A stretch of DNA of 64,000 nt, taken from assembly GCA_035627515.1 (NCBI GenBank), contig DASPLQ010000012.1, forward strand, positions 135,269 through 199,268. Direction: 5' to 3'. Below, piece after piece: positions 1 to 64,000 of the stretch. Numbering within the stretch: the first letter of the stretch is position 1; each line of letters begins with the position of its first letter. The notes below the pieces were generated by a model. It was not told where the DNA came from and ran no database searches. It saw only the letters and a list, made by a program, of their open reading frames with translations. Origin of the DNA: Vitreimonas sp. (GTDB taxonomy: Bacteria; Patescibacteriota; Microgenomatia; UBA1400; PJMF01). The position numbers were made by a program, and so were the translations under genes.

Positions 1-912
1 AACAATACTAAAGTCATTCCGGCTCGGATTTATGGCAAGAAACTTGATACAGGTGGTGACATCGAGTTTCTGCTTATTAAACGCCTGGGCAAAAGTGAAA
101 AGGGCGAAATCTGGGAGTGTTTGTCTAAACCGGGACTGAAACTCGGCCAACGTGTGGGCTTTGCTGACAGCAATCTTGAGCTAACCTGCATCAAGATGCT
201 TGGTTACAGCCGCGAAATTGAGTTTAATCAAGCTGGCAGTGAGTTATTCTCTTCTCTGGACCAGATTGGCCATACTCCGCTCCCTCCCTACATCGACTGG
301 ACTAAACACGATGAACAAGAACTGCGACATCTTTACCAGACCACCTATGCTAAGTTTGAAGGCTCAGCGGCGGCACCGACTGCGGGACTGCACTTTACAC
401 CCGAGCTTGATCAACGCTTGATCGATAAAGGCGTTGCGATCGAAGAAGTCACGCTCCATGTGGGCTTAGGCACGTTTTTGCGCGTCAAAGTCGATGATAT
501 TGCTCAGCACCATATGCATAGTGAGACCTACTCCCTGACGCCCGAGGTCGCTGAGCGACTCAATCACGCTAAGCAAGCCGGTCGCCGCATCATCGTGGTC
601 GGGACCACTACCACGCGCGTGCTGGAAACTTGCGCCGATGCCACCACCGGGCTCCTGCAACCCAACTCTGGCGACACTGACATCTTTATCTATCCGCCTA
701 AAAAGTTCGCTTTTGTGAACAACTTAATCACTAATTTTCATGAAAGCCAATCCACTCTCTTAATGCTCGTCTCGGCTTTGACCACTGCTCCTAATACTAG
801 TCATGAATTCACCACTTTTGCTGACTCACCAGTGGGTAAGGCTTACCAAACCGCCATCGATGAAAAATACCGCCTTCACAGCTTTGGCGACGCGATGTGG
901 ATTAGAGGGTAA
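1..912 (+). CDS. queA: S-adenosylmethionine:tRNA ribosyltransferase-isomerase (QueA), 5-prime partial; the reading frame is open from position 1
   Basis: Frame 1 translates from nt 1 (…ARIYGKKLDTGGDIEFLLIKR…). It is continuous with the track ORF 121..912. The LPPYI and AAPTAGLHFT motifs are typical of QueA. Confidence 0.85.
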   Translation, partial: NNTKVIPARIYGKKLDTGGDIEFLLIKRLGKSEKGEIWECLSKPGLKLGQRVGFADSNLELTCIKMLGYSREIEFNQAGSELFSSLDQIGHTPLPPYIDWTKHDEQELRHLYQTTYAKFEGSAAAPTAGLHFTPELDQRLIDKGVAIEEVTLHVGLGTFLRVKVDDIAQHHMHSETYSLTPEVAERLNHAKQAGRRIIVVGTTTTRVLETCADATTGLLQPNSGDTDIFIYPPKKFAFVNNLITNFHESQSTLLMLVSALTTAPNTSHEFTTFADSPVGKAYQTAIDEKYRLHSFGDAMWIRG

Positions 913-916
913 GTAA

Positions 917-1303
917 CTATGAAAAGGGCGAGATCGTTCGTCCTTCATCTGAAGCAGCACCAAAAGCCAAGTACACTAAGGGCCCGTCACCAATATTTTT
1001 CATGATGTGCTGAGTTTTGACAGGAATTAAAACGGCCTCTTCCGGACCAATTACTTGAGTCTCCTCCCCTACGGTAATTTCACCCTCACCTTCTAAAATA
1101 TAAAAAACTTCTTCGAGCGTCTCATGGGAATGCAGTTCAAAGTGGCGCCCAGGTTGAATCACGGCATAATTAAGCATTTTTAAACCACACTCGGGATTAA
1201 AATCACTCGCGCTAAAGAGCACTTTTTTCAACACACCTGGATCTTCAGGGTTTTCGTGGCTAGCTGGCACCAGGGGTTTTTCTTTGATATTTACTAATTT
1301 CAT
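917..1303 (-). CDS. Cupin-domain protein
   Basis: HSHETLEEVFYILEGEGEITVGEE matches the cupin_2 barrel signature (H.H…E…G.G). Confidence 0.55.
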   Translation of the reverse strand: MKLVNIKEKPLVPASHENPEDPGVLKKVLFSASDFNPECGLKMLNYAVIQPGRHFELHSHETLEEVFYILEGEGEITVGEETQVIGPEEAVLIPVKTQHIMKNIGDGPLVYLAFGAASDEGRTISPFS

Positions 1304-1342
1304 GACTATCCTTTCCCTTGCATATTGGCACTAGTGTACACC

Positions 1343-1380
1343 AAAAAACCCCCTGCTGAACTCACTTCAACAGAGGGTTT
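1343..1380 (-). terminator. Intrinsic terminator downstream of tsf (minus strand)
   Basis: The minus strand reads ccctctg-loop-caggggg followed by TTTTTT, immediately after the tsf stop. Confidence 0.55.
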
Positions 1381-1403
1381 AGATTCAATGTACTATCAGG
1401 AGC

Positions 1404-1859
1404 TTACTCCCCTACAGCCATACGGTGGATGCGATTGACGACAAACTTCTCGCCAATTTTGCCACTGAGGCCTTTGACGGCTTCTTCAATGGTTACGGAA
1501 GGATTCTTAAGAGATTCCTGAGCTAATAGCTCTTCCACTGACTCTGGATTCATGGCCGTGACTTGCATGGCAATATCTTTCGCCAAGGCTTGAAATTCCG
1601 GATTGCGAGCCACAAAATCGGTCTCACATAAAATTTCCACTAACGCCGCAACTTTTCCAGTCGAGTGCACATAGGAAGCTACGTACCCTTCTTTGGTTTC
1701 GCGGTCAGCTTTTTTCTCGGCATTGGCTAAGCCTTTTTGGCGGACCCATTCTTTAGCTTGTTCGAAATCACCGTTGGAAGCATCGAGGGCTTTTTTGCAG
1801 TCCATCATGCCAGCACCGGTTTCTTCGCGCAGTTTTTTAACATCAGCAGCAGTGTACAT
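1404..1859 (-). CDS. tsf: Elongation factor Ts, short form (151 aa)
   Basis: AADVKKLREETGAGMMDCKKAL… and TDFVARNPEFQ motifs. It lies downstream of rpsB in the conserved rpsB-tsf arrangement. Confidence 0.85.
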   Translation of the reverse strand: MYTAADVKKLREETGAGMMDCKKALDASNGDFEQAKEWVRQKGLANAEKKADRETKEGYVASYVHSTGKVAALVEILCETDFVARNPEFQALAKDIAMQVTAMNPESVEELLAQESLKNPSVTIEEAVKGLSGKIGEKFVVNRIHRMAVGE

Positions 1860-1973
1860 AGATAGGATCCTTTCAGGATCAAGTAATTTAGTAATTAAAG
1901 TGATTGAGTAATTTGCAGTCTCTACCTTCTGGTGAGTTAGTTGCTTAATTACTCAGTTACTTAGTGACTTAAC

Positions 1974-2699
1974 CTATTTACTTCCCCGAGCGTCTTTACC
2001 AGCTTTGTAAGCTTTAGCAACCTCAGTGATAATTAATTCTAAACTCGTCAAAGCGTCATCGTTAGCGGGAATGACTACATCAATGCCACGAGGGTCGGCA
2101 TTGGTATCGGCTAAAGCTATCATCGGCACATCCAAGGTTAGGGCTTCTTTAATGACATTCTTTTCGCGAGCTGGATCGATGATGAATAAAGCATCAGGGC
2201 GTTTTTTGAGAGTTTTGATACCACCAAAGAAGCGCTCTAAGCGGCCTTGTTCTTTTTCAAGTTGGACGCGTTCAAACTTGGTGTAACCTTTGAATGTGTC
2301 ACCTTTCAAACCCTCTTCAATATCTAACATCCGTTTTAAGGATTTGGAAACTTGTTCCCAGTTGGTTAATAAACCACCCAACCAGCGTGAAGTGATGTGC
2401 ATGGCTTCAGCACTTTCAGCGGCAGTTTTCACCACGTCTTTGGCTTGGCGTTTAGTACCCACAAACACTAAGTTCTTGCCAGATTGGCCCAACTCGTAAG
2501 CGTAGTTATAGGCAATTTGTAATTGAGCGGCAGTTTTAGCCAAATCAAAGATGTGCACGCCATCTTTTTCCATGTAGATATACTCTTGCATGGCAGGATG
2601 CCATTTGCGAGCTTGGTGACCAAAATGACAACCAGCTTCTAACAGCTGTTGCAGGTCATATTCAGGTGCCTGTTGAGGCAAGGTGGAGACGTCAATCAT
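1974..2699 (-). CDS. rpsB: 30S ribosomal protein S2
   Basis: HFGHQARKWHP and DVPMIALADTNADP motifs. Confidence 0.9.
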   Translation of the reverse strand: MIDVSTLPQQAPEYDLQQLLEAGCHFGHQARKWHPAMQEYIYMEKDGVHIFDLAKTAAQLQIAYNYAYELGQSGKNLVFVGTKRQAKDVVKTAAESAEAMHITSRWLGGLLTNWEQVSKSLKRMLDIEEGLKGDTFKGYTKFERVQLEKEQGRLERFFGGIKTLKKRPDALFIIDPAREKNVIKEALTLDVPMIALADTNADPRGIDVVIPANDDALTSLELIITEVAKAYKAGKDARGSK

Positions 2700-2884
2700 A
2701 GATGTCCTTGTTTGTTTTCTAGAATTATCCTCTAGAAAAGCTGGTAAGTGAGTGCAAAGTCAGGACTTTTACGCACCAATTACACATTTAATACTTGTTA
2801 CTTTCAATTGGTATTGTACCATAAGATTTCGCTCAGCCTATTTATATTTATTGCAATAGCATTCAGGCAACGACAGGAGACAAA

Positions 2885-3325
2885 ATGATTGGCAAATCGC
2901 ACGAACAAAATCCATTCTTACCTTCAGGCATCTTTGGTAATGGCGAAGGCGGGTTACCCCCATCTCTGCCAACGTGGCGAAGAGAATTTAGTATCACTCG
3001 TTTGGACCATAAGGATTGGAGTAAACAGACTCAACTTTTGAATGATTTAATCAAAGAAGTTCTCAGTATAAAACCTCTCCCTTCCAATCTCACTGAAGTC
3101 TTAAATAAGACTCTACAAAATATTACTACCGATGTTGGTCGATTTAAAATTCCCGGTAAAACAGCTACTTCTATCGACTTAGTTGTTGCCAATCCCAGCA
3201 GCGAAAAAGGTTTAAGTACTACCACCTATAAGTTTGGTAATTTAGGTGCCTTAGCCAAAGAGATAGCTATTAACAAAGATACTCAGTTTTATCTCGACAT
3301 TACCTACGTCGACGATAATTCCTAA
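2885..3325 (+). CDS. Hypothetical protein
   Basis: A 146-aa ORF with no recognisable motifs. Confidence 0.4.
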   Translation: MIGKSHEQNPFLPSGIFGNGEGGLPPSLPTWRREFSITRLDHKDWSKQTQLLNDLIKEVLSIKPLPSNLTEVLNKTLQNITTDVGRFKIPGKTATSIDLVVANPSSEKGLSTTTYKFGNLGALAKEIAINKDTQFYLDITYVDDNS

Positions 3326-3352
3326 GTCAGGATAATTGAACAATAAAGCTCA

Positions 3353-4237
3353 CTAGCTTTCAATTAATTCCACACAGTTCTCGAGCAATGAGATGACCGT
3401 GATCGGTCCTACCCCACCTGGCACGGGCGTGATAAAGCTGGCTTTGGGAGCTACGGTGGCGAAATCGACATCTGGTTTGGGTTCGCCCACATCTACAACT
3501 ACCACCCCATTCTTGACTAAATCGCCAATGATTAAACCTTGGCGACCGGTAGCGGAAACGATGATGTCAGCGTCTAAAAGGTACTTCTTTTGCTCAATTC
3601 GTTGATTTAATTCCTTGCTACCAATCATTTCTACTTGGAAACCTTGGTTTTTGAATTCGTAGAACAGAGGTTTACCTAAAATATCAGACTTGCCTAAAAT
3701 AATGACTTTTCTATCTGGAGCGAGTTGTTGGGATTGGCGAAGAATCTCTAAGACTGCTTTGGCAGTTGCTGGTAAGACTTTTTTTTCCTGTTTCCAGGTG
3801 TTGTTTTCAACCGCTGCTAACGTGGCGGGATGCAAGCCATCTACATCTTTTTTCTCATCGAGCCGAGACACTAAACTCGTCCACCAGGCTTGAAAGTCTT
3901 CATTACTCTTCTCTGCTCCTGCGAGTTCCAACCACCGGGCTTTGCCTGGTTTTTGAATAATGATACCCGTGACAGTGGGATCTTGGTTTAAGGCCTCAAT
4001 CTCGGCTTGAACTGGCGCAATATCATCTGCCATGGAGTGGGTGTAAACTTCATAGATCATCCCCACCCGCTCAGCGGCCTCTTGCTTGAGGCGGGTATAC
4101 AGGACACTACCAGAATCTTCGGTAAATAAAATGGCCGCAATCTTGAGGTGGATATTTTGCTCTCTTAAAGCCGCTACACGCGTTTTGAGTTGCGCTTCTT
4201 TAGCTTGAGCAGCCTGGTTGCCATCAAAAATAATCAT
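3353..4237 (-). CDS. folD: Bifunctional methylenetetrahydrofolate dehydrogenase/cyclohydrolase
   Basis: MIIFDGNQAAQAKEAQLKTRV… together with the SATGR, VDVG and VPGGVGPIT motifs. Confidence 0.9.
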   Translation of the reverse strand: MIIFDGNQAAQAKEAQLKTRVAALREQNIHLKIAAILFTEDSGSVLYTRLKQEAAERVGMIYEVYTHSMADDIAPVQAEIEALNQDPTVTGIIIQKPGKARWLELAGAEKSNEDFQAWWTSLVSRLDEKKDVDGLHPATLAAVENNTWKQEKKVLPATAKAVLEILRQSQQLAPDRKVIILGKSDILGKPLFYEFKNQGFQVEMIGSKELNQRIEQKKYLLDADIIVSATGRQGLIIGDLVKNGVVVVDVGEPKPDVDFATVAPKASFITPVPGGVGPITVISLLENCVELIES

Positions 4238-4353
4238 AAAGTGTATTGTACCTGATTAGTTATGCTACAGAAGTGAATCTGGAGACGTGTCATTACAGTC
4301 AAAATGTACATTTTGCACACAGTCCAGGCGGACTTTTGCAATAACACTCACAC

Positions 4354-5214
4354 TTAAGCTTCACCGACTAGAGTTCTCAACCGCTTCACATTCTCAGCAT
4401 CCGGGCCCTCATCATCAAGACCGGGCACCTCGAGAATGAGCGGAATGTCTTTAATAGCGTCATAGTTCAGGAAAAACGTAAAATCCTCTTTATTAACCTC
4501 GCCATCACCCAGGTTTGCATGCCGATCTCGTCCTGACCCAAAAGCATCGCGACTGTCATTGACGTGAATCACTTTCAAGGCTGACCACAAGTTTTGGGCT
4601 TCGATGGCTTCAATCGCGCTCCGGCACTCAGAGGGTTGTGTCCCTGGTTTGCCCAGCGCTAAACCAGCTGCGTGCGCATGACAGGTATCGAAACACCAGC
4701 CTAGCCGCTCAGACTTGACGGTATCGAGCAACCACCGGATCTCAGAGAGATCACTGCACAATTTACCATTTTGGCCCGCTGAGTTTTCAATTAATAACTG
4801 CGAATCAGCCGGGGTATCTGCCAGAACTTCAGCAATAGCGGCTGCTACTTGCTCGCGCATCGGTTCCCACCCTCGCCCTTGGTGACTCCCTAAGTGCACC
4901 ACTACTCCCGAACCCTTCACGTAACTATCAAAGCGTAAATCATACTTTAAAACCTCGATCGATTTTTTGAGCAGCTCGGGATTATCTGATGCTAAATTAG
5001 TCAAATAAATAGCATGAGTAATAATTGGTGTAACAGACAATTCTTTCTGTTTCGAAAACACTTTTTGCTGATCAGTTTTATCTAAACCTGGCCGCGCCCA
5101 CACCCGAGGACTGCCCGAAAACACCTGCACACAATTAGCACCAATCTCTTTCGCTCTTTCTACGGCCTTATCAATGCCACCGGCCGCTGATACATGAGCT
5201 CCAATTTTGCGCAT
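4354..5214 (-). CDS. nfo: Endonuclease IV (AP endonuclease). The start is set at MRKIGAH rather than at the upstream in-frame Met of the track ORF.
   Basis: KIGAHVSAAGGIDKAVERAKEIGANCVQVF and a TIM-barrel AP endonuclease 2 signature. Confidence 0.85.
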   Translation of the reverse strand: MRKIGAHVSAAGGIDKAVERAKEIGANCVQVFSGSPRVWARPGLDKTDQQKVFSKQKELSVTPIITHAIYLTNLASDNPELLKKSIEVLKYDLRFDSYVKGSGVVVHLGSHQGRGWEPMREQVAAAIAEVLADTPADSQLLIENSAGQNGKLCSDLSEIRWLLDTVKSERLGWCFDTCHAHAAGLALGKPGTQPSECRSAIEAIEAQNLWSALKVIHVNDSRDAFGSGRDRHANLGDGEVNKEDFTFFLNYDAIKDIPLILEVPGLDDEGPDAENVKRLRTLVGEA

Positions 5215-5254
5215 ACTAAACTCTCCTTTTATTTGTAGGTGAAGTATACTAGCC

Positions 5255-5959
5255 GTGATGCCAACCACCAAACTGCAAAATTATACTGTCACATATGACA
5301 ACTCCGAGGAGTTTCACCACCTGAAAAGTGAAGTTTTTACTCATGATACTTACTACTTTGAAACTGAGAACCCCGCGCCACGCATTATCGACGCTGGAGC
5401 TCATATTGGCTTAAGCACGTTGTACTTCAAAAAACTCTATCCTCAGGCCAAAATCACTGCCATCGAACCGTTGCCTCAAAACTTCAAGCTGCTGGAAAAA
5501 AACATTTGGGAAAACCAGCTCGAGGATGTGGAACTCATCAATGCCGCTCTCTCCGATCATGATGGTCAAGAAACCTTTTATTTTGACGACAGTCACGATA
5601 ACTGGTATAGCACCGCCAGTTTTTTGCCGGGCGCGTGGACCGGGAGTCAGCACTCCACTCAACTAGAAACACCAACGCGAACCTTATCTAGCTTTCTCAC
5701 CGAGCCTATTGATCTTTTGAAACTTGATATTGAGGGCGCAGAGCAACGCGTTTTGACCGAGGCTAACGCTTCTTTAAGGACCGTGGCACAACTACTCGTA
5801 GAGTTTCACCCTCACCCATCTCAAAAGCTGTCAACAGTGCTTGAACTAATTCGTCAATCAGGCTTTCGTCACCTAACTCTGATGAAGGATCAGCGGGAAG
5901 TTCAGGTGAAGAGCGCAACGGGTCTGATCGTGATTCACGCGTCTCGGTCGCAAAACTAA
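5255..5959 (+). CDS. FkbM-family methyltransferase
   Basis: IIDAGAHIGLSTLYF…ITAIEPLPQNFKLL is an FkbM-type SAM-methyltransferase signature. Confidence 0.65.
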   Translation: MMPTTKLQNYTVTYDNSEEFHHLKSEVFTHDTYYFETENPAPRIIDAGAHIGLSTLYFKKLYPQAKITAIEPLPQNFKLLEKNIWENQLEDVELINAALSDHDGQETFYFDDSHDNWYSTASFLPGAWTGSQHSTQLETPTRTLSSFLTEPIDLLKLDIEGAEQRVLTEANASLRTVAQLLVEFHPHPSQKLSTVLELIRQSGFRHLTLMKDQREVQVKSATGLIVIHASRSQN

Positions 5960-6314
5960 TCATTGAGTTCTTATTCCATCTCTTCAATCGCTTTTGGAGA
6001 CGTTCGTAATGAAGAAGAAACTTCCACCAATCAATGCTCTCTCCTTTTTGAGTTTTCCCTAGTTCAATGACCTTAGCATAACTCAGAACTCTCCAAGCTA
6101 ACGCTTCATCTTCACTCGACATCATATAGCGAGCATTAAGCCACCAGGATAAAATGCTTAAAAAACCATGAGGGAAATGATAGTTTTTTTTCTCATCACG
6201 TCGGTGCTTTTTTTGAGCGGCAGCTTCTTCTAACTTTTTATTTTTTAGTTCGCGGGCCACTAATTTTACCTGCTTGAGGCGATGAGCAGGCGCACTTTCA
6301 TTTTTCCACGGCAT
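5763..6314 (-). CDS. Hypothetical basic protein, translationally coupled to glyA. Its 3-prime ~197 nt overlap the convergent FkbM gene.
   Basis: The ATG lies 2 nt after the glyA stop. The N-terminus is Lys/Arg-rich. The long convergent overlap makes the C-terminal extent doubtful. Confidence 0.35.
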   Translation of the reverse strand: MPWKNESAPAHRLKQVKLVARELKNKKLEEAAAQKKHRRDEKKNYHFPHGFLSILSWWLNARYMMSSEDEALAWRVLSYAKVIELGKTQKGESIDWWKFLLHYERLQKRLKRWNKNSMISFATETRESRSDPLRSSPELPADPSSELGDESLIDELVQALLTAFEMGEGETLRVVVPRSLKKR

Positions 6315-6316
6315 CT

Positions 6317-7633
6317 TTACTTCCAGCTAAACAACTCGTACTTGGCAGTGAGCTTTTTGACCTCTTCGCGGACAGCAAGCAACTCAGTGTCAAACTGCAC
6401 GCGTTGACGGAACTCTTTCAAAAATGGTGTTCGCTGTGTTTTATCACTCGGCAAAGTCTCGTTTTTCACAATCTCCACTACTCTGCTCATCCACTGCGCA
6501 ATCTGCATCATCTCTTTTTCTTTCATACCTCGGGTAGTGACCAGCGGCGTGCCCACGCGTAAGCCAGAGGGATAAAACGGCGACACCGGTTCATGGGGCA
6601 CTGTATTTCGATTGGCATACATCCCCGCCACATCCATGGCAAACGCCACCTGAGTGCCCAACCCTGGGCTAATGGGACTCAGATCCACCACAATTAAGTG
6701 ATTTTCGGTCCCATCCCCCATTAAAGTTAAACCTTCTTTCATGAGACCCTGAGCCAAAGCTTGGGCATTTTTAGTGACTTGTTGAGCATATTTCTTAAAC
6801 GCTGGACGACTAGCTTCTTCGGCAGCAATGGCAATTCCCGCCGTGGTAGCGTTGTGTGGCCCACCTTGCAGCCCAGGAATAATAGCCGCATCGATTTTCT
6901 TACCTAATTCTGGATCTCGAGCCAGGCCGCGGTCAGTCACTAAAATCATCGCTCCACGCGGGCCGCGAAAGGTTTTATGTGTCGTGGACATAATCACATC
7001 CACGTGTGGCACCGGTGAGGGATGTTCTCCCCCGACCACTAAGCCAGTAATGTGGGAAATGTCAGCTACCAACCAAGCCCCCACCTCATCAGCAATTTCT
7101 CGAAACTTGGCAAAATCTAATACAAAGGGATACGCGGTGGTACCAGCCATAATTACTTTTGGTTTATGTTTTTTGGCCATGGCACGCACTTCATCAAAAT
7201 CAATCCGAGCTTTGTCATTCACGCCATACTGAATAGCATTAAAAAACTTACCAGAAAATGTCACCTGAGGGTGACCATGAGTCAGGTGTCCGCCCATTGC
7301 CAACTTCAAACCCATCAGCGTCTCACCGGGCTGCATTAGGGCAAAATAAATTGCTGAGTTGGCTGGCGAGCCAGAATAAGGCTGGACGTTGACATACGGC
7401 ACGCCAAATAATTTTTTGACGCGATCCACCGCCAGTTGTTCGATTTGATCAATAAACTGATTGCCCTCATAGTACCGGCGCTTGGCATAGCCTTCTGAGT
7501 ACTTGCTATTTAAACATGTCGACAACACCGATGATACCTCAGGAGAAATATGATTTTCAGAAGGAATCAAGCCAATCATCTCCAGTTGGCGCTGCTCTTC
7601 TTGCTGAATAAGATCAAAAATAATGTCTGTCAT
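6317..7633 (-). CDS. glyA: Serine hydroxymethyltransferase. The start is set at MTDIIFDL, since the track ORF has a 58-aa non-homologous N-extension.
   Basis: LIPSENHISPEVSSVL, HLTHGH and TTHKTFRGPRG motifs. The SD (AGGAAC) lies just upstream of the chosen ATG. Confidence 0.9.
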   Translation of the reverse strand: MTDIIFDLIQQEEQRQLEMIGLIPSENHISPEVSSVLSTCLNSKYSEGYAKRRYYEGNQFIDQIEQLAVDRVKKLFGVPYVNVQPYSGSPANSAIYFALMQPGETLMGLKLAMGGHLTHGHPQVTFSGKFFNAIQYGVNDKARIDFDEVRAMAKKHKPKVIMAGTTAYPFVLDFAKFREIADEVGAWLVADISHITGLVVGGEHPSPVPHVDVIMSTTHKTFRGPRGAMILVTDRGLARDPELGKKIDAAIIPGLQGGPHNATTAGIAIAAEEASRPAFKKYAQQVTKNAQALAQGLMKEGLTLMGDGTENHLIVVDLSPISPGLGTQVAFAMDVAGMYANRNTVPHEPVSPFYPSGLRVGTPLVTTRGMKEKEMMQIAQWMSRVVEIVKNETLPSDKTQRTPFLKEFRQRVQFDTELLAVREEVKKLTAKYELFSWK

Positions 7634-7784
7634 GGAATACGTTCCTAAGTAATTAAGTAACTGAGTAATGTACCTCAAATGCGCTGAAATCACAGCCATA
7701 GTTGCTACCAGCAACATACACAAAAATAAATCGCTTAACAAGCGGTGGAGAAACAAATTTGGAAGAAAAAAGCAGCTTTGATCA

Positions 7785-8096
7785 TTATTGAATAATGAGC
7801 TTATCATGCATTTTTAGTAATTCGAAAGAGGCAATAGTGATTGGCATAATGAGCTCAGCATTTAAGTTTTTCTCTCCATCAAAAAAATGAGTTAACATTT
7901 CCAAAACTTCATCTGGTCTAGCTGCTCCCGGCTTTAAGTCAAGTTGCATACGCATCCGCAAGCTATCTGAATCAATATTCACTCCATGTAAGTCAAAAAT
8001 TCTGAGGCCAGCTAACTCCGGATTAGTAACTAGTTCAATCAAGTAGTCTCCAATGATCTGATGATGTCCTCGGTAAGCATCAAAGGGTCTGCGCAT
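7785..8096 (-). CDS. Hypothetical protein (103 aa)
   Basis: The ORF is tightly spaced downstream of 8122..9009, which suggests a two-gene unit. No motif is recognised. Confidence 0.4.
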   Translation of the reverse strand: MRRPFDAYRGHHQIIGDYLIELVTNPELAGLRIFDLHGVNIDSDSLRMRMQLDLKPGAARPDEVLEMLTHFFDGEKNLNAELIMPITIASFELLKMHDKLIIQ

Positions 8097-8121
8097 AATT
8101 TTATTTTAGCATAGTACCATT

Positions 8122-9009
8122 TTAGACCATGTGACGAACCTCATCTCGCTCAAATTGATCTGCTGTATCAATCTTACCCAACAGATTATGAATTAATTGA
8201 GGCGGAAATTGGCACTCAACTACCAACGCATGAAAAATATCAGGGTCATAGATCCAATCTAAGTGATTGGTAATTAACTTGATATCTTCTCCCTCATGAT
8301 TTGTCAAAAAAGCTTGATAGGCAAAAGCTGAGGCTAAGTTAGCAAAATCTAGACCTGGACCTTTATTTAAAAAAGGAATTTGATCTATTAACTTTACTAC
8401 GTCCTCTTTATTATTTGTTGGTCGTTCAAAAGCGTCAAAAATTATAGCCGCTGGAAGCTTATTAAAATGAGCTTGAACTTTAAATGAGGTTGATTCTTCA
8501 ATCTCTCCTATGGAAGCGGTAATTCCCACATGCCATTGAATAATGAAATTAGTCATGCAGTACATGAATAAGTAATTGGGCTGTTCATTCCCAATTAAGC
8601 TCTCTAAACGCGCCATCACCTGCGTATCACGTACTGGTTGTTCCTGAGGAAGTAACTCCTGAAATTTTCGTTTCTGACGATGCAAAGGGTACGTCAAACC
8701 TAACTCTAAATGTTCTTGTGTTTGAGCATATGATGTAACTACGTCAATGCTGACTACTAATGCTTCTTTATCCGAACCAGTGGCTTCCAACTTTTTACGA
8801 ATCAATCGGTTCTTATCAGCTGCTACTTTGGTAGGATCATTATCTTCTAATTCCGGTTGAATATTCTCTGGATCAAAACTATTAATAGGCAGAAGTGCTG
8901 TGCCTTGATTAATAACTTTGTCTACTCCATTAGCTTTGCTCTCAGAACTGCTCGCCAAAAACACTTTAGCAATTTTATAGGTTCGTAATTTTTCAGCTAA
9001 ACTACTCAT
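8122..9009 (-). CDS. Hypothetical protein (295 aa)
   Basis: A long clean ORF with no recognisable family. Confidence 0.45.
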   Translation of the reverse strand: MSSLAEKLRTYKIAKVFLASSSESKANGVDKVINQGTALLPINSFDPENIQPELEDNDPTKVAADKNRLIRKKLEATGSDKEALVVSIDVVTSYAQTQEHLELGLTYPLHRQKRKFQELLPQEQPVRDTQVMARLESLIGNEQPNYLFMYCMTNFIIQWHVGITASIGEIEESTSFKVQAHFNKLPAAIIFDAFERPTNNKEDVVKLIDQIPFLNKGPGLDFANLASAFAYQAFLTNHEGEDIKLITNHLDWIYDPDIFHALVVECQFPPQLIHNLLGKIDTADQFERDEVRHMV

Positions 9010-9040
9010 ATAACAAAAAATCCCGAGCTGGGCTCGGGAT
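9010..9040 (-). terminator. Strong hairpin followed by a T-run in minus orientation (cccgagc-tggg-gctcggg, then TTTTTT on the minus strand), directly abutting the start of 8122..9009
   Basis: Seen in the sequence. It is positioned to terminate a minus-strand transcript coming from the 9040-9392 spacer. Confidence 0.5.
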
Positions 9041-9392
9041 GTCTTTACCTAAACTGCACCAAGAGGCAGCCTTGATTATTTTTAATAATGAGTGGGCAAA
9101 CGATAGTAGCTGTTTTTCGTACAGTAGGCATTTGGTTATAAAAAAACACCCTTCTTAGCTGGCTCATGTGGTTGTCCTCTCCTTAGATCTGGCTAATCTA
9201 AGACGGTTTGTGGCTTTAGAGCGAGAGCACGGGTGCTATTCGCTTACAACAAAAACTGTTAAAAAAATCTTAATTAGTTATTAAACACTAAAAAAAGTGT
9301 TTTGCAACCCCCAACAATGAGTAACTTTTACTCATACACGCATTTAGTACAATTAGTCCAGGAAGGCGTGTTATCAAAATAGAATACTGCCC

Positions 9393-10310
9393 ATGCCATT
9401 AGTTGAAGGTCTCCCCCTCTATCTGCTTGTTACTGGCGAAACTGGCGGCACTGGCGCCACTACCCTCAGTAAAAACTTAAGTTCTCTAGTTGAAGAAAAG
9501 CGTATTACCGCCGGAACTTTATACCGCGCCTTTGCTTATTTGTGGCACTATGAAGCACTCAATCTTGCCACGGAGGATATCTCACAAACCTGGCACCGTT
9601 TTTTAAATACCCTCACTACTCTCGATAGCGAGTATGGCTTGACGGGGATCTGGCACTACTTAGAAACCTCAGACTATCGCCCTATACATCAACCTCAAAA
9701 TGCTCAAATCCTTAATGCTTTCACTCAAACCTTAGAAAGATACAGCCCCACCAATTTAACAATCGATAACTTAACCGACCGAGATATGCTGCGCCAAGCT
9801 ACCGAACTTGCTTATAACAACCTCGGTTTTGTGCTTGATGCAAAGTTGGCAATTATTGCCGAGTATACAGAACAACTCAAGCCATACTACCCTGCGCTGT
9901 GTCTGCCTGCTATTAAAATGCTTCTCTACTCGAGCCCAGCTGTGGCTGATGGCCGCTCGAGTAAACGAGAAAACTCAGCTACAGTGGTTGAGAATGTTTT
10001 AACACGCCGAGATGCCGACTGGAGTCGATATAAAAACTACCGACATGAGAATGGCCAACCTCTACATTATTCAATGCTGAAAGAAGTTCCGGGAGTTATC
10101 AGAATGAACACTGATGAAACTACGGAGCGTACCACTGCTTACTTAGCGTTAGCCCGCATTTCTTCACGCTTGCAAAATATCCAACCCTCACTCTCACCTG
10201 AGTATCAACAAGCGATTAGTCGTGGCTTACCAGTGTTACGAGAAAAACTTAATGAGCTCTACTTCAAAGCCCAATCCGAAAACCCTCCTACGCTACATCC
10301 AGTAAGCTAA
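9393..10310 (+). CDS. Hypothetical protein with a degenerate P-loop-like N-terminus (LLVTGETGGTGATT, no Lys)
   Basis: The ORF and a glycine-rich motif resembling a decayed NMP-kinase P-loop. Confidence 0.4.
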   Translation: MPLVEGLPLYLLVTGETGGTGATTLSKNLSSLVEEKRITAGTLYRAFAYLWHYEALNLATEDISQTWHRFLNTLTTLDSEYGLTGIWHYLETSDYRPIHQPQNAQILNAFTQTLERYSPTNLTIDNLTDRDMLRQATELAYNNLGFVLDAKLAIIAEYTEQLKPYYPALCLPAIKMLLYSSPAVADGRSSKRENSATVVENVLTRRDADWSRYKNYRHENGQPLHYSMLKEVPGVIRMNTDETTERTTAYLALARISSRLQNIQPSLSPEYQQAISRGLPVLREKLNELYFKAQSENPPTLHPVS

Positions 10311-11151
10311 GTGCCCTTTCCAAATCCGCTGTCAACGGCGCGGTGAAACTAACCTGTTCCTGAGTACGAGGGTGCGTAAATTCTAATTGTTCAGCGTGCA
10401 AAAACTGGCGTGGGCACCACGTAGCATCCAAACCTTGGCGCTTTTTACCAGCGTACGTGCTATCACCTACCAGCGGATGCTGTAAGTGAGCCATATGGAC
10501 ACGAATCTGATGCGTCCGTCCCGTCTTAGGCCAACATTTCACCAGCGAAAAGCCTTGGTAAATTTGGCTTTTTTTGCGAATATTTTGGCCCTTGGCGGTG
10601 GGGAGCTCTAAGATTTTCTCGAGATTTAAATGCGGATAAAAAACCTGAACTTCGTACTCGGTGATTGCCGCTCTGCCTTCAGGTTGGACTGCAAACTGCA
10701 GGCGATTATGACTGGCTCTGCCGAGTGGGGCGGATACAACGCCTTTCTCCAGCTTGAACTTACCATGGGTCAAACACAGATACGTTTTACTCACCTGACG
10801 ATCTTTAAATTGGCGCAATAAATGTACCAGCGAACCGGGGTTTTTAGCCAGCAACAACACTCCGCTCGTATCTTTATCCAGGCGATGCACAATTCCCAAG
10901 CGTTCACGAAAAATAGTTTCAGGAGTCCCAAACTGGGCATCAAACTGAGCGGGAATTACCGCTAACCAAGCCTGAGAGTTAGCGATTATCTGCTCTATCC
11001 CAGCAGCTCCACCCAAATATTCCTCCATCCAATCCTGAACAGTCGGTTCAGTTACCGTTTGGGCGCGGTTGAGGACTAAACCTGGAGGTTTATTAATCAG
11101 CAACAGGTCATTGTCTTCAAACAGGATTGTGGGTTTAAGAACGTGTGTCAT
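10288..11151 (-). CDS. RluA-family pseudouridine synthase
   Basis: HRLDKDTSGVLLLAK and THQIRVHMAHL motifs. Confidence 0.8.
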   Translation of the reverse strand: MTHVLKPTILFEDNDLLLINKPPGLVLNRAQTVTEPTVQDWMEEYLGGAAGIEQIIANSQAWLAVIPAQFDAQFGTPETIFRERLGIVHRLDKDTSGVLLLAKNPGSLVHLLRQFKDRQVSKTYLCLTHGKFKLEKGVVSAPLGRASHNRLQFAVQPEGRAAITEYEVQVFYPHLNLEKILELPTAKGQNIRKKSQIYQGFSLVKCWPKTGRTHQIRVHMAHLQHPLVGDSTYAGKKRQGLDATWCPRQFLHAEQLEFTHPRTQEQVSFTAPLTADLERALSLLDVA

Positions 11152-11557
11152 GTGGTGTACTCAGTAAAACTATCATTAGCCATATTACTCCTAGAGCAAT
11201 AGCGTAATCAGCTCCGTTATTATGCAGCGTGGTGAAAGGGACTGGCAACCAATCACGAACTCCAGCTGTGTGTATTCTATCAAGAAGATTAGAAACTCCC
11301 CCACCCAACAATAAACCCAGTGGCACGGGGTATTTGTGGATCCAAGAACGCAACCACCACCCTGTCAGCACCAGCACCCCGGTAATGACGATCATAATTA
11401 CTCCGGCGGAAAACTGAGTGCCTAACCCCCAGGAGATACCAGGATTGATGATGACTTCAATCTGCTGGCTCGCCCAATATTTACTCAGTTGGTCGAAAGT
11501 AATGACTACGACAACGACCAACAAAAAAAGGTTTCTCCCTCGAGTAAGTTGAGACAT
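11135..11557 (-). CDS. lspA: Lipoprotein signal peptidase (signal peptidase II)
   Basis: ISWGLGTQF…NLLDRI…VRDWL motifs and four TM segments. Confidence 0.8.
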   Translation of the reverse strand: MSQLTRGRNLFLLVVVVVITFDQLSKYWASQQIEVIINPGISWGLGTQFSAGVIMIVITGVLVLTGWWLRSWIHKYPVPLGLLLGGGVSNLLDRIHTAGVRDWLPVPFTTLHNNGADYAIALGVIWLMIVLLSTPHDTRS

Positions 11558-11566
11558 AACGTGGTG

Positions 11567-12352
11567 TTACCGCCGAGCAAACAAGGTGCGACCTGACCGT
11601 CGATATAATAACCCACAGCCAAAAACTAAACTGGCTAAGGCTAATAGCGGCTCTAATCTAATCCCTACGAGCTGCCATTGACTGAGCATCAGCGGAGTCA
11701 TTAAGAGATGAAAAGCGCTTACAGCAATAATAAAAACACTGATTAAAAAGCCCGTCTGAGCCGTATTTTTGTTCCCTCGATACCAATTAAACGTCCGATA
11801 TCGATACTCGACTCGTGAAATGTACGTGAAAAGAGCAAAGTAGAAAACGCTTAAGTAAAGTTGTAAGGGGTGATGTTTCTCGACTAACCCAGGGAAAACC
11901 ACACCCCACGGCATGTCTGTGGGGGCACCATAGGCTGAGCCATCAAAAAACAAGCCCAAATAAAAAATACTCAAGCTTAGACTGACAGCTTGAATCCAAA
12001 AGTCTAAAATTTCAAACGTATCCCATTTGTTCAAATCCGCTAAACGGTATAAATAGAGCCCGGCACCGATTAATCCCAAACTCCAGCTAAAACCAGGGTG
12101 GTTACCGATATCAATCCATTTGATGACATCTAAACCAAAATAACTAAATTGGGTAATGATGAAGCCAATCCGCCCAACTAATAAGCCCAATAAAAAAGTT
12201 AACAAAAATGCATCCATCACCTCAAATTCGCTATAGTGCTCTTCCCGACCCTTGCGCCAAAAAATAAAAGCCCACATCAAGAAGGCCAGTACTAAAAAGA
12301 GGCTTAAGGTGCGCAACTCAAATCTACCGATACTCAACAAGACTGGAAACAT
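11567..12352 (-). CDS. lgt: Prolipoprotein diacylglyceryl transferase
   Basis: GNHPGFSWSLG and PWGVVFPG motifs. The lgt-lspA pair occurs together. Confidence 0.85.
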   Translation of the reverse strand: MFPVLLSIGRFELRTLSLFLVLAFLMWAFIFWRKGREEHYSEFEVMDAFLLTFLLGLLVGRIGFIITQFSYFGLDVIKWIDIGNHPGFSWSLGLIGAGLYLYRLADLNKWDTFEILDFWIQAVSLSLSIFYLGLFFDGSAYGAPTDMPWGVVFPGLVEKHHPLQLYLSVFYFALFTYISRVEYRYRTFNWYRGNKNTAQTGFLISVFIIAVSAFHLLMTPLMLSQWQLVGIRLEPLLALASLVFGCGLLYRRSGRTLFARR

Positions 12353-12407
12353 AGATATATATCATACAATTGATCAAGATAACTTCAAACAGGTACAATA
12401 CGTCGGT

Positions 12408-12854
12408 ATGTTATCTATCTCGCACGCTTTAACAGGCGCTTTTATTGCTAGTAAACTGACCCATCCCGCTCTCTACCTCCCGCTGACCTTGGCCGCACAT
12501 TACTTCGAGGACTGGGTTCCCCACTGGGATGTTGGCACAGGCTTGAGCACGGGTAAACGTAAAAAAAGTACGGCCATTATTCTAGAATTTGCTGAGTTAG
12601 GCGTCACCCTGGGACTATTAGCGCTGTTTTGCTATGACAAACCTCAGGAACTGTGGCTGCACATTGGGCTGGCCGCTTTTACAGGTTTAGTGCCAGATTT
12701 TTTGGAAGCACCACGCAATTTTTTGAAATGGGAGCCATTTTTCTTAAAACCGTTTAATGACTTCCATAATTTATTTCACCACTCCACTCCCAATATGATG
12801 TTGGGACTCTTGCCACAGGTGATTTTGGTGGTCGGGGTGTTTTTGTTGGGGTGA
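12408..12854 (+). CDS. Hypothetical membrane protein. The start is set at the internal Met to avoid a 100-nt overlap with lgt.
   Basis: Hydrophobic segments. The track ORF begins inside the lgt N-terminus on the opposite strand. Confidence 0.4.
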   Translation: MLSISHALTGAFIASKLTHPALYLPLTLAAHYFEDWVPHWDVGTGLSTGKRKKSTAIILEFAELGVTLGLLALFCYDKPQELWLHIGLAAFTGLVPDFLEAPRNFLKWEPFFLKPFNDFHNLFHHSTPNMMLGLLPQVILVVGVFLLG

Positions 12855-13219
12855 GGCCGGTTGGCCACACCTTCTTTCAATAAAACGTCATTTAAAAGTT
12901 ACACTTTAAGGCTGAAGTGCCATCTTTAGATGACAGATTGTGAAACCCACAACACCTTTTCCTCGCTCTCACTGATCCTCAACAAATGAGCCAGTTTACT
13001 AAACAAGACATAGAAGCACTTAAAGCCATAGTGACACGTGTCGCTCATGATCTGTCTGAAAGCAGTGAAAACTACTTTGTGTTAGGCGTGTCAAATTTTC
13101 CGAAAAACGAATTCGCAACTATTTAAATAGTTTAATGTCACAAAATTTGCAGAAGCTCAGAAAACCAGCTGCCTAAAACCTGGGGAAAAGATATAAGTAA
13201 CTTTAAAAAAGGTGAAAAC

Positions 13220-13306
13220 TGGTGGCGCGGGAGGGAATCGAACCCTCACGAGGTTGCCCTCATAGGTTTTTGAGACCTACGCGTCTACCGATTCCGCCAC
13301 CGCGCC
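13220..13306 (-). tRNA. tRNA-Leu(CAA), type II with a long variable arm and an encoded CCA
   Basis: The reverse complement gives GGCGCGG…GGTTCGATTCCCTCCCGCGCCACCA. The anticodon loop CUCAAAA gives anticodon CAA. The extra arm is CTATGAGGGCAACCTCGTGAGG. Confidence 0.85.
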
Positions 13307-13441
13307 GAGAAGTCTTACATTAAAAGAGATTGCTGTTGGTAGTAAAGACGCAGCAATTCCTGACGTGGTGATTATATACTACTTTTGGCCGGTCGTAAGC
13401 GGTGAAGTCGCTCTTTCTTATCTTTACGCACTCCCTCCACC

Positions 13442-13717
13442 TTGCTTTTGTTTCTAATTCTCAGTATCTTAAAATATATGGAGTTTTTTCGAGAAATTTT
13501 TTATGCTCTGTTTGCAGTAGATAGCATTTGGTCGGTCATTATGCGTGGAGTGATTTGGTTGTGCATTTCGCTAGTGATTATTGTCAGTTCCGACGCTCCC
13601 GATCCTGAAAGTTCATTGAAAAGCTTGAAGTCCAACTTGGGATTTTTCTTGATGTTTATTATCTTGTCTGGCGCCTTAGTCGGGATGTTATTTGGCTTCA
13701 CTCGCTCACCAGCCTAG
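13442..13717 (+). CDS. Small hypothetical membrane protein (2 TM)
   Basis: A hydrophobic ORF next to a tRNA gene. There is no SD check, so confidence is low. Confidence 0.3.
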   Translation: MLLFLILSILKYMEFFREIFYALFAVDSIWSVIMRGVIWLCISLVIIVSSDAPDPESSLKSLKSNLGFFLMFIILSGALVGMLFGFTRSPA

Positions 13718-13760
13718 CTCTGACATTTACATCTTATTATTTCAAATTCAAAAATAAACC

Positions 13761-15071
13761 TTAGCGTCTGGTTTCCATACCATAGAACTTGATGCGTTCG
13801 CCGCGGAAGTAGAGATCAATGTCACCTAAAGCACCGTTACGGTGCTTGGCCACTTTCAAGCTGACTGACTCGCGAATATCGTCATCTTTGCGATACAAAA
13901 ATAGCACTACGTCTGCGTCTTGTTCGATAGAACCCGATTCGCGTAAATCAGATAATTGTGGCGTCTTCTCTCCCCGACTTTCTACAGCCCGAGATAACTG
14001 TGATAACGCCAAAACCGGCACTTTTAATTCCCGAGCGATATTCTTCAAGCCTTGGGAAATCTCTGCCACCTCTTGGACGCGATTATCTTTCGTCCGCCCA
14101 TGAGCCAACTGCAAATAATCGACAATAATAAAATCAATTTGGTGCTCAGTCATTAACCGCCGAGCTTTGGTGCGCATCTCAAAGATTGATAAGCCAGGGG
14201 TATCATCAATAAAAATCTGAGCATCTGCCAGCACTCCCATTGCATCGGACAACTTCAAAAAGTCCTGTTGATCGAGGCGACCAGTTTTGAGCCGCCAGGC
14301 ATCAATGTCAGCTTGGGCCACTAATAACCGATCTACTAACTCTTCACGACTCATTTCTAGAGAGAAATAACCAATTTTTTTCTTGGCGACTACCGAAACA
14401 TATTGGGCAATATTTAAGGAAAAGGCTGTCTTACCCATACCTGGTCGCGCAGCTAAAATAATTAAGTTAGATTTCTGCATGCCAGCTAAAAGGTTATCGA
14501 GATCAGCAAAACCCGTTGGGACACCACGCAGCTCACTCCCCGAGCGTTGTAACTCATCGAGCCGCTCAAAACTCTCTGCCAAGGTATCTTTGATCGGCGT
14601 AAAGGCCCGTTGAGAACTGCTTTGTGAAACTGCAAACACGCGTTGCTCCACAATGTCTAAAATATCCTGTGCCTCTTTACCCTCATCAAAGGCTAACTCA
14701 GACACCTCGCTGGAAAGCGTAATTAATGTCCGTTTCACAGCAGCTTCAGCCACGAGCTTGGCATAATCGACCACGTTGGCAGCGGTGGAAACCGCATTTG
14801 ATAACTGAGCAATCGTGGAGGCGCCGCCTGCGGCATCCAGTTTTTTCATTTTCTTGAGCTGATTACTCAAGGTGACTGCGTCGATAGGCTGGCGTTTTTC
14901 ATATAAGGCCTGCATGGCCTCGAACAGAACCTGGTGTTTAGGATCGTAAAAACTATCTGGCCGCACAATTTCAGCGATTTGAATATAGGCTTCAGGATCG
15001 ATCAAGATCGAGCCTAAGACTGACTCTTCAGCAGTCAGATCGTGCGGAGGAATTTTAGGCTGAGCGGCCAT
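13761..15071 (-). CDS. dnaB: Replicative DNA helicase
   Basis: The Walker A motif GMGKTAF, an N-terminal DnaB domain and the IVDYLQL motif. Confidence 0.9.
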   Translation of the reverse strand: MAAQPKIPPHDLTAEESVLGSILIDPEAYIQIAEIVRPDSFYDPKHQVLFEAMQALYEKRQPIDAVTLSNQLKKMKKLDAAGGASTIAQLSNAVSTAANVVDYAKLVAEAAVKRTLITLSSEVSELAFDEGKEAQDILDIVEQRVFAVSQSSSQRAFTPIKDTLAESFERLDELQRSGSELRGVPTGFADLDNLLAGMQKSNLIILAARPGMGKTAFSLNIAQYVSVVAKKKIGYFSLEMSREELVDRLLVAQADIDAWRLKTGRLDQQDFLKLSDAMGVLADAQIFIDDTPGLSIFEMRTKARRLMTEHQIDFIIVDYLQLAHGRTKDNRVQEVAEISQGLKNIARELKVPVLALSQLSRAVESRGEKTPQLSDLRESGSIEQDADVVLFLYRKDDDIRESVSLKVAKHRNGALGDIDLYFRGERIKFYGMETRR

Positions 15072-15083
15072 ACGGTATTGCCT

Positions 15084-15740
15084 TTATGATTGTAAAACCA
15101 CTAACTCTGTTTCTTCTGGTAACTTGCCTTTATCAACACTCAATTTAGCCACCGGCGCCGGAGCTGCTCCATATTCAGTCAAAAAGTCCTGCAATGTCTT
15201 GAGGTCACTAAAGACTTTATCATCGTGCTGATCTGTTCGGTAATGCATGGGGATGGCATAACTTGGCTCAAGGATATTGATGGTCTTGACCGCTAGTACC
15301 GGGTCAATCGTAAAGTGACCACCTACCGGACACAACACCACGTCTACGTCACCAATTTCTGATAGTTGATCAGTGGTAAGCTCATGCCCTAGATCACCCA
15401 AATGACAAATGCGAATGCCATCAATCAGAATTGTGTAGACTGTATTAATCCCCCGCTCTACACCTTGATGAGCATCATGAAATGTTTTGACACCAAAGAC
15501 TGAAATTCCAGCCACTTCGTACTCACCTAATTCAGAAATAATAAAAGGCTTTTCTCGGCGGGCGGTAGCGGTAATTCTCCCCACTTCATTATGATCAGGG
15601 TGGGCGTGCGAAATCGTCACCACATCTGCTGCCACTTTCGGCATGCTAAACCCCACATATTCATTGTAAGGATCAGTGACGACCGTGCCCACTTTCCCCG
15701 CAATTTTGAAACTTGAATGACCGAGATACGTAATATCCAT
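15084..15740 (-). CDS. MBL-fold metal-dependent hydrolase (UPF0173-like)
   Basis: MDITYLGHSSF…HAHPDH motifs. The start is set at MDITYLGH. Confidence 0.7.
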   Translation of the reverse strand: MDITYLGHSSFKIAGKVGTVVTDPYNEYVGFSMPKVAADVVTISHAHPDHNEVGRITATARREKPFIISELGEYEVAGISVFGVKTFHDAHQGVERGINTVYTILIDGIRICHLGDLGHELTTDQLSEIGDVDVVLCPVGGHFTIDPVLAVKTINILEPSYAIPMHYRTDQHDDKVFSDLKTLQDFLTEYGAAPAPVAKLSVDKGKLPEETELVVLQS

Positions 15741-15860
15741 AATGCTCCTCCGTGTGTCACAGGATACCAAATGATCCTCTCCGGAACAAGCACAGTCACT
15801 CTTGCAGAGGGTTTAGAGGTTCAAATTCAGAGATAACTGGCATATAATGAGTGTTCCGTT

Positions 15861-16406
15861 ATGAGAAAAGAATTGGTTATCGCCATCTTAATCGGCCTGT
15901 CTCTAGGGTTGTTTATTACCTACGGGGTATATACAGCTCGGACAGCCTTTAGAAAGCCAGCGCCTCATATTGCTGCTACTCCAAGCCCAGCCCCTTCCGG
16001 TGAACCAGTAGCCACTAATATAGCTTTGGTTTCCCCTCAAGACGAAAGCGTTCAAACTAAAAAAGAAGTAACCGTGACTGGCACGACCGTGGCTGACGCT
16101 TTTGTGGTGATTTTTGTCAATGACGCCGAAACTATTACTTCTGCTGACAGCTCTGGAAATTTCTCGGTGGAAACTGTTTTGGAACCAGGAAGCAACCTCA
16201 TCACTATTCAGGTCATCGATGAAGATGGACGCGTCAGTACTCATGAGCGTACTGTGGTCTATCTAACAGATGCCCTCACCCGCACTGACGGCAGCACAGC
16301 TGAAGCTACCCCCTCAGCTTCGAAAAAACCCAGTGCCACCGCCTCGCCCACTACTCGGCCTACTTCTAGTCCCAAAGTAACAGCTAGCCCCAGTCCTAAG
16401 CCCTAA
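15861..16406 (+). CDS. Secreted or membrane-anchored protein with an Ig-like middle region and a Ser/Thr/Pro-rich tail
   Basis: An N-terminal TM/signal segment and an STP-rich C-terminus. Confidence 0.5.
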   Translation: MRKELVIAILIGLSLGLFITYGVYTARTAFRKPAPHIAATPSPAPSGEPVATNIALVSPQDESVQTKKEVTVTGTTVADAFVVIFVNDAETITSADSSGNFSVETVLEPGSNLITIQVIDEDGRVSTHERTVVYLTDALTRTDGSTAEATPSASKKPSATASPTTRPTSSPKVTASPSPKP

Positions 16407-16409
16407 CGT

Positions 16410-17138
16410 ATGTTAAAACTACATTCTTTACCACTCTTTTTTTTACTCCTGAGCTTGAATGTAACTGGGTTGGGAATGGTATCTGCCTTCACTCCTGCTC
16501 CCATTTGGGCCCAAACACCCTCGCCTGCAGCTGAATCCACCACTCAAAAACTTAAAGAACGTATTGAAAAAGTCGTTGAAGAAAAACGCGACCAAGTGAA
16601 AGGCGTTCTCGACGAAATCACCGGCAAAAAACGTGGCTTTATTGGGGAAGTCCAGCGCGTCTCAGCTGAATCAATTACCCTCAAAACTAACAAAGGTACG
16701 ACCATTCTCCCGCTGAGTGAGAGTATGAAATTATCCAAAAAAAATCGTGTCATCAAGTATGAAGATATCGCGATTGGTGACTGGGTAATTGTAATTGGTG
16801 GCAACGCTGATGATGACTTTGTCCCTGAACACATTATGGTCTCGGCTACTTCTCTTCGGCCTACGCCTAAAACCGTAATGGTCGGGAGCGTGGAAGCCAT
16901 CACCAAAACTGAGCTTACCGTCTCTCCCCGCTCCGGAGCAGAGTCACAAGATTTTACGCTCGCCAAAGGGACCGTTTATCAAGATTTAGAAGGCACGACC
17001 GCCGCGTTGAAAAACTTTACCACTGATATTCAAGTGTTAGTGATTGGCAAACAAACAACAAATGGTTGGGAAGCCGTAGTGGTCAAGTCATTAGCCCCCT
17101 TGAACACTCCTAGCCCTTCACCTAAAGCTAAACCATGA
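16410..17138 (+). CDS. Secreted hypothetical protein
   Basis: A signal peptide (…LGMVSAFTPAPIWAQ) and Pro-rich ends. Confidence 0.5.
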   Translation: MLKLHSLPLFFLLLSLNVTGLGMVSAFTPAPIWAQTPSPAAESTTQKLKERIEKVVEEKRDQVKGVLDEITGKKRGFIGEVQRVSAESITLKTNKGTTILPLSESMKLSKKNRVIKYEDIAIGDWVIVIGGNADDDFVPEHIMVSATSLRPTPKTVMVGSVEAITKTELTVSPRSGAESQDFTLAKGTVYQDLEGTTAALKNFTTDIQVLVIGKQTTNGWEAVVVKSLAPLNTPSPSPKAKP

Positions 17139-18193
17139 GAATTGACCAGCTTCAAAAAAATTTAAGTGCTCAAGAAGGCATTTTATTAGCCAATCCCAGC
17201 GATGTGAGTTACTTCACCGGTTTTGAGATCTTAGTTCCAGAAGAGCGAGAGGCTTTACTGCTGATAACTGCTGAGGCTAGCATCTTATTTCATGCTACTT
17301 TCTCACCTGTCCCCAATCAGCCAGGAGTGATAGCTTTATCAGGTTGCAGCCCGGAAAAGCTACTTGGTCATTTTCAAAATTACCCACCCCTCAAAGCGAT
17401 TCGTAAAATCTCGGTTGATACCACCAGCTTATTTGTAAATGAGTATCAAGCTCTCGAAAAAGCCGGCTTAGAACTCTCACCCTTTGACCGCAACCTTAGC
17501 TGGAGTATCCGAGCCATTAAAGATGCTCAAGAAATTGAGCTCCTCAAAAAAGCCGGTGAAATTGCCCAACAGACGTATCAGGCCGTCATCACTCAGCTCA
17601 AGCCTGGTATTACTGAAGAAACGGTCAAAGAATGGTTAGAACTTGAGCTGCGACGACGCGGTGCTCAACGCCCCGCCTTTCCCACCATTGTCTGTTTTGG
17701 TGCTCACGGTGCTCTACCTCATCACCAACCCACTTCACAGGCATTACAGCCTGAAACACCAGTCCTGATTGACTTTGGCGCCACCTACCAAGGCTACCGC
17801 TCCGATATGACACGAAGCTTTTGGTTTGGAACTCAGCCCTCTGCTGAATTTCAAAAAGTAGAAAAACTCGTCACCTCAGCATATGACGCCGCACTTGCCC
17901 TCATCAAAGATCGAAATGCTACCACGATAGTGACAGCCAGCCAACTCGACCAGGCTGCCCGGACACTCATTGACCAAGCCGGATATGGCAAGGCGTTTAT
18001 TCATACCACTGGGCATGGTGTCGGCTTAGACATCCATGAACAACCGTCGTTATATCAAACAAATACCACTCGTCTCCAGCCGGGAATGGTGATTACTATT
18101 GAACCGGGCATTTATTTGGTGGATAATTTTGGCTATCGCTACGAAAACACTGTTTTAATTACCGAAAAAAGCGCTCAAGAACTGACACTCTAA
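17135..18193 (+). CDS. M24-family Xaa-Pro aminopeptidase
   Basis: HTTGHGVGLDIHEQP, ITIEPGIY and DNFGYRYENTV motifs. Confidence 0.8.
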   Translation: MRIDQLQKNLSAQEGILLANPSDVSYFTGFEILVPEEREALLLITAEASILFHATFSPVPNQPGVIALSGCSPEKLLGHFQNYPPLKAIRKISVDTTSLFVNEYQALEKAGLELSPFDRNLSWSIRAIKDAQEIELLKKAGEIAQQTYQAVITQLKPGITEETVKEWLELELRRRGAQRPAFPTIVCFGAHGALPHHQPTSQALQPETPVLIDFGATYQGYRSDMTRSFWFGTQPSAEFQKVEKLVTSAYDAALALIKDRNATTIVTASQLDQAARTLIDQAGYGKAFIHTTGHGVGLDIHEQPSLYQTNTTRLQPGMVITIEPGIYLVDNFGYRYENTVLITEKSAQELTL

Positions 18194-18196
18194 CGT

Positions 18197-18706
18197 ATGC
18201 TGACTCGCCTCCTCACTGCCCAAGATGGTGCCGAGTACCAACGGTTGCGCTTGCAATCTCTGGTGGCTGAGCCTGATAGCTTTCTGAGTGATATCAGCAG
18301 CGAAGAAGGTAAACATGAATCGAGCTTCGCCCTTGAGTTAGACTATGCTTACCACCCACCGTATTTTGGTTTTTTTGGGAGTTTTCAAGACGAGAAGCTA
18401 CTGGCATACTGCCAGGTCCAACGCTCCTTCACCGATAAGCAGATGCACATTGCTTTTCTTTATAACCTCTATGTTGATAAAGGCTATCGTGGTCAGGGAT
18501 ATGGCCGTGGTTTAATGAACCATGTTTTAGAGCTACTCAATTCACATGAACATATCGAGCGTATCTTTTTATCGTGTAACTCTAAAAATAAGTATGGTCT
18601 TCAGTTTTATAAAAAAATGGGTTTTCACCGCTGTGGGATTCGTCCCCGTAGCATCAAATGGCACGGCGTGTATGATGATGAAATCGAGATGGTGAAGGTG
18701 CTCTAA
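18197..18706 (+). CDS. GNAT-family N-acetyltransferase
   Basis: LYVDKGYRGQGYGRGLMNHVLE matches the acetyl-CoA-binding motif. Confidence 0.7.
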   Translation: MLTRLLTAQDGAEYQRLRLQSLVAEPDSFLSDISSEEGKHESSFALELDYAYHPPYFGFFGSFQDEKLLAYCQVQRSFTDKQMHIAFLYNLYVDKGYRGQGYGRGLMNHVLELLNSHEHIERIFLSCNSKNKYGLQFYKKMGFHRCGIRPRSIKWHGVYDDEIEMVKVL

Positions 18707-18724
18707 GGAAGGTTGGGTAGATTG

Positions 18725-18795
18725 TGGACTCACGGGGAATTGAACCCCGAACCTACCCATGCGAAGGGTATGTTATACCGTTTAACTATGAGCCC
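18725..18795 (-). tRNA. tRNA-Ala(CGC); no CCA is encoded
   Basis: The reverse complement gives GGGCTCATAG…TTCGCAT…GGTTCGGGGTTCAATTCCCCGTGAGTCCA. It carries the Ala identity pair G3:U70 and anticodon CGC. Confidence 0.8.
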
Positions 18796-18867
18796 TTTTT
18801 GGCTCGATTATTGTATCTTAGATAGGCTAAATTTGCAGCGACCGGCCTTGATCAATGGTGTACACTA

Positions 18868-19185
18868 ATGGGTATGTTTAACCTTTCACACTCTCCCGCC
18901 GAAAAAAAACTCCTCCAAGCACTTTTGACGCTGAAAACGGAAGCTGAAGTTAAAGATTTTCTGGTTGATTTACTCACCCCAGCTGAGTTAGAAGAGTTTG
19001 TCAAACGCTTCCAAATGGCTACTCTATTGTGGACCACCAAAAAATCATACTTGGAAATAGCTCAGGAAGTAGATACCAGTACTACCACGGTCACGCGCGT
19101 GGCCCGTTTCTTATTTAAAGAACCTTTCCAAGGTTACATGACAGCGCTCAAACGGTTATATCCAAAAATCAAACCTGCGCGGTAA
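18868..19185 (+). CDS. TrpR-related YerC/YecD-family DNA-binding protein
   Basis: LLTPAELEEFVKRFQ…SYLEIAQEVDTSTTTVTRVAR is an HTH of the YerC/YecD type. Confidence 0.6.
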   Translation: MGMFNLSHSPAEKKLLQALLTLKTEAEVKDFLVDLLTPAELEEFVKRFQMATLLWTTKKSYLEIAQEVDTSTTTVTRVARFLFKEPFQGYMTALKRLYPKIKPAR

Positions 19186-19192
19186 TTTTACC

Positions 19193-19630
19193 TCAAGCTA
19201 ATTTAAGGTGAGTTTTAATGGTTGTGATCTCATGGTCATGTTCATCGAGTTTATCGCGGTGTTTGGTGAGTTGGTGCACAATCACCGTTTGCTCTTCACG
19301 AATTGCCTGTAATTCCCCCATCACATCGGCAAAACGACCAATGGTTTCGGATCGAAAAGCCCTCATTTCGGATTTAAAGCTTTCTGCATCTGATTTAACT
19401 TCACTTATTTCTGTTTTTAATTCAGTACATAATTCTTGCAACTCTTTTTTAGTGGCAAACGTAGCTTTATTGATCTTATTCTGTTCATCAAACATCCGCT
19501 GGACACCCGTCAGAATGGCTTCGCTCATTTCAGCGCCAAAAGCAGTAAAACGCTCATCCAGAATTTCCTTGAGACGTTGCTCAGTGACATACTTAGTACG
19601 GGCAGTGGAAGATGATTTCTTGGTGGTCAT
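19193..19630 (-). CDS. Coiled-coil hypothetical protein
   Basis: A heptad-rich charged sequence with no catalytic motif. Confidence 0.45.
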   Translation of the reverse strand: MTTKKSSSTARTKYVTEQRLKEILDERFTAFGAEMSEAILTGVQRMFDEQNKINKATFATKKELQELCTELKTEISEVKSDAESFKSEMRAFRSETIGRFADVMGELQAIREEQTVIVHQLTKHRDKLDEHDHEITTIKTHLKLA

Positions 19631-19753
19631 CTGTCTTATTATAGCTAGAATTCTTTACTCTAGCTTTACTATAAGTAAGAAAGATTGATCAACTTTTTTG
19701 GCTCCAATTTAAGTCAAGTAGCAGTTAACTAAATATGTTATTGTATTAACATA

Positions 19754-19781
19754 TTGACATACAAATATTTCCAATTATAAT
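19754..19781 (+). promoter_or_regulatory. Sigma70-like promoter TTGACA-16-TATAAT. The predicted start site is ~7 nt downstream, which places the leader ORF ATG at or near the 5-prime end.
   Basis: Exact consensus hexamers are seen at 19754-59 and 19776-81. Confidence 0.4.
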
Positions 19782-19788
19782 ACACTTC

Positions 19789-19863
19789 ATGGTCAAGATA
19801 ACTAGTTCATCAATTGTTCATCATCACTCCCCTCTTTTCGCCGCGGGAGTTATTTTCGTATAA
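19789..19863 (+). CDS. Leader peptide MVKITSSSIVHHHSPLFAAGVIFV (24 aa) with three consecutive His codons (CAT CAT CAC)
   Basis: Translated directly. Its stop lies 23 nt before a terminator hairpin. His codons sit at 19819-19827. Confidence 0.5.
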   Translation: MVKITSSSIVHHHSPLFAAGVIFV

Positions 19864-19911
19864 AGTAAAATTAAAACACAGTACACCCCGCGCCGAGCGC
19901 GGGGTTTTTTT
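19826..19911 (+). promoter_or_regulatory. Transcription attenuator with four segments: 1 = ACUCCC (19826-31, overlapping the last His codon), 2 = GCGGGAGU (19843-50), 3 = CCCCGCG (19886-92), 4 = CGCGGGG (19898-904), followed by U7 (19905-11)
   Basis: Alternative pairings 1:2, 2:3 (CGCGGG:CCCGCG) and 3:4 (a 7-bp all-GC stem plus UUUUUUU) are seen in the sequence, 16 nt before the HAL start. Confidence 0.55.
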
Positions 19912-19927
19912 GTGCTGGAAAGGAAAA

Positions 19928-21445
19928 ATGATTATAAAAATAACTGGTAAAAACTTAACTATTGAACAAGTTAAAGCTGTAGCTCGTGACGGAGCCCAAG
20001 TCAAAATTGATCCCGAAGCTCTTAAACAGGTCGGTAAGGGTCGGAAAATCTTGGAATCATATGTGGCACGAGGAGAAAAAATCTATGGTGTTACCACCGG
20101 CTTTGGTGATTTTTCCAAAGTCTTTATTTCTCCGGTTGATGCTGCGCAACTGCAAACAAATTTGATTTTGAGCCACAATGCTGGGGTAGGTGAGCCGGTG
20201 CCAGAAGATGTCGTCCGCGCTACCATGCTCGCTCGAGCCAATTTCTTAGCCAGCGGCATGTCTGGCTGTCGTCCAATAGTGGTGGAAACATTAGTAGCAG
20301 CTCTCAACAACGGCCTCTACCCCTTTGTTCCCCAAAAGGGTTCTGTTGGCGCCAGTGGCGACCTAGCACCGTTAGCAGCTTTGGCTGCATGTTTGATGGG
20401 ACAAGGTCAAGCACTTATTAATAACCAAAAGGTGCCCTCTGTAGTGGCTTTACAAAAAATTGGCCTCCAACCCCTAGAACTGTCTTTTAAAGAAGGATTG
20501 GCATTGATTAATGGCGATACTTTGATGGTAGGTTATGCTGCCCTTCTGGTCTATGACGCACAACAACTATGCAAACTCTCGGACCTGGCAGTGAGCATGA
20601 CTCTTGAAAGCATTGTGGGCGTGATGGAAGCCTTTGATGACCGCTTACAAACCGCCCGCGGCTTTAAAGGCCAAGTACAAGCCGCTCAGAATATTCGCAC
20701 TCTCACTACTGGCAGTCAAATTCTCAACGGAGATCGTCAACGCATACAAGATAGTTATGTTATTCGATGTAGTCCAGTTATTCTCGGCGCTTCCCGCGAA
20801 GCCGTTGAGTTTGTGCGCCGTCAAACTGAGCTTGAGCTCAACGGAGCTTGCGACAACCCACTGGTATTTTTGGATGATGAAGTGGTGTTAGCCGGTGGCA
20901 ATTTTCATGGTCAACCGCTAGCTCTTCCGCTCGATTTTTTAAAGGTAGCAGTTTCGGAGCTTGCTAGCTCTTCAGAACGCCGCATGGAACGAATGCTCAA
21001 CAAGACATATTCTGGCTTACCAGCATTTTTAATTGAAAATGGTGGTCTAAACTCAGGCTTGATGGTGCCTCAATATACCGCTGCAGGCTTGATTAACCTT
21101 AATAAGGGCTTGAGCTGGCCTAATAGTGTGGATTCCACTCCGCTCTGCGCAGGCCAAGAAGACCACGTCTCGATGGGCACTAACTCAGCTCTCACAGCCT
21201 TTGAGGTTATTCAAAACACTCAATACGTAATAGCCATCGAACTCCTCATTGCTGCTCAGGCTTTGGAATTTCGCGAGCAACTGCCGAGCCCTGTCATTCA
21301 AAAAGTGAAAGCTTTGATCAGATCTAAAGTTCCCAAACTCACCCAGGACACTTCCTTGAACCCTGCCATTGAGATTCTGAGAGCTTGGGTCAAAGACGAA
21401 AAAATTATGAGGGTAATTGAAGTAGAGATTGGACCTTTGTTATGA
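19928..21445 (+). CDS. hutH: Histidine ammonia-lyase family MIO enzyme (HAL/PAL/aminomutase family)
   Basis: GSVGASGDLAPLA contains the Ala-Ser-Gly MIO triad. YGVTTGFGDF and SHNAGVGE motifs are also present. The start is at MIIKITGK. Confidence 0.8.
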   Translation: MIIKITGKNLTIEQVKAVARDGAQVKIDPEALKQVGKGRKILESYVARGEKIYGVTTGFGDFSKVFISPVDAAQLQTNLILSHNAGVGEPVPEDVVRATMLARANFLASGMSGCRPIVVETLVAALNNGLYPFVPQKGSVGASGDLAPLAALAACLMGQGQALINNQKVPSVVALQKIGLQPLELSFKEGLALINGDTLMVGYAALLVYDAQQLCKLSDLAVSMTLESIVGVMEAFDDRLQTARGFKGQVQAAQNIRTLTTGSQILNGDRQRIQDSYVIRCSPVILGASREAVEFVRRQTELELNGACDNPLVFLDDEVVLAGGNFHGQPLALPLDFLKVAVSELASSSERRMERMLNKTYSGLPAFLIENGGLNSGLMVPQYTAAGLINLNKGLSWPNSVDSTPLCAGQEDHVSMGTNSALTAFEVIQNTQYVIAIELLIAAQALEFREQLPSPVIQKVKALIRSKVPKLTQDTSLNPAIEILRAWVKDEKIMRVIEVEIGPLL

Positions 21446-22482
21446 AAAGGTATCAAGTTTGTTGTGCTGAATGCTCAGGTATCTATGAGGATCAGTGGTG
21501 GCTTTGCCCCAACTGTAACGGTAGTTTAATTATTCGTTACAACTCAGTGGAGGTTAAACCACAACTCCCAGCTTCCCTTTCTCTAGTCGACAAGTTAGGT
21601 GAAGGTCAAACTCCTCTCATATTTCTGGATTCACTTTCTCGCCAGTTGGGAGCACATATTTGGGCGAAGTGTGAGTTTCAAAACCCCACAGGTTCATTCA
21701 AAGATCGGGGCTCTGTAGTGGAAATAGCTAAAGCACTAGAGCTAAACAAAGCAGGTGTAGTTTGCGCTTCAACCGGCAACATGGCTGCTAGCTTAGCCGC
21801 CTATGCTGCCCGTAACCAACTCAAGTGTGTGGTGGTTGTGCCAGCCACCACCCCTGAGTCAAAACTGCAACAAGCGGTGGCATATGGAGCGTATCTGGAA
21901 ACCGTAGATGGTACCTATGATGATTGTGTGGCACACGCTCAAGGCTTAGCGATAAAGGGTAATTATTTTCTATGTGGAGACTACGTACTCAGGCGCGAGG
22001 GTCAAAAAAGCCTAGGGTGGGAACTAACAGGTAAAGCCTTTAGTGATATCGTCGTTCCTGTGGGTAATGGCACAGTGGGAATAGCAGTGATGCAAGGTTT
22101 AAGTGAGGCTGAGCCTTCTACGATGGCACGTTTCGTGGGTGTGCAAGCCATTACTGCTAATCCCATTGCTCAAGCCTGGCAAACAAAAACAACCATTAAG
22201 CCTCAACACAGTACTCTGACTATTGCTTCTGCTTTCAATGTGGGAAATCCACTCGATGGTAATTTGACGCTTCAATGGTTAGCTAAAACTGCGGGAACAA
22301 TGACAACGGTGAGCGATCAAGAAATTATTGCTGCTCAACAATTACTTGCTCAAACTGAAGGTTTATATGTAGAAAGTGCAGCTGCCAGCACAGTCGCTGC
22401 TCTTTTCAAAATGAGATCACAACTCAGTAATAAAAAAATAGCCCTGATTTTAACAGGCAGTGGGTTGAAGGAAAGGAGGTGA
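21442..22482 (+). CDS. Threonine-synthase-like PLP-dependent (fold type II) enzyme with an N-terminal Cys4 zinc ribbon
   Basis: CAECSG…CPNCNG ribbon. The PLP-lysine motif FKDRGS is present. A 4-nt ATGA overlap links it to the HAL stop. Confidence 0.7.
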   Translation: MKRYQVCCAECSGIYEDQWWLCPNCNGSLIIRYNSVEVKPQLPASLSLVDKLGEGQTPLIFLDSLSRQLGAHIWAKCEFQNPTGSFKDRGSVVEIAKALELNKAGVVCASTGNMAASLAAYAARNQLKCVVVVPATTPESKLQQAVAYGAYLETVDGTYDDCVAHAQGLAIKGNYFLCGDYVLRREGQKSLGWELTGKAFSDIVVPVGNGTVGIAVMQGLSEAEPSTMARFVGVQAITANPIAQAWQTKTTIKPQHSTLTIASAFNVGNPLDGNLTLQWLAKTAGTMTTVSDQEIIAAQQLLAQTEGLYVESAAASTVAALFKMRSQLSNKKIALILTGSGLKERR

Positions 22483-22487
22483 TATAT

Positions 22488-22685
22488 ATGACAGAAAGAA
22501 TTATTTTTATTGACCGCATTCCCGATGGGGGCGCGCCAGTCATTACTAATGCTGCTGAGTTAGCTTACTTACTCGAAGAGCTAGCAGAAGACGCGACAGC
22601 ATCGGCTACCCAACCTCTCCCCCGCTTTATTGGAGAAGGTATAGGTGCACCGGAGTTTAAGGTGAAAGCGCCTAACGAGAAATAA
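22488..22685 (+). CDS. Small acidic hypothetical protein (65 aa) with a perfect SD, AAGGAGGTGA
   Basis: The SD AGGAGGT sits 7 nt before the ATG. The ORF follows the ThrC-like gene directly. A stable hairpin lies at 22695-22719. Confidence 0.5.
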   Translation: MTERIIFIDRIPDGGAPVITNAAELAYLLEELAEDATASATQPLPRFIGEGIGAPEFKVKAPNEK

Positions 22686-22758
22686 TTTTCTCAAGCCGGG
22701 AGCTTGATCACCTCCCGGCAGGGATCTCTAACAGTGTTACAATCAAAAAAGCCAAGCT

Positions 22759-22893
22759 ATGCCAGCCTCCCTCACTATTCTCTATCCGCTTCATCCAGAT
22801 CGCTGGACAGAATATAAAGCTTTGCGCTTGGAAAAAGAGTTGAATATGAATGGGCAGTTCTATGACTCAGTGTTAATGGAGTTATTTATATGA
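22759..22893 (+). CDS. Micro-ORF (44 aa, MPASLTILYPLHPDRWTEYKALRLEKELNMNGQFYDSVLMELFI) with an ATGA overlap onto the next gene
   Basis: Translated manually. The stop overlaps the start of the M29-like gene, which indicates translational coupling. It is below the 60-aa ORF track cutoff. Confidence 0.35.
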   Translation: MPASLTILYPLHPDRWTEYKALRLEKELNMNGQFYDSVLMELFI

Positions 22894-23894
22894 AGGTGGT
22901 CGAGAAACTAAGTGACGCAGAAAAAATTCGTGACTTAACCACAAGAGAACGTGAGTTGGGTTTAAAAATTTTGCAGACTAACCTTGCCTACCAACCCGGC
23001 GAGCGAATCCTGATCGTGACTGACACTCAGAAGCGTGATCAGGCGGCTGCGGTGTGGTTTGAGTCGGCTAAATTGTTACCCAAGCTCGGTGGTTTAGAAC
23101 TAATCACCATCGATGACATGCTGATCAATGGTGAAGAGCCACCAGCTGAAGTGATTGCAGCGGGCAAAACAGCTCACATTTTATTGCTTCACACCACCAA
23201 GTCTTTGACCCATACCGGTGTCAGCAAGACCGCTCGTGCTGGCGGGGCTAAGGTGGCTAGTTTGCCTGGTGTGTCATATGAAATTATGATGCAGACTTTG
23301 ACGTTAGAATATCAGCCCATTCGCGAGCTCGGTGAGCAACTTAAAGCTGTGGTAGAAAAAGGCACCACGCTGACGGTTACTTCTCCAGCTGGGACGCACC
23401 TGACCGCTAACATCCGGCAAAACTGGGTGGAAAATGACTGCGGCTTTGTGGCGCCAGGTGAGATCACCAATTTACCCGCCGGCGAGATCTTTTTTGCCCC
23501 TCTCGAAGGGACCACCACTGGGACCTGGGTGGTAGATGGCTCGATTGCCAGTGACACGCTTGATGAGCCGATTGTGATTACCATTGAGGCTGGCCGGGCG
23601 GTGAATATTGAGGGTGGCGCCGCAGCCGGGAGGCTGCAAGCCACCCTAGAAAAAGTAGGACCACTGGCGTTTAGTGTCGCTGAAATTGGCATTGGTACCA
23701 ATAGCTCCGCGTCAGGAACGGCATCATTGATTGAAGCCGAAAAAGCTGCCGGCACTGCCCATCTCGCCCTCGGCAACAACAGCGTCATTGGTGGCAGCAT
23801 CAACGTCCCCGTTCATATCGATGGTGTGACGCTCTCACCTACTATCGCAGTCGATGGTCGAATCATCTTAGAAAATCAACGTTTTATCATTTAA
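22890..23894 (+). CDS. M29 (aminopeptidase T/AmpS)-like aminopeptidase
   Basis: Family-level resemblance. GTAHLALGN and VHIDGV correspond to the conserved His and His-x-Asp metal ligands. The length is ~334 aa. Confidence 0.45.
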   Translation: MKVVEKLSDAEKIRDLTTRERELGLKILQTNLAYQPGERILIVTDTQKRDQAAAVWFESAKLLPKLGGLELITIDDMLINGEEPPAEVIAAGKTAHILLLHTTKSLTHTGVSKTARAGGAKVASLPGVSYEIMMQTLTLEYQPIRELGEQLKAVVEKGTTLTVTSPAGTHLTANIRQNWVENDCGFVAPGEITNLPAGEIFFAPLEGTTTGTWVVDGSIASDTLDEPIVITIEAGRAVNIEGGAAAGRLQATLEKVGPLAFSVAEIGIGTNSSASGTASLIEAEKAAGTAHLALGNNSVIGGSINVPVHIDGVTLSPTIAVDGRIILENQRFII

Positions 23895-23916
23895 AATACA
23901 CATACTTAAGGAATCT

Positions 23917-25158
23917 ATGCAAAATCAAGTTCAAACTTTAAAAGGCTTCCGGGATCTCTTGCCTGCTGACAAGCGCAAGCGCGATTACGTAGCCGCTAAA
24001 ATCAAAACTGTCTTTGAACGCTTCGGCTTCGAACCACTCGAAACGCCGACCTTGGAATATGCCTCGCTATTGCTCGGCAAGTATGGTGAAGAAGCTGATA
24101 AACTTGTTTACACTTTTGAAGATCGTGGTGAGCGCCAAATTGGGTTGCGCTACGACCAAACCGTGCCCACTGCCCGCGTGCTGGCTCAATATCAAAATGA
24201 TCTCCCCCGTTACTTCCGCCGTTATCAAATCCAAAATGTCTTCCGCGCCGACAAGCCACAAAAAGGTCGCTTCCGTGAGTTTACACAATGTGACTGCGAC
24301 ATTTTTGGCAGTACCGCCTCCCTCGCTGATGCAGAAATTTTAGCCGTTTATTATGCTGTCTATAAAGACCTCGGTATCACTTCCATTCAAATTCAAATCA
24401 ATGATCGTCAAACATTGCTGTCTACTTTATCGCCTTTTGCTACCGACCAAGTTTCGGTTTTTTCACTAGTTCAGTCGATCGACAAATTAGACAAACAAAC
24501 AGCCGATGAAGTCGCTACCGAACTAACAGCGAAAGGACTGAGTCTAGAAGCTTCCAAACAAGTTTTGTCCGAAATTGAAAAAGCTGACATGTCAGCTAAT
24601 TTAAGTGAAATTGTCGACAATGCTATCAAACTCGGTGTAGCTCGCGAAGCACTCGTCTTTAACCCGAAATTGGCACGTGGTTTGGATTATTATACCGGCT
24701 TGATTTTTGAAGGTCGGATTCCTGAATATGCCGTCGGTTCGGTAGGCGGCGGTGGCCGTTATGACAAATTAGTCGGCGAGTTATCCGGTTTAGAAATGCC
24801 GGCTGTGGGCTTTGGAATTGGCTTTGATCGAACGGTAGAAGCTGCTGATGAGCTCGGGCTGATCCCTGCTGAAAATATGGGGACGCAAGTTTTGGTAACT
24901 GTCTTTGATAACGCTTATCTCTCGGATTCTTTAACCACTGCCAACCAATTAAGAACCGCGGGTGTGAAAGTCGAGCTCTACCCTGCTGTAGATAAACTAG
25001 CCAAACAATTCAAACTCGCTGACCAAAAAAACATCCCTTGGGTGGTGATCATTGGAGAGGCTGAAGCGGCTGACAATAAAGTCACGCTGAAAAATATGAA
25101 GACTGGTGAGCAGCAATTGATGTCAATGGATGAAGTTGTCGGTTTGGTATTAGGATAG
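23917..25158 (+). CDS. hisS: Histidyl-tRNA synthetase
   Basis: Class II motifs (GLRYDQTVP, FRADKPQKGRFREF, GGGGRYDKL) and a C-terminal anticodon-binding domain. Confidence 0.9.
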   Translation: MQNQVQTLKGFRDLLPADKRKRDYVAAKIKTVFERFGFEPLETPTLEYASLLLGKYGEEADKLVYTFEDRGERQIGLRYDQTVPTARVLAQYQNDLPRYFRRYQIQNVFRADKPQKGRFREFTQCDCDIFGSTASLADAEILAVYYAVYKDLGITSIQIQINDRQTLLSTLSPFATDQVSVFSLVQSIDKLDKQTADEVATELTAKGLSLEASKQVLSEIEKADMSANLSEIVDNAIKLGVAREALVFNPKLARGLDYYTGLIFEGRIPEYAVGSVGGGGRYDKLVGELSGLEMPAVGFGIGFDRTVEAADELGLIPAENMGTQVLVTVFDNAYLSDSLTTANQLRTAGVKVELYPAVDKLAKQFKLADQKNIPWVVIIGEAEAADNKVTLKNMKTGEQQLMSMDEVVGLVLG

Positions 25159-25581
25159 GGTAGCTCTACCTTATCTCGTTAGCAAAATCCGTCATCTAAA
25201 GTTTACATTTTTTTATGAATGTGTAACTTTTAAATGACAATTTCTGGTGACAATACATGTGGCAAGCGACTAATTAAAAGCGCTTTTCCTCTTAAGGTAA
25301 GTGACAACTTATGTCATTGTGTCAGTGAGAGAGTCTTTTGTTGAGCTCATGTTTTTTCCCTTGTATGAATATTGGCAAAAATCATACAAACTCAAGAAAG
25401 TTCACTTCTTGAGCAGCACTATCAAACAAAAAAGATAAGCCCCTTTTTGAGCGCCTATTAATGAACCTTCTTAAAAGGCCTTTCAGTTATCCGCCTCGCC
25501 TTAGCTCTTACTGCGATTATCAACAAAAATGCCACATGTCACAAGAAGTTTAGTTTTTGATAGAGATGTGGTGACTAGCCC

Positions 25582-26196
25582 CTACCTCTTAAAGTACTCT
25601 ACTTTGTAGAAATCAATCCCCGCCGCTTGGGCGGCACCGGCGTCAGCGGAGCTATCACCAATCATCAAAAAGTCTTCCAGGCTAATATCCTTATTAGCCC
25701 CTACTTCATCTGCCACTTCTTCAAAAATTAACTCAAAGCCATCAGGCACCGGTTTCACAAACTGGACCATATTTTTGCTGATTACAGCCTGAAAATACTG
25801 CGCCAGATCTTCTTTACGTAAGACGCGGTTAATCGTATCGGTACAGTTGGATGACCATACAAAGCAAGTATAGGCTTGGCTAGCGGTGCGAATAAACTCA
25901 ATCAATTCAGGATTAACGGTATAACCCTCATCATACTCGCGCTCAAACTCCTCTGCCCACTCCATGCTTGGTTCATGGACGATTTCGCCAAATTTCTCCA
26001 CAAAAATATTCACCAAACTCATCACATTCATCTCTTTGGTCTTCATATTCACCAGCTCAGGATCAAATTTTTTCAAAATCTCTAATTGCCGCTCAATGAA
26101 AATCCCCCACGGCAAATGTAACTTGGCGATAGTTTCATCGAAATCAAAAATTAAATATTTTTTAGGCTGTGCCTTAAGGTGTTCGAGTAATGACAT
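25582..26196 (-). CDS. HAD-superfamily hydrolase
   Basis: FDFDETI (DxD motif), a conserved Lys and a GDSSADAGAAQAAG motif IV. Confidence 0.7.
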   Translation of the reverse strand: MSLLEHLKAQPKKYLIFDFDETIAKLHLPWGIFIERQLEILKKFDPELVNMKTKEMNVMSLVNIFVEKFGEIVHEPSMEWAEEFEREYDEGYTVNPELIEFIRTASQAYTCFVWSSNCTDTINRVLRKEDLAQYFQAVISKNMVQFVKPVPDGFELIFEEVADEVGANKDISLEDFLMIGDSSADAGAAQAAGIDFYKVEYFKR

Positions 26197-28762
26197 AACT
26201 TTTTTTAGTAACTTCCTCTGCTAACGGCATGATTAAACTTACCGCCAATAATACACCAATCAACTGCCACTGCAAATTAGCCATCCCTACCCAGTGAGGA
26301 ATGACTTTCACTAATACAAACCAAGCAACGACCACACTGACCAGCGCCCAGTTCATCAGCCAATTACTCAACCAACCATACTCCAGCACTGAGCGAGTAA
26401 AACTCCGCGCCGTCAAACCACGCAAGGCTTTCTGAAAAATATATAACGTAAACGTACCAGTCTGAGCGATGACCAAGCCTTGTGGCAATAACCAATAAAA
26501 AACACCTGCTAACGCTAGTGTCGAAATCACACCTTGAATGGCAATTCCTCGTAAAATCTGCGGCGATAAGATTGAAGGATGTAACTCGTTAATTTTTTTG
26601 GCAATCAACTCTGGATCTTCAGGCTCAACGGCCATCGCCATCGCCGGTAAGGCATCAGTTAACAAATTGATCATCAAAATCATCACCGCTGTGAGCGGCA
26701 CCGGCCAATCGAATAAAACTGCCAGAAAAAACAAGCCCACCTGGCATGTATTACCAGAAAGTAAGTAATGTAAATACAGCTGAGTACGCAACTTTACAGT
26801 CCTGCCCACACTGACGGCTTTCAATAAAGCATCATACATGCCAGTAATCACCACATCAGCGATGTCCTTAGTCAAACCCGTCCCGTTATTCATGGCAATG
26901 CCAATATTAGCTTTCTTCAAGGCAGCGGCATCATTAATCCCGTCCCCTGCCATCGCCACTTGATACCCTTGCTGTTGATAAAAATCCACTAGTAAGACCT
27001 TATGTTCCGGCCGCACCCGAGCAAAAACCCGAGCAGCTTGCAACTTAGCTCGGTTATCACTCAAAGCAGTTTTAGTGAGAATTTGATCAAGCTCGGTGCC
27101 AGTTAAAACTTGAGCCTTAGAGCGGCGTGTAATAATCCCGGCTTGCTCGGCGATATAACGAGCAATAGCTGGATGATCACCCGTGATCATGATCGGCACG
27201 ATACCAGCCCGGTGGAAACCCGCTACCGTCTCTTTGACCGTAGGTCGCAAAGGATCCATCAGGGCAATTAACCCAACAAAGCATAAGCTACTCTCACCCA
27301 GATCGCGATTTTTTATGGCCCCGGGAGGTGTCGGCGTGCGCTCCGCCAACGCCAGAACTCGGAAACCCTGACCCGCTAGCTCCTCTGCCTTTTTCAACAT
27401 CGCCGTTTTTTCACGCTCAGTAAAGCTAGACACTGTCCGCTTCATTTCAGTGTCACAAAGGGGAATCAAGATATCCGGTGCGCCCTTGCTAAACAAGTGT
27501 AAATTTCCCTGGTGCTGCCGAATCACACTCATTCGCTTGGCATCACTGGTAAAGCGATGTTCCACTTTCCGACCTTCTAGTTCATAACTAAACCCATGTG
27601 ATTCAATGAAAGCCACTAAGGCTTGTTCTGTGGGGCCTTTGTTATTGTTACAAAAACGAATCACATCTATTAGTTCTTTATAGCCAGCTTGTTTTTTTAG
27701 TTTAGGATCAGCGACGTCAAATAAGGTATTATTGACCACCACTTTACAGACACGCATCACCCCTTCCGTGACCGTACCAGTCTTATCCGTGGCGACGTGC
27801 GTCACCGATCCCAACCCCTCAGCCGCCAACAATTTTTTGACAATGACCTTCTTACGGACCATCTCTGCCACCGCCAAAGCCAGTGCTGTAGTCATGACCG
27901 CACTCAAACCTTCCGGAATAAAGGCAATCGCCAGAGAGGTCGTCACCAATAGTGATTCAATCAATGGCTTGCCACGGTATAAATAGACCGCCAAAATAAT
28001 GGCTACGCTAACCATGGTAATAATTAATAAAAACCGACCTACTTTTTCGAGTTCCTTTTGCAAGGGAGTCAGCTCTTGTTCGGCTTGGTTGAGATAGGTA
28101 GCTATTTTGCCCACCTCGGTCTCAACTCCTGTTTTAACCACAATGGCTCGCGCCGAGCCTTGGACTACTACCGTCCCGGCAAATAATAAACTTTTTTGAT
28201 CACCAAGCGGCGCGGTTTTGGCAACAGGGGCAGTCTGTTTAGAGACGGGTAAAGATTCACCAGTCAGCGCGGCTTCATCGCTGAGCACTTCATCAGCTTC
28301 GATAACGCGTGCATCGGCGGCAATTAAATCGCCTTCCTGTAGCAATATGATGTCACCAGGCACTAAGGTATCACTGCTGACTTCGATAGCTTTGCCTTGC
28401 GAAAGAACGGTAGTGAACGGTGTTTGTAAGGACTTTAATTGCTCAAGTGATTTTTCAGATTGTTTCTCCAAAAAAATGCCAATGCCTGCCATCACCACCA
28501 CGATGCCATAGACGAGCCCAGCTTCTAACCAACTCCCCGTCACTGCTGAAACTGTGGCCGTGGCCAGCAATAACAATACAATCGGATTAGAAAATTGTTC
28601 TTTCAGACTGTCGAGTAAAGAACTGCCTTCGGGCTCTGGTAAGGCATTAGGTCCGTATTGGGTTAAACGGTGAGCTCGTTCCGTTGGAGTAAGGCCTTGG
28701 GAGGGTTTGGTGGCAAAAAGCTTGGTAACTTGCGCTATGGTGAGAGCATGAGGATGTGACAT
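26174..28762 (-). CDS. P-type cation-transporting ATPase (P2-type, Ca2+/Mg2+-like)
   Basis: DKTGTVT, TGDHPAIA and GDGINDAAALKKANIGIAM motifs, with 10 TM segments. Confidence 0.9.
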   Translation of the reverse strand: MSHPHALTIAQVTKLFATKPSQGLTPTERAHRLTQYGPNALPEPEGSSLLDSLKEQFSNPIVLLLLATATVSAVTGSWLEAGLVYGIVVVMAGIGIFLEKQSEKSLEQLKSLQTPFTTVLSQGKAIEVSSDTLVPGDIILLQEGDLIAADARVIEADEVLSDEAALTGESLPVSKQTAPVAKTAPLGDQKSLLFAGTVVVQGSARAIVVKTGVETEVGKIATYLNQAEQELTPLQKELEKVGRFLLIITMVSVAIILAVYLYRGKPLIESLLVTTSLAIAFIPEGLSAVMTTALALAVAEMVRKKVIVKKLLAAEGLGSVTHVATDKTGTVTEGVMRVCKVVVNNTLFDVADPKLKKQAGYKELIDVIRFCNNNKGPTEQALVAFIESHGFSYELEGRKVEHRFTSDAKRMSVIRQHQGNLHLFSKGAPDILIPLCDTEMKRTVSSFTEREKTAMLKKAEELAGQGFRVLALAERTPTPPGAIKNRDLGESSLCFVGLIALMDPLRPTVKETVAGFHRAGIVPIMITGDHPAIARYIAEQAGIITRRSKAQVLTGTELDQILTKTALSDNRAKLQAARVFARVRPEHKVLLVDFYQQQGYQVAMAGDGINDAAALKKANIGIAMNNGTGLTKDIADVVITGMYDALLKAVSVGRTVKLRTQLYLHYLLSGNTCQVGLFFLAVLFDWPVPLTAVMILMINLLTDALPAMAMAVEPEDPELIAKKINELHPSILSPQILRGIAIQGVISTLALAGVFYWLLPQGLVIAQTGTFTLYIFQKALRGLTARSFTRSVLEYGWLSNWLMNWALVSVVVAWFVLVKVIPHWVGMANLQWQLIGVLLAVSLIMPLAEEVTKKSYVITRTP

Positions 28763-28833
28763 GGCCGATTATGTCATACTTTTTTTTGCGCGGGAGGATC
28801 GTTTTTGGACCCAAAACCTGTTACTCTAGAAGG

Positions 28834-29862
28834 GTGAAGAAACCTGCCCCGTTTGCACAACAGCCTCGTGCTGCCACTTCCCCACCCCGGTGGCATTCCT
28901 ATGGGTTTTTATTGCTCAACACGTTGGTTTGGTCAGCAGCCTTTATTTTGGTAAAGCCAGCGTATGAAGTTACTACCCCTTTTCGCTTTTTGATGTACCG
29001 GTTTATTTTAGCGGTTGCTCTTTCTGTGCCACTCCTTTTGCATTACTGGCCACGAGTACGACCGAGCTTCAAAACTGTAGCCATCATTTGTGGACTAGAA
29101 ATCATCGGCACTACCTTCTCTTTGAGCCTTATTTATCTAGCCTTGAAATATTCAACCGTCATTGTCACTAACTTGCTCACTACACCTATGCCGATTTTTA
29201 TTACCTTAGCCAGTTTGTGGTTACTAAAAGAAAAAGAAGAACGACATGAATGGATAGGATTGAGTATTAGCTTTTTAGGGACACTGGGATTAGTGATTTA
29301 TCCCTTATTTCTAACCACTGCCAATCAACTCGCACACGCTTCCTTATTAGGAGCAGCTTTAGTGTTACTTCACATTATCTGTAATGCCATTTATTGGCCA
29401 TTTGCTAAATTACAGTATGCTGCCCTCCCTAAATTATTTGTCAGTACCATTAGTTTTTATGTGGGAGCACTCAGTTTTTTTCTCCTCAGCTGGGGTGAAA
29501 TGCAGTTTTCACTGCCATCTTTAATTGCGGCTGTCCACACTGATCTGGGGGCGCCGACTGTCTGGTATGCCAGTGTTTACATGGCACTTTTTGGCTCTAT
29601 TATTGGCTTGACGGCCTACATCAAAGGTCAAGATGGCATTGAAGCTTCCGAGGCCAGTTTATTTGCTTACTTGTCACCCTTAATTTCAATTCCTCTGGCA
29701 GTAATAGTATTAGGTGAAACGTTTCATACCTATCAACTCATTTCTCTGATAGTGATTTTGTGTGGCGTAGTCATCGCTGAACATCGGACGCGACAAAGGC
29801 GCCGAACAAGTACTCATCATCATCATTTAAAAAAGCCACACTTACCGAGGCGAAGACACTGA
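28834..29862 (+). CDS. EamA/DMT-family transporter. A GTG start is proposed at 28834; the track ORF starts further upstream.
   Basis: Two EamA-like halves with 10 TM. The upstream part of the track ORF is not transporter-like. Confidence 0.55.
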   Translation: MKKPAPFAQQPRAATSPPRWHSYGFLLLNTLVWSAAFILVKPAYEVTTPFRFLMYRFILAVALSVPLLLHYWPRVRPSFKTVAIICGLEIIGTTFSLSLIYLALKYSTVIVTNLLTTPMPIFITLASLWLLKEKEERHEWIGLSISFLGTLGLVIYPLFLTTANQLAHASLLGAALVLLHIICNAIYWPFAKLQYAALPKLFVSTISFYVGALSFFLLSWGEMQFSLPSLIAAVHTDLGAPTVWYASVYMALFGSIIGLTAYIKGQDGIEASEASLFAYLSPLISIPLAVIVLGETFHTYQLISLIVILCGVVIAEHRTRQRRRTSTHHHHLKKPHLPRRRH

Positions 29863-31128
29863 TTCAGAAATAGTGTGAGGATGTGCTTCCAGCCATTTGC
29901 GATACGCCTCAGATTTGGCAGCTGCGACCAGGTTATTTCTGACTTTACCCAAAATTATCAATAACGCACCCATTAACATCAACCCCCCAGCCGCACCAGA
30001 AAACTCAGCTTGATGATTAAACTCAGGAAAATCCAACCACATGGGATGATCTTGACGTTGCTCGCTAATGACCTTCATTTCTCCAGTCGTGAGATCTAAC
30101 AACTGATCTTGATTGCCTACTCCTAGCGCTAAGTGCTGACCATCTGGACTCAGTTGAGCAGCGTGAATAAATGCATCGTCACTTAGCGTCGTAATGACTC
30201 GTTCGCCATCAGCAGAAAACTCGGTGATCACGATTTGTTGGCCTGGAAAATCACGAATAATCGCCACCACTTTACCATCCACGGCGTAAAAATCTTCGAG
30301 GAAAAAATCACCCCCAATCTCAGTTAATGATAATTCTTCCTGAGTAGCCAGGTTCTTTAACAGCAAGTGACCTAATCCATCCATTCGGTTGTAGATTTGC
30401 ATCACCACGGTCTCAGCATCGAGAATCTGGGCAGCACGAATCTCAAAATCAGTGCCATAATCGGTACTTAAAGTTTCATCTCCATTGCGCAAAAACAGCT
30501 TCGCTGGATTTTGGCCTTGGTGAAGCAACATCCCTTCTTTAATATCATAGGGATCACCAAACGCTTGCAAAAACTCGGGCTCAGCTAAAGAATACGAGCC
30601 TTCCACCTCTCCTAACCGATTTAAAATTATGAATTTTCGATCAGGCCCCGTGGTGATACCAATAATTTTATCTCTGACTATCCAGGTATTGACGGGGTTT
30701 ACTTGCCCGTTAAATGATTCAGTGGAAACTTGTTTTCCAGTCATGACGTCAACAATCATGTTGTCACCACTCTGAATGTTATTGGCTCCAATTAAGCCTT
30801 CAGGGTTACTAACGTGCCAACCTGTATTGGGACTAGAATAGTAATCAGTTCTTTTAAACGGCTCGTGAGGAGCCTGTGGATCCGTAAAAGTTGTACTGGT
30901 CTCGAAGCCACCTTGGGCAGCATTAAAGCTGGAAGTGTGATCTTGAGTGAGCATCACCAGGACGTCACCATTGGGTTGGTCAATACGCTGGAGGCTCATT
31001 CCCACCGCCGTAGCACCGAGAGCTCCACTCAAAATGCCGGCAAAGGTTAAGGGTAAAGCTTCAGCGTACTTAGCCGGAATGCGATAAATAACTGGTTCGA
31101 AGGTAGTTTTTTTAGCTTCTTGAGACAT
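29842..31128 (-). CDS. Membrane-anchored hypothetical protein (N- and C-terminal TM, possible beta-propeller middle)
   Basis: Hydrophobic termini and a repetitive beta-rich middle. No catalytic motif. Confidence 0.45.
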   Translation of the reverse strand: MSQEAKKTTFEPVIYRIPAKYAEALPLTFAGILSGALGATAVGMSLQRIDQPNGDVLVMLTQDHTSSFNAAQGGFETSTTFTDPQAPHEPFKRTDYYSSPNTGWHVSNPEGLIGANNIQSGDNMIVDVMTGKQVSTESFNGQVNPVNTWIVRDKIIGITTGPDRKFIILNRLGEVEGSYSLAEPEFLQAFGDPYDIKEGMLLHQGQNPAKLFLRNGDETLSTDYGTDFEIRAAQILDAETVVMQIYNRMDGLGHLLLKNLATQEELSLTEIGGDFFLEDFYAVDGKVVAIIRDFPGQQIVITEFSADGERVITTLSDDAFIHAAQLSPDGQHLALGVGNQDQLLDLTTGEMKVISEQRQDHPMWLDFPEFNHQAEFSGAAGGLMLMGALLIILGKVRNNLVAAAKSEAYRKWLEAHPHTISESVSSPR

Positions 31129-31207
31129 AGTAAGCCATGATTATATATGTAATGAATGCGCATTATAACATGTGTCCTATAACTATAAAAATCGTGAGCG
31201 ACTCGAG

Positions 31208-32983
31208 TTACTTCACCGTCACACTTTTAGCCAAATTTCGCGGCTTGTCAGGATCAAGTCCCTTCTCTAGAGCCATGAAGTACGTTAAAAATTGGGACGG
31301 AATGACTGAGGTAACCGCGGCAAATTCCGCACTGTGCGGCACCTGGATCCAGGTTTCAAACAGTTCATTAGGCTCGGGGCTAATTCCAATCACGCGCGCT
31401 CCGCGCGCTTTGACTTCAGCCGCAGCAGATAGCATGTCAGCCTGCTCGTCATCATTAGTAATTAAACATACCACCGGTGTTCCTTTTTCAATCAACGCAA
31501 TCACCCCGTGTTTCAGTTCCCCACCACTAAACCCTTCGGCATGGATATAACTGATTTCTTTCATCTTTAGCGCAAACTCTAACGCTGGATAGTACAACTG
31601 TCCTCGGCCCAAAATAAACAAGTGTTGGTGCGTTACTAGCTGTATGGCGAGTGTATGAAGCAACGGCATCACTTCTTCAGTCTGTAACCAACTGGAAAGT
31701 TGTTCAGCAAACTCAGCGATCAGCGTTTTGGCTTCAGCCACTGAGCGACCGGCCACGACGTGAGCTAAAGCTGCTCCCCACACCATTTGGCCTGTTAAAG
31801 CTTTGGTGCTGGCCACACCCACTTCCGGCCCCACTTGCAACATACACGGCACATCTGACAACGCTGTGAGCGTGGAGCCACTCATATTGACCAAGCTCGC
31901 AATCGTCACACCTTGTTCTTTCATCCACTCGATGACTTCATTGGTATCAGCGGTTTCGCCACTTTGGCTAATCGCCAAGCATAAATCACCTGTGCCGGCA
32001 AAGCTGTGATACGACTTCGCTTCATATGACTTTAATTCAGTAGCCAACACACCCTGTTGTCGCAAATAAAAAGCTATTTGGCCCGCAGCAAAACTAGCAC
32101 TACCGGCGCCAACCGTGTAAACATGACGAGCTTGAATAATCTTGGCCGCCAAAGTCTCTAGTTGCGTTTCTTGACCGGTCAGAATCTGAGTGTAGGCTTG
32201 AGGTTGTTCATGGATTTCTTTCAGCATGAAGTGGTCATAGCCAGCTTTATCGAGTTTCATGCTTTCTACGTCGATAGCAACAAATGTTACTGGCTGTAAG
32301 GTATGGTCGCTTAACTCAGTCACCTCGGCCTTTTCCCCTTCAATACGAATAATTTGACCATTGTTAACTGAATAATACTGATTAGCCACTTCCGAAAGTG
32401 ACAAGACATCAGATGATAAAAATAAGTGCCCTTGTTCACTTTTTCCAACTATTAAAGGCGACCCAAAGCGAAACGCGTATACTACCCCAGTGGTGGTCAA
32501 AACGCCCACCGTACTGCGACCTGCCAGTTGGCTCAAGGCTTTTTTAATGATGTCTAAATTGAGTTCCTGTGCACCTGCTGTGCGACGCTCAGATTCAAGC
32601 AAATGAACAATGACCTCAGTATCAGTTTGACTAATAAACTCATATCCTTCAGCGATTAAAACTGCTTTTAATTCCTGATAATTTTCCACTACGCCATTCT
32701 GAACCAGCGCAAATGAACCATCACTCGCCAAATGCGGATGAGCATTGGTTTCAGTCACTCCGCCATGGGTTGCCCACCGAGTGTGACCCAGCGCAATCTC
32801 AGCACTTGGTAACTGAACACGGTCCACACCACCAATCTTGCCCGTATGCTTATCGATTTGAAGTTGCCCGTCTTTTAAAACTGAGACTCCCCAGGAGTCA
32901 TAGCCACGATACTCGAGTCGCTTTAAACCTTGTAAAACTTGTTGGCCAGCATCACTGCCTTGGGCCATAAAAATGCCACACAT
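31208..32983 (-). CDS. glmS: Glutamine--fructose-6-phosphate aminotransferase
   Basis: An N-terminal MCGI Ntn nucleophile and two SIS domains. Confidence 0.9.
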   Translation of the reverse strand: MCGIFMAQGSDAGQQVLQGLKRLEYRGYDSWGVSVLKDGQLQIDKHTGKIGGVDRVQLPSAEIALGHTRWATHGGVTETNAHPHLASDGSFALVQNGVVENYQELKAVLIAEGYEFISQTDTEVIVHLLESERRTAGAQELNLDIIKKALSQLAGRSTVGVLTTTGVVYAFRFGSPLIVGKSEQGHLFLSSDVLSLSEVANQYYSVNNGQIIRIEGEKAEVTELSDHTLQPVTFVAIDVESMKLDKAGYDHFMLKEIHEQPQAYTQILTGQETQLETLAAKIIQARHVYTVGAGSASFAAGQIAFYLRQQGVLATELKSYEAKSYHSFAGTGDLCLAISQSGETADTNEVIEWMKEQGVTIASLVNMSGSTLTALSDVPCMLQVGPEVGVASTKALTGQMVWGAALAHVVAGRSVAEAKTLIAEFAEQLSSWLQTEEVMPLLHTLAIQLVTHQHLFILGRGQLYYPALEFALKMKEISYIHAEGFSGGELKHGVIALIEKGTPVVCLITNDDEQADMLSAAAEVKARGARVIGISPEPNELFETWIQVPHSAEFAAVTSVIPSQFLTYFMALEKGLDPDKPRNLAKSVTVK

Positions 32984-33084
32984 AAAAATCCTTTGTAGTT
33001 ACATTGTAATGAAAAAATCCGCGTCGAAAACACGGTCTTGGAAGTAAAGTTCGGTTTGGCCTAATCATTACTGATTAGATTTGT

Positions 33085-33262
33085 CGATCTTCTCAAATGG
33101 AGTACCAAGTTCTCCAGAGGGCTCCCGCAGATACTCCCTAAACCATTTTGGTTCAGAGGTCCGATCGTGACGTATAGCGCCACACCCTCTCCTCGTTTCC
33201 CGGTTTGAAGCTCCTGCTTAAAACTGGGCCACACGCTCAAAAAAATGGTTGCGCTGTTTACC
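33085..33262 (-). ncRNA. Candidate structured leader or glmS-ribozyme-like element in the ~430-nt glmS 5-prime UTR
   Basis: The minus-strand RNA contains AGCGCAACC…AACGAGGAGAGGG…CCUCUGAACCAAA. It is reminiscent of the glmS ribozyme AGCGCC cleavage site, the GACGAGG core, the GGAGG/CCUCC helix and AACCAA. The match is imperfect. Confidence 0.3.
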
Positions 33263-33415
33263 TCCTTGGTAGTAATTATGTAGTTCTATCATATCATTTA
33301 GTGGTTAGTTCCTCATAAGTCCTGTTGAAATTTGACTCTGATCATATTACAAAATGTACATTCCTCAGGTTCGAATTTACATACGTAGCCGACCACGGTA
33401 TATACTACGCATAGG

Positions 33416-34063
33416 ATGTTAAAATTATTGGTACTCTTCAGCTTTTTAATCGCCCTGGGACTAGGCATAGCCACAGTCTTTGGCTGGCAAGCTGCCAAAT
33501 ATGCCTGGAGTTCTCATGTACCTTTTACGCCCACTACTCCCACGTTTCAATTAGTTCCTCCTGCTCACTCCTTAACCGCCCAACTCACCACCCTCACTGG
33601 TGAACCTCTCAAGGAACCCCGCGATACTACCGATAAACTGCCCGTCACCCTCAATGAAACGTTACTTGAAGGTGAAACACTTTTTACGGACGCAACTTCC
33701 AGCGCCACGGTGCATTTTCCGCAGTTTGCAACTATTGCTCTTGATGCCAACTCTCAAATAGTGCTCAGCGATGCTCAACCCGAGCATTTTCTGATTACCC
33801 ACCGCGACGGCCTCATCAAGTATCAAGCCCACCATCCTAGCCAAACGCTTTCGATTCGAGCTTCATCAGTATTAATTGCTCTCACTTCAGGTGAAGCCGC
33901 TCTTGCCATCGACCACACTCGTCGCACCGTCACACTTCAGCTCCTCACTGGCACCGCTAAGCTGGCCATTATTGGTGCCGATAATCAAACGCGAACGTGG
34001 AATATAAATGCGGGTCAAACAGCCGTAGTTAACACTGCGACTACCCAAGTCACACTCAACTAA
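33416..34063 (+). CDS. Secreted hypothetical protein
   Basis: A signal peptide and a Thr-rich sequence. Confidence 0.5.
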   Translation: MLKLLVLFSFLIALGLGIATVFGWQAAKYAWSSHVPFTPTTPTFQLVPPAHSLTAQLTTLTGEPLKEPRDTTDKLPVTLNETLLEGETLFTDATSSATVHFPQFATIALDANSQIVLSDAQPEHFLITHRDGLIKYQAHHPSQTLSIRASSVLIALTSGEAALAIDHTRRTVTLQLLTGTAKLAIIGADNQTRTWNINAGQTAVVNTATTQVTLN

Positions 34064-34068
34064 CTTTT

Positions 34069-35274
34069 TTACTCACTAAACCAGCCTCTGTTTTGGTACG
34101 TTGTTAACGGCTCTAACAACCCCTCACCTTCATACCCCAAAGCCCAGATCGCCACTCCACCCAAGCGATAACGATAAGCTAGATCGAGCTTATGACGAAT
34201 GGATTCTTGGTCGTCATAAAAAATTTGTTGCGTATATCCTTCCTGAGTCTCTGGCAAAAGTAAGTACGGCGACGAGCTGATAGCATCCATATTTTTGACA
34301 CAATGAACACAGGTTTTGAGTAACTCTGTGATGCGTTTGTGAGTGGCGGTTTTGCCACTACCAGGAATGACAGCGGCACCAGGTTGGCGTTCGATCGTTT
34401 CCCATTCATAGCCATAGATCGGCATACCCAGGATGACTTTTTCTGGCGGGACTGTGGCCAGTAAAGTTTGGACACTGCTTTCCACATCCAGCTCCCGCAC
34501 CTCACCTACCCCACCGAGGGGCGCCACCGGACCCGATACAAACGAGCCTCGATATGAGTAGTCATATGCCATCAGCACTATCCGATCTACATGAGTGCTG
34601 ATCGAGGCTACGTCTATCAAATGTGGCCGCACCAAAGAAATTGGCGTCACCTCAATAGTTAGCGTACCTAAACCGTGCTGATCAATTTCCTGATCCAGAG
34701 TTTTCACAAACTGCGTGAAAGCTACCTGGGCTGCTGGCGAAGCATCATTAAAACTTTCTAAATCGAGATTTAAATCTTGGAAACCGTGCTGCTTCATCAG
34801 CGGCGCCACTTCACTCATCAATCGGGTCGCGTGCGCTTCTGGCTGAGTTAGTAAGGCTTTAATAGCTTGTTCATCACTCAAGTGCAGCAACAAGCTCGTT
34901 TCTTGACCCTGATTTCGCGATCGTTGTAAAGCTTGGGCTACCGCCGGGCCCTTAAGTTTGTTCCAGCCTGGTTCACTCTCACTAGGCTTAGTAAATTGTT
35001 GCAAACTACCGTCGGGATTAATCACCAAGCCAAAGTACGTTAAGTTAGTTAGGTATGGCGTGTAATCTGTACTGCCATCACCGATCAACCAATAAGGATA
35101 AAAACCAATTACTTGCGGCTTATAAATACCCAGATACTGACGAGCGGGATGGCTGGCCGCCAACGAAGCTTCGTCGCGCAACCAGATTAATACTCTCCAG
35201 CCCCCCACTAGCCCCAAGCCTAATCCCAAACTAATCGCTAAAATCACTAACCATTTTATGTTCATAGCCTGCAT
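34069..35274 (-). CDS. Glycoside hydrolase family 18 (chitinase/peptidoglycan hydrolase-like), membrane-anchored
   Basis: DLNLDLE (a DxxDxDxE-type catalytic motif), plus MAYDY, GMPIYGY and ALGYEG motifs. Confidence 0.7.
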
Positions 35275-35364
35275 TGTAGCAAAACCGGGCGTGATTGTGA
35301 TATAATTTGCCCTCTTAGGAATAATTTTTTACATTTCTTCGTATTCAAGCGAGGAAAGGATCTC

Positions 35365-35709
35365 ATGAAATCAGGTATTCACCCTCAATGGTATCACGAT
35401 GCAGTAGTCACCTGCGCTTGCGGTAACACCTTCACTACTGGCTCTATTCTCCAAGCAGTTCAAATCGATATTTGCAACAAATGTCACCCTTTCTTTACCG
35501 GTGAAGTCCGCTTTGTGGACCGCCAAGGTCGGGTGGATCGCTTCATGCAAAAAATGCAAACCGCTCAACAAAAACAAGCTGCTGCCGTCCAAAAGAAAGG
35601 CAAAAACAAAAAAGCTGACGCACCTCAAGAAGATCCAAAATCTTATCAAGAAATTTTGCGCACTCAACAATCTAAGTTGCGCAAAGATAAAACTGCTCCT
35701 GCCGCTTAG
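35365..35709 (+). CDS. rpmE: 50S ribosomal protein L31 with a Lys-rich C-terminal extension
   Basis: [10 protein letters not shown]…CACGNTF…CHPFFTG. Confidence 0.85.
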
Positions 35710-35768
35710 TAGTTTCAATCCCGTCGATTTCCTTCACCTGCCCTGGCAGTGTAAGATGGACGTGTCGT

Positions 35769-36758
35769 ATGTTTAATCCCTATCAAGCTCAAATTGATGA
35801 TTTAGCCCAAAAAATCGCTGATAATCAAGCTTTATTAACTGACCCTGAGCTTAAAGAGTTGGCTGAACTTGAAATGACCAGTCTCCAAGCTCAAAAGCAA
35901 CAGCTGGAAGAGCTGGCGGCAGATTTTGAAGGCGCGAGCACTAGTGATGACACCGCTTCGGTAGGGACTCTCACCAATTGTATCGTGGAAGTCCGCCAAG
36001 GCGCCGGTGGTGAAGAAGCTAAAATTTGGGCTGATGATTTATTACGCATGTACATGCGCTTCATTGAACGCTTAGGCCTTAAGTTCGAGATGATCGACGA
36101 TGGCGTGATAAAAGTGAAAGGCAAACTCACGAATCCTGAACTAATTGCCCAACTCACAGCCGTACCTGCCCCAGAAGCTGATGAAGCCCCCGTGGAACCG
36201 CCCACCCCTCCCGATGTGCTCTACCCCTACGATATTTTTAAATTTGAATCAGGTGTCCATCGTGTCCAACGCGTACCAGAAACCGAGGCTCAAGGCCGCA
36301 TTCACACCTCGACAGCCTCCGTTGCTGTCTTGCCAGAAGTGCCGGCTAAAGCTGTGGAAATTCGTGATGAAGAACTTGATTGGCAATTTATGCGTGCCGG
36401 CGGTGCTGGCGGTCAAAACGTCAATAAAGTGAACAGTGCCGTACGATTAACTCATAAACCCAGTGGCGTCGTCGTCTCTGCCCGATCGGAACGCAGCCAA
36501 GCCCAAAATCGCGAAATTGCCCTGGCTTTGTTGCGCTCACAACTCTGGGAAATTGAAGAAGAAAAACGTCTCAAAGACCTTGGTGAAGCTCGCAGTGCGA
36601 TCGGTCGCGCCCAACGTGCTGAAAAAATCCGCACCTACAACTACCCTCAAAACCGCGTCACAGACCACCGCGTCAATGAATCTTGGCATAACTTGCCCAC
36701 CATCATGGATGGTGCTTTGGAAGATGTGGTGGCCGGGGTGAAAGCCAAGCTGGTTTGA
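35769..36758 (+). CDS. prfA: Peptide chain release factor 1 (PxT type)
   Basis: A GGQ motif and a PET tripeptide (the RF1 PxT motif). There is no RF2 frameshift site. Confidence 0.8.
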   Translation: MFNPYQAQIDDLAQKIADNQALLTDPELKELAELEMTSLQAQKQQLEELAADFEGASTSDDTASVGTLTNCIVEVRQGAGGEEAKIWADDLLRMYMRFIERLGLKFEMIDDGVIKVKGKLTNPELIAQLTAVPAPEADEAPVEPPTPPDVLYPYDIFKFESGVHRVQRVPETEAQGRIHTSTASVAVLPEVPAKAVEIRDEELDWQFMRAGGAGGQNVNKVNSAVRLTHKPSGVVVSARSERSQAQNREIALALLRSQLWEIEEEKRLKDLGEARSAIGRAQRAEKIRTYNYPQNRVTDHRVNESWHNLPTIMDGALEDVVAGVKAKLV

Positions 36759-36776
36759 GATTTAAACTACCTTTAT

Positions 36777-38144
36777 CTATGCCAATTTATCTGGCTTATA
36801 GTAAGGCAAAGGTGCTGGAGTAACATCTTTTTCTAAAGCTTCCTTAACAGCTTCACTTAATTTTTTCTCTGGTAAAACAGGAAGCCGTGCAGCAAATTTA
36901 GCCTTTAACTTTTGTTCGTTTGCTTCCTGACCCGTCTGCTGACAATAAAGATGCAATAAAGTAAATAAAGCTTCCTGCTGGGAAATTACCTCTCTCAGTT
37001 TATCTCCAATTCTATTATCAATGATGGTTTGAATATCTTGATCGAATAACCGTGTAACATCACTTACTGCTATAGCCTTTGCCTGGCGGGAACACAAGAC
37101 TTCATCTAAGTAATACTCAGTTAATGTAGAAGAAGGATCAAACGACCCAGTCAGTTCATAAAACACCTCATTTGGTGCCCTCATCTTAATACTAAATGAT
37201 ACATAGCCCTCATCGTATACAAATATTTCCAGGGAAAGTTGTTGGTGAGGCAAATATGCGCTTGTATTACTAGCATCTCGATCAATAACTATTTCCTCTG
37301 TATGGTGCCACTTTGCTGGCAATAAGTCTTTTCCCTGTTTGTTAGAGTCAAGAGTAAACTCACTTTTTTCGTCGATTAAAAGATCAAAACCTAAATCAAT
37401 AGGATTCAAAGCTAATCGTTGAAGTACGAGCTGTATTTTTTTATCCTTCTCGCTGTTAGCTGACAAAAAATCATCACTTTGAGTTAAGCTCATCAATAGT
37501 AAAGTCTCCTGGGCTGATGAAAGCTCGTCAAGCTCTGTATAGCTGGCTTCTAAGGTATAGTGACCGCGCGTGCTTGGTTTGGCAGGATTACCGATCTGAA
37601 GAGTCAGCGGCGCATCTTGTTTAAGTATGTCAACTTTCACATAGCTATTAGGTAGCCTATAAGGCGGCAAAGGTTCATGATGAACACTGGTTGAAATTTG
37701 GCGAGCCACTACACCTTCGTGAGTATATTTATCTTCAATCCAGGTAGTGTGAATGTCTACCGCTTTATAACCCACAAAATGTGTTTCTAGTTTTTCCGCC
37801 AATTCAGAAATTATCCCATCCAATGAAGGAAATCCTAATACTTCTCGACCTTTTTTAATTATTTCGTCCGTATGTTCAGTCATAACTGCCCCTGCAGAGG
37901 CAGCTCCTACCATAGCGAGAAACTGTCTTCGAGAAATTTTTGGCGTGGGCAACTTAGTTAGTATCTCTTGAGCGCTATTTTTTCTAGTAACTGCTGCATT
38001 TCGTGCGGCTTTAAACGCCTTAAGTATTTTCCGAAGTAAATTATCTGCCGATGGTTCAAGATCTATGGGCACTTGTTTATTCAAATCAAAAGTTGTGTGC
38101 TGTACCCCACCTGAATTTGAGCGCAAATCTTCTGGGTTAATCAT
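36777..38144 (-). CDS. Hypothetical protein with an internal twin-arginine motif (SRRQFLAMVGAASAGAVM). The true start may be TTG at 37952.
   Basis: The Tat consensus lies ~70 aa into the ORF. The in-frame TTG would give a canonical Tat signal. Confidence 0.45.
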   Translation of the reverse strand: MINPEDLRSNSGGVQHTTFDLNKQVPIDLEPSADNLLRKILKAFKAARNAAVTRKNSAQEILTKLPTPKISRRQFLAMVGAASAGAVMTEHTDEIIKKGREVLGFPSLDGIISELAEKLETHFVGYKAVDIHTTWIEDKYTHEGVVARQISTSVHHEPLPPYRLPNSYVKVDILKQDAPLTLQIGNPAKPSTRGHYTLEASYTELDELSSAQETLLLMSLTQSDDFLSANSEKDKKIQLVLQRLALNPIDLGFDLLIDEKSEFTLDSNKQGKDLLPAKWHHTEEIVIDRDASNTSAYLPHQQLSLEIFVYDEGYVSFSIKMRAPNEVFYELTGSFDPSSTLTEYYLDEVLCSRQAKAIAVSDVTRLFDQDIQTIIDNRIGDKLREVISQQEALFTLLHLYCQQTGQEANEQKLKAKFAARLPVLPEKKLSEAVKEALEKDVTPAPLPYYKPDKLA

Positions 38145-38163
38145 ATGTTATTCATCATAACAC

Positions 38164-39354
38164 CTACTCTCCCCGCTTCTTCAACTCCACTCTAACACTC
38201 TGCTCTTCCCCATCCCGCCAATACTTCACCGTCACGGTATCACCAATTTTTTTGTTGTTAATCAAGGTGGCTAATTGGTTGTTTTCATCTTTGAGGGCCT
38301 GGCCATCAAATTCAGTGACAATGTCACCAGTTTGCATACCCGCTTCAGCCGCAGGTGACCCGGCAACTACTTCCAGCAAGTACGCACCTTCTGGCACTTC
38401 ATTTAATAACGCAGCTTGCTTGGTGATGACACGGTACTGCACTCCTAAGAAAGGTCGATCGAATTGACCAGTTTGGTTGAAGTTACTGAGTGAGGTTTTA
38501 ACCACGTTGATAGGCAGCGCAAAGCCGATGTTTTGGGCTCCGGCCGTGACAGCTACATTCACACCGATGACGGCGCCATTCGCGTCTAATAACGGCCCGC
38601 CGGAGTTGCCGGGGTTGATGGCCGCATCAGTTTGAATTACCCCTTCTAAACTCTCAAATGTGCCCCCGCTAATTGTGCCAGCTTCAATACCGCGCCCCAG
38701 ACCGGAAACTACCCCCGTAGTCACGGTATGGCGGAAGGTACCTAAAGCTGTCCCAATCGCAATCACTTCCTGACCGACGCGCAATTTATCTGAATCACCC
38801 AGCGGTAAAGGTTCTAACTGAGCGCCTTCTACTTTCACAATTGCTAAATCATTCGCAGGATCGCGATAAATATTGGTGATTCTGTATTCGTTATTATCTT
38901 TATCGACTACGGAGTACTCAGCATTGGGGTCATCGACGACGTGTTTGTTAGTTACAATCAAGCCTGATTCATCTGCTACAAAGCCTGTGCCGATATCACG
39001 TTTGACCTCTTCAATCCGGCCACTTTGCGGCAAACCAAAACCAAAAATGCTATTCAAAAATGGATCAACCACGCGTTGGGATTTTTTGATCGAGACCGTC
39101 ACCACTGATGGCGAAGCTGCTTCCGAGACGTCAGCAACGGTACTGGTTTGTGAATTAAGGCTGGGCAGTTGTTGCCCGGCGCTACTCTCCAGCTTGGCAG
39201 CTAAAGATCCCACCGAGCGGCGACCCGTTAAGTAATCAAGAGGTTTGATCACAAAAATGCGATCAGCCAACGCTCCAATAAAAAAAGAGGTTAAAACTAA
39301 GACCGAAATTGATAAACCTAAGAGAAACGTTTTTACTTGAGGTTGCATACTCAA
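38164..39354 (-). CDS. HtrA/DegP-family serine protease with a PDZ domain
   Basis: A GNSGGPLL catalytic Ser motif, a trypsin-like His/Asp and a C-terminal PDZ. Confidence 0.85.
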   Translation of the reverse strand: MSMQPQVKTFLLGLSISVLVLTSFFIGALADRIFVIKPLDYLTGRRSVGSLAAKLESSAGQQLPSLNSQTSTVADVSEAASPSVVTVSIKKSQRVVDPFLNSIFGFGLPQSGRIEEVKRDIGTGFVADESGLIVTNKHVVDDPNAEYSVVDKDNNEYRITNIYRDPANDLAIVKVEGAQLEPLPLGDSDKLRVGQEVIAIGTALGTFRHTVTTGVVSGLGRGIEAGTISGGTFESLEGVIQTDAAINPGNSGGPLLDANGAVIGVNVAVTAGAQNIGFALPINVVKTSLSNFNQTGQFDRPFLGVQYRVITKQAALLNEVPEGAYLLEVVAGSPAAEAGMQTGDIVTEFDGQALKDENNQLATLINNKKIGDTVTVKYWRDGEEQSVRVELKKRGE

Positions 39355-39407
39355 ATTTATAACACTTTAGCAGTGCCGAGTCAAGAGTGCTAGGAAAAAC
39401 AACTTTT

Positions 39408-40715
39408 CTAAATCACCTCAATGGCTTTATTTAAGACTTCATCATCTTGAGTCTCAGGGTTATCGAGGACTTCGTGGGTGACAGCAATGCCTTTTTCATG
39501 AATCCAGTCACCTTTAGGTAACAACCATTGAGCGATGGTGATATGGATGCCACCGCCATTACTGAGTTCTTTACGATCTTGGACCGTGCCTTTCCCAAAT
39601 GTTTTCTCACCAATTAATTGAGCGTCACGGCGATCGCGTAAAGCACCCGCCACGATTTCTGAGGCCGAGGCACTACCTTTATTGACTAGAACATCCACCG
39701 GCACATCCGCTAATCGAGCTTTGCCTCGGGCTTCGAATTCTTGAGTCCGGTACTTGTCCTTTTGCATCACCACTACACCATCTTCAATAAATTCACTAGC
39801 AATATTTATCGACTCTTCGAAATAACCACCGGGGTTGTTGCGCATATCTAAAATGACGCCGCGAACATTATTTTTTTGACTCAAAATCTCTGCCACCGCT
39901 TTGTCCCATTCCTCATCGGTGCGATCACCAAAGCGTGAAAGCTTCAGGTGAGCGACGCGCTTCCCACCCTGCTCTACAAACGTTAACTCCACTGAGGGCA
40001 CGATAATTTCGCCTCGCTCTAAAGTAACTTCGAAAGGTTGGGTTTGGGTCGAGTTCTCAGTTTTGCGAACTAGTGTCAGAGTGACTTTACTACCTTTAGC
40101 GCCACGGATATGGCCGACAGCTTCATTAAGCGTCCAACCCGTGGTATCAGAATCAAGACCTTTACTATCATCTTTGACGTGCAAAATTAAATCACTGGCT
40201 TTGATGCCCGCTCGTTCGGCTGGGGTACCTTTGACCGGCGCCACCACCGCTAAAATGCTATCAATATATCCCAACTCAATGCCGACACCATAAAAGGCAC
40301 CTGCCAAATCTTCAGCACTACGTTGGTTGTCATCAGGTGGCAAGTAGACGGTGTACGGATCATCTAAAGCTGAGGTCATACCACTGATTGCCCCATTCAC
40401 CATTTTTTCAGTGTTCAGCTTCTCGGCATCCATGTAATCTTGCTCAAGCATCCGCCACACTTCCCAAAAAGTAGAAAATTTGACGTCTTTAAAATCTGTT
40501 GGAGCCTCTTTATCAGTCAGGGTATAGCGCGTACTACCTTGAGTACTTGATTGTGGGTTCGGTTGTAAATAACCTGGCAATAACGGAATCTTACCTTCTT
40601 GGCCAAACTTAAAGCCCATCGCTCCCCCCAATAAAATCAGTAATAAAGCTATCACGATTTGGCGGGCAGGAAATGAAGAATTAATGGCGGGGCCAGATTG
40701 AGGACTCGAGATCAT
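39408..40715 (-). CDS. Carboxy-terminal processing peptidase (S41)
   Basis: A tail-specific protease fold with PDZ and S41 catalytic regions. Confidence 0.8.
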   Translation of the reverse strand: MISSPQSGPAINSSFPARQIVIALLLILLGGAMGFKFGQEGKIPLLPGYLQPNPQSSTQGSTRYTLTDKEAPTDFKDVKFSTFWEVWRMLEQDYMDAEKLNTEKMVNGAISGMTSALDDPYTVYLPPDDNQRSAEDLAGAFYGVGIELGYIDSILAVVAPVKGTPAERAGIKASDLILHVKDDSKGLDSDTTGWTLNEAVGHIRGAKGSKVTLTLVRKTENSTQTQPFEVTLERGEIIVPSVELTFVEQGGKRVAHLKLSRFGDRTDEEWDKAVAEILSQKNNVRGVILDMRNNPGGYFEESINIASEFIEDGVVVMQKDKYRTQEFEARGKARLADVPVDVLVNKGSASASEIVAGALRDRRDAQLIGEKTFGKGTVQDRKELSNGGGIHITIAQWLLPKGDWIHEKGIAVTHEVLDNPETQDDEVLNKAIEVI

Positions 40716-40758
40716 AGATGATCTATTGTAGCTCGAACCTAGAGTTAAAGAAAGAGGT

Positions 40759-41061
40759 TTAGACGAATTGTATCTTTAACTTTTTGTTGAACGCTGACGC
40801 AATTGTCATTAGCGTATTTAAAGTTGGATTATAGGAGCCAGATTCTATCTTAGTAATTGTCGTACGGGGTAAGTTAGCTCGCTTAGCTACCTCTGCTTGG
40901 GTCAAATGTAACTTTTTTCGCATTTTTCTTAACTCAACCAAAATATCATAGTAAAGCAACTCTAGCTCTACTATCTGTTTTTGTTCTAGTGTGAAATCTT
41001 TGGCAAATTCTTCTAAAGTAATAGTTTTCTTTTTAAGAATAGTATTTAGTTTTTTATTCAT
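40759..41061 (-). CDS. XRE-family HTH antitoxin (HigA-like)
   Basis: LTQAEVAKRANLPRTTITKIESG HTH. It overlaps the upstream toxin gene by 4 nt. Confidence 0.6.
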   Translation of the reverse strand: MNKKLNTILKKKTITLEEFAKDFTLEQKQIVELELLYYDILVELRKMRKKLHLTQAEVAKRANLPRTTITKIESGSYNPTLNTLMTIASAFNKKLKIQFV

Positions 41062-41375
41062 ATGATGTATTCCTTTAATCGCTTGGTAGCTTTCTCTATT
41101 TCATTTAATGGTGTTTGCTCAGTTTTTTTGTGAAAAGCTGATAATAAAATGACTACATCATTATCCAAGTAAGAATACAACACCCTCCACTCACCCTTAT
41201 ATTTAATCCTTAACTCAAAGAGGCTCTTATTAATTCGCTTACCTAGTGGCTCTTCTAATTTTCCATACTTAGCTAAGCTTCTTGAATGAGCCTCAACTCG
41301 AGCAATAACAACTAGTGGAAACTTAGAAATTTCTCTATTAGCTCGTTTATCAACTGCAATTGTTTTCTTATTCAT
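41058..41375 (-). CDS. HigB/RelE-ParE (Gp49-like) toxin
   Basis: LFELRIKYKGEWRVLYSY…VVILLSAFHKKTEQTP pattern. It sits upstream of the XRE antitoxin, which is the HigBA gene order. Confidence 0.5.
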   Translation of the reverse strand: MNKKTIAVDKRANREISKFPLVVIARVEAHSRSLAKYGKLEEPLGKRINKSLFELRIKYKGEWRVLYSYLDNDVVILLSAFHKKTEQTPLNEIEKATKRLKEYII

Positions 41376-41437
41376 AATTGTTCCTTATAAAGAACTTTAT
41401 GTCAAGTCTAAAAATTTGTTGAGATTATCAACAATCC

Positions 41438-41477
41438 TGTCAACACAACAACACCCCGCCTCTTTCAAGGCAGGGTG
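41438..41477 (-). terminator. Hairpin (caccctgcc/ggcggggtg) with a U-rich tail downstream of rpsR
   Basis: Seen in the sequence. The stem is imperfect. Confidence 0.35.
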
Positions 41478-41508
41478 TTTAAACACGTTCAAAACTAAAT
41501 TACAGAGA

Positions 41509-41739
41509 TTACAGCGTCTGTGTAAATGGCAACAAGGCTAAGTGGCGAGCTTGTTTAATAGCTTTAGCCAAACGGCGTTGTTGTTTTTGAGACAAGCCAC
41601 TCTTGGAACGAGGTACGATGTAACCTTGTTCAGTCAGGTAGCGTTCAAGCGCTTTGGATTCTTTATATGAGAAGGTCAGATTTTTATCTGCCTTGATAGT
41701 GGGGCCGCTAGAGCGGCGTCTACGAACTGGCATTGGCAT
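41509..41739 (-). CDS. rpsR: 30S ribosomal protein S18. The start is set at MPMPVRRRR, because the track ORF N-terminus is encoded by the repeat element.
   Basis: RRSSGP…[25 protein letters not shown]. Confidence 0.85.
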
Positions 41740-41750
41740 AGATTGAGTTC

Positions 41751-41843
41751 CTGAGTAATTTAGTAACTGAGTCATTCGCTGTCTCCGCCAGCTGGCTGAC
41801 CAATTACTTAGTTACTTATTTACTTAATTACTTTCATTACTTA
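41751..41843. repeat. Large imperfect inverted repeat built from AGTAAYT heptads, flanking the GC palindrome gccagctggc, between ssb and rpsR
   Basis: Left arm gAGTAATTtAGTAACTgAGTcATT; right arm AATTACTtAGTTACTtATTTACTtAATTACT. Confidence 0.6.
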
Positions 41844-42335
41844 TTAAAATGGAATGTCGTCAGCGACATCCTCGACACTGCCGATATCATCACTCGGCAA
41901 TTGGTCATCATCACTCGCTGCACTGGACGAATGAGATGAGTTGTCATCACTTTGGTCATCTTGAGCAGCGGCATTGCTGCGACTACCACCACCGCGACCA
42001 TTCGATAACAACATCATGTTATCGATCACGATCTCGGTTGTCTTGCGATCTTGACCGTCCTCTGATTTCCAGTCGCGAGTTTGGATGCGACCTTCCACAT
42101 AGACTTTGTCACCTTTGCGGAGCAATTGACCACAAATGTCAGCTAGTTTAGACCAGGCGACAATGTTGTGGTACTCCACTTTTTCTTGCTTTTCACCACC
42201 GTCAGCTGGAGTCCAGGTGCGGTTAGTAGCAATGCCAAATGAACACACAGCAGTGCCATTAGGGGTGTAGCGTAAATTGGGATCGCGGGTTAAGTTCCCG
42301 ATCAACATGACTTTGTTTAATGAGCGTACAGACAT
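41844..42335 (-). CDS. ssb: Single-stranded DNA-binding protein
   Basis: An OB-fold N-terminus, a Gly/Ser-rich linker and a C-terminal DDIPF. Confidence 0.9.
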   Translation of the reverse strand: MSVRSLNKVMLIGNLTRDPNLRYTPNGTAVCSFGIATNRTWTPADGGEKQEKVEYHNIVAWSKLADICGQLLRKGDKVYVEGRIQTRDWKSEDGQDRKTTEIVIDNMMLLSNGRGGGSRSNAAAQDDQSDDNSSHSSSAASDDDQLPSDDIGSVEDVADDIPF

Positions 42336-42394
42336 AGGTCCTTTCGTTAATCTGATACTACCTCTGAGTATATGGATAATTCTTGCATTAACCT

Positions 42395-42751
42395 TTACTC
42401 AGCCAATTTGCTCGGCTCTGCTTGACCATTTTCTTCAGCTACTACTAATAAGTGACGCATGATTTCGGTTTGCAAATACACATCGCGCTCAAGCTCAGGA
42501 GCTTTGAGAGATGGTAAGTTAAAAACAACGTGGAAGTAGTGAGCTTCGGTGTGCATCTTGCCACCATGTTTGAGGCGGTAAGCCAATTTTTTCTTGCCCC
42601 AAGGCTCGTTTTTGACCACTTCAGCCTTGTGCTTCTTGAGAGATGTCACCACACCTTCACTAATTTTGGACATTTCGGCGTCGGTATACACAGCCGGTAA
42701 TAAATAGGTCAGTTCGTACTTACGAACGACCTCGTCTTTGACGAGTTTCAT
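42395..42751 (-). CDS. rpsF: 30S ribosomal protein S6
   Basis: YELTYLL…WGKKKLAYRL pattern. The rpsF-ssb-rpsR order is conserved. Confidence 0.8.
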   Translation of the reverse strand: MKLVKDEVVRKYELTYLLPAVYTDAEMSKISEGVVTSLKKHKAEVVKNEPWGKKKLAYRLKHGGKMHTEAHYFHVVFNLPSLKAPELERDVYLQTEIMRHLLVVAEENGQAEPSKLAE

Positions 42752-42828
42752 AGGCGCTTACTCCTTGAATTGCTTGCCTTTAAGCGATTTGGGTTCTGGT
42801 GCCGGTTAACGACTCCAGAGAGGCAAGC

Positions 42829-43374
42829 CTAATTAATGTTAGAGAGTATTTTACCATAGATGGAAAGAGCTATGGCAATGTCAGTTAAAATACCCTGATC
42901 CTGATGTGAAATTAACAAGGCGTGGCTAAGTTTTTTGTATGATATGTAAGAAGCATCTTTGATAGTTGTATCCTGCTGAGTTTGCTGATGAACATGTTTA
43001 CGAAAGGTATGTTTATCCACAAAAGCTAACCCTCGAGTGGTCATAGCCACAATCGTGTCAGGTTCAATTTCTAAGCCTACTACTGGAAATCGTTGTCCTA
43101 GCAACTGGAACTCGCTATGCTGAGCGTTTAATCTCTCCAACAGGGTAAAAACTTCTCTGAAAATATCATTCAGAAAGGTAACCTTGTCATCTAGACTCAA
43201 CCCGTCTTCTTCGACTAAGAAATAAAGCTCAGTAATCTCACTTAACTCACTCCAGGCTAGAATAACTTCATGGGCTAATCCTCGTTTAATGCCAGTAAGA
43301 AACTCGTGATTGAACTCACCGCTACAGATTTCTTCTACCATTTTTAAAACTTGTAATCGTTCTCTACTGGCCAT
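42829..43374 (-). CDS. Hypothetical protein
   Basis: ORF only. Confidence 0.4.
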   Translation of the reverse strand: MASRERLQVLKMVEEICSGEFNHEFLTGIKRGLAHEVILAWSELSEITELYFLVEEDGLSLDDKVTFLNDIFREVFTLLERLNAQHSEFQLLGQRFPVVGLEIEPDTIVAMTTRGLAFVDKHTFRKHVHQQTQQDTTIKDASYISYKKLSHALLISHQDQGILTDIAIALSIYGKILSNIN

Positions 43375-43377
43375 AAT

Positions 43378-44475
43378 TTACTTCCCAATCATGAACTCCA
43401 CTACATCGCCTTCTTGCATGATGTAGTCGCGGCCCTCTTGGCGGAGTTTGCCATTTTCCCGGACACCTTTCCAACCTTTAAGCGCTACGAAATCTGCGTA
43501 ACTGGCCACGTTAGCTTTGATGAAGTGTTTAGTGAAATCGGTGTGGATGACACCAGCAGCCTCGGGAGCGGTCATACCTTTTTTGATCGTCCAAGCCCGG
43601 ACTTCCAGTTCGCCGGCAGTTAAAAAGCTTTGTAAACCAAGCGTATGGTAGGCCACTGCGGCTAATCTTTCTAAACCACTTTGAGTCAAACCGAGCTCAT
43701 CTAAGAATAAAGCTTGATCCTCAGCTGATAACACAGCTAACTCGCTCTCAATTTTGGCCGAAATAATTACGATTTGCTCAGAGGCCATACCTAACTCAGC
43801 CGCAAATTTTTTGGCCAGTGCTTCCCCATCTTTGACTTGAGCCTCATCGACATTCAGAGCACATAACTCTGGCTTGGGACTCAGTAAATTTAACTCTTTA
43901 ATGACAGCTTGAAATTCTGAAGTTTGGAATTTGGGATTTTGAATTTTCTCTCCCCCGGCCTTCTCGATCACTTCTTTAATTTGCTTAATAATTTCCCATT
44001 TTTCTTTTTCACCCGGTTTACCACCACTCTTGGGTTCTTTTTGTTTATCAAGCGTAGCCAAGTCAGCGAGCTGAAGTTCTAAACGGATAATTCCTAAATC
44101 TTCGCTGGGGCTGACCGCTCCTTCGCGAATAATATCTGGGTCAGTAAAAGCTCGTAAGACATGACAAATCGCGGAGGTCTCACGAATATGAGACAGGAAT
44201 TGGTTACCCAACCCGGCACCTTGACTGGCACCTTTGACCAACCCCGCAATGTCCACAAACTCCACCGTGGCGGGCTTGATGACCGAGGTTTTCACAATCT
44301 CTGCCAAGACTGGCAGACGTTGATCTGGCACTTCGGCAATGCCCACATTTGGATCGATAGTGGCAAACGGATAGTTAGCAGCCAATGCTACTTGTTGTTT
44401 GAGAAGGGCGTTAAAGAGGGTTGATTTGCCGACATTGGGCAAACCGACGATGCCGATGGATAGATTCATACTCAA
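43378..44475 (-). CDS. ychF: Ribosome-binding ATPase YchF
   Basis: GIVGLPNVGKSTLFNAL P-loop and a TGS domain. Confidence 0.9.
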   Translation of the reverse strand: MSMNLSIGIVGLPNVGKSTLFNALLKQQVALAANYPFATIDPNVGIAEVPDQRLPVLAEIVKTSVIKPATVEFVDIAGLVKGASQGAGLGNQFLSHIRETSAICHVLRAFTDPDIIREGAVSPSEDLGIIRLELQLADLATLDKQKEPKSGGKPGEKEKWEIIKQIKEVIEKAGGEKIQNPKFQTSEFQAVIKELNLLSPKPELCALNVDEAQVKDGEALAKKFAAELGMASEQIVIISAKIESELAVLSAEDQALFLDELGLTQSGLERLAAVAYHTLGLQSFLTAGELEVRAWTIKKGMTAPEAAGVIHTDFTKHFIKANVASYADFVALKGWKGVRENGKLRQEGRDYIMQEGDVVEFMIGK

Positions 44476-44646
44476 TGTTTCCTTTATTACTAGCTAGAGG
44501 TACTTACCCACTCTTAGTTCTTGCTACGTGGCGACTATTTTATCAAGACTTGGTTTAATTATCTCTAGCATTAATGCAATTTTCTTGTTGGTACTTACTT
44601 ATTCGCACTTTTTTAAAGTGTTTAGCAGTTAGATATAATAGAGGCT

Positions 44647-46260
44647 ATGAGTAATGAAAACTTCAACCCAGAAAACTATATAGGCGTAAGTGTTGCTGAG
44701 ATTTTTGGAGAGAGCAATGAAGGTGTTTCAGAAGACCACGCACATTTTTCAATCAAATTAAGAGAACGGCTACTAGCCATAGAGAAAAACGACATCGATG
44801 ACAATGATTTACCTTTATTCCTCTACCATTTGGCTTCAGCTGTCGCCAATGGTACTAGTTTGAGAAAGCTTGCTGATTATTATGGTTTGACCCACAAGAT
44901 CGTAGGCCAACTCCTACAGGCTGCTGGTATTCCATATGCATCTAGATCAGAAGCTGTTCAACGTTTTTGGACCAATGATAGTTATGCTGATGCCCGTGCT
45001 AAAAATCGTGAAGCTACAATCTCAGCTGCGCGCGAATTTTGGCGAGATGAAGACAGAAGCGCCACAGCTCGTCAAAAAGCTCGAGAACAAATGACCCAGC
45101 AGCGTCAAGACCCTGCCTTTGTTGAGGCTGCCACTGAAGCAGCTCGTCGTACTATGCAACAAAGATGGCAAGATCCCGAATATCGTCACCAGCATAGTGA
45201 AATGATGAAACGATTATGGCAAGATCCAGAGTATCGCCGCAACCAATTAGTGCATCTGTTTAACATCGCTGAAGAATTCAGAAATGACCCCGACTACCTT
45301 GAAAAACTCTCAGAAGCCCGCCGTCGGCTGTGGGAAGATCCAGATTTTTATGAAGCTCATGTCCAACGCTCTCGCGAAAATCTAGCCCGATTGAAACAAA
45401 CTCCCGAGTACCGTGAAAAACGCTCTCAATTAAGTAAAAAACAATGGAAAAATCCTGAGTTCAGAGCCAAAATGGCTCAGAAAGCCAGTAGACAGTTTTC
45501 TGAACTATGGAAAAATCCTGAATTCCGAGCATTTATCAGCGATCAATCTCGAGGGATTATGACAAGGTTAAATCAAGATCCTTCTTTTAAACAACGTCAA
45601 GCAGAAGCTCGATTAGAACGAGAAGAAGACGAGGAGTACCAAGCTCGAATTTCCGAAACGCGCCGTCAACTAGCGCTTGAATTTTGGCAACGCGAAGATT
45701 ATCGAGATAAACAAACCACTGCTCATGAAGAGCTATGGCAAGATCCGGAGTATCGTGCCCATATGGAAGAAATTAAGAGACAACAGTGGAATGACCTTAC
45801 TTTTAGAGAAAAATTAATTTTGCCTACTCAGTATGGCTACCGATCAGATATTGGTTTCTTTGCCCAATCTGCTATGGAAGCCAATGTAGCTCGCGTTTTT
45901 ATGCATTCTGGTAAAGAGTTTATGGTAGGAATGGTTCTTGAATTGCAGGTCACAGAAGAATTTAGTGATCTATTCAACGGACCATTCACGCGCTTCAATG
46001 TTGACTTTACCTTAACTGACCGAAGTAGTCGCACGGTGATCTACGAACTAATGGCTCATCCTTTTGAAGATCCTGAGGGGTGGGCTAAATTGACAATGGC
46101 TCAGCAACAATATCCTGACATTATTTTCAAAGTTATCGATCAAAAACTTTATAAGAGGTTACAAAACCGCTTTGAAGACGCAATTAATAATTCTGCTAAA
46201 TTTCATGGGTGGGAAAAAACCGGGTTTAACTTACGAACAAACCCAGATCTTTTTGGATGA
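44647..46260 (+). CDS. Tandem-repeat protein: N-terminal HTH-like region, ~12-14 copies of a ~20-aa unit (…R/K-x-x-W-x-D-P-E-Y/F-R…), and a C-terminal globular domain
   Basis: The repeats are seen directly (WQDPEYR x4, WKNPEFR x2, WEDPDFY, RNDPDYL and others). Confidence 0.55.
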   Translation: MSNENFNPENYIGVSVAEIFGESNEGVSEDHAHFSIKLRERLLAIEKNDIDDNDLPLFLYHLASAVANGTSLRKLADYYGLTHKIVGQLLQAAGIPYASRSEAVQRFWTNDSYADARAKNREATISAAREFWRDEDRSATARQKAREQMTQQRQDPAFVEAATEAARRTMQQRWQDPEYRHQHSEMMKRLWQDPEYRRNQLVHLFNIAEEFRNDPDYLEKLSEARRRLWEDPDFYEAHVQRSRENLARLKQTPEYREKRSQLSKKQWKNPEFRAKMAQKASRQFSELWKNPEFRAFISDQSRGIMTRLNQDPSFKQRQAEARLEREEDEEYQARISETRRQLALEFWQREDYRDKQTTAHEELWQDPEYRAHMEEIKRQQWNDLTFREKLILPTQYGYRSDIGFFAQSAMEANVARVFMHSGKEFMVGMVLELQVTEEFSDLFNGPFTRFNVDFTLTDRSSRTVIYELMAHPFEDPEGWAKLTMAQQQYPDIIFKVIDQKLYKRLQNRFEDAINNSAKFHGWEKTGFNLRTNPDLFG

Positions 46261-46300
46261 GTAGTAGTTATCTACTTATGAGCAAGTATAATTCTCAATA

Positions 46301-46978
46301 ATGCTACGATCATTATTACTATCCAAGCCTCTCCCTTTCTCGATAGATCGATGGTGGTATGTATTTTTTACTATTATCTATCCTCTCTTTCTGATTATTA
46401 TTTTTCAGTTTTTGATTTTAATAGACTCAACGCCTGATACTCTCTACTATGACCCCTTTCTAGCATTTCTATTTGACCCACTTATATTTATGTGTTTTTA
46501 CCCAGTCTTTCTAGGCGCAATAATCTCGGAAGTATTACTAGCTAAATCTTTTAAGATCTATGCTAAAAAGAAGTTCATTCGGCGCGGAATATGGGCAGGG
46601 ACATTAACTGCGTGGCTCTTTTTTATAGCGACTATATACTACATGCTTCCCGCTCTGCTTAAATCTGCGGTAGGTGATATGCAGCCGGAGGTGCGCAGAG
46701 TTAGTATTTTGTTTCTCACAATAATAGTAGTTACTCTGGGAGGAACTCTTACCTTATCGCATTATAAATCCCGATGGTTACCTATACTGTATCTACTATT
46801 TCACCCTGGAATAGCCATTCTTGGGCTACTCAGTCTCCAACTTTTCGGGACACCTTTAAATATCTTTCTCGAGCCTCTAGAAATCCCAGCTATGATTAGC
46901 TTTTCCTTAATAATTCTCACTCCTGCTTTTGCTACTTATTTTGCTACCAATTTGTTACGACAATTGTATGAAGTGTAA
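46301..46978 (+). CDS. Hypothetical polytopic membrane protein
   Basis: Six or more hydrophobic segments. Confidence 0.45.
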   Translation: MLRSLLLSKPLPFSIDRWWYVFFTIIYPLFLIIIFQFLILIDSTPDTLYYDPFLAFLFDPLIFMCFYPVFLGAIISEVLLAKSFKIYAKKKFIRRGIWAGTLTAWLFFIATIYYMLPALLKSAVGDMQPEVRRVSILFLTIIVVTLGGTLTLSHYKSRWLPILYLLFHPGIAILGLLSLQLFGTPLNIFLEPLEIPAMISFSLIILTPAFATYFATNLLRQLYEV

Positions 46979-46997
46979 AATGTAGTATTCGATAGCC

Positions 46998-47633
46998 ATG
47001 GCCTTTCCTCTACTCTTAACCGCCATTCGGTTACTCATCCCTTTCTCTATCTTGGTGTGGCCTTTAGCTGGACTTTTACTCTCAGCCACCATCGATATGT
47101 ACGATTGGAAATTTTTTCCATTTAGCGACGAAGCTAGCTATGCCTTGTATCAAAACTGGGATAAAACACTGGATTTTTACTATTGGTTATTTGCACTGTT
47201 CATTACTTTTAAATGGTCTGAAAAAACTGCCCGCTTGCTCGCTGTGGGATTGTTTGGATGGCGGATAGTAGGAATGGTTATTTTCTTTCTATCGCAATGG
47301 CGACCAGCCTTATTTTTCTTTCCCAATGTCTTTGAAAATTTTGTGCTTTTTTACTTGGCCTATGCTGCGGTTGCCAAAGGCAGGCCTTTATTTACTTCTT
47401 GGCAAATCATGGCCACAGTCTTGCTCAGCATTGTTGTGCCCAAATTAGTTCACGAATACTTTATGCATTTTCTGGCTAAGCAACCATGGGAAGTGTATGA
47501 CGTCGCGAGCTGGCTAGGTCTGACTACGGGAACAACTCATGAATACGGTAACTATGTAGCGTGGGGACTGATTTTGCATACTGTGACAATATCAGTGCTA
47601 ATTTTCTATGTTAAGAAAAATCAAGCTAAATAA
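46998..47633 (+). CDS. Hypothetical polytopic membrane protein
   Basis: Hydrophobic segments. It lies adjacent to the previous membrane protein. Confidence 0.45.
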   Translation: MAFPLLLTAIRLLIPFSILVWPLAGLLLSATIDMYDWKFFPFSDEASYALYQNWDKTLDFYYWLFALFITFKWSEKTARLLAVGLFGWRIVGMVIFFLSQWRPALFFFPNVFENFVLFYLAYAAVAKGRPLFTSWQIMATVLLSIVVPKLVHEYFMHFLAKQPWEVYDVASWLGLTTGTTHEYGNYVAWGLILHTVTISVLIFYVKKNQAK

Positions 47634-47847
47634 ATACTCAAATTTAACGCTTTTTTGACCCATTTTGCTATAATGTTTAGTAGTGATAGTTTAGTCTTCT
47701 CAAGAAAGAGCTTCTTGCATAAGGCTAACTGTTCTTTAACAAGTGCTTCTATTTTCTAGGTACTCACGAGGATTCAGCCTTTAACCACTGTTGAGGACTG
47801 GCGGGTACCTAGAAATTCGTCTAGGTCTTTCGCTTAAGGAGAAAAAA

Positions 47848-48258
47848 GTGAACAAGCGAAAAATGGTAGGTAAAATGATCATTTTGGCGGTAGTTATAGT
47901 TGGAGTGGGCTCAGGGCTGTATCAGTCCTGGTATAACCATCAACCCTGGTGGTGGAAAGCAGGACTCCAACACAATGAAACTACCATCTTATCAGGAACG
48001 GGCTACAAAGTTCAGCTTTCCCATTATGGATATGAGAACCAGAGTTACCAAAACTCTGAGTTACGATTACTTTATCCCGATGGAAGTGAATGGATAGCTT
48101 TAGCTGGTAAAGATTATTTGTTTGGCGAGCAAATCGTCAACGATAAAATCTTTATCGCTTCAAGAGGGCAACAAATCGACGATGTTTGGTGGGTAGAAAT
48201 CGACCCTTATTTTAAAACCATCGTTGAACACAAAGACCCCAACTACATCCCTCACTAG
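47848..48258 (+). CDS. Signal-anchored hypothetical protein, with a GTG start 6 nt after the AAGGAG SD
   Basis: SD AAGGAG at 47836-41. An N-terminal TM and a Trp-rich sequence. Confidence 0.45.
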   Translation: MNKRKMVGKMIILAVVIVGVGSGLYQSWYNHQPWWWKAGLQHNETTILSGTGYKVQLSHYGYENQSYQNSELRLLYPDGSEWIALAGKDYLFGEQIVNDKIFIASRGQQIDDVWWVEIDPYFKTIVEHKDPNYIPH

Positions 48259-48273
48259 ACCAAGCACTTGTAA

Positions 48274-48307
48274 GTCGCGGCCACAAAGCCGCGACTATTC
48301 TTAAATT
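48274..48307 (+). terminator. Intrinsic terminator (gtcgcggc-cacaaa-gccgcgac followed by a T-rich tract)
   Basis: An 8-bp GC-rich stem seen in the sequence. Confidence 0.55.
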
Positions 48308-48340
48308 GAGAACGTTGTTGTCAGCTTAAGAATAGACTCT

Positions 48341-48538
48341 TTACTCTTCTTCCGGGATCACCAGCCAACAAATCAGATATGGTAATAAACCCGGTAAACC
48401 ACCGGGGATAAATAAAAATACCCACGCTAAACGAACGACAACAACATCAATGTTTAAATAATTGGCAATGGCTAAAGCTACACCAGCCAGTACTCTGCAC
48501 TTGCGGGGTCGGCGGAGTTTTTTCATGTTTTCAGACAT
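48341..48538 (-). CDS. PspC-domain membrane protein
   Basis: LRRPRKCRVLAGVALAIANYLNIDVVVVRLAWV matches the PspC domain consensus. Confidence 0.6.
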   Translation of the reverse strand: MSENMKKLRRPRKCRVLAGVALAIANYLNIDVVVVRLAWVFLFIPGGLPGLLPYLICWLVIPEEE

Positions 48539-48617
48539 ACTTTAATTATACCGCAAATAACCCCACGCTCGTGGTGGGGTTATTTGTCATCTGTCCATCT
48601 GTTCAACAACGTCAAGC

Positions 48618-48767
48618 TTATGATTGTCCGCCTTTGCGACCAATATCTCTCACCTCTTGGGTGGGCCGGTTCTTAAAGTTAGTAGGACTGTTTTGTCCTC
48701 CGCGACGCCGGGCTTCTTCGTCTAAATTTTGAGCGGCATTTCGATTACCGCGTCCTGACTGTGCCAT
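48618..48767 (-). CDS. KGG-motif small stress protein (49 aa, MAQSGRGNRNAAQ…DIGRKGGQS), not in the ORF track
   Basis: Manually translated. The SD GGAGGTG precedes the ATG. It carries a GRKGGQ motif. Confidence 0.45.
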   Translation of the reverse strand: MAQSGRGNRNAAQNLDEEARRRGGQNSPTNFKNRPTQEVRDIGRKGGQS

Positions 48768-48816
48768 CTGCACCTCCCACAAATTATTTTATAAAGTTAA
48801 TAGTAATGTCCATCAG

Positions 48817-48969
48817 TTATTCACTTGATGAATTACTACTGCGTCCTCGCCCACCGCTCCGGCCTCGACCACCACTGCTTCGGTTATTACCACCGCCGCT
48901 GTTTGAATCATCAGCTTTTCTGCGAGCTTGACTATGTCCTTTGGAATCTCCAAACCATCCTCGTGCCAT
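48817..48969 (-). CDS. KGG-like Gly/Arg/Ser-rich small protein (50 aa, MARGWFGDSKGHSQARRKA…), not in the ORF track
   Basis: Manually translated. The SD AAGGAG sits 5 nt before the ATG. The N-terminus GWFGDS.GHS resembles KGG-family stress proteins. Confidence 0.45.
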   Translation of the reverse strand: MARGWFGDSKGHSQARRKADDSNSGGGNNRSSGGRGRSGGRGRSSNSSSE

Positions 48970-49208
48970 ATGCACTCCTTACTTGCTTACTTTTTACTGT
49001 GAGAGGTTAATTTTCCTCGAGCCTTCCATTACTATAAATGGGGTCTGAGCACTCTTAACTTCTCATAGTTTGTACTATACGCAGCAGGTTGAAGAAAGGG
49101 ATATGAGGACAGCAAGACTTAGGTAAGAATAAAAAGCTACTCAGTTGCAGGGAGCTGCATTTCGGCTATCAACCAATCATAATATTTCTTACCAAAGTTC
49201 GGAGCATA

Positions 49209-49661
49209 TTATTTGCCCTCAATGATTAATCTCGGTTCGCGCCGAAATTCTGTATAGCGATACCAAAACGGCGTAAATATTAATCGCACCCGGGTAGGAT
49301 CGGTGGCATATTTTTTATAATCGGGATATTTGGTGAAATGCACCTCAGTTGCATGATTATTTTCTTCTCCAGCTACGGCTACTCTTAATTCGCCATCTAA
49401 TTGAAACGTGATCCACTCTTCTTCATTAAAACCAATCGTCACCGCTGCTTTAATCGCTTGGCCATTGCCGGCTGCTACTGCTTGATATTTACGAGTGTCA
49501 TTAGGTGTACTAAAAAATAACCTAAATGGTTCGTTTTGATGAGAATAATGTACCGTGGCTGAGTGGACACTACCATCAGGCATCGCAACCGATAAGACCG
49601 CAATTCTATGTTTGGCTACAAAATGTAAAATTTCGGGATGATCGATGGTTATTCCTGGCAT
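49209..49661 (-). CDS. Pyridoxamine-5-phosphate-oxidase-like (FMN-binding split barrel) protein
   Basis: Weak family-level resemblance (general stress protein 26-like). Confidence 0.35.
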   Translation of the reverse strand: MPGITIDHPEILHFVAKHRIAVLSVAMPDGSVHSATVHYSHQNEPFRLFFSTPNDTRKYQAVAAGNGQAIKAAVTIGFNEEEWITFQLDGELRVAVAGEENNHATEVHFTKYPDYKKYATDPTRVRLIFTPFWYRYTEFRREPRLIIEGK

Positions 49662-49670
49662 ATAGGCTTA

Positions 49671-49712
49671 TTCTAACAAGAAATTTACACAATTTTCCTA
49701 CAAAATTTACAC
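49671..49712. promoter_or_regulatory. Two direct repeats CAA(G)AAATTTACAC spaced 22 bp apart in a divergent promoter region
   Basis: aaatttacac occurs at 49681-90 and at 49703-12. Confidence 0.35.
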
Positions 49713-49912
49713 GAGTGCTTATACTAAGGGAAGGCGTGAGTTTTCTGCTTAACACCGCGTTAAATCAGAAGCCTCCAGCTCTTTAAAAGCAACTATTAAG
49801 GTCGGAGCGAACTAAGTGGAGACGGAGAGTAAAGTATTCAAGCTTTCCCTCTCTACCTCGTTCGCTCTGGCTAGCACTTCTGCTGGCTGGATAATTTGAA
49901 GGAGAAAGAAAG

Positions 49913-50359
49913 ATGGCACAGCGATGGCTAGTGATAGTTTTGATGGTTGCGGTCTTAGGTGGATGCAAACCGTCACAGGAAGAAAATTCTTCCCCCACCA
50001 GTTCTTCAAGAATAGTCCTTACTCCCTCTACTCCACTACCCATTGACCCAAACCAAGATTGTTTTGTTCGCCAGGTTTGGGCTCAGCCCAAACGAGCAAA
50101 AGTTAACAGCATAGTTCAAATTCATGGGGATGGTTACTGTAAGAGTGGGCTTCCTCGTGCTTCGCGGTTCGTCATTGATGGCGAACCAATGGGAGAGGAT
50201 TCAGGCGGAGAAGCACTTGCCCAGGGCGAATCAATAAGTTTCGACTCAGCGGGAAATCACCAGGTCTGCTTCGAGGTCACTCTAACAGAGTGGCCAAGTG
50301 AAATAGGCGAACATCTCAATGCTGCGCTCCACTGTTTCCCAGTGGAGGTGTATGAATAG
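49913..50359 (+). CDS. Lipoprotein (lipobox LGGC), hypothetical
   Basis: MAQRWLVIVLMVAVLGGCKPSQ. Confidence 0.55.
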   Translation: MAQRWLVIVLMVAVLGGCKPSQEENSSPTSSSRIVLTPSTPLPIDPNQDCFVRQVWAQPKRAKVNSIVQIHGDGYCKSGLPRASRFVIDGEPMGEDSGGEALAQGESISFDSAGNHQVCFEVTLTEWPSEIGEHLNAALHCFPVEVYE

Positions 50360-50365
50360 TTGCAT

Positions 50366-50400
50366 AGGTCGTGGCCTCACCCGCCACGACCTACTTTTTG
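50366..50400. terminator. Bidirectional intrinsic terminator (aggtcgtggc…gccacgacct followed by TTTTT)
   Basis: A 10-bp stem between convergent genes. Confidence 0.55.
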
Positions 50401-50436
50401 GGAAATGAAAGTCATTTTTGATTTTCGAAAAAGTAG

Positions 50437-50895
50437 TTACTCAAGTTGAGGCAAATTTGCAAGGTCACCCTGCAAAAAGACAGGTTTCATGGCCAGAATT
50501 TCGTCTTTAAACGATGCTTGCTCGCCAATGTCATTCAAGATAAAGATTTTTTTGTCGTAGTGAAAAGCAATCGCCATTTCCATCAAGACATTGCCGCCAA
50601 TATACCCGGCTACTCCCCGCTTGGTGTCATTAATAACTAAGATGGCATCTACTTTTGCAATGCGTTGAAAGTACTCTTTGATGACTTCATGGCGGCGCTC
50701 CAAGGGCCGCTCATCATAAAATGACTGGGCATAGTTCTCGACGTTATAGTCACCATGCTTCTCCATATCAGCGGCTAAATCGGGATACACCACTTCAAAA
50801 TTCCGGGCTTGAAGCTGATTTTTGACCTCCACTACATGTTGATAAAAAGTAATGCTCGCACACAGAGCCAGGGAGTTAAGTGACGGAACTGACAT
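50437..50895 (-). CDS. Nucleoside 2-deoxyribosyltransferase-like protein
   Basis: GYIGGNVLMEMAIAFHYDKKIF resembles the NDT-fold catalytic Glu region. Confidence 0.35.
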   Translation of the reverse strand: MSVPSLNSLALCASITFYQHVVEVKNQLQARNFEVVYPDLAADMEKHGDYNVENYAQSFYDERPLERRHEVIKEYFQRIAKVDAILVINDTKRGVAGYIGGNVLMEMAIAFHYDKKIFILNDIGEQASFKDEILAMKPVFLQGDLANLPQLE

Positions 50896-51136
50896 CGCTG
50901 ACAGTATATCCTAAATCACTCACAATTTGAGCTAATTTTTTAGGTGTTACTTTTTTGGGATCGTACTCAACTTTGGTTTCTTGGCGAGCGTAACTAGTGA
51001 TCGCAGTCAGCACCCCCTTAGTTTCCTCCAAAGCTCCATCAATATTTAAAGAACAGGTGGTGCAATGCATACCATCCAACTTTAAAACCAGTTGTTTCCC
51101 GGCAGGCGATGTTGATTTCTTAAAAAAGTTAAACAT
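50876..51136 (-). CDS. copZ: Copper chaperone CopZ (HMA domain). The start is set at MFNFF, where a TAATG junction overlaps the upstream gene stop.
   Basis: GMHCTTCSLNIDGAL contains the GMxCxxC metal-binding motif. Confidence 0.7.
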   Translation of the reverse strand: MFNFFKKSTSPAGKQLVLKLDGMHCTTCSLNIDGALEETKGVLTAITSYARQETKVEYDPKKVTPKKLAQIVSDLGYTVSDVSSVT

Positions 51137-52194
51137 TAAATCACCTCCATCGTGCCAGTATACATACCCATCGAACACGAATACGTATACTTGCCTTTTT
51201 CTGTGGGCACAAACGCAAATGTTTTTCGATCAGTCGGACTTAAAAAGGTGCTGATCTCAAAAGCTTTAAAGGTGAAAGCCACGGCACATGAATAGGTATC
51301 TAAAGTAGCAACTGTAAGCTCGACTGGTTGACCTGCCTTAACCTTAAAGTATCGTGGCGCATAGCCGTGATTAGTAGCCTGAATTTCCACTTTTTGCAAC
51401 CCAGCGGGATCTGCAGCCACTACGGCTTTATCAGTAAACCTGTCACTGGAAAAAAAATAAGTCACTGGTTGAGCCACTGTTTGCAGAGTTAGAGGTGAAT
51501 TTAAAACTACTAGCACACCATTAAGACTCATTACTGCCATTACTATCAAACCCACTGCGGCAATTTTCAAAAACCGCTGGCTCCATGCTTCAGACAAACG
51601 AGCCGTGGCTACGCCAATGGTGGCAAATAGTGGCGTCGTTCCCAACACAAAGGCAAACATTATCAATGCTCCTTGCCATGGGTCTCCGGAATTAATGGCA
51701 GTTACTTCCATGGCTTGGGTCACGCCGCACGGAATAAAGATCGTCATTACCCCTAGTACTGCTGGTGCAAATAACTGTTGACTGGTAGAGCTACTTTTAA
51801 TCAATCGCCGAATGAACCTGGGTGGCTGGAAAGCTACCCACCGGAAAATAGGGTGAATTTCAAGTAAGTTCATGGCAGTAGCAAACATAAATAAGCCCGC
51901 AAAAACTTGGAAAGCTAAACGAACGCCCAAACTGAGGGTAATCACTGATCCCAAGGCCCCCAGGAAAAATCCTAAAATGGTGTGAGAAGCTAACTTGGCC
52001 ACTAAGAACATCACCACCGGCAACCAATCATCCTTACTCCAGGTGGTAACCGAGACACGTGCTTTTTTATCCAGTGAGGTTTCGAGTGCTTTTTGATTAG
52101 CAATCAAACCGGCTAACAAGCCACCCTGCATCGCTGCACACGACACCCCCCCCGTGGTTAAACCTGTCAAGAAAATAAGCCAAAAAGTATTCAT
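51136..52194 (-). CDS. DsbD_2/CcdA-like polytopic membrane protein with a C-terminal cupredoxin-like domain
   Basis: Paired Cys motifs (GGVSCAAMQGG and IPCGVTQAME) and a C-terminal YTYSCSMGMYTGTM cupredoxin-like motif. It sits inside the cop operon. Confidence 0.5.
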   Translation of the reverse strand: MNTFWLIFLTGLTTGGVSCAAMQGGLLAGLIANQKALETSLDKKARVSVTTWSKDDWLPVVMFLVAKLASHTILGFFLGALGSVITLSLGVRLAFQVFAGLFMFATAMNLLEIHPIFRWVAFQPPRFIRRLIKSSSTSQQLFAPAVLGVMTIFIPCGVTQAMEVTAINSGDPWQGALIMFAFVLGTTPLFATIGVATARLSEAWSQRFLKIAAVGLIVMAVMSLNGVLVVLNSPLTLQTVAQPVTYFFSSDRFTDKAVVAADPAGLQKVEIQATNHGYAPRYFKVKAGQPVELTVATLDTYSCAVAFTFKAFEISTFLSPTDRKTFAFVPTEKGKYTYSCSMGMYTGTMEVI

Positions 52195-52213
52195 AATGCA
52201 CTCGTAACACTAC

Positions 52214-54556
52214 TTATATTTTAACCGATTTTAGCCGTAGGGAGTTAATCACCACCGACACACTGCTCAAGGCCATCGCCAATCCTGCAAAAACAGGATT
52301 CAGGACTAAACCTAGGATAGGATACAACAACCCAGCTGCCAAAGGAATGCCTAAGAGGTTGTAAATAAATGCCCAAAACAAATTTTGCTTGATGACTCGC
52401 ATTGTAGCCCGCGACAGAGCCAGGGCAGCTTCTAATTTAGCCACGTCTCCCTTCAATAAGGTAATACTTGCTGCAGATAAAGCCACATCTGTACCAGTAC
52501 TCATGGCGATGCCGACATCGGCTTGGGCTAAAGCGGGGGCATCGTTTACTCCATCTCCCACCATGGCTACCACTTCCCCCTCAGCTTGGAGTTTTTTGAC
52601 TAGCTCTGCCTTCGCTTGTGGCAAAACTTCGCCATACACTTGCGTGATCCCCACTTGCTGAGCTATATACTGGCTGGTATTGCTATGATCTCCACTCGCT
52701 AAAACTACTTTTATACCTAGGTTGTGCAACTTAGTTACTGCCTCTGCAGCGTTAGCTTTAACGGCATCGGCTACCCAAACAATGCCTTTAACTTCTTGTT
52801 TGGTAAAGAGCACAATCGGCGTTTTTCCTTCAGCGGTAGCGGCATCAACCAGTGACTGATCTATCTTTAATTTATATTGTGATAATAAGGTAGGTTTACC
52901 TGCCCAATACTCGGTCTTATTAATCTTCCCTCTCAAGCCCCACCCCTCCAAAATTTCGAAGTCTTTGACCTCGGCGTGCTCCACACGTCTGCGTTTGGCC
53001 TCGCTCAATACAGCCTGGGCCAAAGGATGTTCGGAGTGCTGTTCCAAAGCGGCAAGCATACTCACCACTTGTGACTCGCTTAAAGCTGATAATGTCGTCA
53101 CAGACACAACCTGAGGTTTACCTTCCGTAAGTGTACCTGTCTTATCCATCACTACCACACTCACTTGATGCAGTTTTTCTAAACTTTCGGCATCTTTAAT
53201 TAATATTCCTTGCGATGCGGCTCGACCCACACCTACAATCAGAGCTGTAGGAGTGGCTAAGCCCAACGCACAAGGACAAGCAATGACTAAAATGCTTACG
53301 AAACTCAGTAAGCCCAACGTCACTGCCTGGCTCACTGGCAAGTACAAGCTACCGCCAACCAACCAGGTAAGTAGGGTCACCACTGCCACAATTAAGACTA
53401 CGGGGACAAATACACTGGAAACTTGGTCAGCTAACCGCTCAATCGGCGCCTTGGTACCCTGGGCATTTTCCACGAGCTTGACTATTTGCGCTAACAACGT
53501 CTGCTCACCAACTTGGGTGGCTTCAAATATCAACATACCCTGCTTATTTAACGTACCACTGATGACTATGTCACCCGGGTTTTTATCTACTGGCAGTGAC
53601 TCACCAGTCACCAACGACTCGTCGACACTTGAGTGACCCTTAATAACTTTCCCATCCACAGGAATTTTACTGCCTGGTTTAACTACGATGTGATCACCAA
53701 TTTGAACGTGCTCGACTGCAATTTCGATCTCTTCTCCATCTCGATAAACAAGGGCTGTTTTAGCTTGTAAATGAAGTAGTTTTTCTAGCGCTTCACCTGT
53801 TTTATGTTTCGAGCTAACTTCTAGATATTTGCCGAGTTTGATAAACGCTAACACCACTATCACCACGTCAAAATAAAGATACTCAGCTAAACCCAAGCGT
53901 TGAATGGTGGCCGGAAACAAAAACACAAAACTGGAAAACACATAGGCAACTGTCGTACCAATCCCCACTAACGTATCCATATTAGCGTGTCCGGTTTTCA
54001 GGTACATTCCTACCGCTGTCATGAATGGTCGACCAATTGTCACCATAAAACCTGTTGCCAACAAAAATAAAAAGCCGTTCAGGAGCGGCATCGGCCAAGG
54101 TAATGGTAACCACCACCACCATATTTTAGTGGCAATTTCCCATAACATCACCATAAAAACCAGCAGTGCTAACGGCAAGGTCAGGGTGACTTGTTCTTTT
54201 TCGGCAGTAACTGCTGCCTGGGTGCTGGGCGCAGCATGACCATCGTGACCGCTATGGGTGACTGGGTGTAATTGGCCGGATTCAGCATGAACATCGGTAG
54301 GAATGTGCAAGTTGTATCCATACGGTTTAATTTTTTCACTCAGCTGGGCTGGGTTGACCTGGTCGGGATGGTATTCTACATAAGCTTTTTCTGTCGCAAA
54401 GTTGACTGTACACGACTCTACCCCCTCAACTTTCCCTAATGTCCGTTGGATAATTTGGGCGCAGCTCGCGCAGTGCATACCTTCGACAGGCAATGAAGTG
54501 GTAACAGTATCAGCTTGGTGATCAGCATGCTGATGATTAGTTGCTCTTGATGCCAT
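52214..54556 (-). CDS. copA: Copper-translocating P1B-type ATPase
   Basis: An N-terminal HMA (MHCASC), a CPC motif, DKTGTLT and GDGVNDAPAL. Confidence 0.9.
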   Translation of the reverse strand: MASRATNHQHADHQADTVTTSLPVEGMHCASCAQIIQRTLGKVEGVESCTVNFATEKAYVEYHPDQVNPAQLSEKIKPYGYNLHIPTDVHAESGQLHPVTHSGHDGHAAPSTQAAVTAEKEQVTLTLPLALLVFMVMLWEIATKIWWWWLPLPWPMPLLNGFLFLLATGFMVTIGRPFMTAVGMYLKTGHANMDTLVGIGTTVAYVFSSFVFLFPATIQRLGLAEYLYFDVVIVVLAFIKLGKYLEVSSKHKTGEALEKLLHLQAKTALVYRDGEEIEIAVEHVQIGDHIVVKPGSKIPVDGKVIKGHSSVDESLVTGESLPVDKNPGDIVISGTLNKQGMLIFEATQVGEQTLLAQIVKLVENAQGTKAPIERLADQVSSVFVPVVLIVAVVTLLTWLVGGSLYLPVSQAVTLGLLSFVSILVIACPCALGLATPTALIVGVGRAASQGILIKDAESLEKLHQVSVVVMDKTGTLTEGKPQVVSVTTLSALSESQVVSMLAALEQHSEHPLAQAVLSEAKRRRVEHAEVKDFEILEGWGLRGKINKTEYWAGKPTLLSQYKLKIDQSLVDAATAEGKTPIVLFTKQEVKGIVWVADAVKANAAEAVTKLHNLGIKVVLASGDHSNTSQYIAQQVGITQVYGEVLPQAKAELVKKLQAEGEVVAMVGDGVNDAPALAQADVGIAMSTGTDVALSAASITLLKGDVAKLEAALALSRATMRVIKQNLFWAFIYNLLGIPLAAGLLYPILGLVLNPVFAGLAMALSSVSVVINSLRLKSVKI

Positions 54557-55106
54557 ACCATGCCTCTCTCCAAGTTTTTAGTTGGGTAGCATTAGCTGTT
54601 AAGGTGGAGATTACCTCATCCGCCACATTTAAAACTTCAGTCCGATGAGATTTAGTCCGAACATCCTGAGCGACGGTAATGGCTTCGGCGTGGTGTTCTA
54701 ATAAGGCATTGAGTAAGCGCAACTCAAACTTACCATCATTACTCCCTAAATTAATTTTTTGGTAGCGAGTAACCTGGCGGGTATTGTTGTACCACTCTTT
54801 TTTGTAAGCATAGAGCTGGTCAATACCAGCCTTATCAGCCGCAATCACAGCCGTTGCTAAATCTTTAATTTCTGGTCGCTGAGTTTGTTGTTGAGCTTGC
54901 TCCAGCATATGAATAGCACTCAAATGGTGGGCAATCATGCCATCAATGTAACGCAGATCTAGGTAGCGGTCAGCTTGGCCCAGCTCCATCATGGGCGCCT
55001 GTCGGTCGGCGCGCATCATGGCATACTCGGGAGTAAGTGCATATCCAACTCCCATACCCAAGAAAAAAACGACTAGGCTTGTCGTTATTAGTAATGATTT
55101 GGACAT
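54537..55106 (-). CDS. DUF305-family (ferritin-like) protein, commonly found in copper resistance loci
   Basis: Paired DGMIAHHLSAIHM and LLEHHAEAITVAQ four-helix motifs. Confidence 0.55.
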   Translation of the reverse strand: MSKSLLITTSLVVFFLGMGVGYALTPEYAMMRADRQAPMMELGQADRYLDLRYIDGMIAHHLSAIHMLEQAQQQTQRPEIKDLATAVIAADKAGIDQLYAYKKEWYNNTRQVTRYQKINLGSNDGKFELRLLNALLEHHAEAITVAQDVRTKSHRTEVLNVADEVISTLTANATQLKTWREAWYGIKSN

Positions 55107-55115
55107 ACTTCCTCT

Positions 55116-55382
55116 CTATTTAGTTTCAAAGACTTTCATAATTTCTTCAACGGCTTTTTTATTCTGGCCTTGCTGGATGTGCTCTACCACACAATGTGAG
55201 AGATGTTGTTCAAGCAGCACGGCATCAGCCTTAGCTAAAGATTTTTGGACCGCTTTAGATTGCACTAAGACATCAATACAATAAGTATCAGCTTCGACCA
55301 TTTGGATGACTTTTTCTAAATGACCACGAGCAATTTTTAAACGGTGCAAAACATTACTTTTAGTAGTCGGAGTATGAAACAT
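55116..55382 (-). CDS. csoR: CsoR/RcnR-family metal-sensing repressor
   Basis: LHRLKIARGHLEKVIQMVEADTYCIDVL…HLSHC carries the x-Y-x-C…H…C metal-ligand pattern. Confidence 0.7.
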   Translation of the reverse strand: MFHTPTTKSNVLHRLKIARGHLEKVIQMVEADTYCIDVLVQSKAVQKSLAKADAVLLEQHLSHCVVEHIQQGQNKKAVEEIMKVFETK

Positions 55383-55411
55383 GATTTGCTTTCTATTGAG
55401 CTAACGCTTTC

Positions 55412-55434
55412 TAGTCCCCCTATGGGGGATAGGT
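55412..55434. promoter_or_regulatory. CsoR-type operator: GC-tract pseudo-palindrome TAgTCCCCC-TAT-GGGGGATA
   Basis: ccccctatggggg lies 30 nt upstream of the csoR start. It resembles known CsoR operators such as TACCC…GGGGTA. Confidence 0.55.
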
Positions 55435-55494
55435 TAATATCTTACTCTTCATTTTTAAACTGTCAATAGCAATCCAAAATTACCAATTAAATTT

Positions 55495-55515
55495 AAATGT
55501 AACTAAGTTGCATTT
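55495..55515. promoter_or_regulatory. Zur-box-like 9-3-9 palindrome AAATGTAAC-TAA-GTTGCATTT, 19 bp upstream of znuA
   Basis: A near-perfect inverted repeat. A Fur-family gene lies at the end of the operon. Confidence 0.5.
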
Positions 55516-55533
55516 TCCTGATACAATTACGAT

Positions 55534-56484
55534 ATGAAAACAAAATGGCTGCTATTAGTGATACTTTTAATTGTGGTGGCTACCATCGGTATAAAAATTC
55601 GTGCTGCTCGCTCTATTTCTATGCCTTCTTCATCTCTCGCACCCGTGGCTGTCACCACCCTCTATCCTGTCAGCTACTTCACTGAACGCATTGGCGGTGA
55701 ACACATCAGAGTGGTAAATCTGATTAAACCCGGCTCCGAACCCCACGACTTCGAACCCACCCCACAAGATTTAATTACCCTACAAAATGCGCAGTGGCTG
55801 ATATACAACGGCGCGGGCTTTGAACCTTGGTTACCTAATGTGCTTGTTACTTTACCTTCCAGTGTCATCACTGTCGATACTTCTTCCCAACTATCGCTTT
55901 TACCAGCCGGAGATACGCATGAAAACGAGACTATCGACGGCCACTCCGAAGCTGTAATTGACCCACACATCTGGTTAGACCCAGTCTTAGCCGCTAGCCA
56001 AGCCGCTCACATTAGTTACGCCCTCATCCAAGCTGATCCAGCCCACGCTGAAACGTATCAACAGCAAACTCAACAACTTACCCAAGATTTACTCGCTTTA
56101 CACCAAGAGTTCGAACGTCGCCTGGCCACCTGCCAAACTCGTACACTCGTCACCTCTCACAACGCTTTTCAGTATCTGGCCCATCGCTATCACCTCGATA
56201 TCAAAGCCATCGCAGGTCTCTCACCTGATCAAGAACCCAGTCCCAAGCAGCTGGCAGAACTGAGTAGCTTTATAAACAATAATCATCTGACTCACGTCTT
56301 CTTCGAAACTCTCACCTCACCGAAGCTTGCTGAGACACTCGCGACTGAAACCGGGGCCGGTATTTTAGTTTTTAATCCTCTGGAGGGCTTAACTCCAGCT
56401 GAACTCGAGCGTGGTGAAACCTATCTTTCCGTCCAGCGCCAAAACCTGGATAATATCACTACCGCGCTGCGCTGCTCATCTTAA
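55534..56484 (+). CDS. znuA: Zinc/manganese ABC transporter substrate-binding protein (cluster 9, TroA/ZnuA)
   Basis: A signal peptide, a His-rich loop (HENETIDGHSE) and conserved metal-ligand His/Asp. Confidence 0.8.
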   Translation: MKTKWLLLVILLIVVATIGIKIRAARSISMPSSSLAPVAVTTLYPVSYFTERIGGEHIRVVNLIKPGSEPHDFEPTPQDLITLQNAQWLIYNGAGFEPWLPNVLVTLPSSVITVDTSSQLSLLPAGDTHENETIDGHSEAVIDPHIWLDPVLAASQAAHISYALIQADPAHAETYQQQTQQLTQDLLALHQEFERRLATCQTRTLVTSHNAFQYLAHRYHLDIKAIAGLSPDQEPSPKQLAELSSFINNNHLTHVFFETLTSPKLAETLATETGAGILVFNPLEGLTPAELERGETYLSVQRQNLDNITTALRCSS

Positions 56485-56491
56485 TCACACC

Positions 56492-57247
56492 ATGCCTAAA
56501 TCACCCTCACCCCTGCTGCAACTCAAAAACGTGTCCTTTTGCTACGATAAATATCCGGTATTGGAAGATATTTCTCTGGAAGTAGTACCAGGTGAATTTG
56601 TGGGCATAATTGGTCCCAACGGCAGTGGCAAAACTACTCTCTTAAAATTGTTACTCGGTTTACTTACCCCACACCATGGCCATATTTTATTGGCTGGCCA
56701 GGCAGTGAAGTTAGGCCAGTACGCGCTCCCACTCGGCTACATCCCTCAACGCGTCACACAAGCCGAAACTAAATTCCCGATCACTGTTGCCGAGGTTGTT
56801 AAGCTGGGTTTGCTGTCACCAGGAGTTATGTCCACAGTGCCAGCTGGAGCTCACCAGCTGATTGAAGAAGCTTTAGTAACAGTCAAGATGAATGAGTTTC
56901 AGGATCGGCAACTCAGCGATTTATCAGGTGGTCAACAACAGCGGGTCCTGATTGCTAAGGCTTTGGTTGGTAAACCTAAAATCTTAATTTTAGATGAGCC
57001 CACCGTGGGCATAGATGCAGATTCTCAGCACCACTTTTACGATTTATTGTCACATCTCAATCGTGATCATGGCTTGACAATTTTGCTCGTCTCACACGAC
57101 ATTGAAGTGGTGATGAAAGAAGTCACCACGATTGCCTGCCTCAATAAAACCTTGGTATATCATGGGGCCGCTCGTAATTTTGTCAAAGCCGAACATCTTG
57201 ATAAAGTCTATGGAAAGGATATGAAGCTAGTTGTTCATCATCATTAA
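56492..57247 (+). CDS. znuC: Zinc ABC transporter ATP-binding protein
   Basis: GPNGSGKTTL Walker A, LSGGQQQRV signature and ILDEPT Walker B. Confidence 0.85.
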   Translation: MPKSPSPLLQLKNVSFCYDKYPVLEDISLEVVPGEFVGIIGPNGSGKTTLLKLLLGLLTPHHGHILLAGQAVKLGQYALPLGYIPQRVTQAETKFPITVAEVVKLGLLSPGVMSTVPAGAHQLIEEALVTVKMNEFQDRQLSDLSGGQQQRVLIAKALVGKPKILILDEPTVGIDADSQHHFYDLLSHLNRDHGLTILLVSHDIEVVMKEVTTIACLNKTLVYHGAARNFVKAEHLDKVYGKDMKLVVHHH

Positions 57248-57248
57248 T

Positions 57249-58049
57249 ATGTTTGTGTGGGAAATTTTTACTTACAGTTTTATGGTACGAGCCCTGTTAG
57301 CTGGCGCCATGATTGCAGTGGTCTCGCCTATTTTAGGGAGTTTTTTAATTGCCAAACGCTACTCAATCATGTCAGATAGTTTGGCTCATGTGGCGTTAGC
57401 AGGCATTGCCTTGGGATTATTTTTGGGCATCAATCCTTTTTTGACAGCCTTAGTGGTGACTTTAACGTCTGCCACGTTGATTGAAAAAGTACGTTCCCAA
57501 CAACACATTTCGGGAGAACTAGCCTTAGCCATGTTTCTCTCTGGTGGCTTGGCGTTAGCAGTCGTTTTAAGTGGCTTAGGTCGGGGCTTCAATGCCGATT
57601 TACTGAGTTATTTATTTGGCAGTATCACCACAGTCACAGAAACTGATCTGTATATTATTGGCGGGCTCAGTGGAGTGATTGTAAGTACCTTACTTTTTTT
57701 CTACCGCCCTTTGCAATATATCTCGTTTGATGAAGAAGCAGCACAAGTGAGTGGCATTCCCGTCAAATTTCTGAATATGTTGTTGGTGGCCTTGACTGCT
57801 TTATCAGTGACGTTGTCATTACGAATTGTCGGTGCACTCTTAATTGGGGCGCTGATGGTGATTCCAGTGGTGACCGCCATGCAACTGCGTCGCAGTTTTT
57901 TCCAAACCATCTTGTGGGCGATTGGCTTTAGCTTGTTAGCCGTTGGGCTGGGCTTGATCGCTGCTTTTTATCTCAATTTAGCTGCTGGCGGCACGATTGT
58001 GTTAACAGCCTTGGGTTTATTTGGGGTGGTGAGTTTACTCCGCAGTTAA
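57249..58049 (+). CDS. znuB: Zinc ABC transporter permease (ABC-3)
   Basis: ABC-3 family TM topology. The start is set immediately after the znuC stop. Confidence 0.8.
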   Translation: MFVWEIFTYSFMVRALLAGAMIAVVSPILGSFLIAKRYSIMSDSLAHVALAGIALGLFLGINPFLTALVVTLTSATLIEKVRSQQHISGELALAMFLSGGLALAVVLSGLGRGFNADLLSYLFGSITTVTETDLYIIGGLSGVIVSTLLFFYRPLQYISFDEEAAQVSGIPVKFLNMLLVALTALSVTLSLRIVGALLIGALMVIPVVTAMQLRRSFFQTILWAIGFSLLAVGLGLIAAFYLNLAAGGTIVLTALGLFGVVSLLRS

Positions 58050-58060
58050 ATGTATACTCA

Positions 58061-58456
58061 TTAAGCACTGGCCAGTGGTCGCACGCTGGCTTTGGGAGCT
58101 TTTTTCTGACAGCGTGGACAGACGCCATACATAGTGAGGTGATGATGATCAATTTGGTAATTATTAATTCGCGCTGCCACTTCAGTTTGACACTCGAGTG
58201 CTTCTACTAATCCACATTGTGAGCATACCACGTGATCATGATGATCCCCACGTAGTTCATAATAAATTTCATTGCCGGCAAAAGCTTGCTTGCAGACTAC
58301 TTCATCAGCCACTAATTTATCGAGCGCCCGATATAAGCTCGTTTTATTGAAAACGTACTCTTTAGTTTCGAGTTTGTCCAAAATTTCGGGAGCAGTCAGA
58401 AGGTGTTGTTTCTTGAGGACTTTGACCACTAATTCAGATAAGGTTGTTCTTGCCAT
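58061..58456 (-). CDS. zur: Fur-family regulator, probably Zur
   Basis: A winged helix, HHDH, and CxxC…CxxC. It is adjacent to znuABC. Confidence 0.7.
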   Translation of the reverse strand: MARTTLSELVVKVLKKQHLLTAPEILDKLETKEYVFNKTSLYRALDKLVADEVVCKQAFAGNEIYYELRGDHHDHVVCSQCGLVEALECQTEVAARINNYQIDHHHLTMYGVCPRCQKKAPKASVRPLASA

Positions 58457-58476
58457 GTGCGTATTGTACCAGATGG

Positions 58477-58953
58477 CTATTTGAGGTCCCCACACGCGGT
58501 GTAAGCTCCAATATCTTTTTCTGAACGGTGGACATTAATTGCCAGCTCCGGGCTGGTGGCTAATAATTTTTCTAGCGACACCGCTAACAGGGTTTCAGAA
58601 CTTCCCCCCACTACATTTGACAAGGGATACACCACTCGGCCGGGATGTGGGCACGAGCCAAGGTGAATGTGAGCAGGCTGGGGTTCAGTAAAGGTGCCGC
58701 CACTGAGTTTTAAAACCACTCGAACCGTCTCTGACGAGGCAGCACCGACTACGGCAGTTCCCGACTGGCCAGAATTATCTTCCACAGTCAGGCGCACGGT
58801 GATATCAGCCGGCTGAGCGAGGGGTGTCCCAGAGGGGGTGGGACTTGGTGAAGGAATTGGTGTGGCTGGAATACTCTCAGTAGTATTTGCGACCGAGCCC
58901 GTCCGCCACTCACAACCCGCAAAAAACAAACCACCGGCTACTACTAAGCTCAT
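58477..58953 (-). CDS. Lipoprotein with a CHRD-like domain (PAHIHLG motif)
   Basis: Lipobox FFAGC and an AHIH motif. The start is chosen at the internal Met to avoid overlapping the NUDIX gene. Confidence 0.35.
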   Translation of the reverse strand: MSLVVAGGLFFAGCEWRTGSVANTTESIPATPIPSPSPTPSGTPLAQPADITVRLTVEDNSGQSGTAVVGAASSETVRVVLKLSGGTFTEPQPAHIHLGSCPHPGRVVYPLSNVVGGSSETLLAVSLEKLLATSPELAINVHRSEKDIGAYTACGDLK

Positions 58954-58978
58954 TAGTAACCAAGACTGCAGGGAGAAA

Positions 58979-59443
58979 TTAAGTGATCGAAATAACATTC
59001 TGCTCGCGTAAGTACTTAATATCATCCATCGTAATTTGGGAGAGGGGTAATTTTTGGGCTTCGTCTAAAGTAAACCACCCTAACTCATCGCACTTAAGAG
59101 GTTCTTTGATTTCTGGTGTGCCTGCCACAATTTCACAAATAAAAGTTGGTGATACCCAGTGTTGTTTTTCAGCGGGCAAAATGTGGTCCCAGACATTAAT
59201 TAAACTTTTTACGCGAATGGTGATTCCCAACTCTTCTTTAGTTTCACGAATGATTGCCTCATGCAAAGTTTCACCCCACTCTACCGCGCCACCGGGAATT
59301 TCCCATTTCCCCCGCTCATTTTTGGCTTGAGGTCCTCGCCGAGCCAGCAACAATCGGCCCTGGTCATCAAAAATGGCCGCCCCCACCCCCACGCCAATAT
59401 AATCAATTCCTTTGTGCATAAACTGTTCTACATATCTTAGCAC
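58979..59443 (-). CDS. NUDIX hydrolase
   Basis: The Nudix box GGAVEWGETLHEAIIRETKEELGI. Confidence 0.8.
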   Translation of the reverse strand: MLRYVEQFMHKGIDYIGVGVGAAIFDDQGRLLLARRGPQAKNERGKWEIPGGAVEWGETLHEAIIRETKEELGITIRVKSLINVWDHILPAEKQHWVSPTFICEIVAGTPEIKEPLKCDELGWFTLDEAQKLPLSQITMDDIKYLREQNVISIT

Positions 59444-59479
59444 TCTTTACAACTGAGTTCTTTTTGGAGAGACTAAGCT

Positions 59480-61456
59480 ATGTCCAATTTTCCCTCCTCA
59501 CCTATTCCCCAAATTCACTCTCTCGAAGAATATCATCAAAAATATCAACACAGTCTGGATCAACCAGCTGCTTTTTGGGCTGAGATCGCCCAGACTTATT
59601 ATTGGCGCAAACCTTGGGAAACCGTCACTACTGGCTCGTTTGAACAAGCTGACCACCAGTGGTTTAACGGCGCAGAACTTAACATTACCGAAAATTGTTT
59701 GGATCGACACCTGGAAACTAAAGGTGACCAAGTGGCGCTGATTTGGGAACCAAACAATCCTGATCACGCTAGTATTACTCTCACTTACCGTCAACTCTAT
59801 GAGAAAGTCTGCCAAGCTAGCTTAGCCCTCACCGAACTGGGTGTAAAAAAGGGTGATCGAGTAGGTATTTATTTACCGATGATTCCTGAACTAGCTATCT
59901 CAATGCTGGCCTGTGCCCGGATTGGTGCCATCCACAGCGTGGTGTTTGGTGGTTTCTCCAGCCAAGCCCTGGCTGATCGGCTTAATGATACCCAAGCTAA
60001 AATTTTAATTACGGCCGATGGTGGTTTCCGCGGCAATAAAACCATTGCTCTCAAAAAAATTGCTGACGAAGCTCTGGCTCAAGCCCCTCACGTTGAAAAA
60101 TGCCTGGTAGTCAAACACCTACCGGAGTCACCGGCTCTGCAACCTAGTCGTGACATCTGGTGGCACGAGGTGGTGGAACACCAAGCCACAGAAATGCCGG
60201 CAGTCAGCGTCGAGGCTGAACATCCTGTGTTTATCCTTTACACTTCTGGCTCGACTGGCAAACCAAAAGGTATCGTCCACGCTACTGCGGGCTACATGGT
60301 CTATGCTGGTTACTCATTTGTGAATGTCTTCCAATACCAACCTGGCCAAATTCATTGGTGTACAGCGGATTGCGGTTGGATTACTGGCCATACGTACTTA
60401 CTCTACGGACCTTTGTTAGCTGGCGCCACTACTGTCATGTTTGAGGGTATTCCTACTTATCCTGATGCTGGACGATACTGGCAAATCGTAGAGAAACATC
60501 GCGTTAGTATTTTATATACTGCCCCCACCGTCATCCGCTCATTAGCGGCACAAAGTTTGGATTTCGTGACCGCACATGATTTAAGCTCATTACAAGTGCT
60601 CGGCAGTGTGGGTGAACCAATCAATACTGAAGCTTGGCAGTGGTACCATGATCACATTGGCCAAGGTCGCTGCCCGATTGTGGATACCTGGTGGCAAACC
60701 GAAACTGGTGGGATCGTTATTTCTCCTTTGGCTGGCATCACTCCCCTCAAGCCCAGTTATGCCACTCTACCTCTGCCCGGCATTAAACCAGTGCTGGTCA
60801 ATGACAACGGCCAAGCAGTAGCTGGCAACCCTGCCAGTGGTGATTTGTGTTTAGCCCAACCATGGCCATCAGCCGTGCGGACCATTTATGGCAACCGCGA
60901 ACGTTATTTAGAAACGTATTTTTCACGCTCACCTGGTATTTATTTTTCAGGTGATGGTGCCGAACGCGATGCTGAGGGTGATTATCATATCCTCGGCCGG
61001 GTAGATGACACGATCAAAGTCTCAGGACACTTAATTGGGTCGGCGGAAGTTGAGAATAGTTTGACTCAACATGCGGCCGTTTCTGAAGCTGCGGTGATCG
61101 GCGCTCCTCATCCTATCAAAGGTCAAGTCATCCATGCGTTTACGATTTTGAAAATCGAAGTGGCTCAAAAGTTAGCTCAGTTAAATCCAGAATCCAAAAC
61201 TCAAGAAGAAGCGGCTCTTAAAGAAGCTTTGTTGGCTCAAGTGGCTCATGACATTGGCTCGTTTGCCAAACCTGAGGTGATTTACTTGGTTACTAATCTG
61301 CCCAAAACGCGATCCGGCAAAATTATGCGCCGTATTTTACGCAAAATAGTTGAGGGTGACTTGGCTAATTTAGGTGATACCTCTACCCTTGTCGATCCGG
61401 CTGTAATCGAGGAACTGGAAAAAGTGGTGGGCGTGGCGCCAGCAGCTGCAGCTTAG
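59480..61456 (+). CDS. acs: Acetyl-CoA synthetase
   Basis: YTSGSTGKPKG AMP-binding motif and 658 aa. The overall Acs architecture includes the C-terminal Lys region. Confidence 0.85.
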   Translation: MSNFPSSPIPQIHSLEEYHQKYQHSLDQPAAFWAEIAQTYYWRKPWETVTTGSFEQADHQWFNGAELNITENCLDRHLETKGDQVALIWEPNNPDHASITLTYRQLYEKVCQASLALTELGVKKGDRVGIYLPMIPELAISMLACARIGAIHSVVFGGFSSQALADRLNDTQAKILITADGGFRGNKTIALKKIADEALAQAPHVEKCLVVKHLPESPALQPSRDIWWHEVVEHQATEMPAVSVEAEHPVFILYTSGSTGKPKGIVHATAGYMVYAGYSFVNVFQYQPGQIHWCTADCGWITGHTYLLYGPLLAGATTVMFEGIPTYPDAGRYWQIVEKHRVSILYTAPTVIRSLAAQSLDFVTAHDLSSLQVLGSVGEPINTEAWQWYHDHIGQGRCPIVDTWWQTETGGIVISPLAGITPLKPSYATLPLPGIKPVLVNDNGQAVAGNPASGDLCLAQPWPSAVRTIYGNRERYLETYFSRSPGIYFSGDGAERDAEGDYHILGRVDDTIKVSGHLIGSAEVENSLTQHAAVSEAAVIGAPHPIKGQVIHAFTILKIEVAQKLAQLNPESKTQEEAALKEALLAQVAHDIGSFAKPEVIYLVTNLPKTRSGKIMRRILRKIVEGDLANLGDTSTLVDPAVIEELEKVVGVAPAAAA

Positions 61457-61497
61457 AGCTGAGCCTATCGTTGTCACTATCCCAGCCGGGTAAGAAC

Positions 61498-61809
61498 CTA
61501 CTTCGCAGCTTTGTTTTGAAGCAGCTTTTTGACTTCCAAAAGTTCACGTTCGATGGTTTTGATGCGAATCTGTAAATCAATATCTTCGGTATTACTCTCT
61601 TCTACAAAATACGTGACAGGGCGATTGGTAAGTTTGCTGATTTGTTTGAGCGTTTCTAGGCTAGGTTGGGCGCGACCGACTTCATACGAGCTGACTGCTT
61701 TATCTGACAGCAACAGCACATGTCCCAGTTCTTTTTGTGATAACCCCGCATCTTTGCGTGCTTTTTTAAGCTTGTCTGCTAGAGTTAATTTTTTTTTAAT
61801 ATTTGACAT
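61498..61809 (-). CDS. XRE-family HTH transcriptional regulator
   Basis: LSQKELGHVLLLSDKAVSSYEVGRAQPS HTH. Confidence 0.65.
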   Translation of the reverse strand: MSNIKKKLTLADKLKKARKDAGLSQKELGHVLLLSDKAVSSYEVGRAQPSLETLKQISKLTNRPVTYFVEESNTEDIDLQIRIKTIERELLEVKKLLQNKAAK

Positions 61810-61854
61810 AGACCCTCTCTATTAAGTAGAATTATATCTAATTATCATAGACAT

Positions 61855-62226
61855 ATGTCAACCACTTTTCGCTCCATCCTCATTATTGACCCTCATGAAA
61901 CCATGAGTGTGCCGTACCAGTATTTGCAGGCTTACGCAATTACTCGGGTGCCAACTATCGAGCAAGCCATAGCCAAGTTGCAAGATCCTTTGTTGCCCGA
62001 ACTCATCTTTCTAAGTGCCAGCTACTCTCCTACCAAAAGTTTGACCTTTTTAGAAGCTCTCAAAAATAGTTTAACCACTGAGCTCGTACCAATTATCATT
62101 ACTGTTAACTTCGAAACCAAACTATCGACGGTGATTGGCACAATGTGGGGCAAACGGATCGGTATTTGCCACTCATTATCTTCGCCAGCTGAACTTTATT
62201 CTACTATAGAAAGAATCATGCAATAA
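61855..62226 (+). CDS. Degenerate response-regulator receiver-like domain protein
   Basis: ILIIDPHE…PELIFLSASYSP has a receiver-like layout but is missing key acidic or phospho-acceptor residues. Confidence 0.35.
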   Translation: MSTTFRSILIIDPHETMSVPYQYLQAYAITRVPTIEQAIAKLQDPLLPELIFLSASYSPTKSLTFLEALKNSLTTELVPIIITVNFETKLSTVIGTMWGKRIGICHSLSSPAELYSTIERIMQ

Positions 62227-62241
62227 CGCAATGAGCACCTG

Positions 62242-62505
62242 TTGAGAGTGGATTTGCTTTTGAGTTCGACAGTATTAAGTACCACTGGAGGTCACATGCG
62301 CCAAATTGATATTTATGAATTACAACACTTACCTACCCTACTGGAAATTTATCGCCAACTAGAAGACGATAAAGTCTGCGTAATTTGTGACGATGGTTTA
62401 GCCATTGGAGTGATTGTCCCTGTCACTAAGGTGACGCCTACCCGAGCCAAACACTGGCTACTACCCTGGTTCTCCAACCCGGAGCGTTTGCTCTCCATTC
62501 GCTGA
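62242..62505 (+). CDS. Hypothetical protein. Its 3-prime end overlaps convergent cysS.
   Basis: ORF only. Confidence 0.25.
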   Translation: MRVDLLLSSTVLSTTGGHMRQIDIYELQHLPTLLEIYRQLEDDKVCVICDDGLAIGVIVPVTKVTPTRAKHWLLPWFSNPERLLSIR

Positions 62506-63912
62506 GTCTTGGACCACAAAACCTAAGGCTGCGATTTGATCACGGAGTTCATCTGATTTTTGCCACTCTTTGTTTTCGCGGGCAAGATGGCGCTGCTCGA
62601 GCAAAGCTTGGACCTCAGCCGGCACCGTTTCTAGATCTGTAGTTTTGCTCACTTCTGCCAGCGTCTCTTTAGTGACTGTGCGTAACCCCAAACCTAAGGC
62701 TTCATCAAACTCCATCAGCAAATCGTATTTGTCAGGTCCAGGAATATTCGATTTCAAGACTTCCCACAACACTGGAATGGCTTCTTGCGTCTTCAGGTCA
62801 TCTTCGAGGGCGGCAAAGAAACGCCCCCGGTACTCGTCTACCTTGGCTAATTTATCTTCAGATAAAACAGTCCGGCCTTGTTCTTCTCTCAGCTCCGCAA
62901 TTTGACGTACTAGTCGCACATATGTTTTCTGTATCCCTTCCAAACTTTCCCAAGTGAAGTTCATCTCACTCCGATAATGAGTGGTCATGAACAGGAGGCG
63001 CAAAGCCTTGGGGTCAAAACCGCGCTTAAGCATGTCATCAATCGTATAAAAGTTACCGAGAGATTTGCTCATTTTTTCACCATCAACTCTCAAGAAATTA
63101 TGATGCACCCAATACTTCACAAATGGCTTTTTGCCAGTGGCGGCTTCGGCTTGAGCAATTTCATTCGTGTGATGGACATTAATATGATCGATGCCACCCG
63201 TGTGAATATCGAATTGATCTCCCAAGTACTTCATCGACATGGCTGAACACTCGATATGCCAGCCCGGGAAACTTCGTTCATGCCAGGGGCTAGGCCAAAC
63301 CATTTGGCGATTCTCGCCTTCGCGTTCAAATTTCCAGAGGGCAAAGTCAGTAGGATTACGCTTGCCAGCTACTCGCTCTACTCGAGCGCCTTCTCGCAGC
63401 TGCTCAATATCGATTAAAGCCAGTTTTCCATAGTCATCCAGTTTACTGGTATCGAAATACACACCGTCATCTTCGATCACATAGGCAAAACCTTTTTTTT
63501 CGAGTGTAATCACCATTTGCAACTGCTCTTCAATATGATCAGTCGCTCGGCAACTGACATCTGGTCGCAAATTGCCCATTAGATCCATCGAGCGCCAAAA
63601 GTAGTCTTCAAATTCATGAGCAATATCCCAGACCGTTTTTTTATATTTACGAGCACCTTTTTCCAGTTTGTCTTCGCCAGTGTCTCCGTCAGAGGTTAAG
63701 TGGCCCACATCCGTGATATTTTGCACAAACTTGACTTTATAACCAGCTCGGCGCAAGGTCCGGATCAGGACATCATCCATCGTGTATTTGCGTAAATGTC
63801 CTAAATGCGTGTAGTCATAAACAGTCAGACCACAAGCATATAACCCAATCTCTTTGCTCTTGAATGGCTTAAGTTCATCAATTTGGCGGGTGAGAGTGTT
63901 ATAAAGGTTCAT
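62461..63912 (-). CDS. cysS: Cysteinyl-tRNA synthetase
   Basis: HLGH and KMSKS class I motifs, plus YACGLTVYDYTHLGH. Confidence 0.9.
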   Translation of the reverse strand: MNLYNTLTRQIDELKPFKSKEIGLYACGLTVYDYTHLGHLRKYTMDDVLIRTLRRAGYKVKFVQNITDVGHLTSDGDTGEDKLEKGARKYKKTVWDIAHEFEDYFWRSMDLMGNLRPDVSCRATDHIEEQLQMVITLEKKGFAYVIEDDGVYFDTSKLDDYGKLALIDIEQLREGARVERVAGKRNPTDFALWKFEREGENRQMVWPSPWHERSFPGWHIECSAMSMKYLGDQFDIHTGGIDHINVHHTNEIAQAEAATGKKPFVKYWVHHNFLRVDGEKMSKSLGNFYTIDDMLKRGFDPKALRLLFMTTHYRSEMNFTWESLEGIQKTYVRLVRQIAELREEQGRTVLSEDKLAKVDEYRGRFFAALEDDLKTQEAIPVLWEVLKSNIPGPDKYDLLMEFDEALGLGLRTVTKETLAEVSKTTDLETVPAEVQALLEQRHLARENKEWQKSDELRDQIAALGFVVQDSANGEQTLRVGEPG

Positions 63913-64000
63913 AAAGTATCCTTGTGAAGTGAGGTTATTTTAACAGCTCAGCGGTGCCTGTGGGGGCCAAAGCTGGTTGCTGAAAAACTACGACTTGGTT

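Follow-up and report, generated by a model that had tools for sequence, protein, structure and literature searches.

We identify a putative transcription attenuator in front of a histidine ammonia-lyase gene in a 64-kb stretch of Patescibacteria DNA (hereafter the window, meaning the whole stretch analysed), and conclude from its sequence and from related loci that it is very probably a ribosome-mediated leader-peptide device sensing the supply of charged tRNA-His. A preliminary description of the window had proposed a his/trp-type attenuator reading tandem histidine codons and had suspected a CPR-like lineage; the host does belong to the CPR/Patescibacteria, and folding, conservation, a covariance model and this lineage all support the proposal. 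A full-text literature search for attenuation, leader peptides or histidine ammonia-lyase (HAL) in CPR and Saccharibacteria found no such element or regulon reported, and a ribosome-mediated histidine attenuator has apparently not been described for CPR before. Members of the CPR/Patescibacteria are mostly uncultivated, and their very small genomes contain few recognised regulators; a conserved attenuator implies that they retain tight transcription–translation coupling and a classical amino-acid-sensing circuit.

The window contains a short ORF with clustered regulatory codons, an intrinsic terminator, mutually exclusive 1:2, 2:3 and 3:4 helices and the geometry that characterizes an attenuator, laid out along the following features.

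19754–19781, + strand: sigma-70-type promoter, TTGACA (19754–19759), 16-nt spacer, TATAAT (19776–19781)
19789–19863, + strand: leader ORF of 24 codons plus TAA, MVKITSSSIVHHHSPLFAAGVIFV, with ATG at 19789 and TAA at 19861–19863
19819–19827, + strand: regulatory codons CAU CAU CAC (His 11–13), leader nt 31–39
19826–19831, + strand: segment 1, ACUCCC, leader nt 38–43, overlapping the last His codon and pairing with segment 2
19838–19850, + strand: segment 2, UCGCCGCGGGAGU, leader nt 50–62, whose 3′ part GGGAGU pairs with segment 1
19843–19850, + strand: segment 2 as first drawn, GCGGGAGU, confirmed present
19885–19893 / 19897–19905, + strand: intrinsic terminator ACCCCGCGC / GCGCGGGGU with loop CGA, followed by U7 to 19911

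The promoter matches the consensus at 12 of 12 positions and is the sole such match in the 8 kb scanned (18500–26500), so the consensus promoter TTGACA-16-TATAAT of the preliminary description is also the best match in 8 kb, and the 24-codon ORF that it had described is present with its three consecutive histidines at codons 11–13. With no Shine–Dalgarno sequence and 7 nt between the −10 box and its start codon, this ORF is probably leaderless; judging by promoter spacing alone, the transcript probably begins at or near the start codon. The preliminary description had called this near-leaderless start unusual, but 9 of 14 tabulated leaders have a −10-to-start spacing of 7 nt, three others (L106, L109 and L117) one of 8–10 nt and the L006/L114 subgroup one of about 28 nt, and no tabulated leader has a Shine–Dalgarno sequence. 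The near-leaderless start is thus a conserved feature of the family, with precedents in Actinobacteria.

RNA folding, which had been proposed as a check, yielded all three helices. The 1:2 hairpin appears in both the centroid and the local minimum-free-energy structure (dG −7.8), with segment 1 overlapping the last His codon exactly where it had been placed and segment 2 following after 11 nt, not 12. The terminator has the expected GC stem and U7, although the stem comprises 9 bp (eight of them GC) and not 7; with a dG of −18.1, it ranks first among terminator-like sites in 8 kb. The 2:3 pairing CGCGGG:CCCGCG that had been drawn stands as the core of a longer antiterminator, in which UCG-c-CGCGGG (19838–19847) pairs with CCCGCG-c-CGA (19887–19896), that is, segment 3 plus the terminator loop. 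This helix has a dG of −13.9 compared with −9.2 ± 2.6 in shuffled sequences (p = 0.05), a marginal excess, and is weaker than the terminator at −18.1. In equilibrium folding of the full-length leader the terminator persists even when segment 1 is masked, and the switch must therefore be kinetic; antiterminator energies were taken from a transcript truncated before segment 4, after the masked full-length folding had still given the terminator. The leader stop codon begins at nt 73, 21 nt before the terminator (23 nt had been given), and by textbook footprint sizes a terminating ribosome covers CGCGGG partly, which makes the occlusion of segment 2 proposed earlier a partial one.

In the mechanism that we infer from these elements, transcription would start about 7 nt past the −10 box, at or within a few nucleotides of the leader AUG. 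With ample His-tRNA(His), the translating ribosome would reach the UAA at 19861 and either cover segment 2 or let 1:2 re-pair; with segment 2 occupied, the 3:4 hairpin and U7 would form and RNA polymerase would stop near 19911. With scarce His-tRNA(His), the ribosome would stall at codons 11–13 with its footprint over segment 1 (19826–19831) and not over segment 2 (19838–19850), and segment 2 would then pair with segment 3 and the terminator loop (19887–19896), so that no terminator forms. The predicted in vivo response is read-through of the leader when histidine is limiting.

The window alone is suggestive of an attenuator, and the related loci carry the case further. About 18 related Patescibacteria loci on Saccharibacteria-like and Microgenomates-like contigs share the leader design: a short ORF whose run of two to four histidines (HH–HHHH) immediately precedes or falls within segment 1 and whose stop codon coincides with or follows segment 2, with a terminator behind it. 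The preliminary description had suggested looking for the HHH peptide and the GC helices in relatives, and the design is indeed conserved upstream of hutH orthologues and of hisS operons. Promoter, His-containing ORF, 1:2 and 2:3 helices and terminator lie 5′ of orthologous HAL genes (60–78% identity) in L002, L003, L004, L006, L060, L106 and L109–L115, of which L060 was the sole additional close locus in a scan of a metagenome collection; the leader is absent from L001, L104 and L108. About 17 related leaders have HH, HHxH, HHH or HHHH at the corresponding position; CAU and CAC interchange synonymously among them, and the His codons are retained both inside and outside segment 1. Only H-x-x-H or a single His codon is left in L113 and L115. 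The 5′ half of the leaders otherwise varies freely, apart from the length of the ORF and where its stop lies relative to segment 2. Among 15 resolved leaders, the His codons abut or lie inside segment 1 in 14, L003 being ambiguous, and the stop overlaps segment 2 or lies at most 23 nt past its 2:3-pairing part in 14; it sits 1 nt past segment 2 in the core group and overlaps segment 2 in L002 and L006b.

The antiterminator is conserved in strength and in complementarity. The 2:3 helix of the relatives ranges from −12 to −26 kcal/mol and exceeds shuffled sequences at p ≤ 0.013 in 10 of 12 leaders, while the L003 antiterminator is no better than shuffles. Nine closely related leaders have 93–95% of alignment cells paired and one compensatory pair per state, not above shuffles, and the informative co-variation lies between subfamilies; the model did not align divergent members precisely enough in helix 1:2 for counting, and the helices were therefore tabulated locus by locus. 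The core group has AUCACCaCGC / GCGgGGUGAU / AUCAUCCCGCU / AGCGGG, and in the L114 leader in front of hisS all four segments are switched to CCAGC / GCUGG with complementarity kept. The closest copy, L117 (peptide ...VVHHHSPL...), shares segments 1 and 2b with the window (CACUCCC / GGGAGU); its terminator has been replaced (CUCCC/GGGAG) and the 5′ part of its segment 2 is altered to fit, giving GUGGGAG:CUCCCAC against CGCGGG:CCCGCG in the window.

A covariance model (R1) built from nine leaders with the window left out matches window positions 19789–19911 at 35 bits (E = 2.5e-4 in 576 kb), with no other match in the window and none in 24 non-CPR HAL loci (L007–L030). The model also detects copies immediately 5′ of hisS operons; the leader type precedes such operons in L114 (11867–11997), L006 (5112–5211) and L117 (7230–7351), and hisS under the same leader type is the target expected for a sensor of His-tRNA.

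Read-through from the leader would enter hutH, a thrC-like gene and a small ORF, and would probably reach an M29-like gene and hisS too.

19928–21445, + strand: hutH, histidine ammonia-lyase, 505 aa, first controlled gene (TIGR01225 hutH, 581 bits, cut-off 539)
21442–22482, + strand: ThrC-like PLP enzyme, 346 aa (Pfam PALP; TIGR00260 thrC, 172.8 bits, cut-off 167.1)
22488–22685, + strand: small ORF, 65 aa, with a strong Shine–Dalgarno sequence and conserved motif GEGxGAPE
22890–23894, + strand: M29/NicX-like protein, 334 aa (weak Pfam Peptidase_M29, 26.9 bits, cut-off 27)
23917–25158, + strand: hisS, histidyl-tRNA synthetase (HisRS), 413 aa (TIGR00442 hisS, 399.9 bits, cut-off 286.75)

Alignment with PDB sequences reveals the ASG (MIO) triad and the Ser-His selectivity pair in the hutH product. 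The ThrC-like gene, whose start overlaps the hutH stop by 4 nt, always comes next after HAL in relatives, and its product has threonine synthase 6cgq as best PDB match (E = 7.6e-48). The small ORF matches no Pfam or NCBIfam family. The M29/NicX-like protein is possibly an aminopeptidase and is 49% identical to the product of the L117 gene between leader and hisS; an ORF of 267 aa that separates the second L006 leader from hisS, considered as a further M29-like candidate, proved unrelated. A 204-nt gap and a hairpin that has no U-run follow the small ORF in the window, and co-transcription through to hisS is plausible, backed by the synteny of L117, where the leader drives the M29-like gene and hisS with no hutH. 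We regard hisS as probably the last gene of the controlled unit. L104, L114 and L116 have the gene 3′ of HAL-PALP; in L114, L006 and L117 it stands directly under a His leader. The cassette is repeatedly linked to hisS, tRNA-His, a hisG-like gene, an M29-like peptidase and an ABC transporter; the HisG-like ORF of L108 scores below the NCBIfam cut-off, and its L106 counterpart matches no NCBIfam model.

The identity of the first controlled gene, whose catabolic nature the preliminary description had not remarked on, is paradoxical. HutH degrades histidine, which is why induction by histidine starvation is unexpected, and a circuit that switches a catabolic gene on when histidine is scarce has no evident physiological rationale. 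We tentatively consider, and think rather doubtful, that the HAL/ThrC-like/small-protein cassette forms a histidine-limitation regulon that CPR use to obtain histidine and not to catabolize it. HAL might, for instance, work in the reverse direction and make histidine from scavenged urocanate and ammonia, drawn forward as HisRS consumes the product; alternatively, the ThrC-like enzyme or HAL might carry out a chemistry not yet recognised. A literature search on HAL reversibility returned nothing usable. If the regulon is real, the leaders would define a CPR "His ribulon". A histidine-degrading homologue and a ThrC-like enzyme beside hisS and tRNA-His could reveal unrecognised histidine salvage chemistry. 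As a working covariance model, the sequence and structure signature would mark the genes that CPR switch on under histidine limitation and so give access to the physiology of organisms that presumably rely on external amino acids.

Several other explanations of the leader were weighed against a ribosome-mediated attenuator. Mechanisms of this kind all employ alternative terminator and antiterminator helices, and they include translation-independent antitermination by a T-box binding uncharged tRNA-His, by a HutP-like protein or by an unknown histidine riboswitch. Bacillus hutH is controlled by HutP antitermination, in a system that has hutP 5′ of hutH and, in the leader RNA, two groups of three NAG triplets spaced 4 nt apart; the leader in the window has a single UAG and no NAG run at that spacing, and Pfam scans gave no HutP match among the neighbouring ORFs examined. 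T-boxes control hisS and his genes in Firmicutes and some Actinobacteria (PMC9413887), but a leader of about 123 nt is too short for one, and neither the T-box family (RF00230) nor any riboswitch matched the window or nine related loci at gathering threshold, or the leader down to E = 10. The 5′ half is moreover conserved as an ORF of fixed length, start and His codons and not as an RNA fold, and we judge a translation-independent sensor very improbable. At gathering threshold, Rfam finds two tRNAs and no leader family in the whole window, and no leader family in the nine related loci.

The consensus promoter, the transcript of about 123 nt and the strong terminator also resemble a stand-alone gene, and the best sub-threshold Rfam match is an sRNA (anti-hemB, 28 bits, cut-off 49.5), as would fit a free-standing sRNA or small-protein gene with hutH expressed by unregulated leak-through and with incidental His codons and 2:3 complementarity. 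A permissive Rfam scan of 19600–20000 gave sub-threshold matches alone, however, and these weak scores stem mainly from the terminator hairpin; the Phe, Leu, His and Trp leader families score 16–23 bits there. Only 16 nt separate the end of U7 from the hutH start codon, leaving no space for a second promoter, and the His codons, ORF length and stop-to-segment 2 position are conserved across lineages where the rest of the 5′ half is free. The 2:3 complementarity also survives replacement of the terminator, and such a unit is very unlikely.

A TnaC-like nascent-peptide sensor of free histidine, inducing hutH when histidine is abundant, would remove the paradox of a catabolic gene induced by starvation. 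TnaC has 24 residues, the same size as the leader peptide in the window. The peptides, however, are not conserved beyond the His run, and their shared C-terminal AG and GV residues are explained by the GCGGGG RNA segment being read in different frames. Arrest at or near the stop codon would place the ribosome over segment 2, which would promote termination and not read-through; termination in the window is intrinsic and not Rho-dependent; and the same leader drives hisS, which is not expected to be induced by excess histidine. Together these points make a free-histidine sensor extremely unlikely. Finally, the probability that a promoter-like site, a short ORF with His codons and a terminator came together by chance is negligible: the preliminary description had allowed that the His triplet might be coincidental, and HHH is not vanishingly rare, occurring in 2 of 549 short ATG ORFs (10–45 codons) of the 64-kb window, the second of them within a gene, but coincidence becomes untenable with the design conserved in about 18 loci and is effectively refuted by these comparative data together with detection of the window element by an independently trained model.

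The ribosome-mediated attenuator appears to be accompanied by a repressor, encoded at the locus by one of two upstream ORFs, a YerC-like gene and a coiled-coil ORF.

18868–19185, + strand: TrpR-family YerC/YecD (HisR-type) regulator gene (Pfam Trp_repressor, 7.7e-18)
19732–19755, no strand: inverted repeat AATATGTTA-ttgtat-TAACATATT with perfect 9-bp arms and a 2-nt overlap with the −35 box

NCBI names the regulator YerC/YecD, and its score of 47.1 bits against NCBIfam TIGR02531 yecD_yerC (cut-off 42.2) places it in the YerC/YecD branch that characterizes HisR regulons. A TrpR-like gene lies just 5′ of the leader in nearly all related loci (L002, L004, L060, L106 and L109–L117), and an inverted repeat (c)ATGTTA-N6-TAACAT(g) recurs at the equivalent position in L004, L106, L109, L110, L111 and L117, making seven loci with the window. 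We propose the palindrome as a candidate operator for a HisR-like repressor, which probably provides a second, histidine-dependent layer of control. In the E. coli trp operon, TrpR repression and attenuation are likewise combined, and the HisR-type regulator and the attenuator are here two independent devices for which the same output is predicted, namely expression under histidine scarcity. For the YerC/HisR family, histidine has been validated as co-repressor, and 20-bp palindromes are the architecture of HisR and TrpR operators, which the repeat resembles (PMC9413887). Published HisR regulons share a TrpR-family YerC/YecD gene beside the presumed target and a palindrome of about 20 bp at the promoter, although their consensus, cacTTTA-N6-TAAAgtg, differs from that of the repeat at these loci and their targets are his biosynthesis and uptake genes, with one hutH-linked paralogue mentioned (PMC9413887).

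Comparison with known leader-peptide systems places the CPR element in a recognisable mechanistic class with distinct targets. Candidate His attenuators in the Bacillus cereus group, Peptostreptococcaceae and Erysipelotrichales, identified by comparative genomics (Ashniev et al. 2022, PMC9413887), have three to five consecutive His codons just 5′ of attenuator, antiterminator and terminator hairpins; they occur in HisR-less genomes, where they regulate operons for his biosynthesis or a histidine transporter. The CPR leaders resemble them in having consecutive His codons directly 5′ of the switch hairpins and in the comparative-genomic basis of the evidence, but they occur in Patescibacteria with a HisR-type gene and an operator-like palindrome and control hutH, the thrC-like gene and hisS. 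Leaderless short-ORF attenuators are found in Actinobacteria as the mycobacterial polycysteine sORFs (bioRxiv 10.1101/834739) and C. glutamicum leader peptides (PMC3890552), which have a sensory ORF at or near the 5′ end, remodelling of downstream RNA by stalling on tandem codons, and several loci with the same sensor (a "ribulon"), features that the CPR leaders probably share. The mycobacterial elements expose a sequestered ribosome-binding site (bioRxiv 10.1101/834739), whereas the CPR output is a canonical intrinsic terminator.

With enterobacterial his (RF00514) and trp-type leaders, the CPR leaders share a short ORF, tandem regulatory codons overlapping segment 1, four segments with exclusive 1:2 / 3:4 and 2:3 pairings, a terminator just before the first structural gene, and induction predicted under shortage of the cognate charged tRNA. 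They have no sequence or model homology to RF00514, and the window leader, at 19.7 bits (cut-off 49), is not a member of the His_leader family. The E. coli his leader has seven His codons, compared with two to four in the CPR leaders. In contrast to the enterobacterial his leader, the CPR ORF has no Shine–Dalgarno sequence and probably starts at the transcript 5′ end, the host is a CPR bacterium, and his biosynthesis genes are replaced as targets by hutH, the thrC-like gene and hisS. Many of the CPR relatives also add a second, nested terminator.

We found in the sequence every element of the histidine attenuator that the preliminary description had placed ahead of an operon ending in hisS (promoter, leader ORF, His triplet and terminator), in the following arrangement:

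18868–19185, upstream of the leader: YerC/YecD TrpR-family gene, scoring above the YerC/YecD family cut-off
upstream of the leader, besides the YerC/YecD gene: divergent coiled-coil ORF
19732–19755: perfect inverted repeat AATATGTTA-N6-TAACATATT, overlapping the −35 box of the leader promoter
19754–59 and 19776–81, forward strand: promoter, TTGACA, 16 nt, TATAAT, a consensus match
19789–19863, forward strand: leader ORF, ATG start, 24 codons, peptide MVKITSSSIVHHHSPLFAAGVIFV
19819–27, forward strand: His codons 11–13, CAU CAU CAC
19885–19911, forward strand: terminator ACCCCGCGC-CGA-GCGCGGGGU + U7, the first-ranked terminator-like site in an 8-kb scan
from 19928: hutH, histidine ammonia-lyase (HAL; TIGR01225, 581 bits), with the ASG/MIO triad and Ser-His selectivity pair
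after hutH (pair 19928–22482): ThrC-like PLP enzyme, translationally coupled
22488–22685, after the ThrC-like gene: small ORF, 65 aa, with a strong Shine-Dalgarno sequence (AAGGAGGTGA)
after a 204-nt gap (22686–22889): M29/NicX-like protein gene, then hisS

The leader promoter is the sole 12/12 promoter match in a scan of 18500–26500, the ORF starts 7 nt past its −10 box without a Shine-Dalgarno sequence, and the terminator ends 16 nt before the next start codon (19928). Among the 549 short ATG ORFs (10–45 codons) of the whole window, just two encode HHH, the second sitting within a gene. Three measurements changed: the terminator is present with a stem of 9 bp, not 7; segments 1 and 2 are both present, separated by 11 nt; and the leader stop codon does precede the terminator, at 21 nt from the stem, neither distance being as originally given.

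Centroid and local MFE structures of the leader RNA contain both a 1:2 hairpin, ACUCCC (19826–31) with GGGAGU (19845–50), at −7.8 kcal/mol and the terminator (3:4) hairpin at −18.1 kcal/mol. A transcript cut short of segment 4 and masked as far as 12 nt beyond the first His codon folds into the 2:3 antiterminator, in which segment 2 binds segment 3 together with the terminator loop (UCG-c-CGCGGG, 19838–47, with CCCGCG-c-CGA, 19887–96), so that all three proposed helices were obtained. The window 2:3 helix measures −13.9 kcal/mol versus −9.2 ± 2.6 in shuffles (p = 0.05). At equilibrium the full-length window RNA favors the terminator, and the modeled switch would thus have to be kinetic, like classical systems.

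Family-wide, the His codons adjoin or fall inside segment 1, and in 14 of the 15 resolved leaders translation ends either within segment 2 or at a stop codon no more than 23 nt beyond its 2:3-pairing part, the related locus L003 being an unclear exception. We applied textbook ribosome footprint sizes to this geometry. When a His codon occupies the A site, the ribosome would cover segment 1 and leave segment 2 free to form the antiterminator, a ribosome at the leader stop would cover segment 2 and permit the terminator, and a leader carrying no ribosome would form 1:2 and 3:4. Given these textbook footprints, the geometry would permit only the classical logic, in which scarcity of charged tRNA-His brings read-through. 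The −10 hexamer lies 7 nt from the start codon in 9 of 14 tabulated leaders and 8–10 nt in L106, L109 and L117, and none of the leaders has a Shine-Dalgarno sequence; the sensory ORF is therefore probably read from a leaderless or nearly leaderless transcript with a predicted transcription start. Leaderless sensory short ORFs have precedents in Actinobacteria (bioRxiv 10.1101/834739; PMC3890552).

In 18 distinct related loci we read the sequence ahead of HAL and found a promoter, a tandem-His short ORF and a terminator in L002, L003, L004, L006, L060, L106 and L109–L115, with the L106 leader upstream of a hisG-like gene that itself precedes HAL; among these 18, the leader is absent upstream of HAL in L001, L104 and L108. 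The preliminary description had proposed looking for conservation in relatives, and the tandem-His ORF and switchable helices indeed recur upstream of HAL or hisS in related loci. We regard this comparative evidence as decisive for an attenuator. Leader peptides in these loci include:

L060: MLITDVQNQVSHHHHATSGVI
L110: MLEKKMQNKSMHHHHATSGVI
L111: MLNKNVQIIFAHHTHATSGVI
L002: MLNICVQNKANHHNLTNLVG
L114: MKRILKENQQNHHNLAKAGLEL
L006: MEAQILTVNNKNLDHHVPLTAGLALM
L003: MFKLTSQHHAHILPERRG

Among the nine closely related leaders of the core group, segment 1 consists of the His codons themselves (AUCACCaCGC) and pairs with segment 2 (GCGgGGUGAU), one nucleotide separates segment 2 from the stop codon, and segment 3 (AUCAUCCCGCU) has alternative partners in segment 2 (11 bp) and segment 4 (AGCGGG + U6). 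The 2:3 helix beats shuffles in 10 of 12 leaders (p ≤ 0.013). Pair counting yields almost no covariation in the core group because its helices are nearly invariant; across subfamilies the helix sequences are rewritten and complementarity is maintained. A second L114 leader (peptide MTGKSVNNHHHKTKLKTAGLSVCGF), which immediately precedes hisS, carries CCAGC/GCUGG in all four segments, versus CCCGC/GCGGG elsewhere. The closest relative, L117, lies on a contig syntenic with the window and encodes the leader peptide MLVTVSTSVVHHHSPLQPWE. Both leaders have CACUCCC as segment 1 and GGGAGU as the 3′ portion of segment 2. In place of the window terminator, L117 has the hairpin CUCCC-ACCC-GGGAG + U8, and the 5′ portion of its segment 2 is correspondingly GUGGGAG, complementary to CUCCCAC, versus CGCGGG to CCCGCG in the window, a comparison that we read as antiterminator co-variation inside the window's own sublineage. 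The L117 leader unit has no HAL or ThrC-like genes and comprises a 102-aa ORF, an M29-like orthologue (49% identity to that of the window) and hisS.

A covariance model built from the nine core leaders, with the window left out, matched window positions 19789–19911 (35 bits, E = 2.5e-4, 576 kb searched), spanning ORF start to U-run end, with no further match in the window and none in 24 HAL loci of non-CPR lineages (L007–L030). The model also recovered L115 and L117, along with L114 and L006 at two sites each. Operons that contain hisS follow three of these copies, a placement that would be expected for a sensor of His-tRNA charging.

Several relatives elaborate on this design. At core-group type loci (L060 5913–5990; equivalents in L002, L004, L106 and L109–L113), an outer helix, ACAGUCAUC ... 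GAUGACUGU, encloses the first terminator and is followed by its own U6–U8 run, which looks like a second, nested terminator. Formation of the 2:3 antiterminator should inactivate it as well, since its outer 5′ arm would sit within the antiterminator loop. The window keeps a mere vestige of the outer helix (AGUACA, 19880–85, with UGUGCU, 19911–16). The leader of Roizmanbacteria-like L115 (5889–5999) retains the four-segment design with a single His codon (…FFHQTS…), a possible change or decay of the sensor, and its terminator U-run extends into the HAL start codon; the L113 peptide reads H-Q-S-H. Upstream of tRNA-His and HAL in L116 (5580–5880) lies a divergent 32-codon ORF with the C terminus ...SLHHTLN, followed by CUCAAC / GUUGAG, GAGCGGAUU / AAUCCUCUC and AAUCCU / AGGAUU + U-run. 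This element, undetected by the covariance model, is possibly an attenuator version with wholly different helices.

Other modes of control fit these leaders less well. Three points contradict a TnaC-like sensor of free histidine: the leader peptide is unconserved outside the His run, a stop-arrested ribosome would promote termination, and this kind of leader also drives hisS. We rejected HutP-type control of hutH, as no hutP gene lies among the neighboring genes and the leader lacks NAG repeats. A stand-alone sRNA or chance co-occurrence cannot explain why ORF length, His codons and switchable helices are all conserved. Searches with T-box, other riboswitch and RF00514 models failed to place the leader, which belongs to no curated family.

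The window proteins exactly match NCBI HYD34607, HYD34609 and HYD34614. Their 1.41-Mb MAG contig carries the label 'Vitreimonas sp.' (Alphaproteobacteria), which looks wrong. The named proteins closest to HAL and HisRS come from Candidatus Saccharibacteria, 'Pacebacteria' and 'Patescibacteria group', with more distant ones from Roizman-, Levy- and Gottesmanbacteria; GC content is ~45%, and the gene order DnaB, metallo-beta-lactamase-fold gene, Glucodextran_B, ..., YerC-like, ..., hisS, EamA recurs on contigs of these CPR relatives. On these grounds, which agree with an earlier suspicion of a CPR-like organism, we assign the source to CPR/Patescibacteria. The CPR leader shares its working principle with the enterobacterial his and trp attenuators and with candidate His attenuators of some Firmicutes (PMC9413887), but differs from them in its lineage, its probably leaderless ORF, the HisR-type repressor alongside, its targets and, in many relatives, the second nested terminator. 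A full-text literature search found no paper reporting such an element in CPR.

YerC is HisR, a histidine repressor whose operator binding is stimulated by histidine in vitro and whose recognition sites are 20-bp palindromes (PMC9413887). The (c)ATGTTA-N6-TAACAT(g) repeat of the window palindrome recurs at the equivalent position in L004, L106, L109–L111 and L117, whereas L006 and L114 have a related palindrome further along, after the −10 box and ahead of the leader ORF. By analogy with the E. coli trp operon, we infer dual control by repressor and attenuator, with the palindrome as candidate operator.

In the window and most relatives HAL is the first gene of the unit, and a divergent ThrC-like enzyme always comes next; the pair occurs in the window (19928–22482), L002–L006, L060 and L104–L116. 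A small ORF with the motif GEGxGAPE usually follows. The 65-aa window ORF has no family match, and shares the motif LPxxYxGEGxGAPEaK with same-position ORFs in L106, L108, L110 and L112. It is in frame with the M29-like ORF, with three stops between; the intervening gap is non-coding and contains an 8-bp GC-rich hairpin (GCCGGGAG / CUCCCGGC, 22695–22719) lacking a U-run, and the covariance model found no second His leader there. In the window, transcription from the leader may continue across this gap into hisS. hisS lies downstream of the HAL cassette in the window, L104, L114 and L116, and tRNA-His(GUG) directly upstream of HAL in L104 (5888–5960) and L116 (5881–5956), which represent two CPR lineages; judged by gene order, the HAL/ThrC-like pair is physically tied to His-tRNA machinery.

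Attenuator and HisR-type repressor would both turn their genes on when histidine is limiting. This would place HAL and its ThrC-like partner within a histidine-limitation regulon, and their role is the main question raised: a bona fide-looking HAL under predicted starvation-induced control is a paradox for a catabolic enzyme, for which we found no rationale. Speculatively, the cassette could act in histidine supply or salvage, for example by HAL running in reverse on urocanate and ammonia. Cassette neighborhoods further include a divergent hisG-like gene in L106 and L108, an SsuA-type ABC transporter in L114, and RidA and urocanase in the L115 operon.

Follow-up and report, generated by a model that had tools for sequence, protein, structure and literature searches.

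A histidine ammonia-lyase and a threonine synthase-like enzyme under histidine starvation-type control in Patescibacteria: a possible histidine salvage module

An operon coupling a histidine ammonia-lyase (HAL) gene to a gene for a threonine synthase-like (ThrC-like) enzyme, behind a histidine attenuator and a HisR-type repressor gene, was found in a 64,000-nucleotide stretch of DNA (the window, meaning that whole stretch). The source is a Patescibacteria (Microgenomates-like) bacterium, a tiny symbiotic member of the CPR. The operon proteins are purged of histidine. Its regulation and histidine depletion suggest an undescribed route for acquiring histidine, not for burning it, and we put at a little short of even the chance that it is a histidine salvage module, in which HAL and the ThrC-like protein would raise the histidine supply. 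No description of a HAL/ThrC-like histidine starvation module was found in the literature searched.

Regulatory region of the operon

A 105-amino-acid repressor of the YerC/HisR family (TrpR-like; PF01371, E = 7.7e-18) is encoded at positions 18868 to 19185 (+ strand) and scored 47.1 against TIGR02531 (yecD_yerC; cutoff, 42.2). Homologues were present near HAL in 15 of the 17 distinct Patescibacteria loci that formed the comparison set. HisR/YerC is a histidine-corepressed repressor of histidine biosynthesis and uptake genes, with the published motif cacTTTA-N6-TAAAgtg (PMC9413887). The architecture of the candidate operator found here, the strandless inverted repeat ATGTTA-TTGTAT-TAACAT at 19735 to 19752, agrees with that motif (PMC9413887). 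It abuts the -35 hexamer of a sigma-70 promoter (TTGACA-16-TATAAT, 19754 to 19781, + strand) that matches the consensus at 12 of 12 positions. The promoters of the window/L001, L003, L005, L164, L165, and L172 carry a perfect RTGTTA-N6-TAACAY repeat, and related versions were found in L002, L167, L168, L170, and L171.

The leader peptide ORF, which encodes MVKITSSSIVHHHSPLFAAGVIFV and ends at a stop codon (19789 to 19863, + strand), contains three His codons at 19819 to 19827. Because its ATG lies only 7 nt past the -10 hexamer, the leader mRNA is probably leaderless. An antiterminator arm, CGCGGG (19842 to 19847, + strand), is complementary to CCCGCG (19887 to 19892) within the 5' arm of an intrinsic terminator at 19885 to 19912 (+ strand) with a 9-bp stem containing 8 GC pairs, a 3-nt loop, and a T7 tract. 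His-codon leaders with terminators occurred in 15 of the 17 loci, the His run being a separate ORF in 12 (the window and 11 others) and fused to the repressor C terminus in 3. When the RNAs were folded with ribosome masking at different positions, a stall on the His codons gave the antiterminator and a ribosome on the stop codon gave the terminator in L002, L003, L005, L164, L168, and L171. In the window, where the antiterminator has just 6 bp, the minimum-energy fold retained the terminator in every masking state. The leader gave no match to Rfam His_leader at the gathering score.

By analogy with the published HisR, and by the classical logic of attenuation for the leader, repressor and attenuator would both open the operon at low histidine; we infer that scarcity of both free histidine and His-tRNA(His) is needed for this. 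The core enzymes would therefore have to work with essentially no histidine to degrade. The single His-attenuated transcript proposed in the initial annotation was borne out, in that the genes form one transcription unit under histidine attenuation; the attenuator had been recognized, while the regulator gene at 18868 to 19185 and the operator had been overlooked.

Gene content and conservation

Six ORFs follow on the + strand. The HAL gene (19928 to 21445) has its true start at the ATG at 19928; a longer TTG ORF from 19814 crosses the leader and the terminator. The ThrC-like gene (21442 to 22482; 346 amino acids), a 65-codon ORF for an acidic protein free of histidine (22488 to 22685), a doubtful 44-codon ORF (22759 to 22893), an M29-like gene (22890 to 23894; 334 amino acids), and the histidyl-tRNA synthetase (HisRS) gene hisS (23917 to 25158; 413 amino acids) complete the set. 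ATGA overlaps join HAL to the ThrC-like gene (21442 to 21445) and the 44-codon ORF to the M29-like gene (22890 to 22893). The remaining junctions are spacers of 5 nt, 22 nt, and 73 nt, the last with an intercistronic GC hairpin (22695 to 22719, + strand; 8 bp, -19.1 kcal/mol, without a U tract) whose z score of -1.42 is not significant on its own. The ORFs and junctions were thus as first described, only the 44-codon ORF being doubtful.

HAL matched PF00221 with an E value of 1.6e-175 and scored 581 bits against the hutH equivalog TIGR01225 (cutoff, 539). Compared with Pseudomonas putida HAL (1gkm), it keeps the ASG of the MIO group together with Y53, H83, N195, Q277, Y280, R283, F329, and E414, and its closest non-CPR relatives are clostridial HutH proteins. 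By HMM score and active-site residues, HAL scores as a canonical HutH. It had been suggested that this MIO enzyme might have a different role, such as that of an aminomutase; the same scores and residues gave no hint of this or of another substrate, all His-specific residues being kept. The window lacks hutU, hutI, and hutG, as do 15 of the other 16 distinct loci. Their reported absence holds for the window and fails for one lineage of relatives, L165/L166, which has a genuine hutU (830 bits) in the operon. The presence of that gene is easier to reconcile with catabolism in the forward direction than with salvage.

The ThrC-like protein is a fold-type II PLP enzyme (PALP, E = 1.6e-74) of the 'GNM/GDY' clade, named threonine synthase by NCBI. 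Its score against the thrC equivalog TIGR00260 was just above the cutoff (172.8 versus 167.1), an observation that counts against salvage. Solved ThrC proteins are 35 to 40% identical to it, with matching PLP lysine and overall fold. It carries STGNM and CGDYxxRREGQ in place of the canonical STGNT and NSxNPxRxEGQ; STGNT and NSxNPxR were present in 72 of 72 canonical ThrC proteins sampled and are substituted in the ThrC-like clade. The two replaced motifs are presumably those that hold the phosphate of O-phosphohomoserine. The Zn ribbon described at the outset is seen in the window as an N-terminal CxxC..CxxC, and it is dispensable: most relatives are of ∼305 amino acids without a ribbon, and others have lost the cysteines. 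Clade members without HAL occur in Micrarchaeota and other archaea, so the ThrC-like chemistry is not intrinsically His linked, a further point against salvage. The family assignments of both enzymes, PF00221 and PALP, were upheld by the HMM searches.

In every one of the 17 loci, the ThrC-like gene came immediately after HAL, at 43 to 70% identity and with coupled translation or spacing within 10 nt. hisS belonged to the operon in five loci (the window, L004, L006, L162, and L165), always as its last gene; operons without hisS were found in at least seven (L003, L164, L167, L168, L170, L171, and L174). The conserved core shown by sequence thus comprises the HisR-like gene, the His leader, HAL, and the ThrC-like gene. 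The neighborhood of relatives upheld HAL/ThrC-like adjacency and, in part, hisS; it did not uphold six genes as a conserved unit, the 65- and 44-codon ORFs and the M29-like gene being lineage specific. Add-ons elsewhere were mostly His related (tRNA-His, HisG-like, HutU, and, in L165, a His-racemase-like gene); salvage gives no account of what the HisG-like genes do. Beside the His module, relatives carry a Trp-codon leader and terminator before trpS (0 Trp) and trpB2 (0 to 1 Trp). This trpS-trpB2 module pairs a synthetase with a salvage enzyme.

No homologue of the 65-amino-acid protein other than itself was found in a database of 5.8 billion proteins. Small ORFs after the ThrC-like gene in most relatives share its start motif M-x-E-R/K-I/L, and those of L169 and L172 share EGxGAPExK with it. 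It is a lineage-specific small ORF at a loosely conserved position, not a member of a defined family. Its 'perfect SD' is present, yet falls within the codons of the conserved ThrC C terminus (K-E-R-R-stop). The 44-codon ORF, first taken for a coupled micro-ORF, has no SD and no family match, is absent from relatives, and was not called in the source assembly; it is probably not a gene and belongs instead to the M29-like gene's 5' region. The M29-like protein scored 26.9 bits against Peptidase_M29 (PF02073), narrowly missing the gathering score (27), carries a precomputed PF26233 NicX annotation, and had NicX (7cn3; E = 2e-5) as its best PDB match, in which the H/D of the VHID motif line up. 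It is predicted to be a short M29/NicX-fold metallohydrolase. Its proposed family was thus right; as an operon member it is absent from relatives' operons and not His depleted (6/334).

Histidine depletion and proposed function

HAL contains 3 His residues in 505 (H83, H327, and H413), the ThrC-like protein 3 in 346, and the 65-amino-acid protein 0 in 65. HisRS, which scored 399.9 against TIGR00442 (cutoff, 286.75) and has the anticodon-binding domain, contains 0 in 413 (P = 7.6e-5 versus the window background). The background was 305 of 12,598 residues (2.4%), and the operon depletion gave a Fisher P value of 8e-8. In relatives, operons contained 0.2 to 0.67% His versus 1.5 to 2.65% in the flanks. 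All 98 of 98 clade HALs keep 2 to 3 His residues (next relatives, 7 to 16), and the ThrC-like proteins mostly lack His altogether, 110 of 120 having 0 to 1 (0.165% overall), compared with 1.24% in canonical ThrC and 1.14% in clade members not linked to HAL. The His-free state is restricted to the HAL-linked ThrC-like clade. Enzymes needed during starvation for an amino acid are known to be depleted in that amino acid (PMC4209129). Attenuator, HisR-type repressor, and His depletion together indicate an operon built for expression in histidine starvation, when a catabolic HAL would have no substrate. The paradox raised at the outset, a HAL induced by histidine starvation, is thus real, and is strengthened by these conserved features.

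The early suggestion of a scavenging module in an auxotroph fits regulation and His depletion best. The HAL and ThrC-like pair would raise the histidine supply during starvation: HAL would aminate urocanate, scavenged as an imidazole-acrylate precursor, nitrogen might come from a small amino acid of the Ser/Thr type deaminated by the ThrC-like enzyme, and the co-induced His-free HisRS would capture the low steady-state histidine. Accessory genes elsewhere (peptidases, His-racemase-like, ABC importer, and aminotransferases) could feed or extend this supply, and HisG-like and other PRTase-like genes and tRNA-His may serve the same task. HAL amination is uphill at physiological ammonium, the equilibrium constant of MIO lyases being of the order of molar, and no urocanate transporter was identified.

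An unlikely alternative is ordinary catabolism or homeostasis, with HAL running forward (His to urocanate and NH3) as a Hut fragment merely cotranscribed with hisS, for example to buffer a histidine overshoot after starvation-induced uptake. The hutH equivalog score, the retained His-specific residues, the clostridial HutH relatives, the hutU of L165/L166, and an Oscillibacter hisR paralogue clustered with hutH-hisT (PMC9413887) would agree with it. However, two independent His sensors would turn the genes on at low histidine, and in about 100 lineages HAL and its partner have lost nearly all His but the catalytic residues, which only pays if both must be made near histidine absence. Other hut genes are missing from the window and from 15 of the other 16 loci, and with at least seven operons lacking hisS, HAL is not hitchhiking on that gene. 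The same regulation and purge would suit a pair acting on a histidine look-alike (D-His, beta-His, N-methylated His, or a natural antimetabolite), either converted to L-His or destroyed as a competitor whose block of HisRS or uptake would look like starvation. The racemase-like gene of L165, the remodeled ThrC-like pocket, and the aminomutases and ergothionase-type lyases (MIO enzymes) among HAL's PDB matches favor this equally improbable reading, whereas the HAL active site cannot be told apart from that of HutH, H83 and E414 included, HAL's scores fall well short of the aminomutase and ergothionase-type models, and the contexts indicate no candidate compound.

That the ThrC-like protein is a plain threonine synthase, its gene order accidental and unrelated housekeeping genes lying under the hisS attenuator, appears very unlikely. 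Its TIGR00260 score, NCBI name, PLP lysine, and fold agree with this, but adjacency with stop/start overlap is kept in 17 of 17 loci down to 43 to 50% identity, only the HAL-linked clade is His free, two motifs invariant in the canonical enzymes sampled are replaced, and many operons lack hisS. Least credible is a single dedicated pathway of all six ORFs, such as peptide-scaffolded or carrier-protein chemistry on histidine. The shared strand, the tight spacing, and the recurrent small ORF (M-x-E-R-I/L start in most relatives, EGxGAPExK in three loci) are set against the absence of the 44-codon ORF and M29-like gene from every relative, the undepleted M29-like protein, a 65-amino-acid protein without detectable homologues, and the lack of any ligase or PEARL-type enzyme.

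Comparison with known systems

HAL is of the same family as HutH of the Hut pathway (TIGR01225; P. putida 1B8F/1GKM) and keeps its MIO tripeptide and its catalytic and His-recognition residues. For known hutH genes, histidine or urocanate is the inducer (HutC, HutP), and hutU, hutI, and hutG lie alongside. This HAL, in contrast, is controlled by a His corepressor-type regulator together with a starvation-type attenuator, has a ThrC-like gene and, in its clade, often hisS as partners, and keeps only 2 to 3 His residues. With class I threonine synthases (Bacillus subtilis 6CGQ, Thermus thermophilus 1UIM), the ThrC-like protein shares the fold and PLP-lysine motif GSFKDRG at 35 to 40% identity; in contrast, it has STGNM for STGNT, xGDYxxR(R/K) for NSxNPxR, and an optional N-terminal Zn ribbon, and it belongs to a separate clade common to DPANN and other archaea.

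The his, trp, and pheST attenuators of Escherichia coli and the His attenuators of Firmicutes (PMC9413887) share with the window a cognate codon run in a short ORF, alternative hairpins, and a stop codon placed so that the terminating ribosome masks the antiterminator arm; pheST likewise includes a synthetase. Here, however, the leader mRNA is probably leaderless and unmatched by Rfam His_leader at the gathering score, in some relatives the repressor gene itself supplies the leader as a C-terminal tail, and instead of his biosynthetic genes the attenuator governs those of a 'catabolic' lyase and a ThrC-like enzyme. Firmicutes HisR (YerC) regulons also have a TrpR-family protein and a 6+6+6 palindrome with a TTA...TAA core at the promoter, but HisR and attenuator have been reported in different lineages (PMC9413887), whereas both occur here at one promoter, with a hutH/thrC-like target rather than his biosynthesis or uptake. 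The one such case mentioned is an unexplained Oscillibacter hisR2-hutH-hisT cluster (PMC9413887).

The proposed salvage resembles Chlamydia trachomatis trpRBA (PMC7755916, PMC6504234) and TrpB2, in which a symbiont with a reduced genome has retained a repressor together with a fold-type II PLP enzyme that rebuilds an amino acid from a scavenged precursor. The Trp chemistry is known (indole plus serine), while HAL amination is uphill. To our knowledge, no histidine salvage enzyme of such a kind is known. If our proposal is true, it would represent reduced-genome salvage of histidine, analogous to the Trp-attenuated trpS-trpB2 module.

Gene content of the operon and of related loci

The six same-strand ORFs proposed in the initial annotation at 19928-25158 (+) were borne out, as were their junctions. 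The gene for a HutH-type histidine ammonia-lyase (HAL, 505 aa) overlaps that for a ThrC-like fold-type II PLP enzyme (346 aa) by a stop/start ATGA, and an ORF of 65 aa (p65) begins 5 nt past the ThrC-like stop. After a 73-nt spacer, a 44-aa ORF (p44) shares an ATGA overlap with an M29-like gene (334 aa), 22 nt downstream of which starts hisS (413 aa), the last gene of the operon. The GC hairpin of the spacer (-19 kcal/mol) was ruled out as an internal terminator, given the absence of a U tract and a z score of -1.4. Described as a coupled micro-ORF, p44 is probably not a gene: it has no SD and no homologue and is uncalled in the source assembly, and it is not counted as one here.

The hisS product is a full class II histidyl-tRNA synthetase (HisRS; TIGR00442, 399.9 bits versus a cutoff of 286.75) with the anticodon-binding domain PF03129. 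The presence of this domain and a score of 176 against the HisZ model (cutoff, 271.65) ruled out HisZ. The M29-like protein scored 26.9 bits against PF02073, whose gathering cutoff is 27, and its nearest solved structure is the M29-fold dioxygenase NicX (E = 2e-5). It carries E (AEIGIG), H (AHLALG) and H/D (VHID) at what we take to be the M29 metal-ligand positions. For its part, p65 matched only itself in a search of 5.8 billion proteins. A scan for the motif GAPE found one further locus and an alignment of small ORFs added a third, L172, the three sharing EGxGAPExK. In most relatives the position of p65 is occupied by a small, poorly conserved ORF with the common start M-x-E-R/K-I/L.

The comparison drew on 17 distinct loci from Patescibacteria. 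The ThrC-like gene lies directly 3' of HAL in all 17, down to 43 to 50% identity, with an overlap or a gap of no more than 10 nt at the junction. Neighborhood conservation therefore holds for this pair and not for p44 or the M29-like gene, neither of which was found in any of the other distinct loci of the set. A small TrpR-like gene adjoins the pair in 15 of the 17 loci, and hisS closes the operon in the window and in L004, L006, L162 and L165. Other genes accompany the pair in particular relatives, namely a tRNA-His immediately 5' of HAL in L004, HisG-like genes in L169, L172 and L173, two class I/II aminotransferases in L003, an SsuA-type ABC importer in L167, an FAD/NAD(P) oxidoreductase in L174, and in L171 a LOG-like gene together with a 379-aa ORF in which a PRTase-like PRPP-loop motif was read by eye (no family match). 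The L165/L166 locus carries a genuine hutU, a His-racemase-like gene, an M24 peptidase and a PEP-utilizer-domain protein. When the HisG-like, HutU, racemase-like, aminotransferase, LOG/PRTase, SBP and FAD oxidoreductase add-ons were searched for in the window, none was present.

Several of these loci deserve description. The tRNA-His (GTG) gene of L004 (8276-8349) lies on the same strand between the HisR-like repressor gene and HAL, and may be cotranscribed with HAL-ThrC-hisS. The extended operon of L165 (9110-16456, equivalent to L166) runs HAL, ThrC-like, a 62-aa ORF, the PEP-utilizer-domain protein, a 285-aa ORF with no Pfam or NCBIfam match, HutU (bona fide, 830 bits), the M24 peptidase, a hydrophobic, membrane-protein-like 140-aa ORF with no family match, the His-racemase-like protein and HisRS; the last two contain no His, and the middle genes are less His depleted. 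The HisG-like (ATP-PRT family) genes lie within the operon (L169, 9196-9942; L172, 5800-6471; L173, 5783-6451), with no further his genes near them. They are divergent and His poor, occur in the closest relatives of the window and score 30 to 74.5 versus a hisG cutoff of 75.75. In the window, a PepQ/Xaa-Pro-type M24 peptidase is located upstream (17135-18193), followed by a GNAT gene and a tRNA-Ala. L006 likewise has an M24 peptidase, immediately 5' of the HAL promoter, and L165 has one within the operon; such a peptidase may be a recurrent peptide-scavenging neighbor.

All close relatives belong to Pacebacteria, Roizmanbacteria, Gottesmanbacteria, Levybacteria or "Patescibacteria group," and a Pacebacteria genome shows synteny with the window. 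The genome is of the CPR/Microgenomates type. Since gene content, synteny and all close homologues point to Patescibacteria, the public label of the 1.41-Mb source contig, Vitreimonas sp., an alphaproteobacterium, is probably wrong.

A candidate repressor and a candidate attenuator

The window copy of the TrpR-like gene (HisR-like, 18868-19185 [+], 105 aa) scored 47.1 against the YerC/YecD model TIGR02531 (cutoff, 42.2). YerC is HisR, which represses genes of His biosynthesis and uptake with His as corepressor, and its published operator is cacTTTA-N6-TAAAgtg (PMC9413887). A candidate operator, RTGTTA-N6-TAACAY, was found at the promoters, abutting the -35 in the window (19735-19752) and located at the -35 in its clade and over the -10 in the Roizmanbacteria-like clade. 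A repressor gene and a candidate operator of the HisR/YerC type are both present, for which His binding and repression are predicted. In most relatives the HisR-like gene adjoins the promoter directly, unlike in the window, where a coiled-coil-like ORF of 145 aa with no solid family match intervenes (19193-19630 [-]).

The sigma-70 promoter (19754-19781 [+]) matches the consensus at 12 of 12 positions. It is followed by a leader ORF (19789-19863 [+]) encoding MVKITSSSIVHHHSPLFAAGVIFV and by a strong intrinsic terminator (19885-19912 [+]). The leader ATG lies 7 nt downstream of the -10 hexamer (19776-19791), a spacing identical to that of L164, and translation of the leader probably starts on a leaderless mRNA that lacks an SD. 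An Rfam scan of the whole window at the gathering threshold returned only two tRNAs, with no His_leader and no T-box.

Twelve loci have a leader peptide with a His run, plus a terminator, 5' of the operon. The HisR-like ORF itself ends in the His run in L004, L169 and L174, with the terminator next, so the repressor's own C-terminal codons seem to double as the attenuator leader. These ORFs end in NSHHHAAFPNGKGLR (L004, 7587-7910), EEHHTHIPPARA (L169, 6057-6386) and a tail containing LNHHTHQSS (L174, 6017-6349). Every leader has a G-rich segment, 3 to 5 codons past the His run, able to base-pair with the terminator's 5' arm, and a stop codon on or beside this segment.

When the RNA was folded with the ribosome footprint masked, the antiterminator formed with the ribosome stalled on the His codons and the terminator with the ribosome on the stop codon (L002, L003, L005, L164, L168 and L171). 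In the window the antiterminator is weak, with 6 bp (19842-47 pairing with 19887-92), and the thermodynamic fold retains the terminator. The Escherichia coli trp attenuator resembles that of the window in this respect: its terminator, too, is the more stable of the two hairpins, and kinetics decide between them. The codon run, the terminator, the mutually exclusive antiterminator and their conservation are those of a leader-peptide attenuator, whose function is predicted. An inverted attenuator, with readthrough at high His, was rejected, since in all leaders the stop codon overlies or borders the antiterminator arm and the masked folds came out as in the classical scheme. Given the type of repressor and the logic of the attenuator, we infer that both devices allow expression of the operon when His is scarce.

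Histidine depletion of the operon proteins

Several operon proteins of the window are almost devoid of His (HAL, 3 of 505 residues; ThrC-like, 3/346; p65, 0/65; HisRS, 0/413), compared with 305 of 12,598 residues (2.42%) in 34 other window ORFs (P = 8e-8, Fisher's test). In 11 relatives, His amounted to 0.2 to 0.67% in operon genes versus 1.5 to 2.65% in the flanks, and some proteins were entirely free of it, such as AT541 (0/541), the 379-aa PRTase-like protein of L171 (0/379), an SBP (0/321) and two HisRSs (0/402 and 0/404). Each of the 98 HALs in the Patescibacteria clade retains just 2 or 3 His, those being H83, the H of GGNFH and the H of QEDH, while the next relatives (46 to 54% identity) have 7 to 16, one truncated sequence excepted. 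Among 120 relatives of the ThrC-like protein, 75 lack His altogether and 35 contain a single one (0.165% overall), compared with 1.24% in canonical ThrC and 1.14% in same-clade members not linked to HAL. The M29-like protein (6/334) and p44 are not depleted and are therefore regarded as late or peripheral additions.

Proteins that must be made while an amino acid is short are known to be depleted of that amino acid (PMC4209129). The operon provides a clean natural case of such purging, including a HisRS without any His. We read the operon as a His starvation regulon, of which the anatomy, conservation, regulator family, in silico leader/terminator logic and His purge are shown here.

The HAL-ThrC-like pair and its possible role

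HutH is the textbook catabolic enzyme, and the first explanation to weigh is that HAL degrades or buffers His in the forward direction. A PF00221 profile search upheld the HAL assignment (E = 1.6e-175), and the protein scored above the hutH equivalog cutoffs (TIGR01225, 581.4 bits versus 539.15; NF006871, 609 versus 524). Its active site aligned identically with that of Pseudomonas putida HAL (1gkm), including the MIO-forming ASG, Tyr53, Tyr280, Arg283, His83 and Glu414, which we take from HAL structures to be the MIO, catalytic and His-specific residues. One of the 17 related loci does contain hutU. In the window the hutU/hutI/hutG company of a catabolic hut operon was not seen, neither hutU nor hutI being among ten of its largest ORFs (396 to 780 aa, Pfam scan). 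The regulators are of the biosynthesis type and not of the HutC/HutP type that responds to His or urocanate. Moreover, a catabolic HAL would lack substrate during His starvation, when the operon proteins must be made. Both the starvation-type regulation and the His depletion argue against forward catalysis as the selected role, and conversion of His to urocanate and NH3 is unlikely to fill it.

A second explanation is that the ThrC-like enzyme is a true ThrC whose linkage to HAL is accidental. It passed the thrC equivalog TIGR00260 marginally (172.8 bits; cutoff, 167.1), is 35 to 40% identical to solved ThrCs and shares the PLP-lysine motif GSFKDRG, which is invariant. Yet the ThrC pocket motifs STGNT and NSxNPxRxEGQ, present in 72 of 72 canonical ThrCs sampled, are replaced in the window and in all clade members by STGNM and xGDYxxR(R/K)EGQ, and on these motifs the enzyme belongs to a distinct clade. 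Since the replaced positions presumably bind the phosphate of O-phosphohomoserine, as in the Thermus thermophilus ThrC complex, its substrate is likely to be smaller than or different from that compound. A third explanation is that the pair acts on a His analogue. The Zn-ribbon ThrC-like enzyme of the initial annotation was confirmed in its PALP fold, the ribbon being absent or degenerate in most relatives. Members of the clade without a linked HAL are present in Micrarchaeota, Marsarchaeota, Nitrososphaerales, Jordarchaeia and Gracilibacteria. In the Micrarchaeota and Marsarchaeota loci (L007 to L036) the STGNM/GDY gene adjoins citrate synthase, aconitase and an MQO-like FAD oxidoreductase, with normal His content and no HAL. 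These archaeal neighborhoods show no His link and do not reveal the chemistry of the enzyme, which, judged from such company, is generic and not deducible from these contexts. A metagenome scan with the ThrC-like alignment was dominated by canonical ThrC, the pattern TGSFKDRG being too generic, and recovered no close relatives. The clade so defined is common to CPR bacteria, DPANN and other archaea.

Against these explanations we set a salvage mechanism. Low His would release HisR, ribosomes would stall at the HHH codons and transcription would read through. HAL would then aminate scavenged urocanate, with nitrogen supplied by a small amino acid that the ThrC-like enzyme would deaminate; abundant His-free HisRS would draw the unfavorable equilibrium forward, and peptidases and other add-ons would broaden the supply. 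Thermodynamics, the hutU of one lineage, the unexplained HisG-like genes and the archaeal spread of the ThrC-like clade count against it. Tentatively, and with more doubt than confidence, we propose a hitherto unknown route to L-His in CPR bacteria of the Microgenomates type, in which a HutH-type MIO lyase would be run biosynthetically, making His from urocanate or a related imidazole acid, and a remodeled ThrC-like enzyme would give the amino group, some lineages extending it with HisG-like/PRTase-like genes, an oxidoreductase or Hut enzymes run backwards.

Literature searches, covering HAL reversibility, ThrC-like enzymes with histidine and HAL in the candidate phyla radiation, found no description of a HAL-ThrC-like module, a starvation-controlled hutH or a His-free HAL or HisRS in CPR. 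HisR regulons, His attenuators and Hut operons are all on record there. The sole hint was an unexplained hisR2-hutH-hisT cluster of Oscillibacter (PMC9413887). The content of this amino acid starvation operon is unprecedented, and there is a realistic chance that a new His route lies behind it. A HutH under double His starvation control, keeping only its 2 or 3 indispensable His in about 100 lineages, points to a role other than catabolism there. If the pair does make His, it would represent a new amino acid salvage chemistry and account for the survival of His-auxotrophic ultrasmall symbionts, and urocanate or imidazole propionate would be suggested as supplements for CPR cultivation.

A parallel exists for Trp. 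A trpS-trpB2 pair adjoins the His module in L168, L170, L171, L003 and L005, and in L168 (3135-3454) a Trp-codon leader, MFNITLSNWQNWQPRIWEGDIFVS, and a terminator lie 5' of it. These proteins are in turn poor in Trp (TrpRS, 0/348; TrpB2, 1/428, and 0/398 in L170). Together they appear to form an indole salvage module under Trp attenuation, back-to-back with the His module. As it joins a synthetase to a PLP salvage enzyme under Trp attenuation, HAL and the ThrC-like enzyme would, by analogy, be the salvage pair of the His module, the His counterpart of TrpB-based indole salvage.

Follow-up and report, generated by a model that had tools for sequence, protein, structure and literature searches.

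The window, by which we mean the whole 64,000-nt stretch of DNA analysed here, contains a gene whose product carries a long run of short repeats and which is followed by two genes for membrane proteins. What does such a protein do, and do its neighbours take part in it?

Gene architecture and the helical repeat array

The gene occupies 44647..46260 on the + strand, on which its 5' signals and the two membrane genes also lie, and comprises 537 codons plus the stop in the ORF list. The 537-aa ORF of the original prediction proved to be real, with a start codon backed by homologs that likewise open with MS-xExF-P. About 24 full-length relatives were found, at 25-48% identity, and the gene is present as a single copy in its own genome. 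Two nucleotides 5' of the ATG, the purine-rich AGAGG at 44640..44644 reads as a weak candidate ribosome-binding signal; it is directly preceded by a TATAAT box (44634-44639), a weak candidate promoter signal that a consensus scan places within TTTAAA-16-TATAAT at 44612-44639, a match to the consensus alone. From end to end, the protein consists of an HTH-like head, ~15 NUMOD3-related alpha-helical repeats, a flexible linker, and a C-terminal PD-(D/E)xK domain that resembles endonuclease I.

The N-terminal module (residues 1-95, 44647..44931) is acidic, with a pI of 4.8. The AlphaFold model places three short helices in it, at residues 58-67, 72-79 and 83-93 (pLDDT 85-89), and the helices of residues 58-93 (GTSLRKLADYYGLTHKIVGQLLQAAGIPY) resemble a helix-turn-helix. 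The HTH-like N-terminus that had been proposed for this protein is plausible in light of these three modelled helices, but the Pfam HTH_psq model reached only E 0.12 on the 537-aa protein, below threshold. The module is conserved in A1; within the E-x-K branch of the family (see below) it occurs in P0160 only.

Residues 96-392 (44932..45822) form an array of about 15 single-helix units, each opening at an Asp-Pro N-cap in the motif W-x-D-P-E-[FY]-R. Their lengths alternate between 17 and 21 aa, so that two helices make up a super-repeat of 38 aa, and this periodicity stands up to formal analysis: autocorrelation with BLOSUM62 over residues 96-400 peaks at lags of 17 (z 6.3), 21 (z 7.0), 38 (z 10.7) and 59 (z 7.1), against a bar of 3.4, the 95th percentile of the best z in 1000 shuffles, which no peak exceeds in residues 1-95 or 401-537. 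The earlier description of 12-14 repeats of ~20 aa was about right, but the true unit is the alternating 17/21-aa pair. Strict [DNT][PLS]x[FY] anchors number 11 (residues 155-383), the total reaching ~15 once degenerate units (WTNDSY, WRDEDR, EEDEEY, WQREDY, WNDLTF) are included, and the full-length AlphaFold model contains 14 consecutive helices across residues 111-382. Because the pTM of that model is only 0.31, the shape of the array is uncertain.

Among 157 units collected from 18 relatives, a spacing of 21 aa occurs 39 times and one of 17 aa 34 times. Corresponding units are 41-48% identical between homologs, compared with 20-21% for non-corresponding units; to judge from these identities, the units hold their positional identity across homologs. 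No tandem repeat was found in the array at the DNA level, nucleotide similarity being confined to short WQDPEYR-coding cores (63-89% over 28-41 nt). With 58 K+R and 55 D+E residues (pI 9.0), the array bears almost no net charge, which is unusual for a DNA binder and counts against reading the protein as a DNA-binding nuclease.

The repeats had been likened to NUMOD3, and this claim holds in part. The Pfam NUMOD3 model (PF07460, gathering score 20.4 bits) has no match at E <= 1 on the 537-aa protein, where the repeat, W-x-DPE-[FY]-R, is a variant of its own that this HMM does not recognise, and PF07460 is absent from the precomputed domains of all of P0002-P0024. An hhalign comparison of 14 repeat pairs of 46 aa with seven Pfam-delimited NUMOD3 segments gave a probability of only 54% (E 1.3e-4, 23 columns), with DPEyR..S..R of the repeats set against HSEEtK..S..K of NUMOD3. 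What favours the claim is the company that the repeats keep. Relatives that share only the repeats carry the partner domains GIY-YIG, SegE- or LEM-3-type GIY-YIG, HNH_3, intein plus HNH, DUF559/Vsr-like, MTES_1575 and Mom; P0058 and P0072 combine repeats of the query type with bona fide NUMOD3 in one chain; and in P0160, NUMOD3 replaces the repeats ahead of the same nuclease domain. NUMOD3 is carried by 4/84 family representatives, and PHROG returned weak matches to HNH and homing endonucleases. These associations support the assignment of the repeats as nuclease-associated modular repeats related to NUMOD3, which is described as a minor-groove-binding helix (PMC3664794).

The repeats also score on the model of the core of GerD, a spore-germination protein (PF17898; PDB 4O8W), through short W/x-DPEF-type helix-start motifs. 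We rejected this candidate: the query reaches 25.9 bits against a gathering score of 29.5 (relatives reach up to 56.1 bits) and 23.5 bits against the cut-off of 100 of the GerD NCBIfam NF040801, and the comparison with the sequence of the GerD structure (4O8W) is weak (profile E 0.04; P0103, E 0.14). The same short motif also draws nitrile hydratase alpha, STI1-DP and a designed helical protein, and the GerD similarity is motif-level and a likely source of mis-annotation.

The C-terminal nuclease domain and its active site

A low-confidence linker (residues 386-394, 45802..45828; pLDDT < 50 in the full-length model) lies between the array and the C-terminal domain. The original prediction found no nuclease domain evident and put the C-terminal domain at ~170 aa; the model, profile and structural matches identify residues 393-537 (45823..46257), about 145 aa, as a PD-(D/E)xK nuclease domain of the T7 endonuclease I / DUF1064 / TnsA-like kind. 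This fold is defined by an alpha-beta-beta-beta-alpha-beta core with the active site on strands 2 and 3. The AlphaFold model of the domain (pLDDT 93.9, pTM 0.87) has a helix at residues 409-420, strands at 425-434, 447-457 and 463-468, a helix at 476-488 and a strand at 493-497, and we are confident that the domain so modelled has the PD-(D/E)xK (restriction-endonuclease-like) fold.

The structural matches listed from the PDB and BFVD are nearly all PD-(D/E)xK nucleases, Vsr, VRR-NUC and Hjc included, and the catalytic domain of the homing endonuclease I-Bth0305I matches with Z 6.4-6.6. The best solved structural match is TnsA, the endonuclease subunit of the Tn7 transposase (1F1Z, 1T0F; PF08722), with a Foldseek probability of 1.00, TMq 0.54 and VIA Z 7.4-7.6 over 130-132 of 153 residues; since Z is below 8, this match shows fold, not family, and sequence identity to TnsA is only 8-12%. 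BFVD gave 34 matches at E <= 1e-3, the best being Gp28 of phage G (E 3.1e-9, TMq 0.73); many are named Endonuclease I, TnsA-like, NUMOD3 or homing endonuclease, and the models called 'Endonuclease I' match at E 1e-6 to 1e-3. The ESM Atlas neighbours are phage DUF1064, Phage_endo_I and TnsA-like clusters, and in two of these clusters 21-24% of members carry NUMOD3.

T7 endonuclease I (PF05367; 1M0D, 2PFJ, 1FZR, 3CAE) is not among the PDB structural matches listed, and the Pfam model Phage_endo_I (PF05367) has no match at E <= 1 on the query itself. A profile of 80 family sequences matched T7 endonuclease I directly (1m0d_A, E 9.9e-5; 3cae_A, E 1e-4; 2pfj_A, E 4.4e-4; 1fzr_A, E 1.3e-3) with the catalytic motifs in register, the PD and (D/E)xK strands being followed by the helix K...Q-x-P. 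Phage_endo_I was matched by 9/84 family representatives, three of them above the gathering score of 29.1 bits (P0186 at 53.4 bits, P0172 and P0190 at 33.1 bits). By these profile comparisons, the C-terminal domain is homologous to T7 endonuclease I. The latter, a domain-swapped dimer, is a small stand-alone junction resolvase, whereas the domain here ends a 537-aa protein with an HTH-like head and ~15 repeats.

The active site keeps the acidic residues of the fold. Glu411 (45877..45879), in the first core helix within S-x-x-E-A-N-x-A-R, is invariant in 80/80 aligned members, and its position in the fold suggests that it is the counterpart of Glu20 of T7 endonuclease I. Asp453 (46003..46005) of the 'PD' motif (V-D-F) is likewise invariant (80/80) and pairs with the D of TPDF in T7 endonuclease I. 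The (D/E)xK motif reads E467-L-M469-A-H471 (46045..46059), in which Met stands at the position of the catalytic Lys and is followed two positions later by a His specific to the clade: in the alignment with T7 endonuclease I, yEim of the family pairs with VETK, E467 falling on the E and M469 on the K. Position 467 is E or D in 77/80 family members. Position 469 is M, L, I, V or C in 63/80, and 49 of these 63 have H471, which is missing from all 16 members with K469; the 20 close loci are all hydrophobic at 469, and 18 of them have H471. Among the 63 Lys-less members, E411 and D453 are kept in 63, E or D467 in 61 and K481 in 56. One branch (SH-aLRT 98) splits 61 Lys-less rows from 19 rows that hold all 16 E-x-K proteins; the change at the Lys thus marks a single clade of 61 members, in which the acidic positions E411, D453 and E467 are retained.

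Lys481 (46087..46089) in the second core helix aligns to RKK of T7 endonuclease I and is a candidate to stand in for the missing Lys; another PD-(D/E)xK protein is known in which the Lys has moved to this helix (PMC3424549). Since Lys481 is also present in 16/16 members of the E-x-K branch, it is not a clade-specific compensation. The absence of the catalytic Lys counts against an active nuclease, as its loss is costly in T7 endonuclease I: mutating Lys67 or any other conserved residue there cuts cleavage at least 100-fold, according to a secondary source (PMC11833611).

The Lys-less clade might instead be a domesticated, nuclease-dead derivative, that is, a sequence-specific DNA-binding host protein (a regulator, nucleoid or segregation factor) in which the old nuclease domain is retained as a DNA-binding or oligomerisation platform. 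We consider this unlikely, if the most serious of the alternatives. Besides the cost of the mutations just cited, it would account for a hydrophobic residue at the Lys position that is old and clade-wide, for the strong conservation of the whole domain, which shows purifying selection, and for the lack of a close relative in the phages searched. However, the acidic metal ligands are kept in 61-63 of the 63 Lys-less members, which is hard to explain if metal binding is irrelevant, and PD-(D/E)xK enzymes that lack the Lys or have it migrated and still cut are documented (PMC3424549).

Distribution, neighbouring genes and further alternatives

The gene was found in 0/36 genomes of the same family, and among genomes of the same order a match was obtained in 1/24, at the level of the repeats only. 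Its relatives occur in CPR bacteria, DPANN archaea and a gammaproteobacterial MAG. In viral contigs and GenBank phages we found no close relatives, only distant matches to the nuclease domain alone. The neighbours of the relatives are heterogeneous across 7 loci and are mostly housekeeping genes, and none of 16 window genes is present at the 72 metagenome loci that encode relatives. Such a scattered, sporadic distribution with no conserved neighbour fits the pattern of a selfish gene and that of a homing endonuclease. In one copy, L001, a TGA stands at a conserved Trp codon. These observations argue further against a nuclease-dead host protein: a gene of benefit to the host is not expected to be missing from 36/36 same-family genomes and scattered over CPR, DPANN and Proteobacteria, nor to carry a premature stop in one of its copies.

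At the locus itself, a conserved ychF-rpsF-ssb-rpsR block ends exactly at the repeat-nuclease gene, which, like the stop codon in L001 and the single copy in its own genome, fits the selfish-gene pattern. An empty site cannot be defined, as none of the relatives compared is of the same genus and synteny among them breaks down 5' of ychF. No flanking repeats bounding the gene and no terminal inverted or direct repeats were found at 43.3-48.4 kb. The absence of an empty site, of bounding repeats and of close phage relatives weighs against a homing-type gene. A Tn7-like transposon, in which a TnsA-type nuclease is encoded beside a TnsB-type transposase and enclosed by terminal repeats, was considered and rejected, since these terminal repeats are lacking and no Pfam transposase family occurs in the 13 neighbouring ORFs (39.4-50.9 kb).

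The position of the gene beside ssb and ychF, together with the direct match of the family profile to T7 endonuclease I, which PMC3424549 tabulates as a junction-resolving enzyme, and the annotation of some BFVD look-alikes as 'Holliday junction resolvase', raises a slim chance that the protein is a structure-specific nuclease that resolves Holliday junctions or branched DNA in recombination or repair, with the array as a DNA clamp or scaffold. A housekeeping resolvase would, however, be widespread and not absent from all 36 same-family genomes; the ssb neighbourhood is unconserved among the gene's relatives; and sequence-reading modules of the HTH and NUMOD3-like kind typify site-specific rather than structure-specific nucleases.

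Slimmer still is the chance that the protein is an anti-phage or anti-plasmid defence nuclease recognising foreign DNA through its repeat array. The distribution resembles that of horizontally transferred genes, some relatives adjoin toxin-antitoxin pairs, an Eco57I-type methylase or Vsr, and within the window a Gp49/HTH_3 pair resembling a toxin-antitoxin system is found at a distance of 3 kb. But no PADLOC model matches (best E 0.046), a conserved partner gene is absent, the relatives' neighbours are mostly housekeeping genes, and the architecture is of the homing endonuclease type.

Downstream of the gene, after a gap of 40 nt on the same strand that holds no terminator-like site, are the two ORFs that had been described as polytopic membrane proteins; both exist, with several hydrophobic stretches each. 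The first, mem1 (46301..46978), is a 225-aa hydrophobic orphan with about six such stretches; it belongs to no Pfam family, found only itself among 5.8 billion proteins and occurs in 0/40 related genomes. The second, mem2 (46998..47633), is a membrane protein of 211 aa, likewise in no Pfam family; it belongs to a Patescibacteria family that lacks annotation, with 48 relatives, none of which has a Pfam domain or an informative name. It is present in 4/40 related genomes, none of which yielded the repeat gene, and no other window gene accompanies it there. The three genes were not seen to co-occur: of the loci encoding relatives, none of the 9 in genomes and none of the 72 in metagenomes has mem1 or mem2, and on this comparison the two are chance, unrelated neighbours outside the element. 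That the protein is an exported effector acting with mem1 and mem2 is hardly credible, since beyond the unterminated same-strand adjacency nothing favours it, the 537-aa protein has no hydrophobic or signal-like segment but a nuclease fold with nuclease-associated repeats, and mem1 and mem2 are missing at 81/81 of the relatives' loci.

Relation to homing endonucleases and proposed mode of action

A homing endonuclease cuts a specific long target in alleles without its gene, which is then copied into the break. The NUMOD3 homing endonucleases I-TevI, I-BmoI and I-HmuI (PF07460) share with the query a design in which the nuclease domain is linked to a long, modular DNA-binding region, built in this type from short helical motifs and an HTH (PMC3664794). 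In contrast, their nuclease domain is GIY-YIG or HNH and N-terminal, whereas that of the query is PD-(D/E)xK and C-terminal; and I-BmoI has three predicted NUMOD3 repeats (PMC3664794), compared with ~15 units here. Homing endonucleases with the restriction fold are represented, in a table of PMC3424549, by I-Ssp6803I and by the Vsr-like EDxHD family (I-Bth0305I, 3R3P). These belong to other PD-(D/E)xK families (PF11645 and Vsr/DUF559) than the endonuclease I-like query, and they are intron-encoded, whereas the query gene is free-standing.

A mode of action can be proposed on this basis. The head and the helical array would follow an extended DNA target and anchor the nuclease domain, which would hydrolyse nearby DNA by means of a divalent metal held at Glu411, Asp453 and Glu467. 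The active site would still be functional, the role of the Lys being taken by Lys481 of the adjacent helix, by the clade-specific His471, or by both, and the protein may be a slower or a nicking enzyme. On balance, we favour the view that the ORF encodes a free-standing, modular, site-specific putative nuclease of the homing endonuclease type with a non-canonical active site, which has probably moved between lineages as a selfish gene.

Architecture of the repeat array

The 537-residue protein encoded at 44647-46260 (+) comprises a head (residues 1-95), a repeat array (96-392) and a C-terminal domain (393-537). Autocorrelation of residues 96-400 (BLOSUM62) gave peaks at lags of 17 (z 6.3), 21 (z 7.0), 38 (z 10.7) and 59 (z 7.1), well above the bar of z 3.4 set by the 95th percentile of the best z over 1000 shuffles, while the two flanking parts gave no peak above this bar; the repeats claimed for this frame by the original prediction are thus real. 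They are built as pairs of one 21-aa and one 17-aa unit: when 157 units were extracted from 18 family members, the spacing between neighbours was 21 aa in 39 instances and 17 aa in 34, and their consensus is DPE[FY]R-x-[KR]-x-[SR]-E-x-x-[RK]-x-[LR]-W-x-DPE[FY]R. The window protein itself contains 11 strict motifs and about 15 units overall. Tandem Repeats Finder detected no DNA-level array in the gene, and DNA similarities within the array extend over 28-41 nt only, covering the motif-coding cores. Because corresponding units of homologs are far more alike (41-48% identical) than non-corresponding ones (20-21%), we conclude that the array is old and that every unit has its own identity. A simple TALE-like code was rejected, since the variability, instead of falling on one or two hypervariable residues, is distributed over numerous positions of the repeat.

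In the AlphaFold model of the full-length protein (mean pLDDT 82, pTM 0.31), residues 111-382 form 14 helices in succession, alternately long and short, every one of which begins at the Asp-Pro of the repeat motif. Three short helices of the head (58-67, 72-79 and 83-93) give it an HTH-like appearance in this model, and its match to the Pfam family HTH_psq is weak (E 0.12). The array is followed by a low-confidence linker (386-394) and an alpha/beta domain. When the full-length model was compared with the PDB, the C-terminal domain was matched and the helical array, compared only within this model, matched nothing. With K+R at 58 and D+E at 55, the array is close to electrically neutral; together with the uncertain global shape, this counts against a simple DNA-binding reading of the array.

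A word-based search returned 85 proteins, about 24 of them full-length relatives, the others sharing the repeats alone in combination with other domains. A Pfam scan of 16 such repeat-only relatives identified DUF559, MTES_1575, Mom, HNH_3, intein plus HNH, GIY-YIG, SegE_GIY-YIG, LEM-3 GIY-YIG, DUF7487 and NUMOD3, the last of which was reportedly first defined by Sitbon and Pietrokovski. Two relatives, P0058 and P0072, carry canonical NUMOD3 and WxDPEYR repeats on the same chain, and in a third, P0160, an HTH head and NUMOD3 accompany the same nuclease domain, whose E-V-K-G motif is intact. An hhalign comparison of the repeat pair with seven NUMOD3 segments reached a probability of 54% (E 1.3e-4) over 23 columns, in a sensible register, and PHROGs returned weak matches to HNH and homing endonucleases. 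NUMOD3 is described, in the accessible text of PMC3664794, as a minor-groove-binding helix in I-TevI, I-HmuI and I-BmoI.

In three metagenomic proteins of 630-726 aa (P0030, P0031 and P0045), an unusual architecture joins W-x-DPE[FY]R repeats to a restriction fold of MTES_1575 type and, at the C-terminus, a domain of the Mom family, the phage Mu DNA-modification family. On contig 15 of the same-order CPR genome G043 (loci L011 and L012), frames of 1394 and 682 aa contain the repeat and lack the nuclease domain.

Matches of the repeats to GerD, STI1-DP, nitrile hydratase, cyclodipeptide synthase and YlbF were rejected as motif-level resemblance to the W-x-DPEF helix cap, because the query does not reach the cut-offs, and similar matches are given by unrelated helical proteins, one of them designed. 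The GerD Pfam model scores 42-56 bits on the relatives P0103, P0025, P0027, P0089 and P0094 (gathering score, 29.5). These above-threshold matches are caused by the repeats; since they fall on nuclease-linked proteins of non-sporulating lineages, mislabelling as GerD by automatic pipelines is likely, and the annotation is corrected here.

The C-terminal nuclease domain

Searches of Pfam, NCBIfam and PADLOC with the query itself gave no match to a nuclease family, and phmmer with the whole protein against PDB sequences returned nothing below E 0.09. PADLOC gave no defence model for the query (best E 0.046). An exhaustive search of 1.84 billion proteins with residues 385-537 yielded 123 cluster representatives at E ≤ 1e-3, in nearly all of which the domain is C-terminal. 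The Pfam scan covered 84 of these representatives: nine matched Phage_endo_I, three of them above the gathering score, and further matches were to DUF1064 (2), VRR_NUC (1) and NUMOD3 (4). A profile of the 80-sequence family alignment matches T7 endonuclease I (1m0d_A, E 9.9e-5; also 3cae, 2pfj and 1fzr), with v-D-F aligned to TPDF, y-E-i-m to VETK and wa-K-l...q-y-P to RKKH...QHP. This register identifies Asp453 and Glu467 as the PD and (D/E) residues and places Met469 at the exact position of the catalytic Lys of T7 endonuclease I. The first core helix contains Glu411, which is invariant in the family and which we infer to be the counterpart of the first catalytic Glu.

Modelled alone from the same alignment, residues 385-537 gave a pLDDT of 93.9 and a pTM of 0.87. 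Foldseek matches in the PDB were almost exclusively PD-(D/E)xK nucleases, led by TnsA (probability 1.00, E 2.5e-3, TMq 0.54). A search independent of Foldseek recovered TnsA (Z 7.4 across 132 residues), RAP domains (Z 6.7-7.8), the I-Bth0305I catalytic domain (Z 6.4), Vsr (5.9), VRR-NUC (5.8) and Hjc (4.3), and a repeat of the structural search gave the same picture; these Z values are middling and therefore alone show the fold only. T7 endonuclease I is absent among the structural matches listed. Predicted viral structures gave stronger matches than the PDB, 34 at E ≤ 1e-3, the best being Gp28 of Bacillus phage G (E 3.1e-9, TMq 0.73); names common among them are Endonuclease I, TnsA-like, "Nuclease associated modular domain 3" and homing endonuclease, and the neighbours in the ESM Atlas belong to the same families. 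Homodimer prediction of the domain scored 0.00 against a mark of 0.42.

At the sequence level, tblastn with the domain found no match in GenBank phages; viral contigs gave 18 distant matches, to the nuclease domain only, several of them on contigs shared with metagenome loci. In the 245-aa relative P0172, an endonuclease-I-like domain with E-I-K-G intact is fused to a C-terminal domain that resembles the RNA polymerase alpha CTD (PF03118, 25.8 bits).

A clade without the catalytic lysine

The substitution at position 469 is not peculiar to the window protein. Among 80 aligned proteins this position is M/L/I/V/C in 63, Lys in 16 and Thr in one, and the 63 Lys-less members retain E411 (63/63), D453 (63/63) and E/D467 (61/63). 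In a quick maximum-likelihood tree with columns 469 and 471 masked, one branch (SH-aLRT 98) separates 61 rows (60 hydrophobic, one Thr) from 19 (16 Lys and three hydrophobic). Position 469 was also read in the fetched loci, some viral ones of which are the same contigs as metagenome loci: it is hydrophobic in all 20 that match the query domain at tblastn E ≤ 1.2e-30, 18 of which have His471, and is Lys in 51 of the remaining 78. The number of DPxF-type motifs per protein is 0-11 (median 2) in the Lys-less group, with the window protein at the maximum, and 0-1 in the Lys group.

Lys481, which the model places in the second core helix (476-488), is present in 56 of 63 Lys-less members; variants of the PD-(D/E)xK fold whose Lys has migrated into this helix are described in the available portion of PMC3424549. 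The E-x-K members have Lys481 too (16/16), so it is not a clade-specific gain. His471, found in 49 of 63 Lys-less and 0 of 16 E-x-K members, is specific to the Lys-less clade.

Taken together, we consider it reasonably probable that the gene encodes a modular nuclease, free-standing and homing-endonuclease-like, whose non-canonical active site probably still depends on metal; the activity, target and mobility of the nuclease are inferred. In T7 endonuclease I, mutation of any of five conserved residues (Glu20, Pro54, Asp55, Glu65 and Lys67) lowers cleavage at least 100-fold, according to the accessible part of a secondary source (PMC11833611), and the window protein has Met at the position of the catalytic Lys. 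The main rival reading is a nuclease-dead, domesticated DNA binder, which, set beside the near-complete retention of the acids, we regard as unlikely. Across CPR bacteria and DPANN archaea, a whole clade keeps the metal-binding acids yet exchanges the textbook catalytic Lys for a hydrophobic residue, so that what stands in for the Lys can be tested directly. The clade's nuclease domain is not covered by any Pfam model.

Genomic setting and implications

The gene is present in one copy in its 1.5-Mb genome; it was found in none of 36 same-family genomes, and one of 24 same-order genomes gave a match, at the level of the repeats only. Its relatives reside in Daviesbacteria and other Patescibacteria, Woesearchaeota, Nanoarchaeia and one gammaproteobacterial MAG. 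At seven relatives' loci the genes nearby encode, variously, aminoacyl-tRNA synthetases, IF3, a thermosome, toxin-antitoxin pairs, an Eco57I-type methylase or Vsr, with no neighbour conserved across them. In a Candidatus Daviesbacteria MAG contig (L001:6310-6312), a TGA at a conserved repeat Trp (TGG) codon splits the homolog, and what lies beyond it is called as a protein of its own (P0012, 331 aa); the copy may be decaying, the TGA may be a sequencing error, or the stop may be recoded.

In the window, the gene points away from ychF, at the end of a conserved rpsR-ssb-rpsF-ychF block whose synteny holds in 11 of 15 relatives' loci. A search for an empty site in these 15 loci did not define an insertion boundary, because almost every one is different on the 5' side of ychF. 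There are no tRNA genes within 38-52 kb and no meaningful direct or inverted repeats flanking the gene. Within the block, a 181-aa frame without a Pfam family (42829-43374, -) lies between ychF and rpsF and looks like a lineage-specific insertion, because the two genes are directly adjacent in several relatives' loci (L110, L113, L115 and L123 among them). Overlapping genes for a HigB-like Gp49 protein (105 aa) and an HTH_3 protein (100 aa) at 40759-41375 (-), between rpsR and an S41 C-terminal protease gene, look like a toxin-antitoxin pair; in loci L119 and L121, rpsR adjoins the protease gene without them.

The proposal that the protein is an effector paired with the two membrane proteins encoded 3' of it is not supported, and we set it aside as a false lead. 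The second of these (46998-47633, +) belongs to an unannotated family of 48 relatives, whose source names indicate that the window's genome is one of CPR/Patescibacteria, and occurs in 4 of 40 related genomes in which the repeat gene was not found, at loci with no other window gene in common. The first, a strongly hydrophobic 225-aa frame (46301-46978, +) with a TATAAT box immediately 5' of its ATG, has no homologs among 5.8 billion clustered proteins or in the 40 related genomes, and the repeat protein has no hydrophobic segment. Nor do the three genes co-occur in relatives: 6 window proteins were sought in 9 genome loci and 16 in 72 metagenome loci, and, the repeat protein itself apart, none is encoded near a relative.

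A more ambitious reading, which we hold to be quite improbable, is that a NUMOD3-derived alpha-solenoid of 17/21-aa helices reads a very long DNA site helix by helix, coupled to an endonuclease-I-fold domain with a newly evolved Lys-less catalytic centre (E...D...E-x-M-x-H plus the helix Lys). If it were true, the approximately 15 individually conserved units would be among the longest arrays of the type, CPR bacteria and DPANN archaea would have in common a hitherto undescribed class of nucleases or nickases that are mobile, modular and directed at long sites, and the array would be a possible new scaffold for DNA targeting.

The homing endonucleases of CPR rRNA introns are LAGLIDADG enzymes according to the available text of PMC11270868, a different family from the present protein. 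The new elements are the W-x-DPE[FY]R array and the Lys-less endonuclease-I clade, of which we found no description in the accessible portions of the literature on NUMOD3, on homing endonucleases with T7 endonuclease I, and on DUF1064. For the modular nuclease that we favour, the homing-endonuclease repertoire gains a build in which an endonuclease-I/TnsA-like PD-(D/E)xK domain stands behind an expanded NUMOD3-like helical array.
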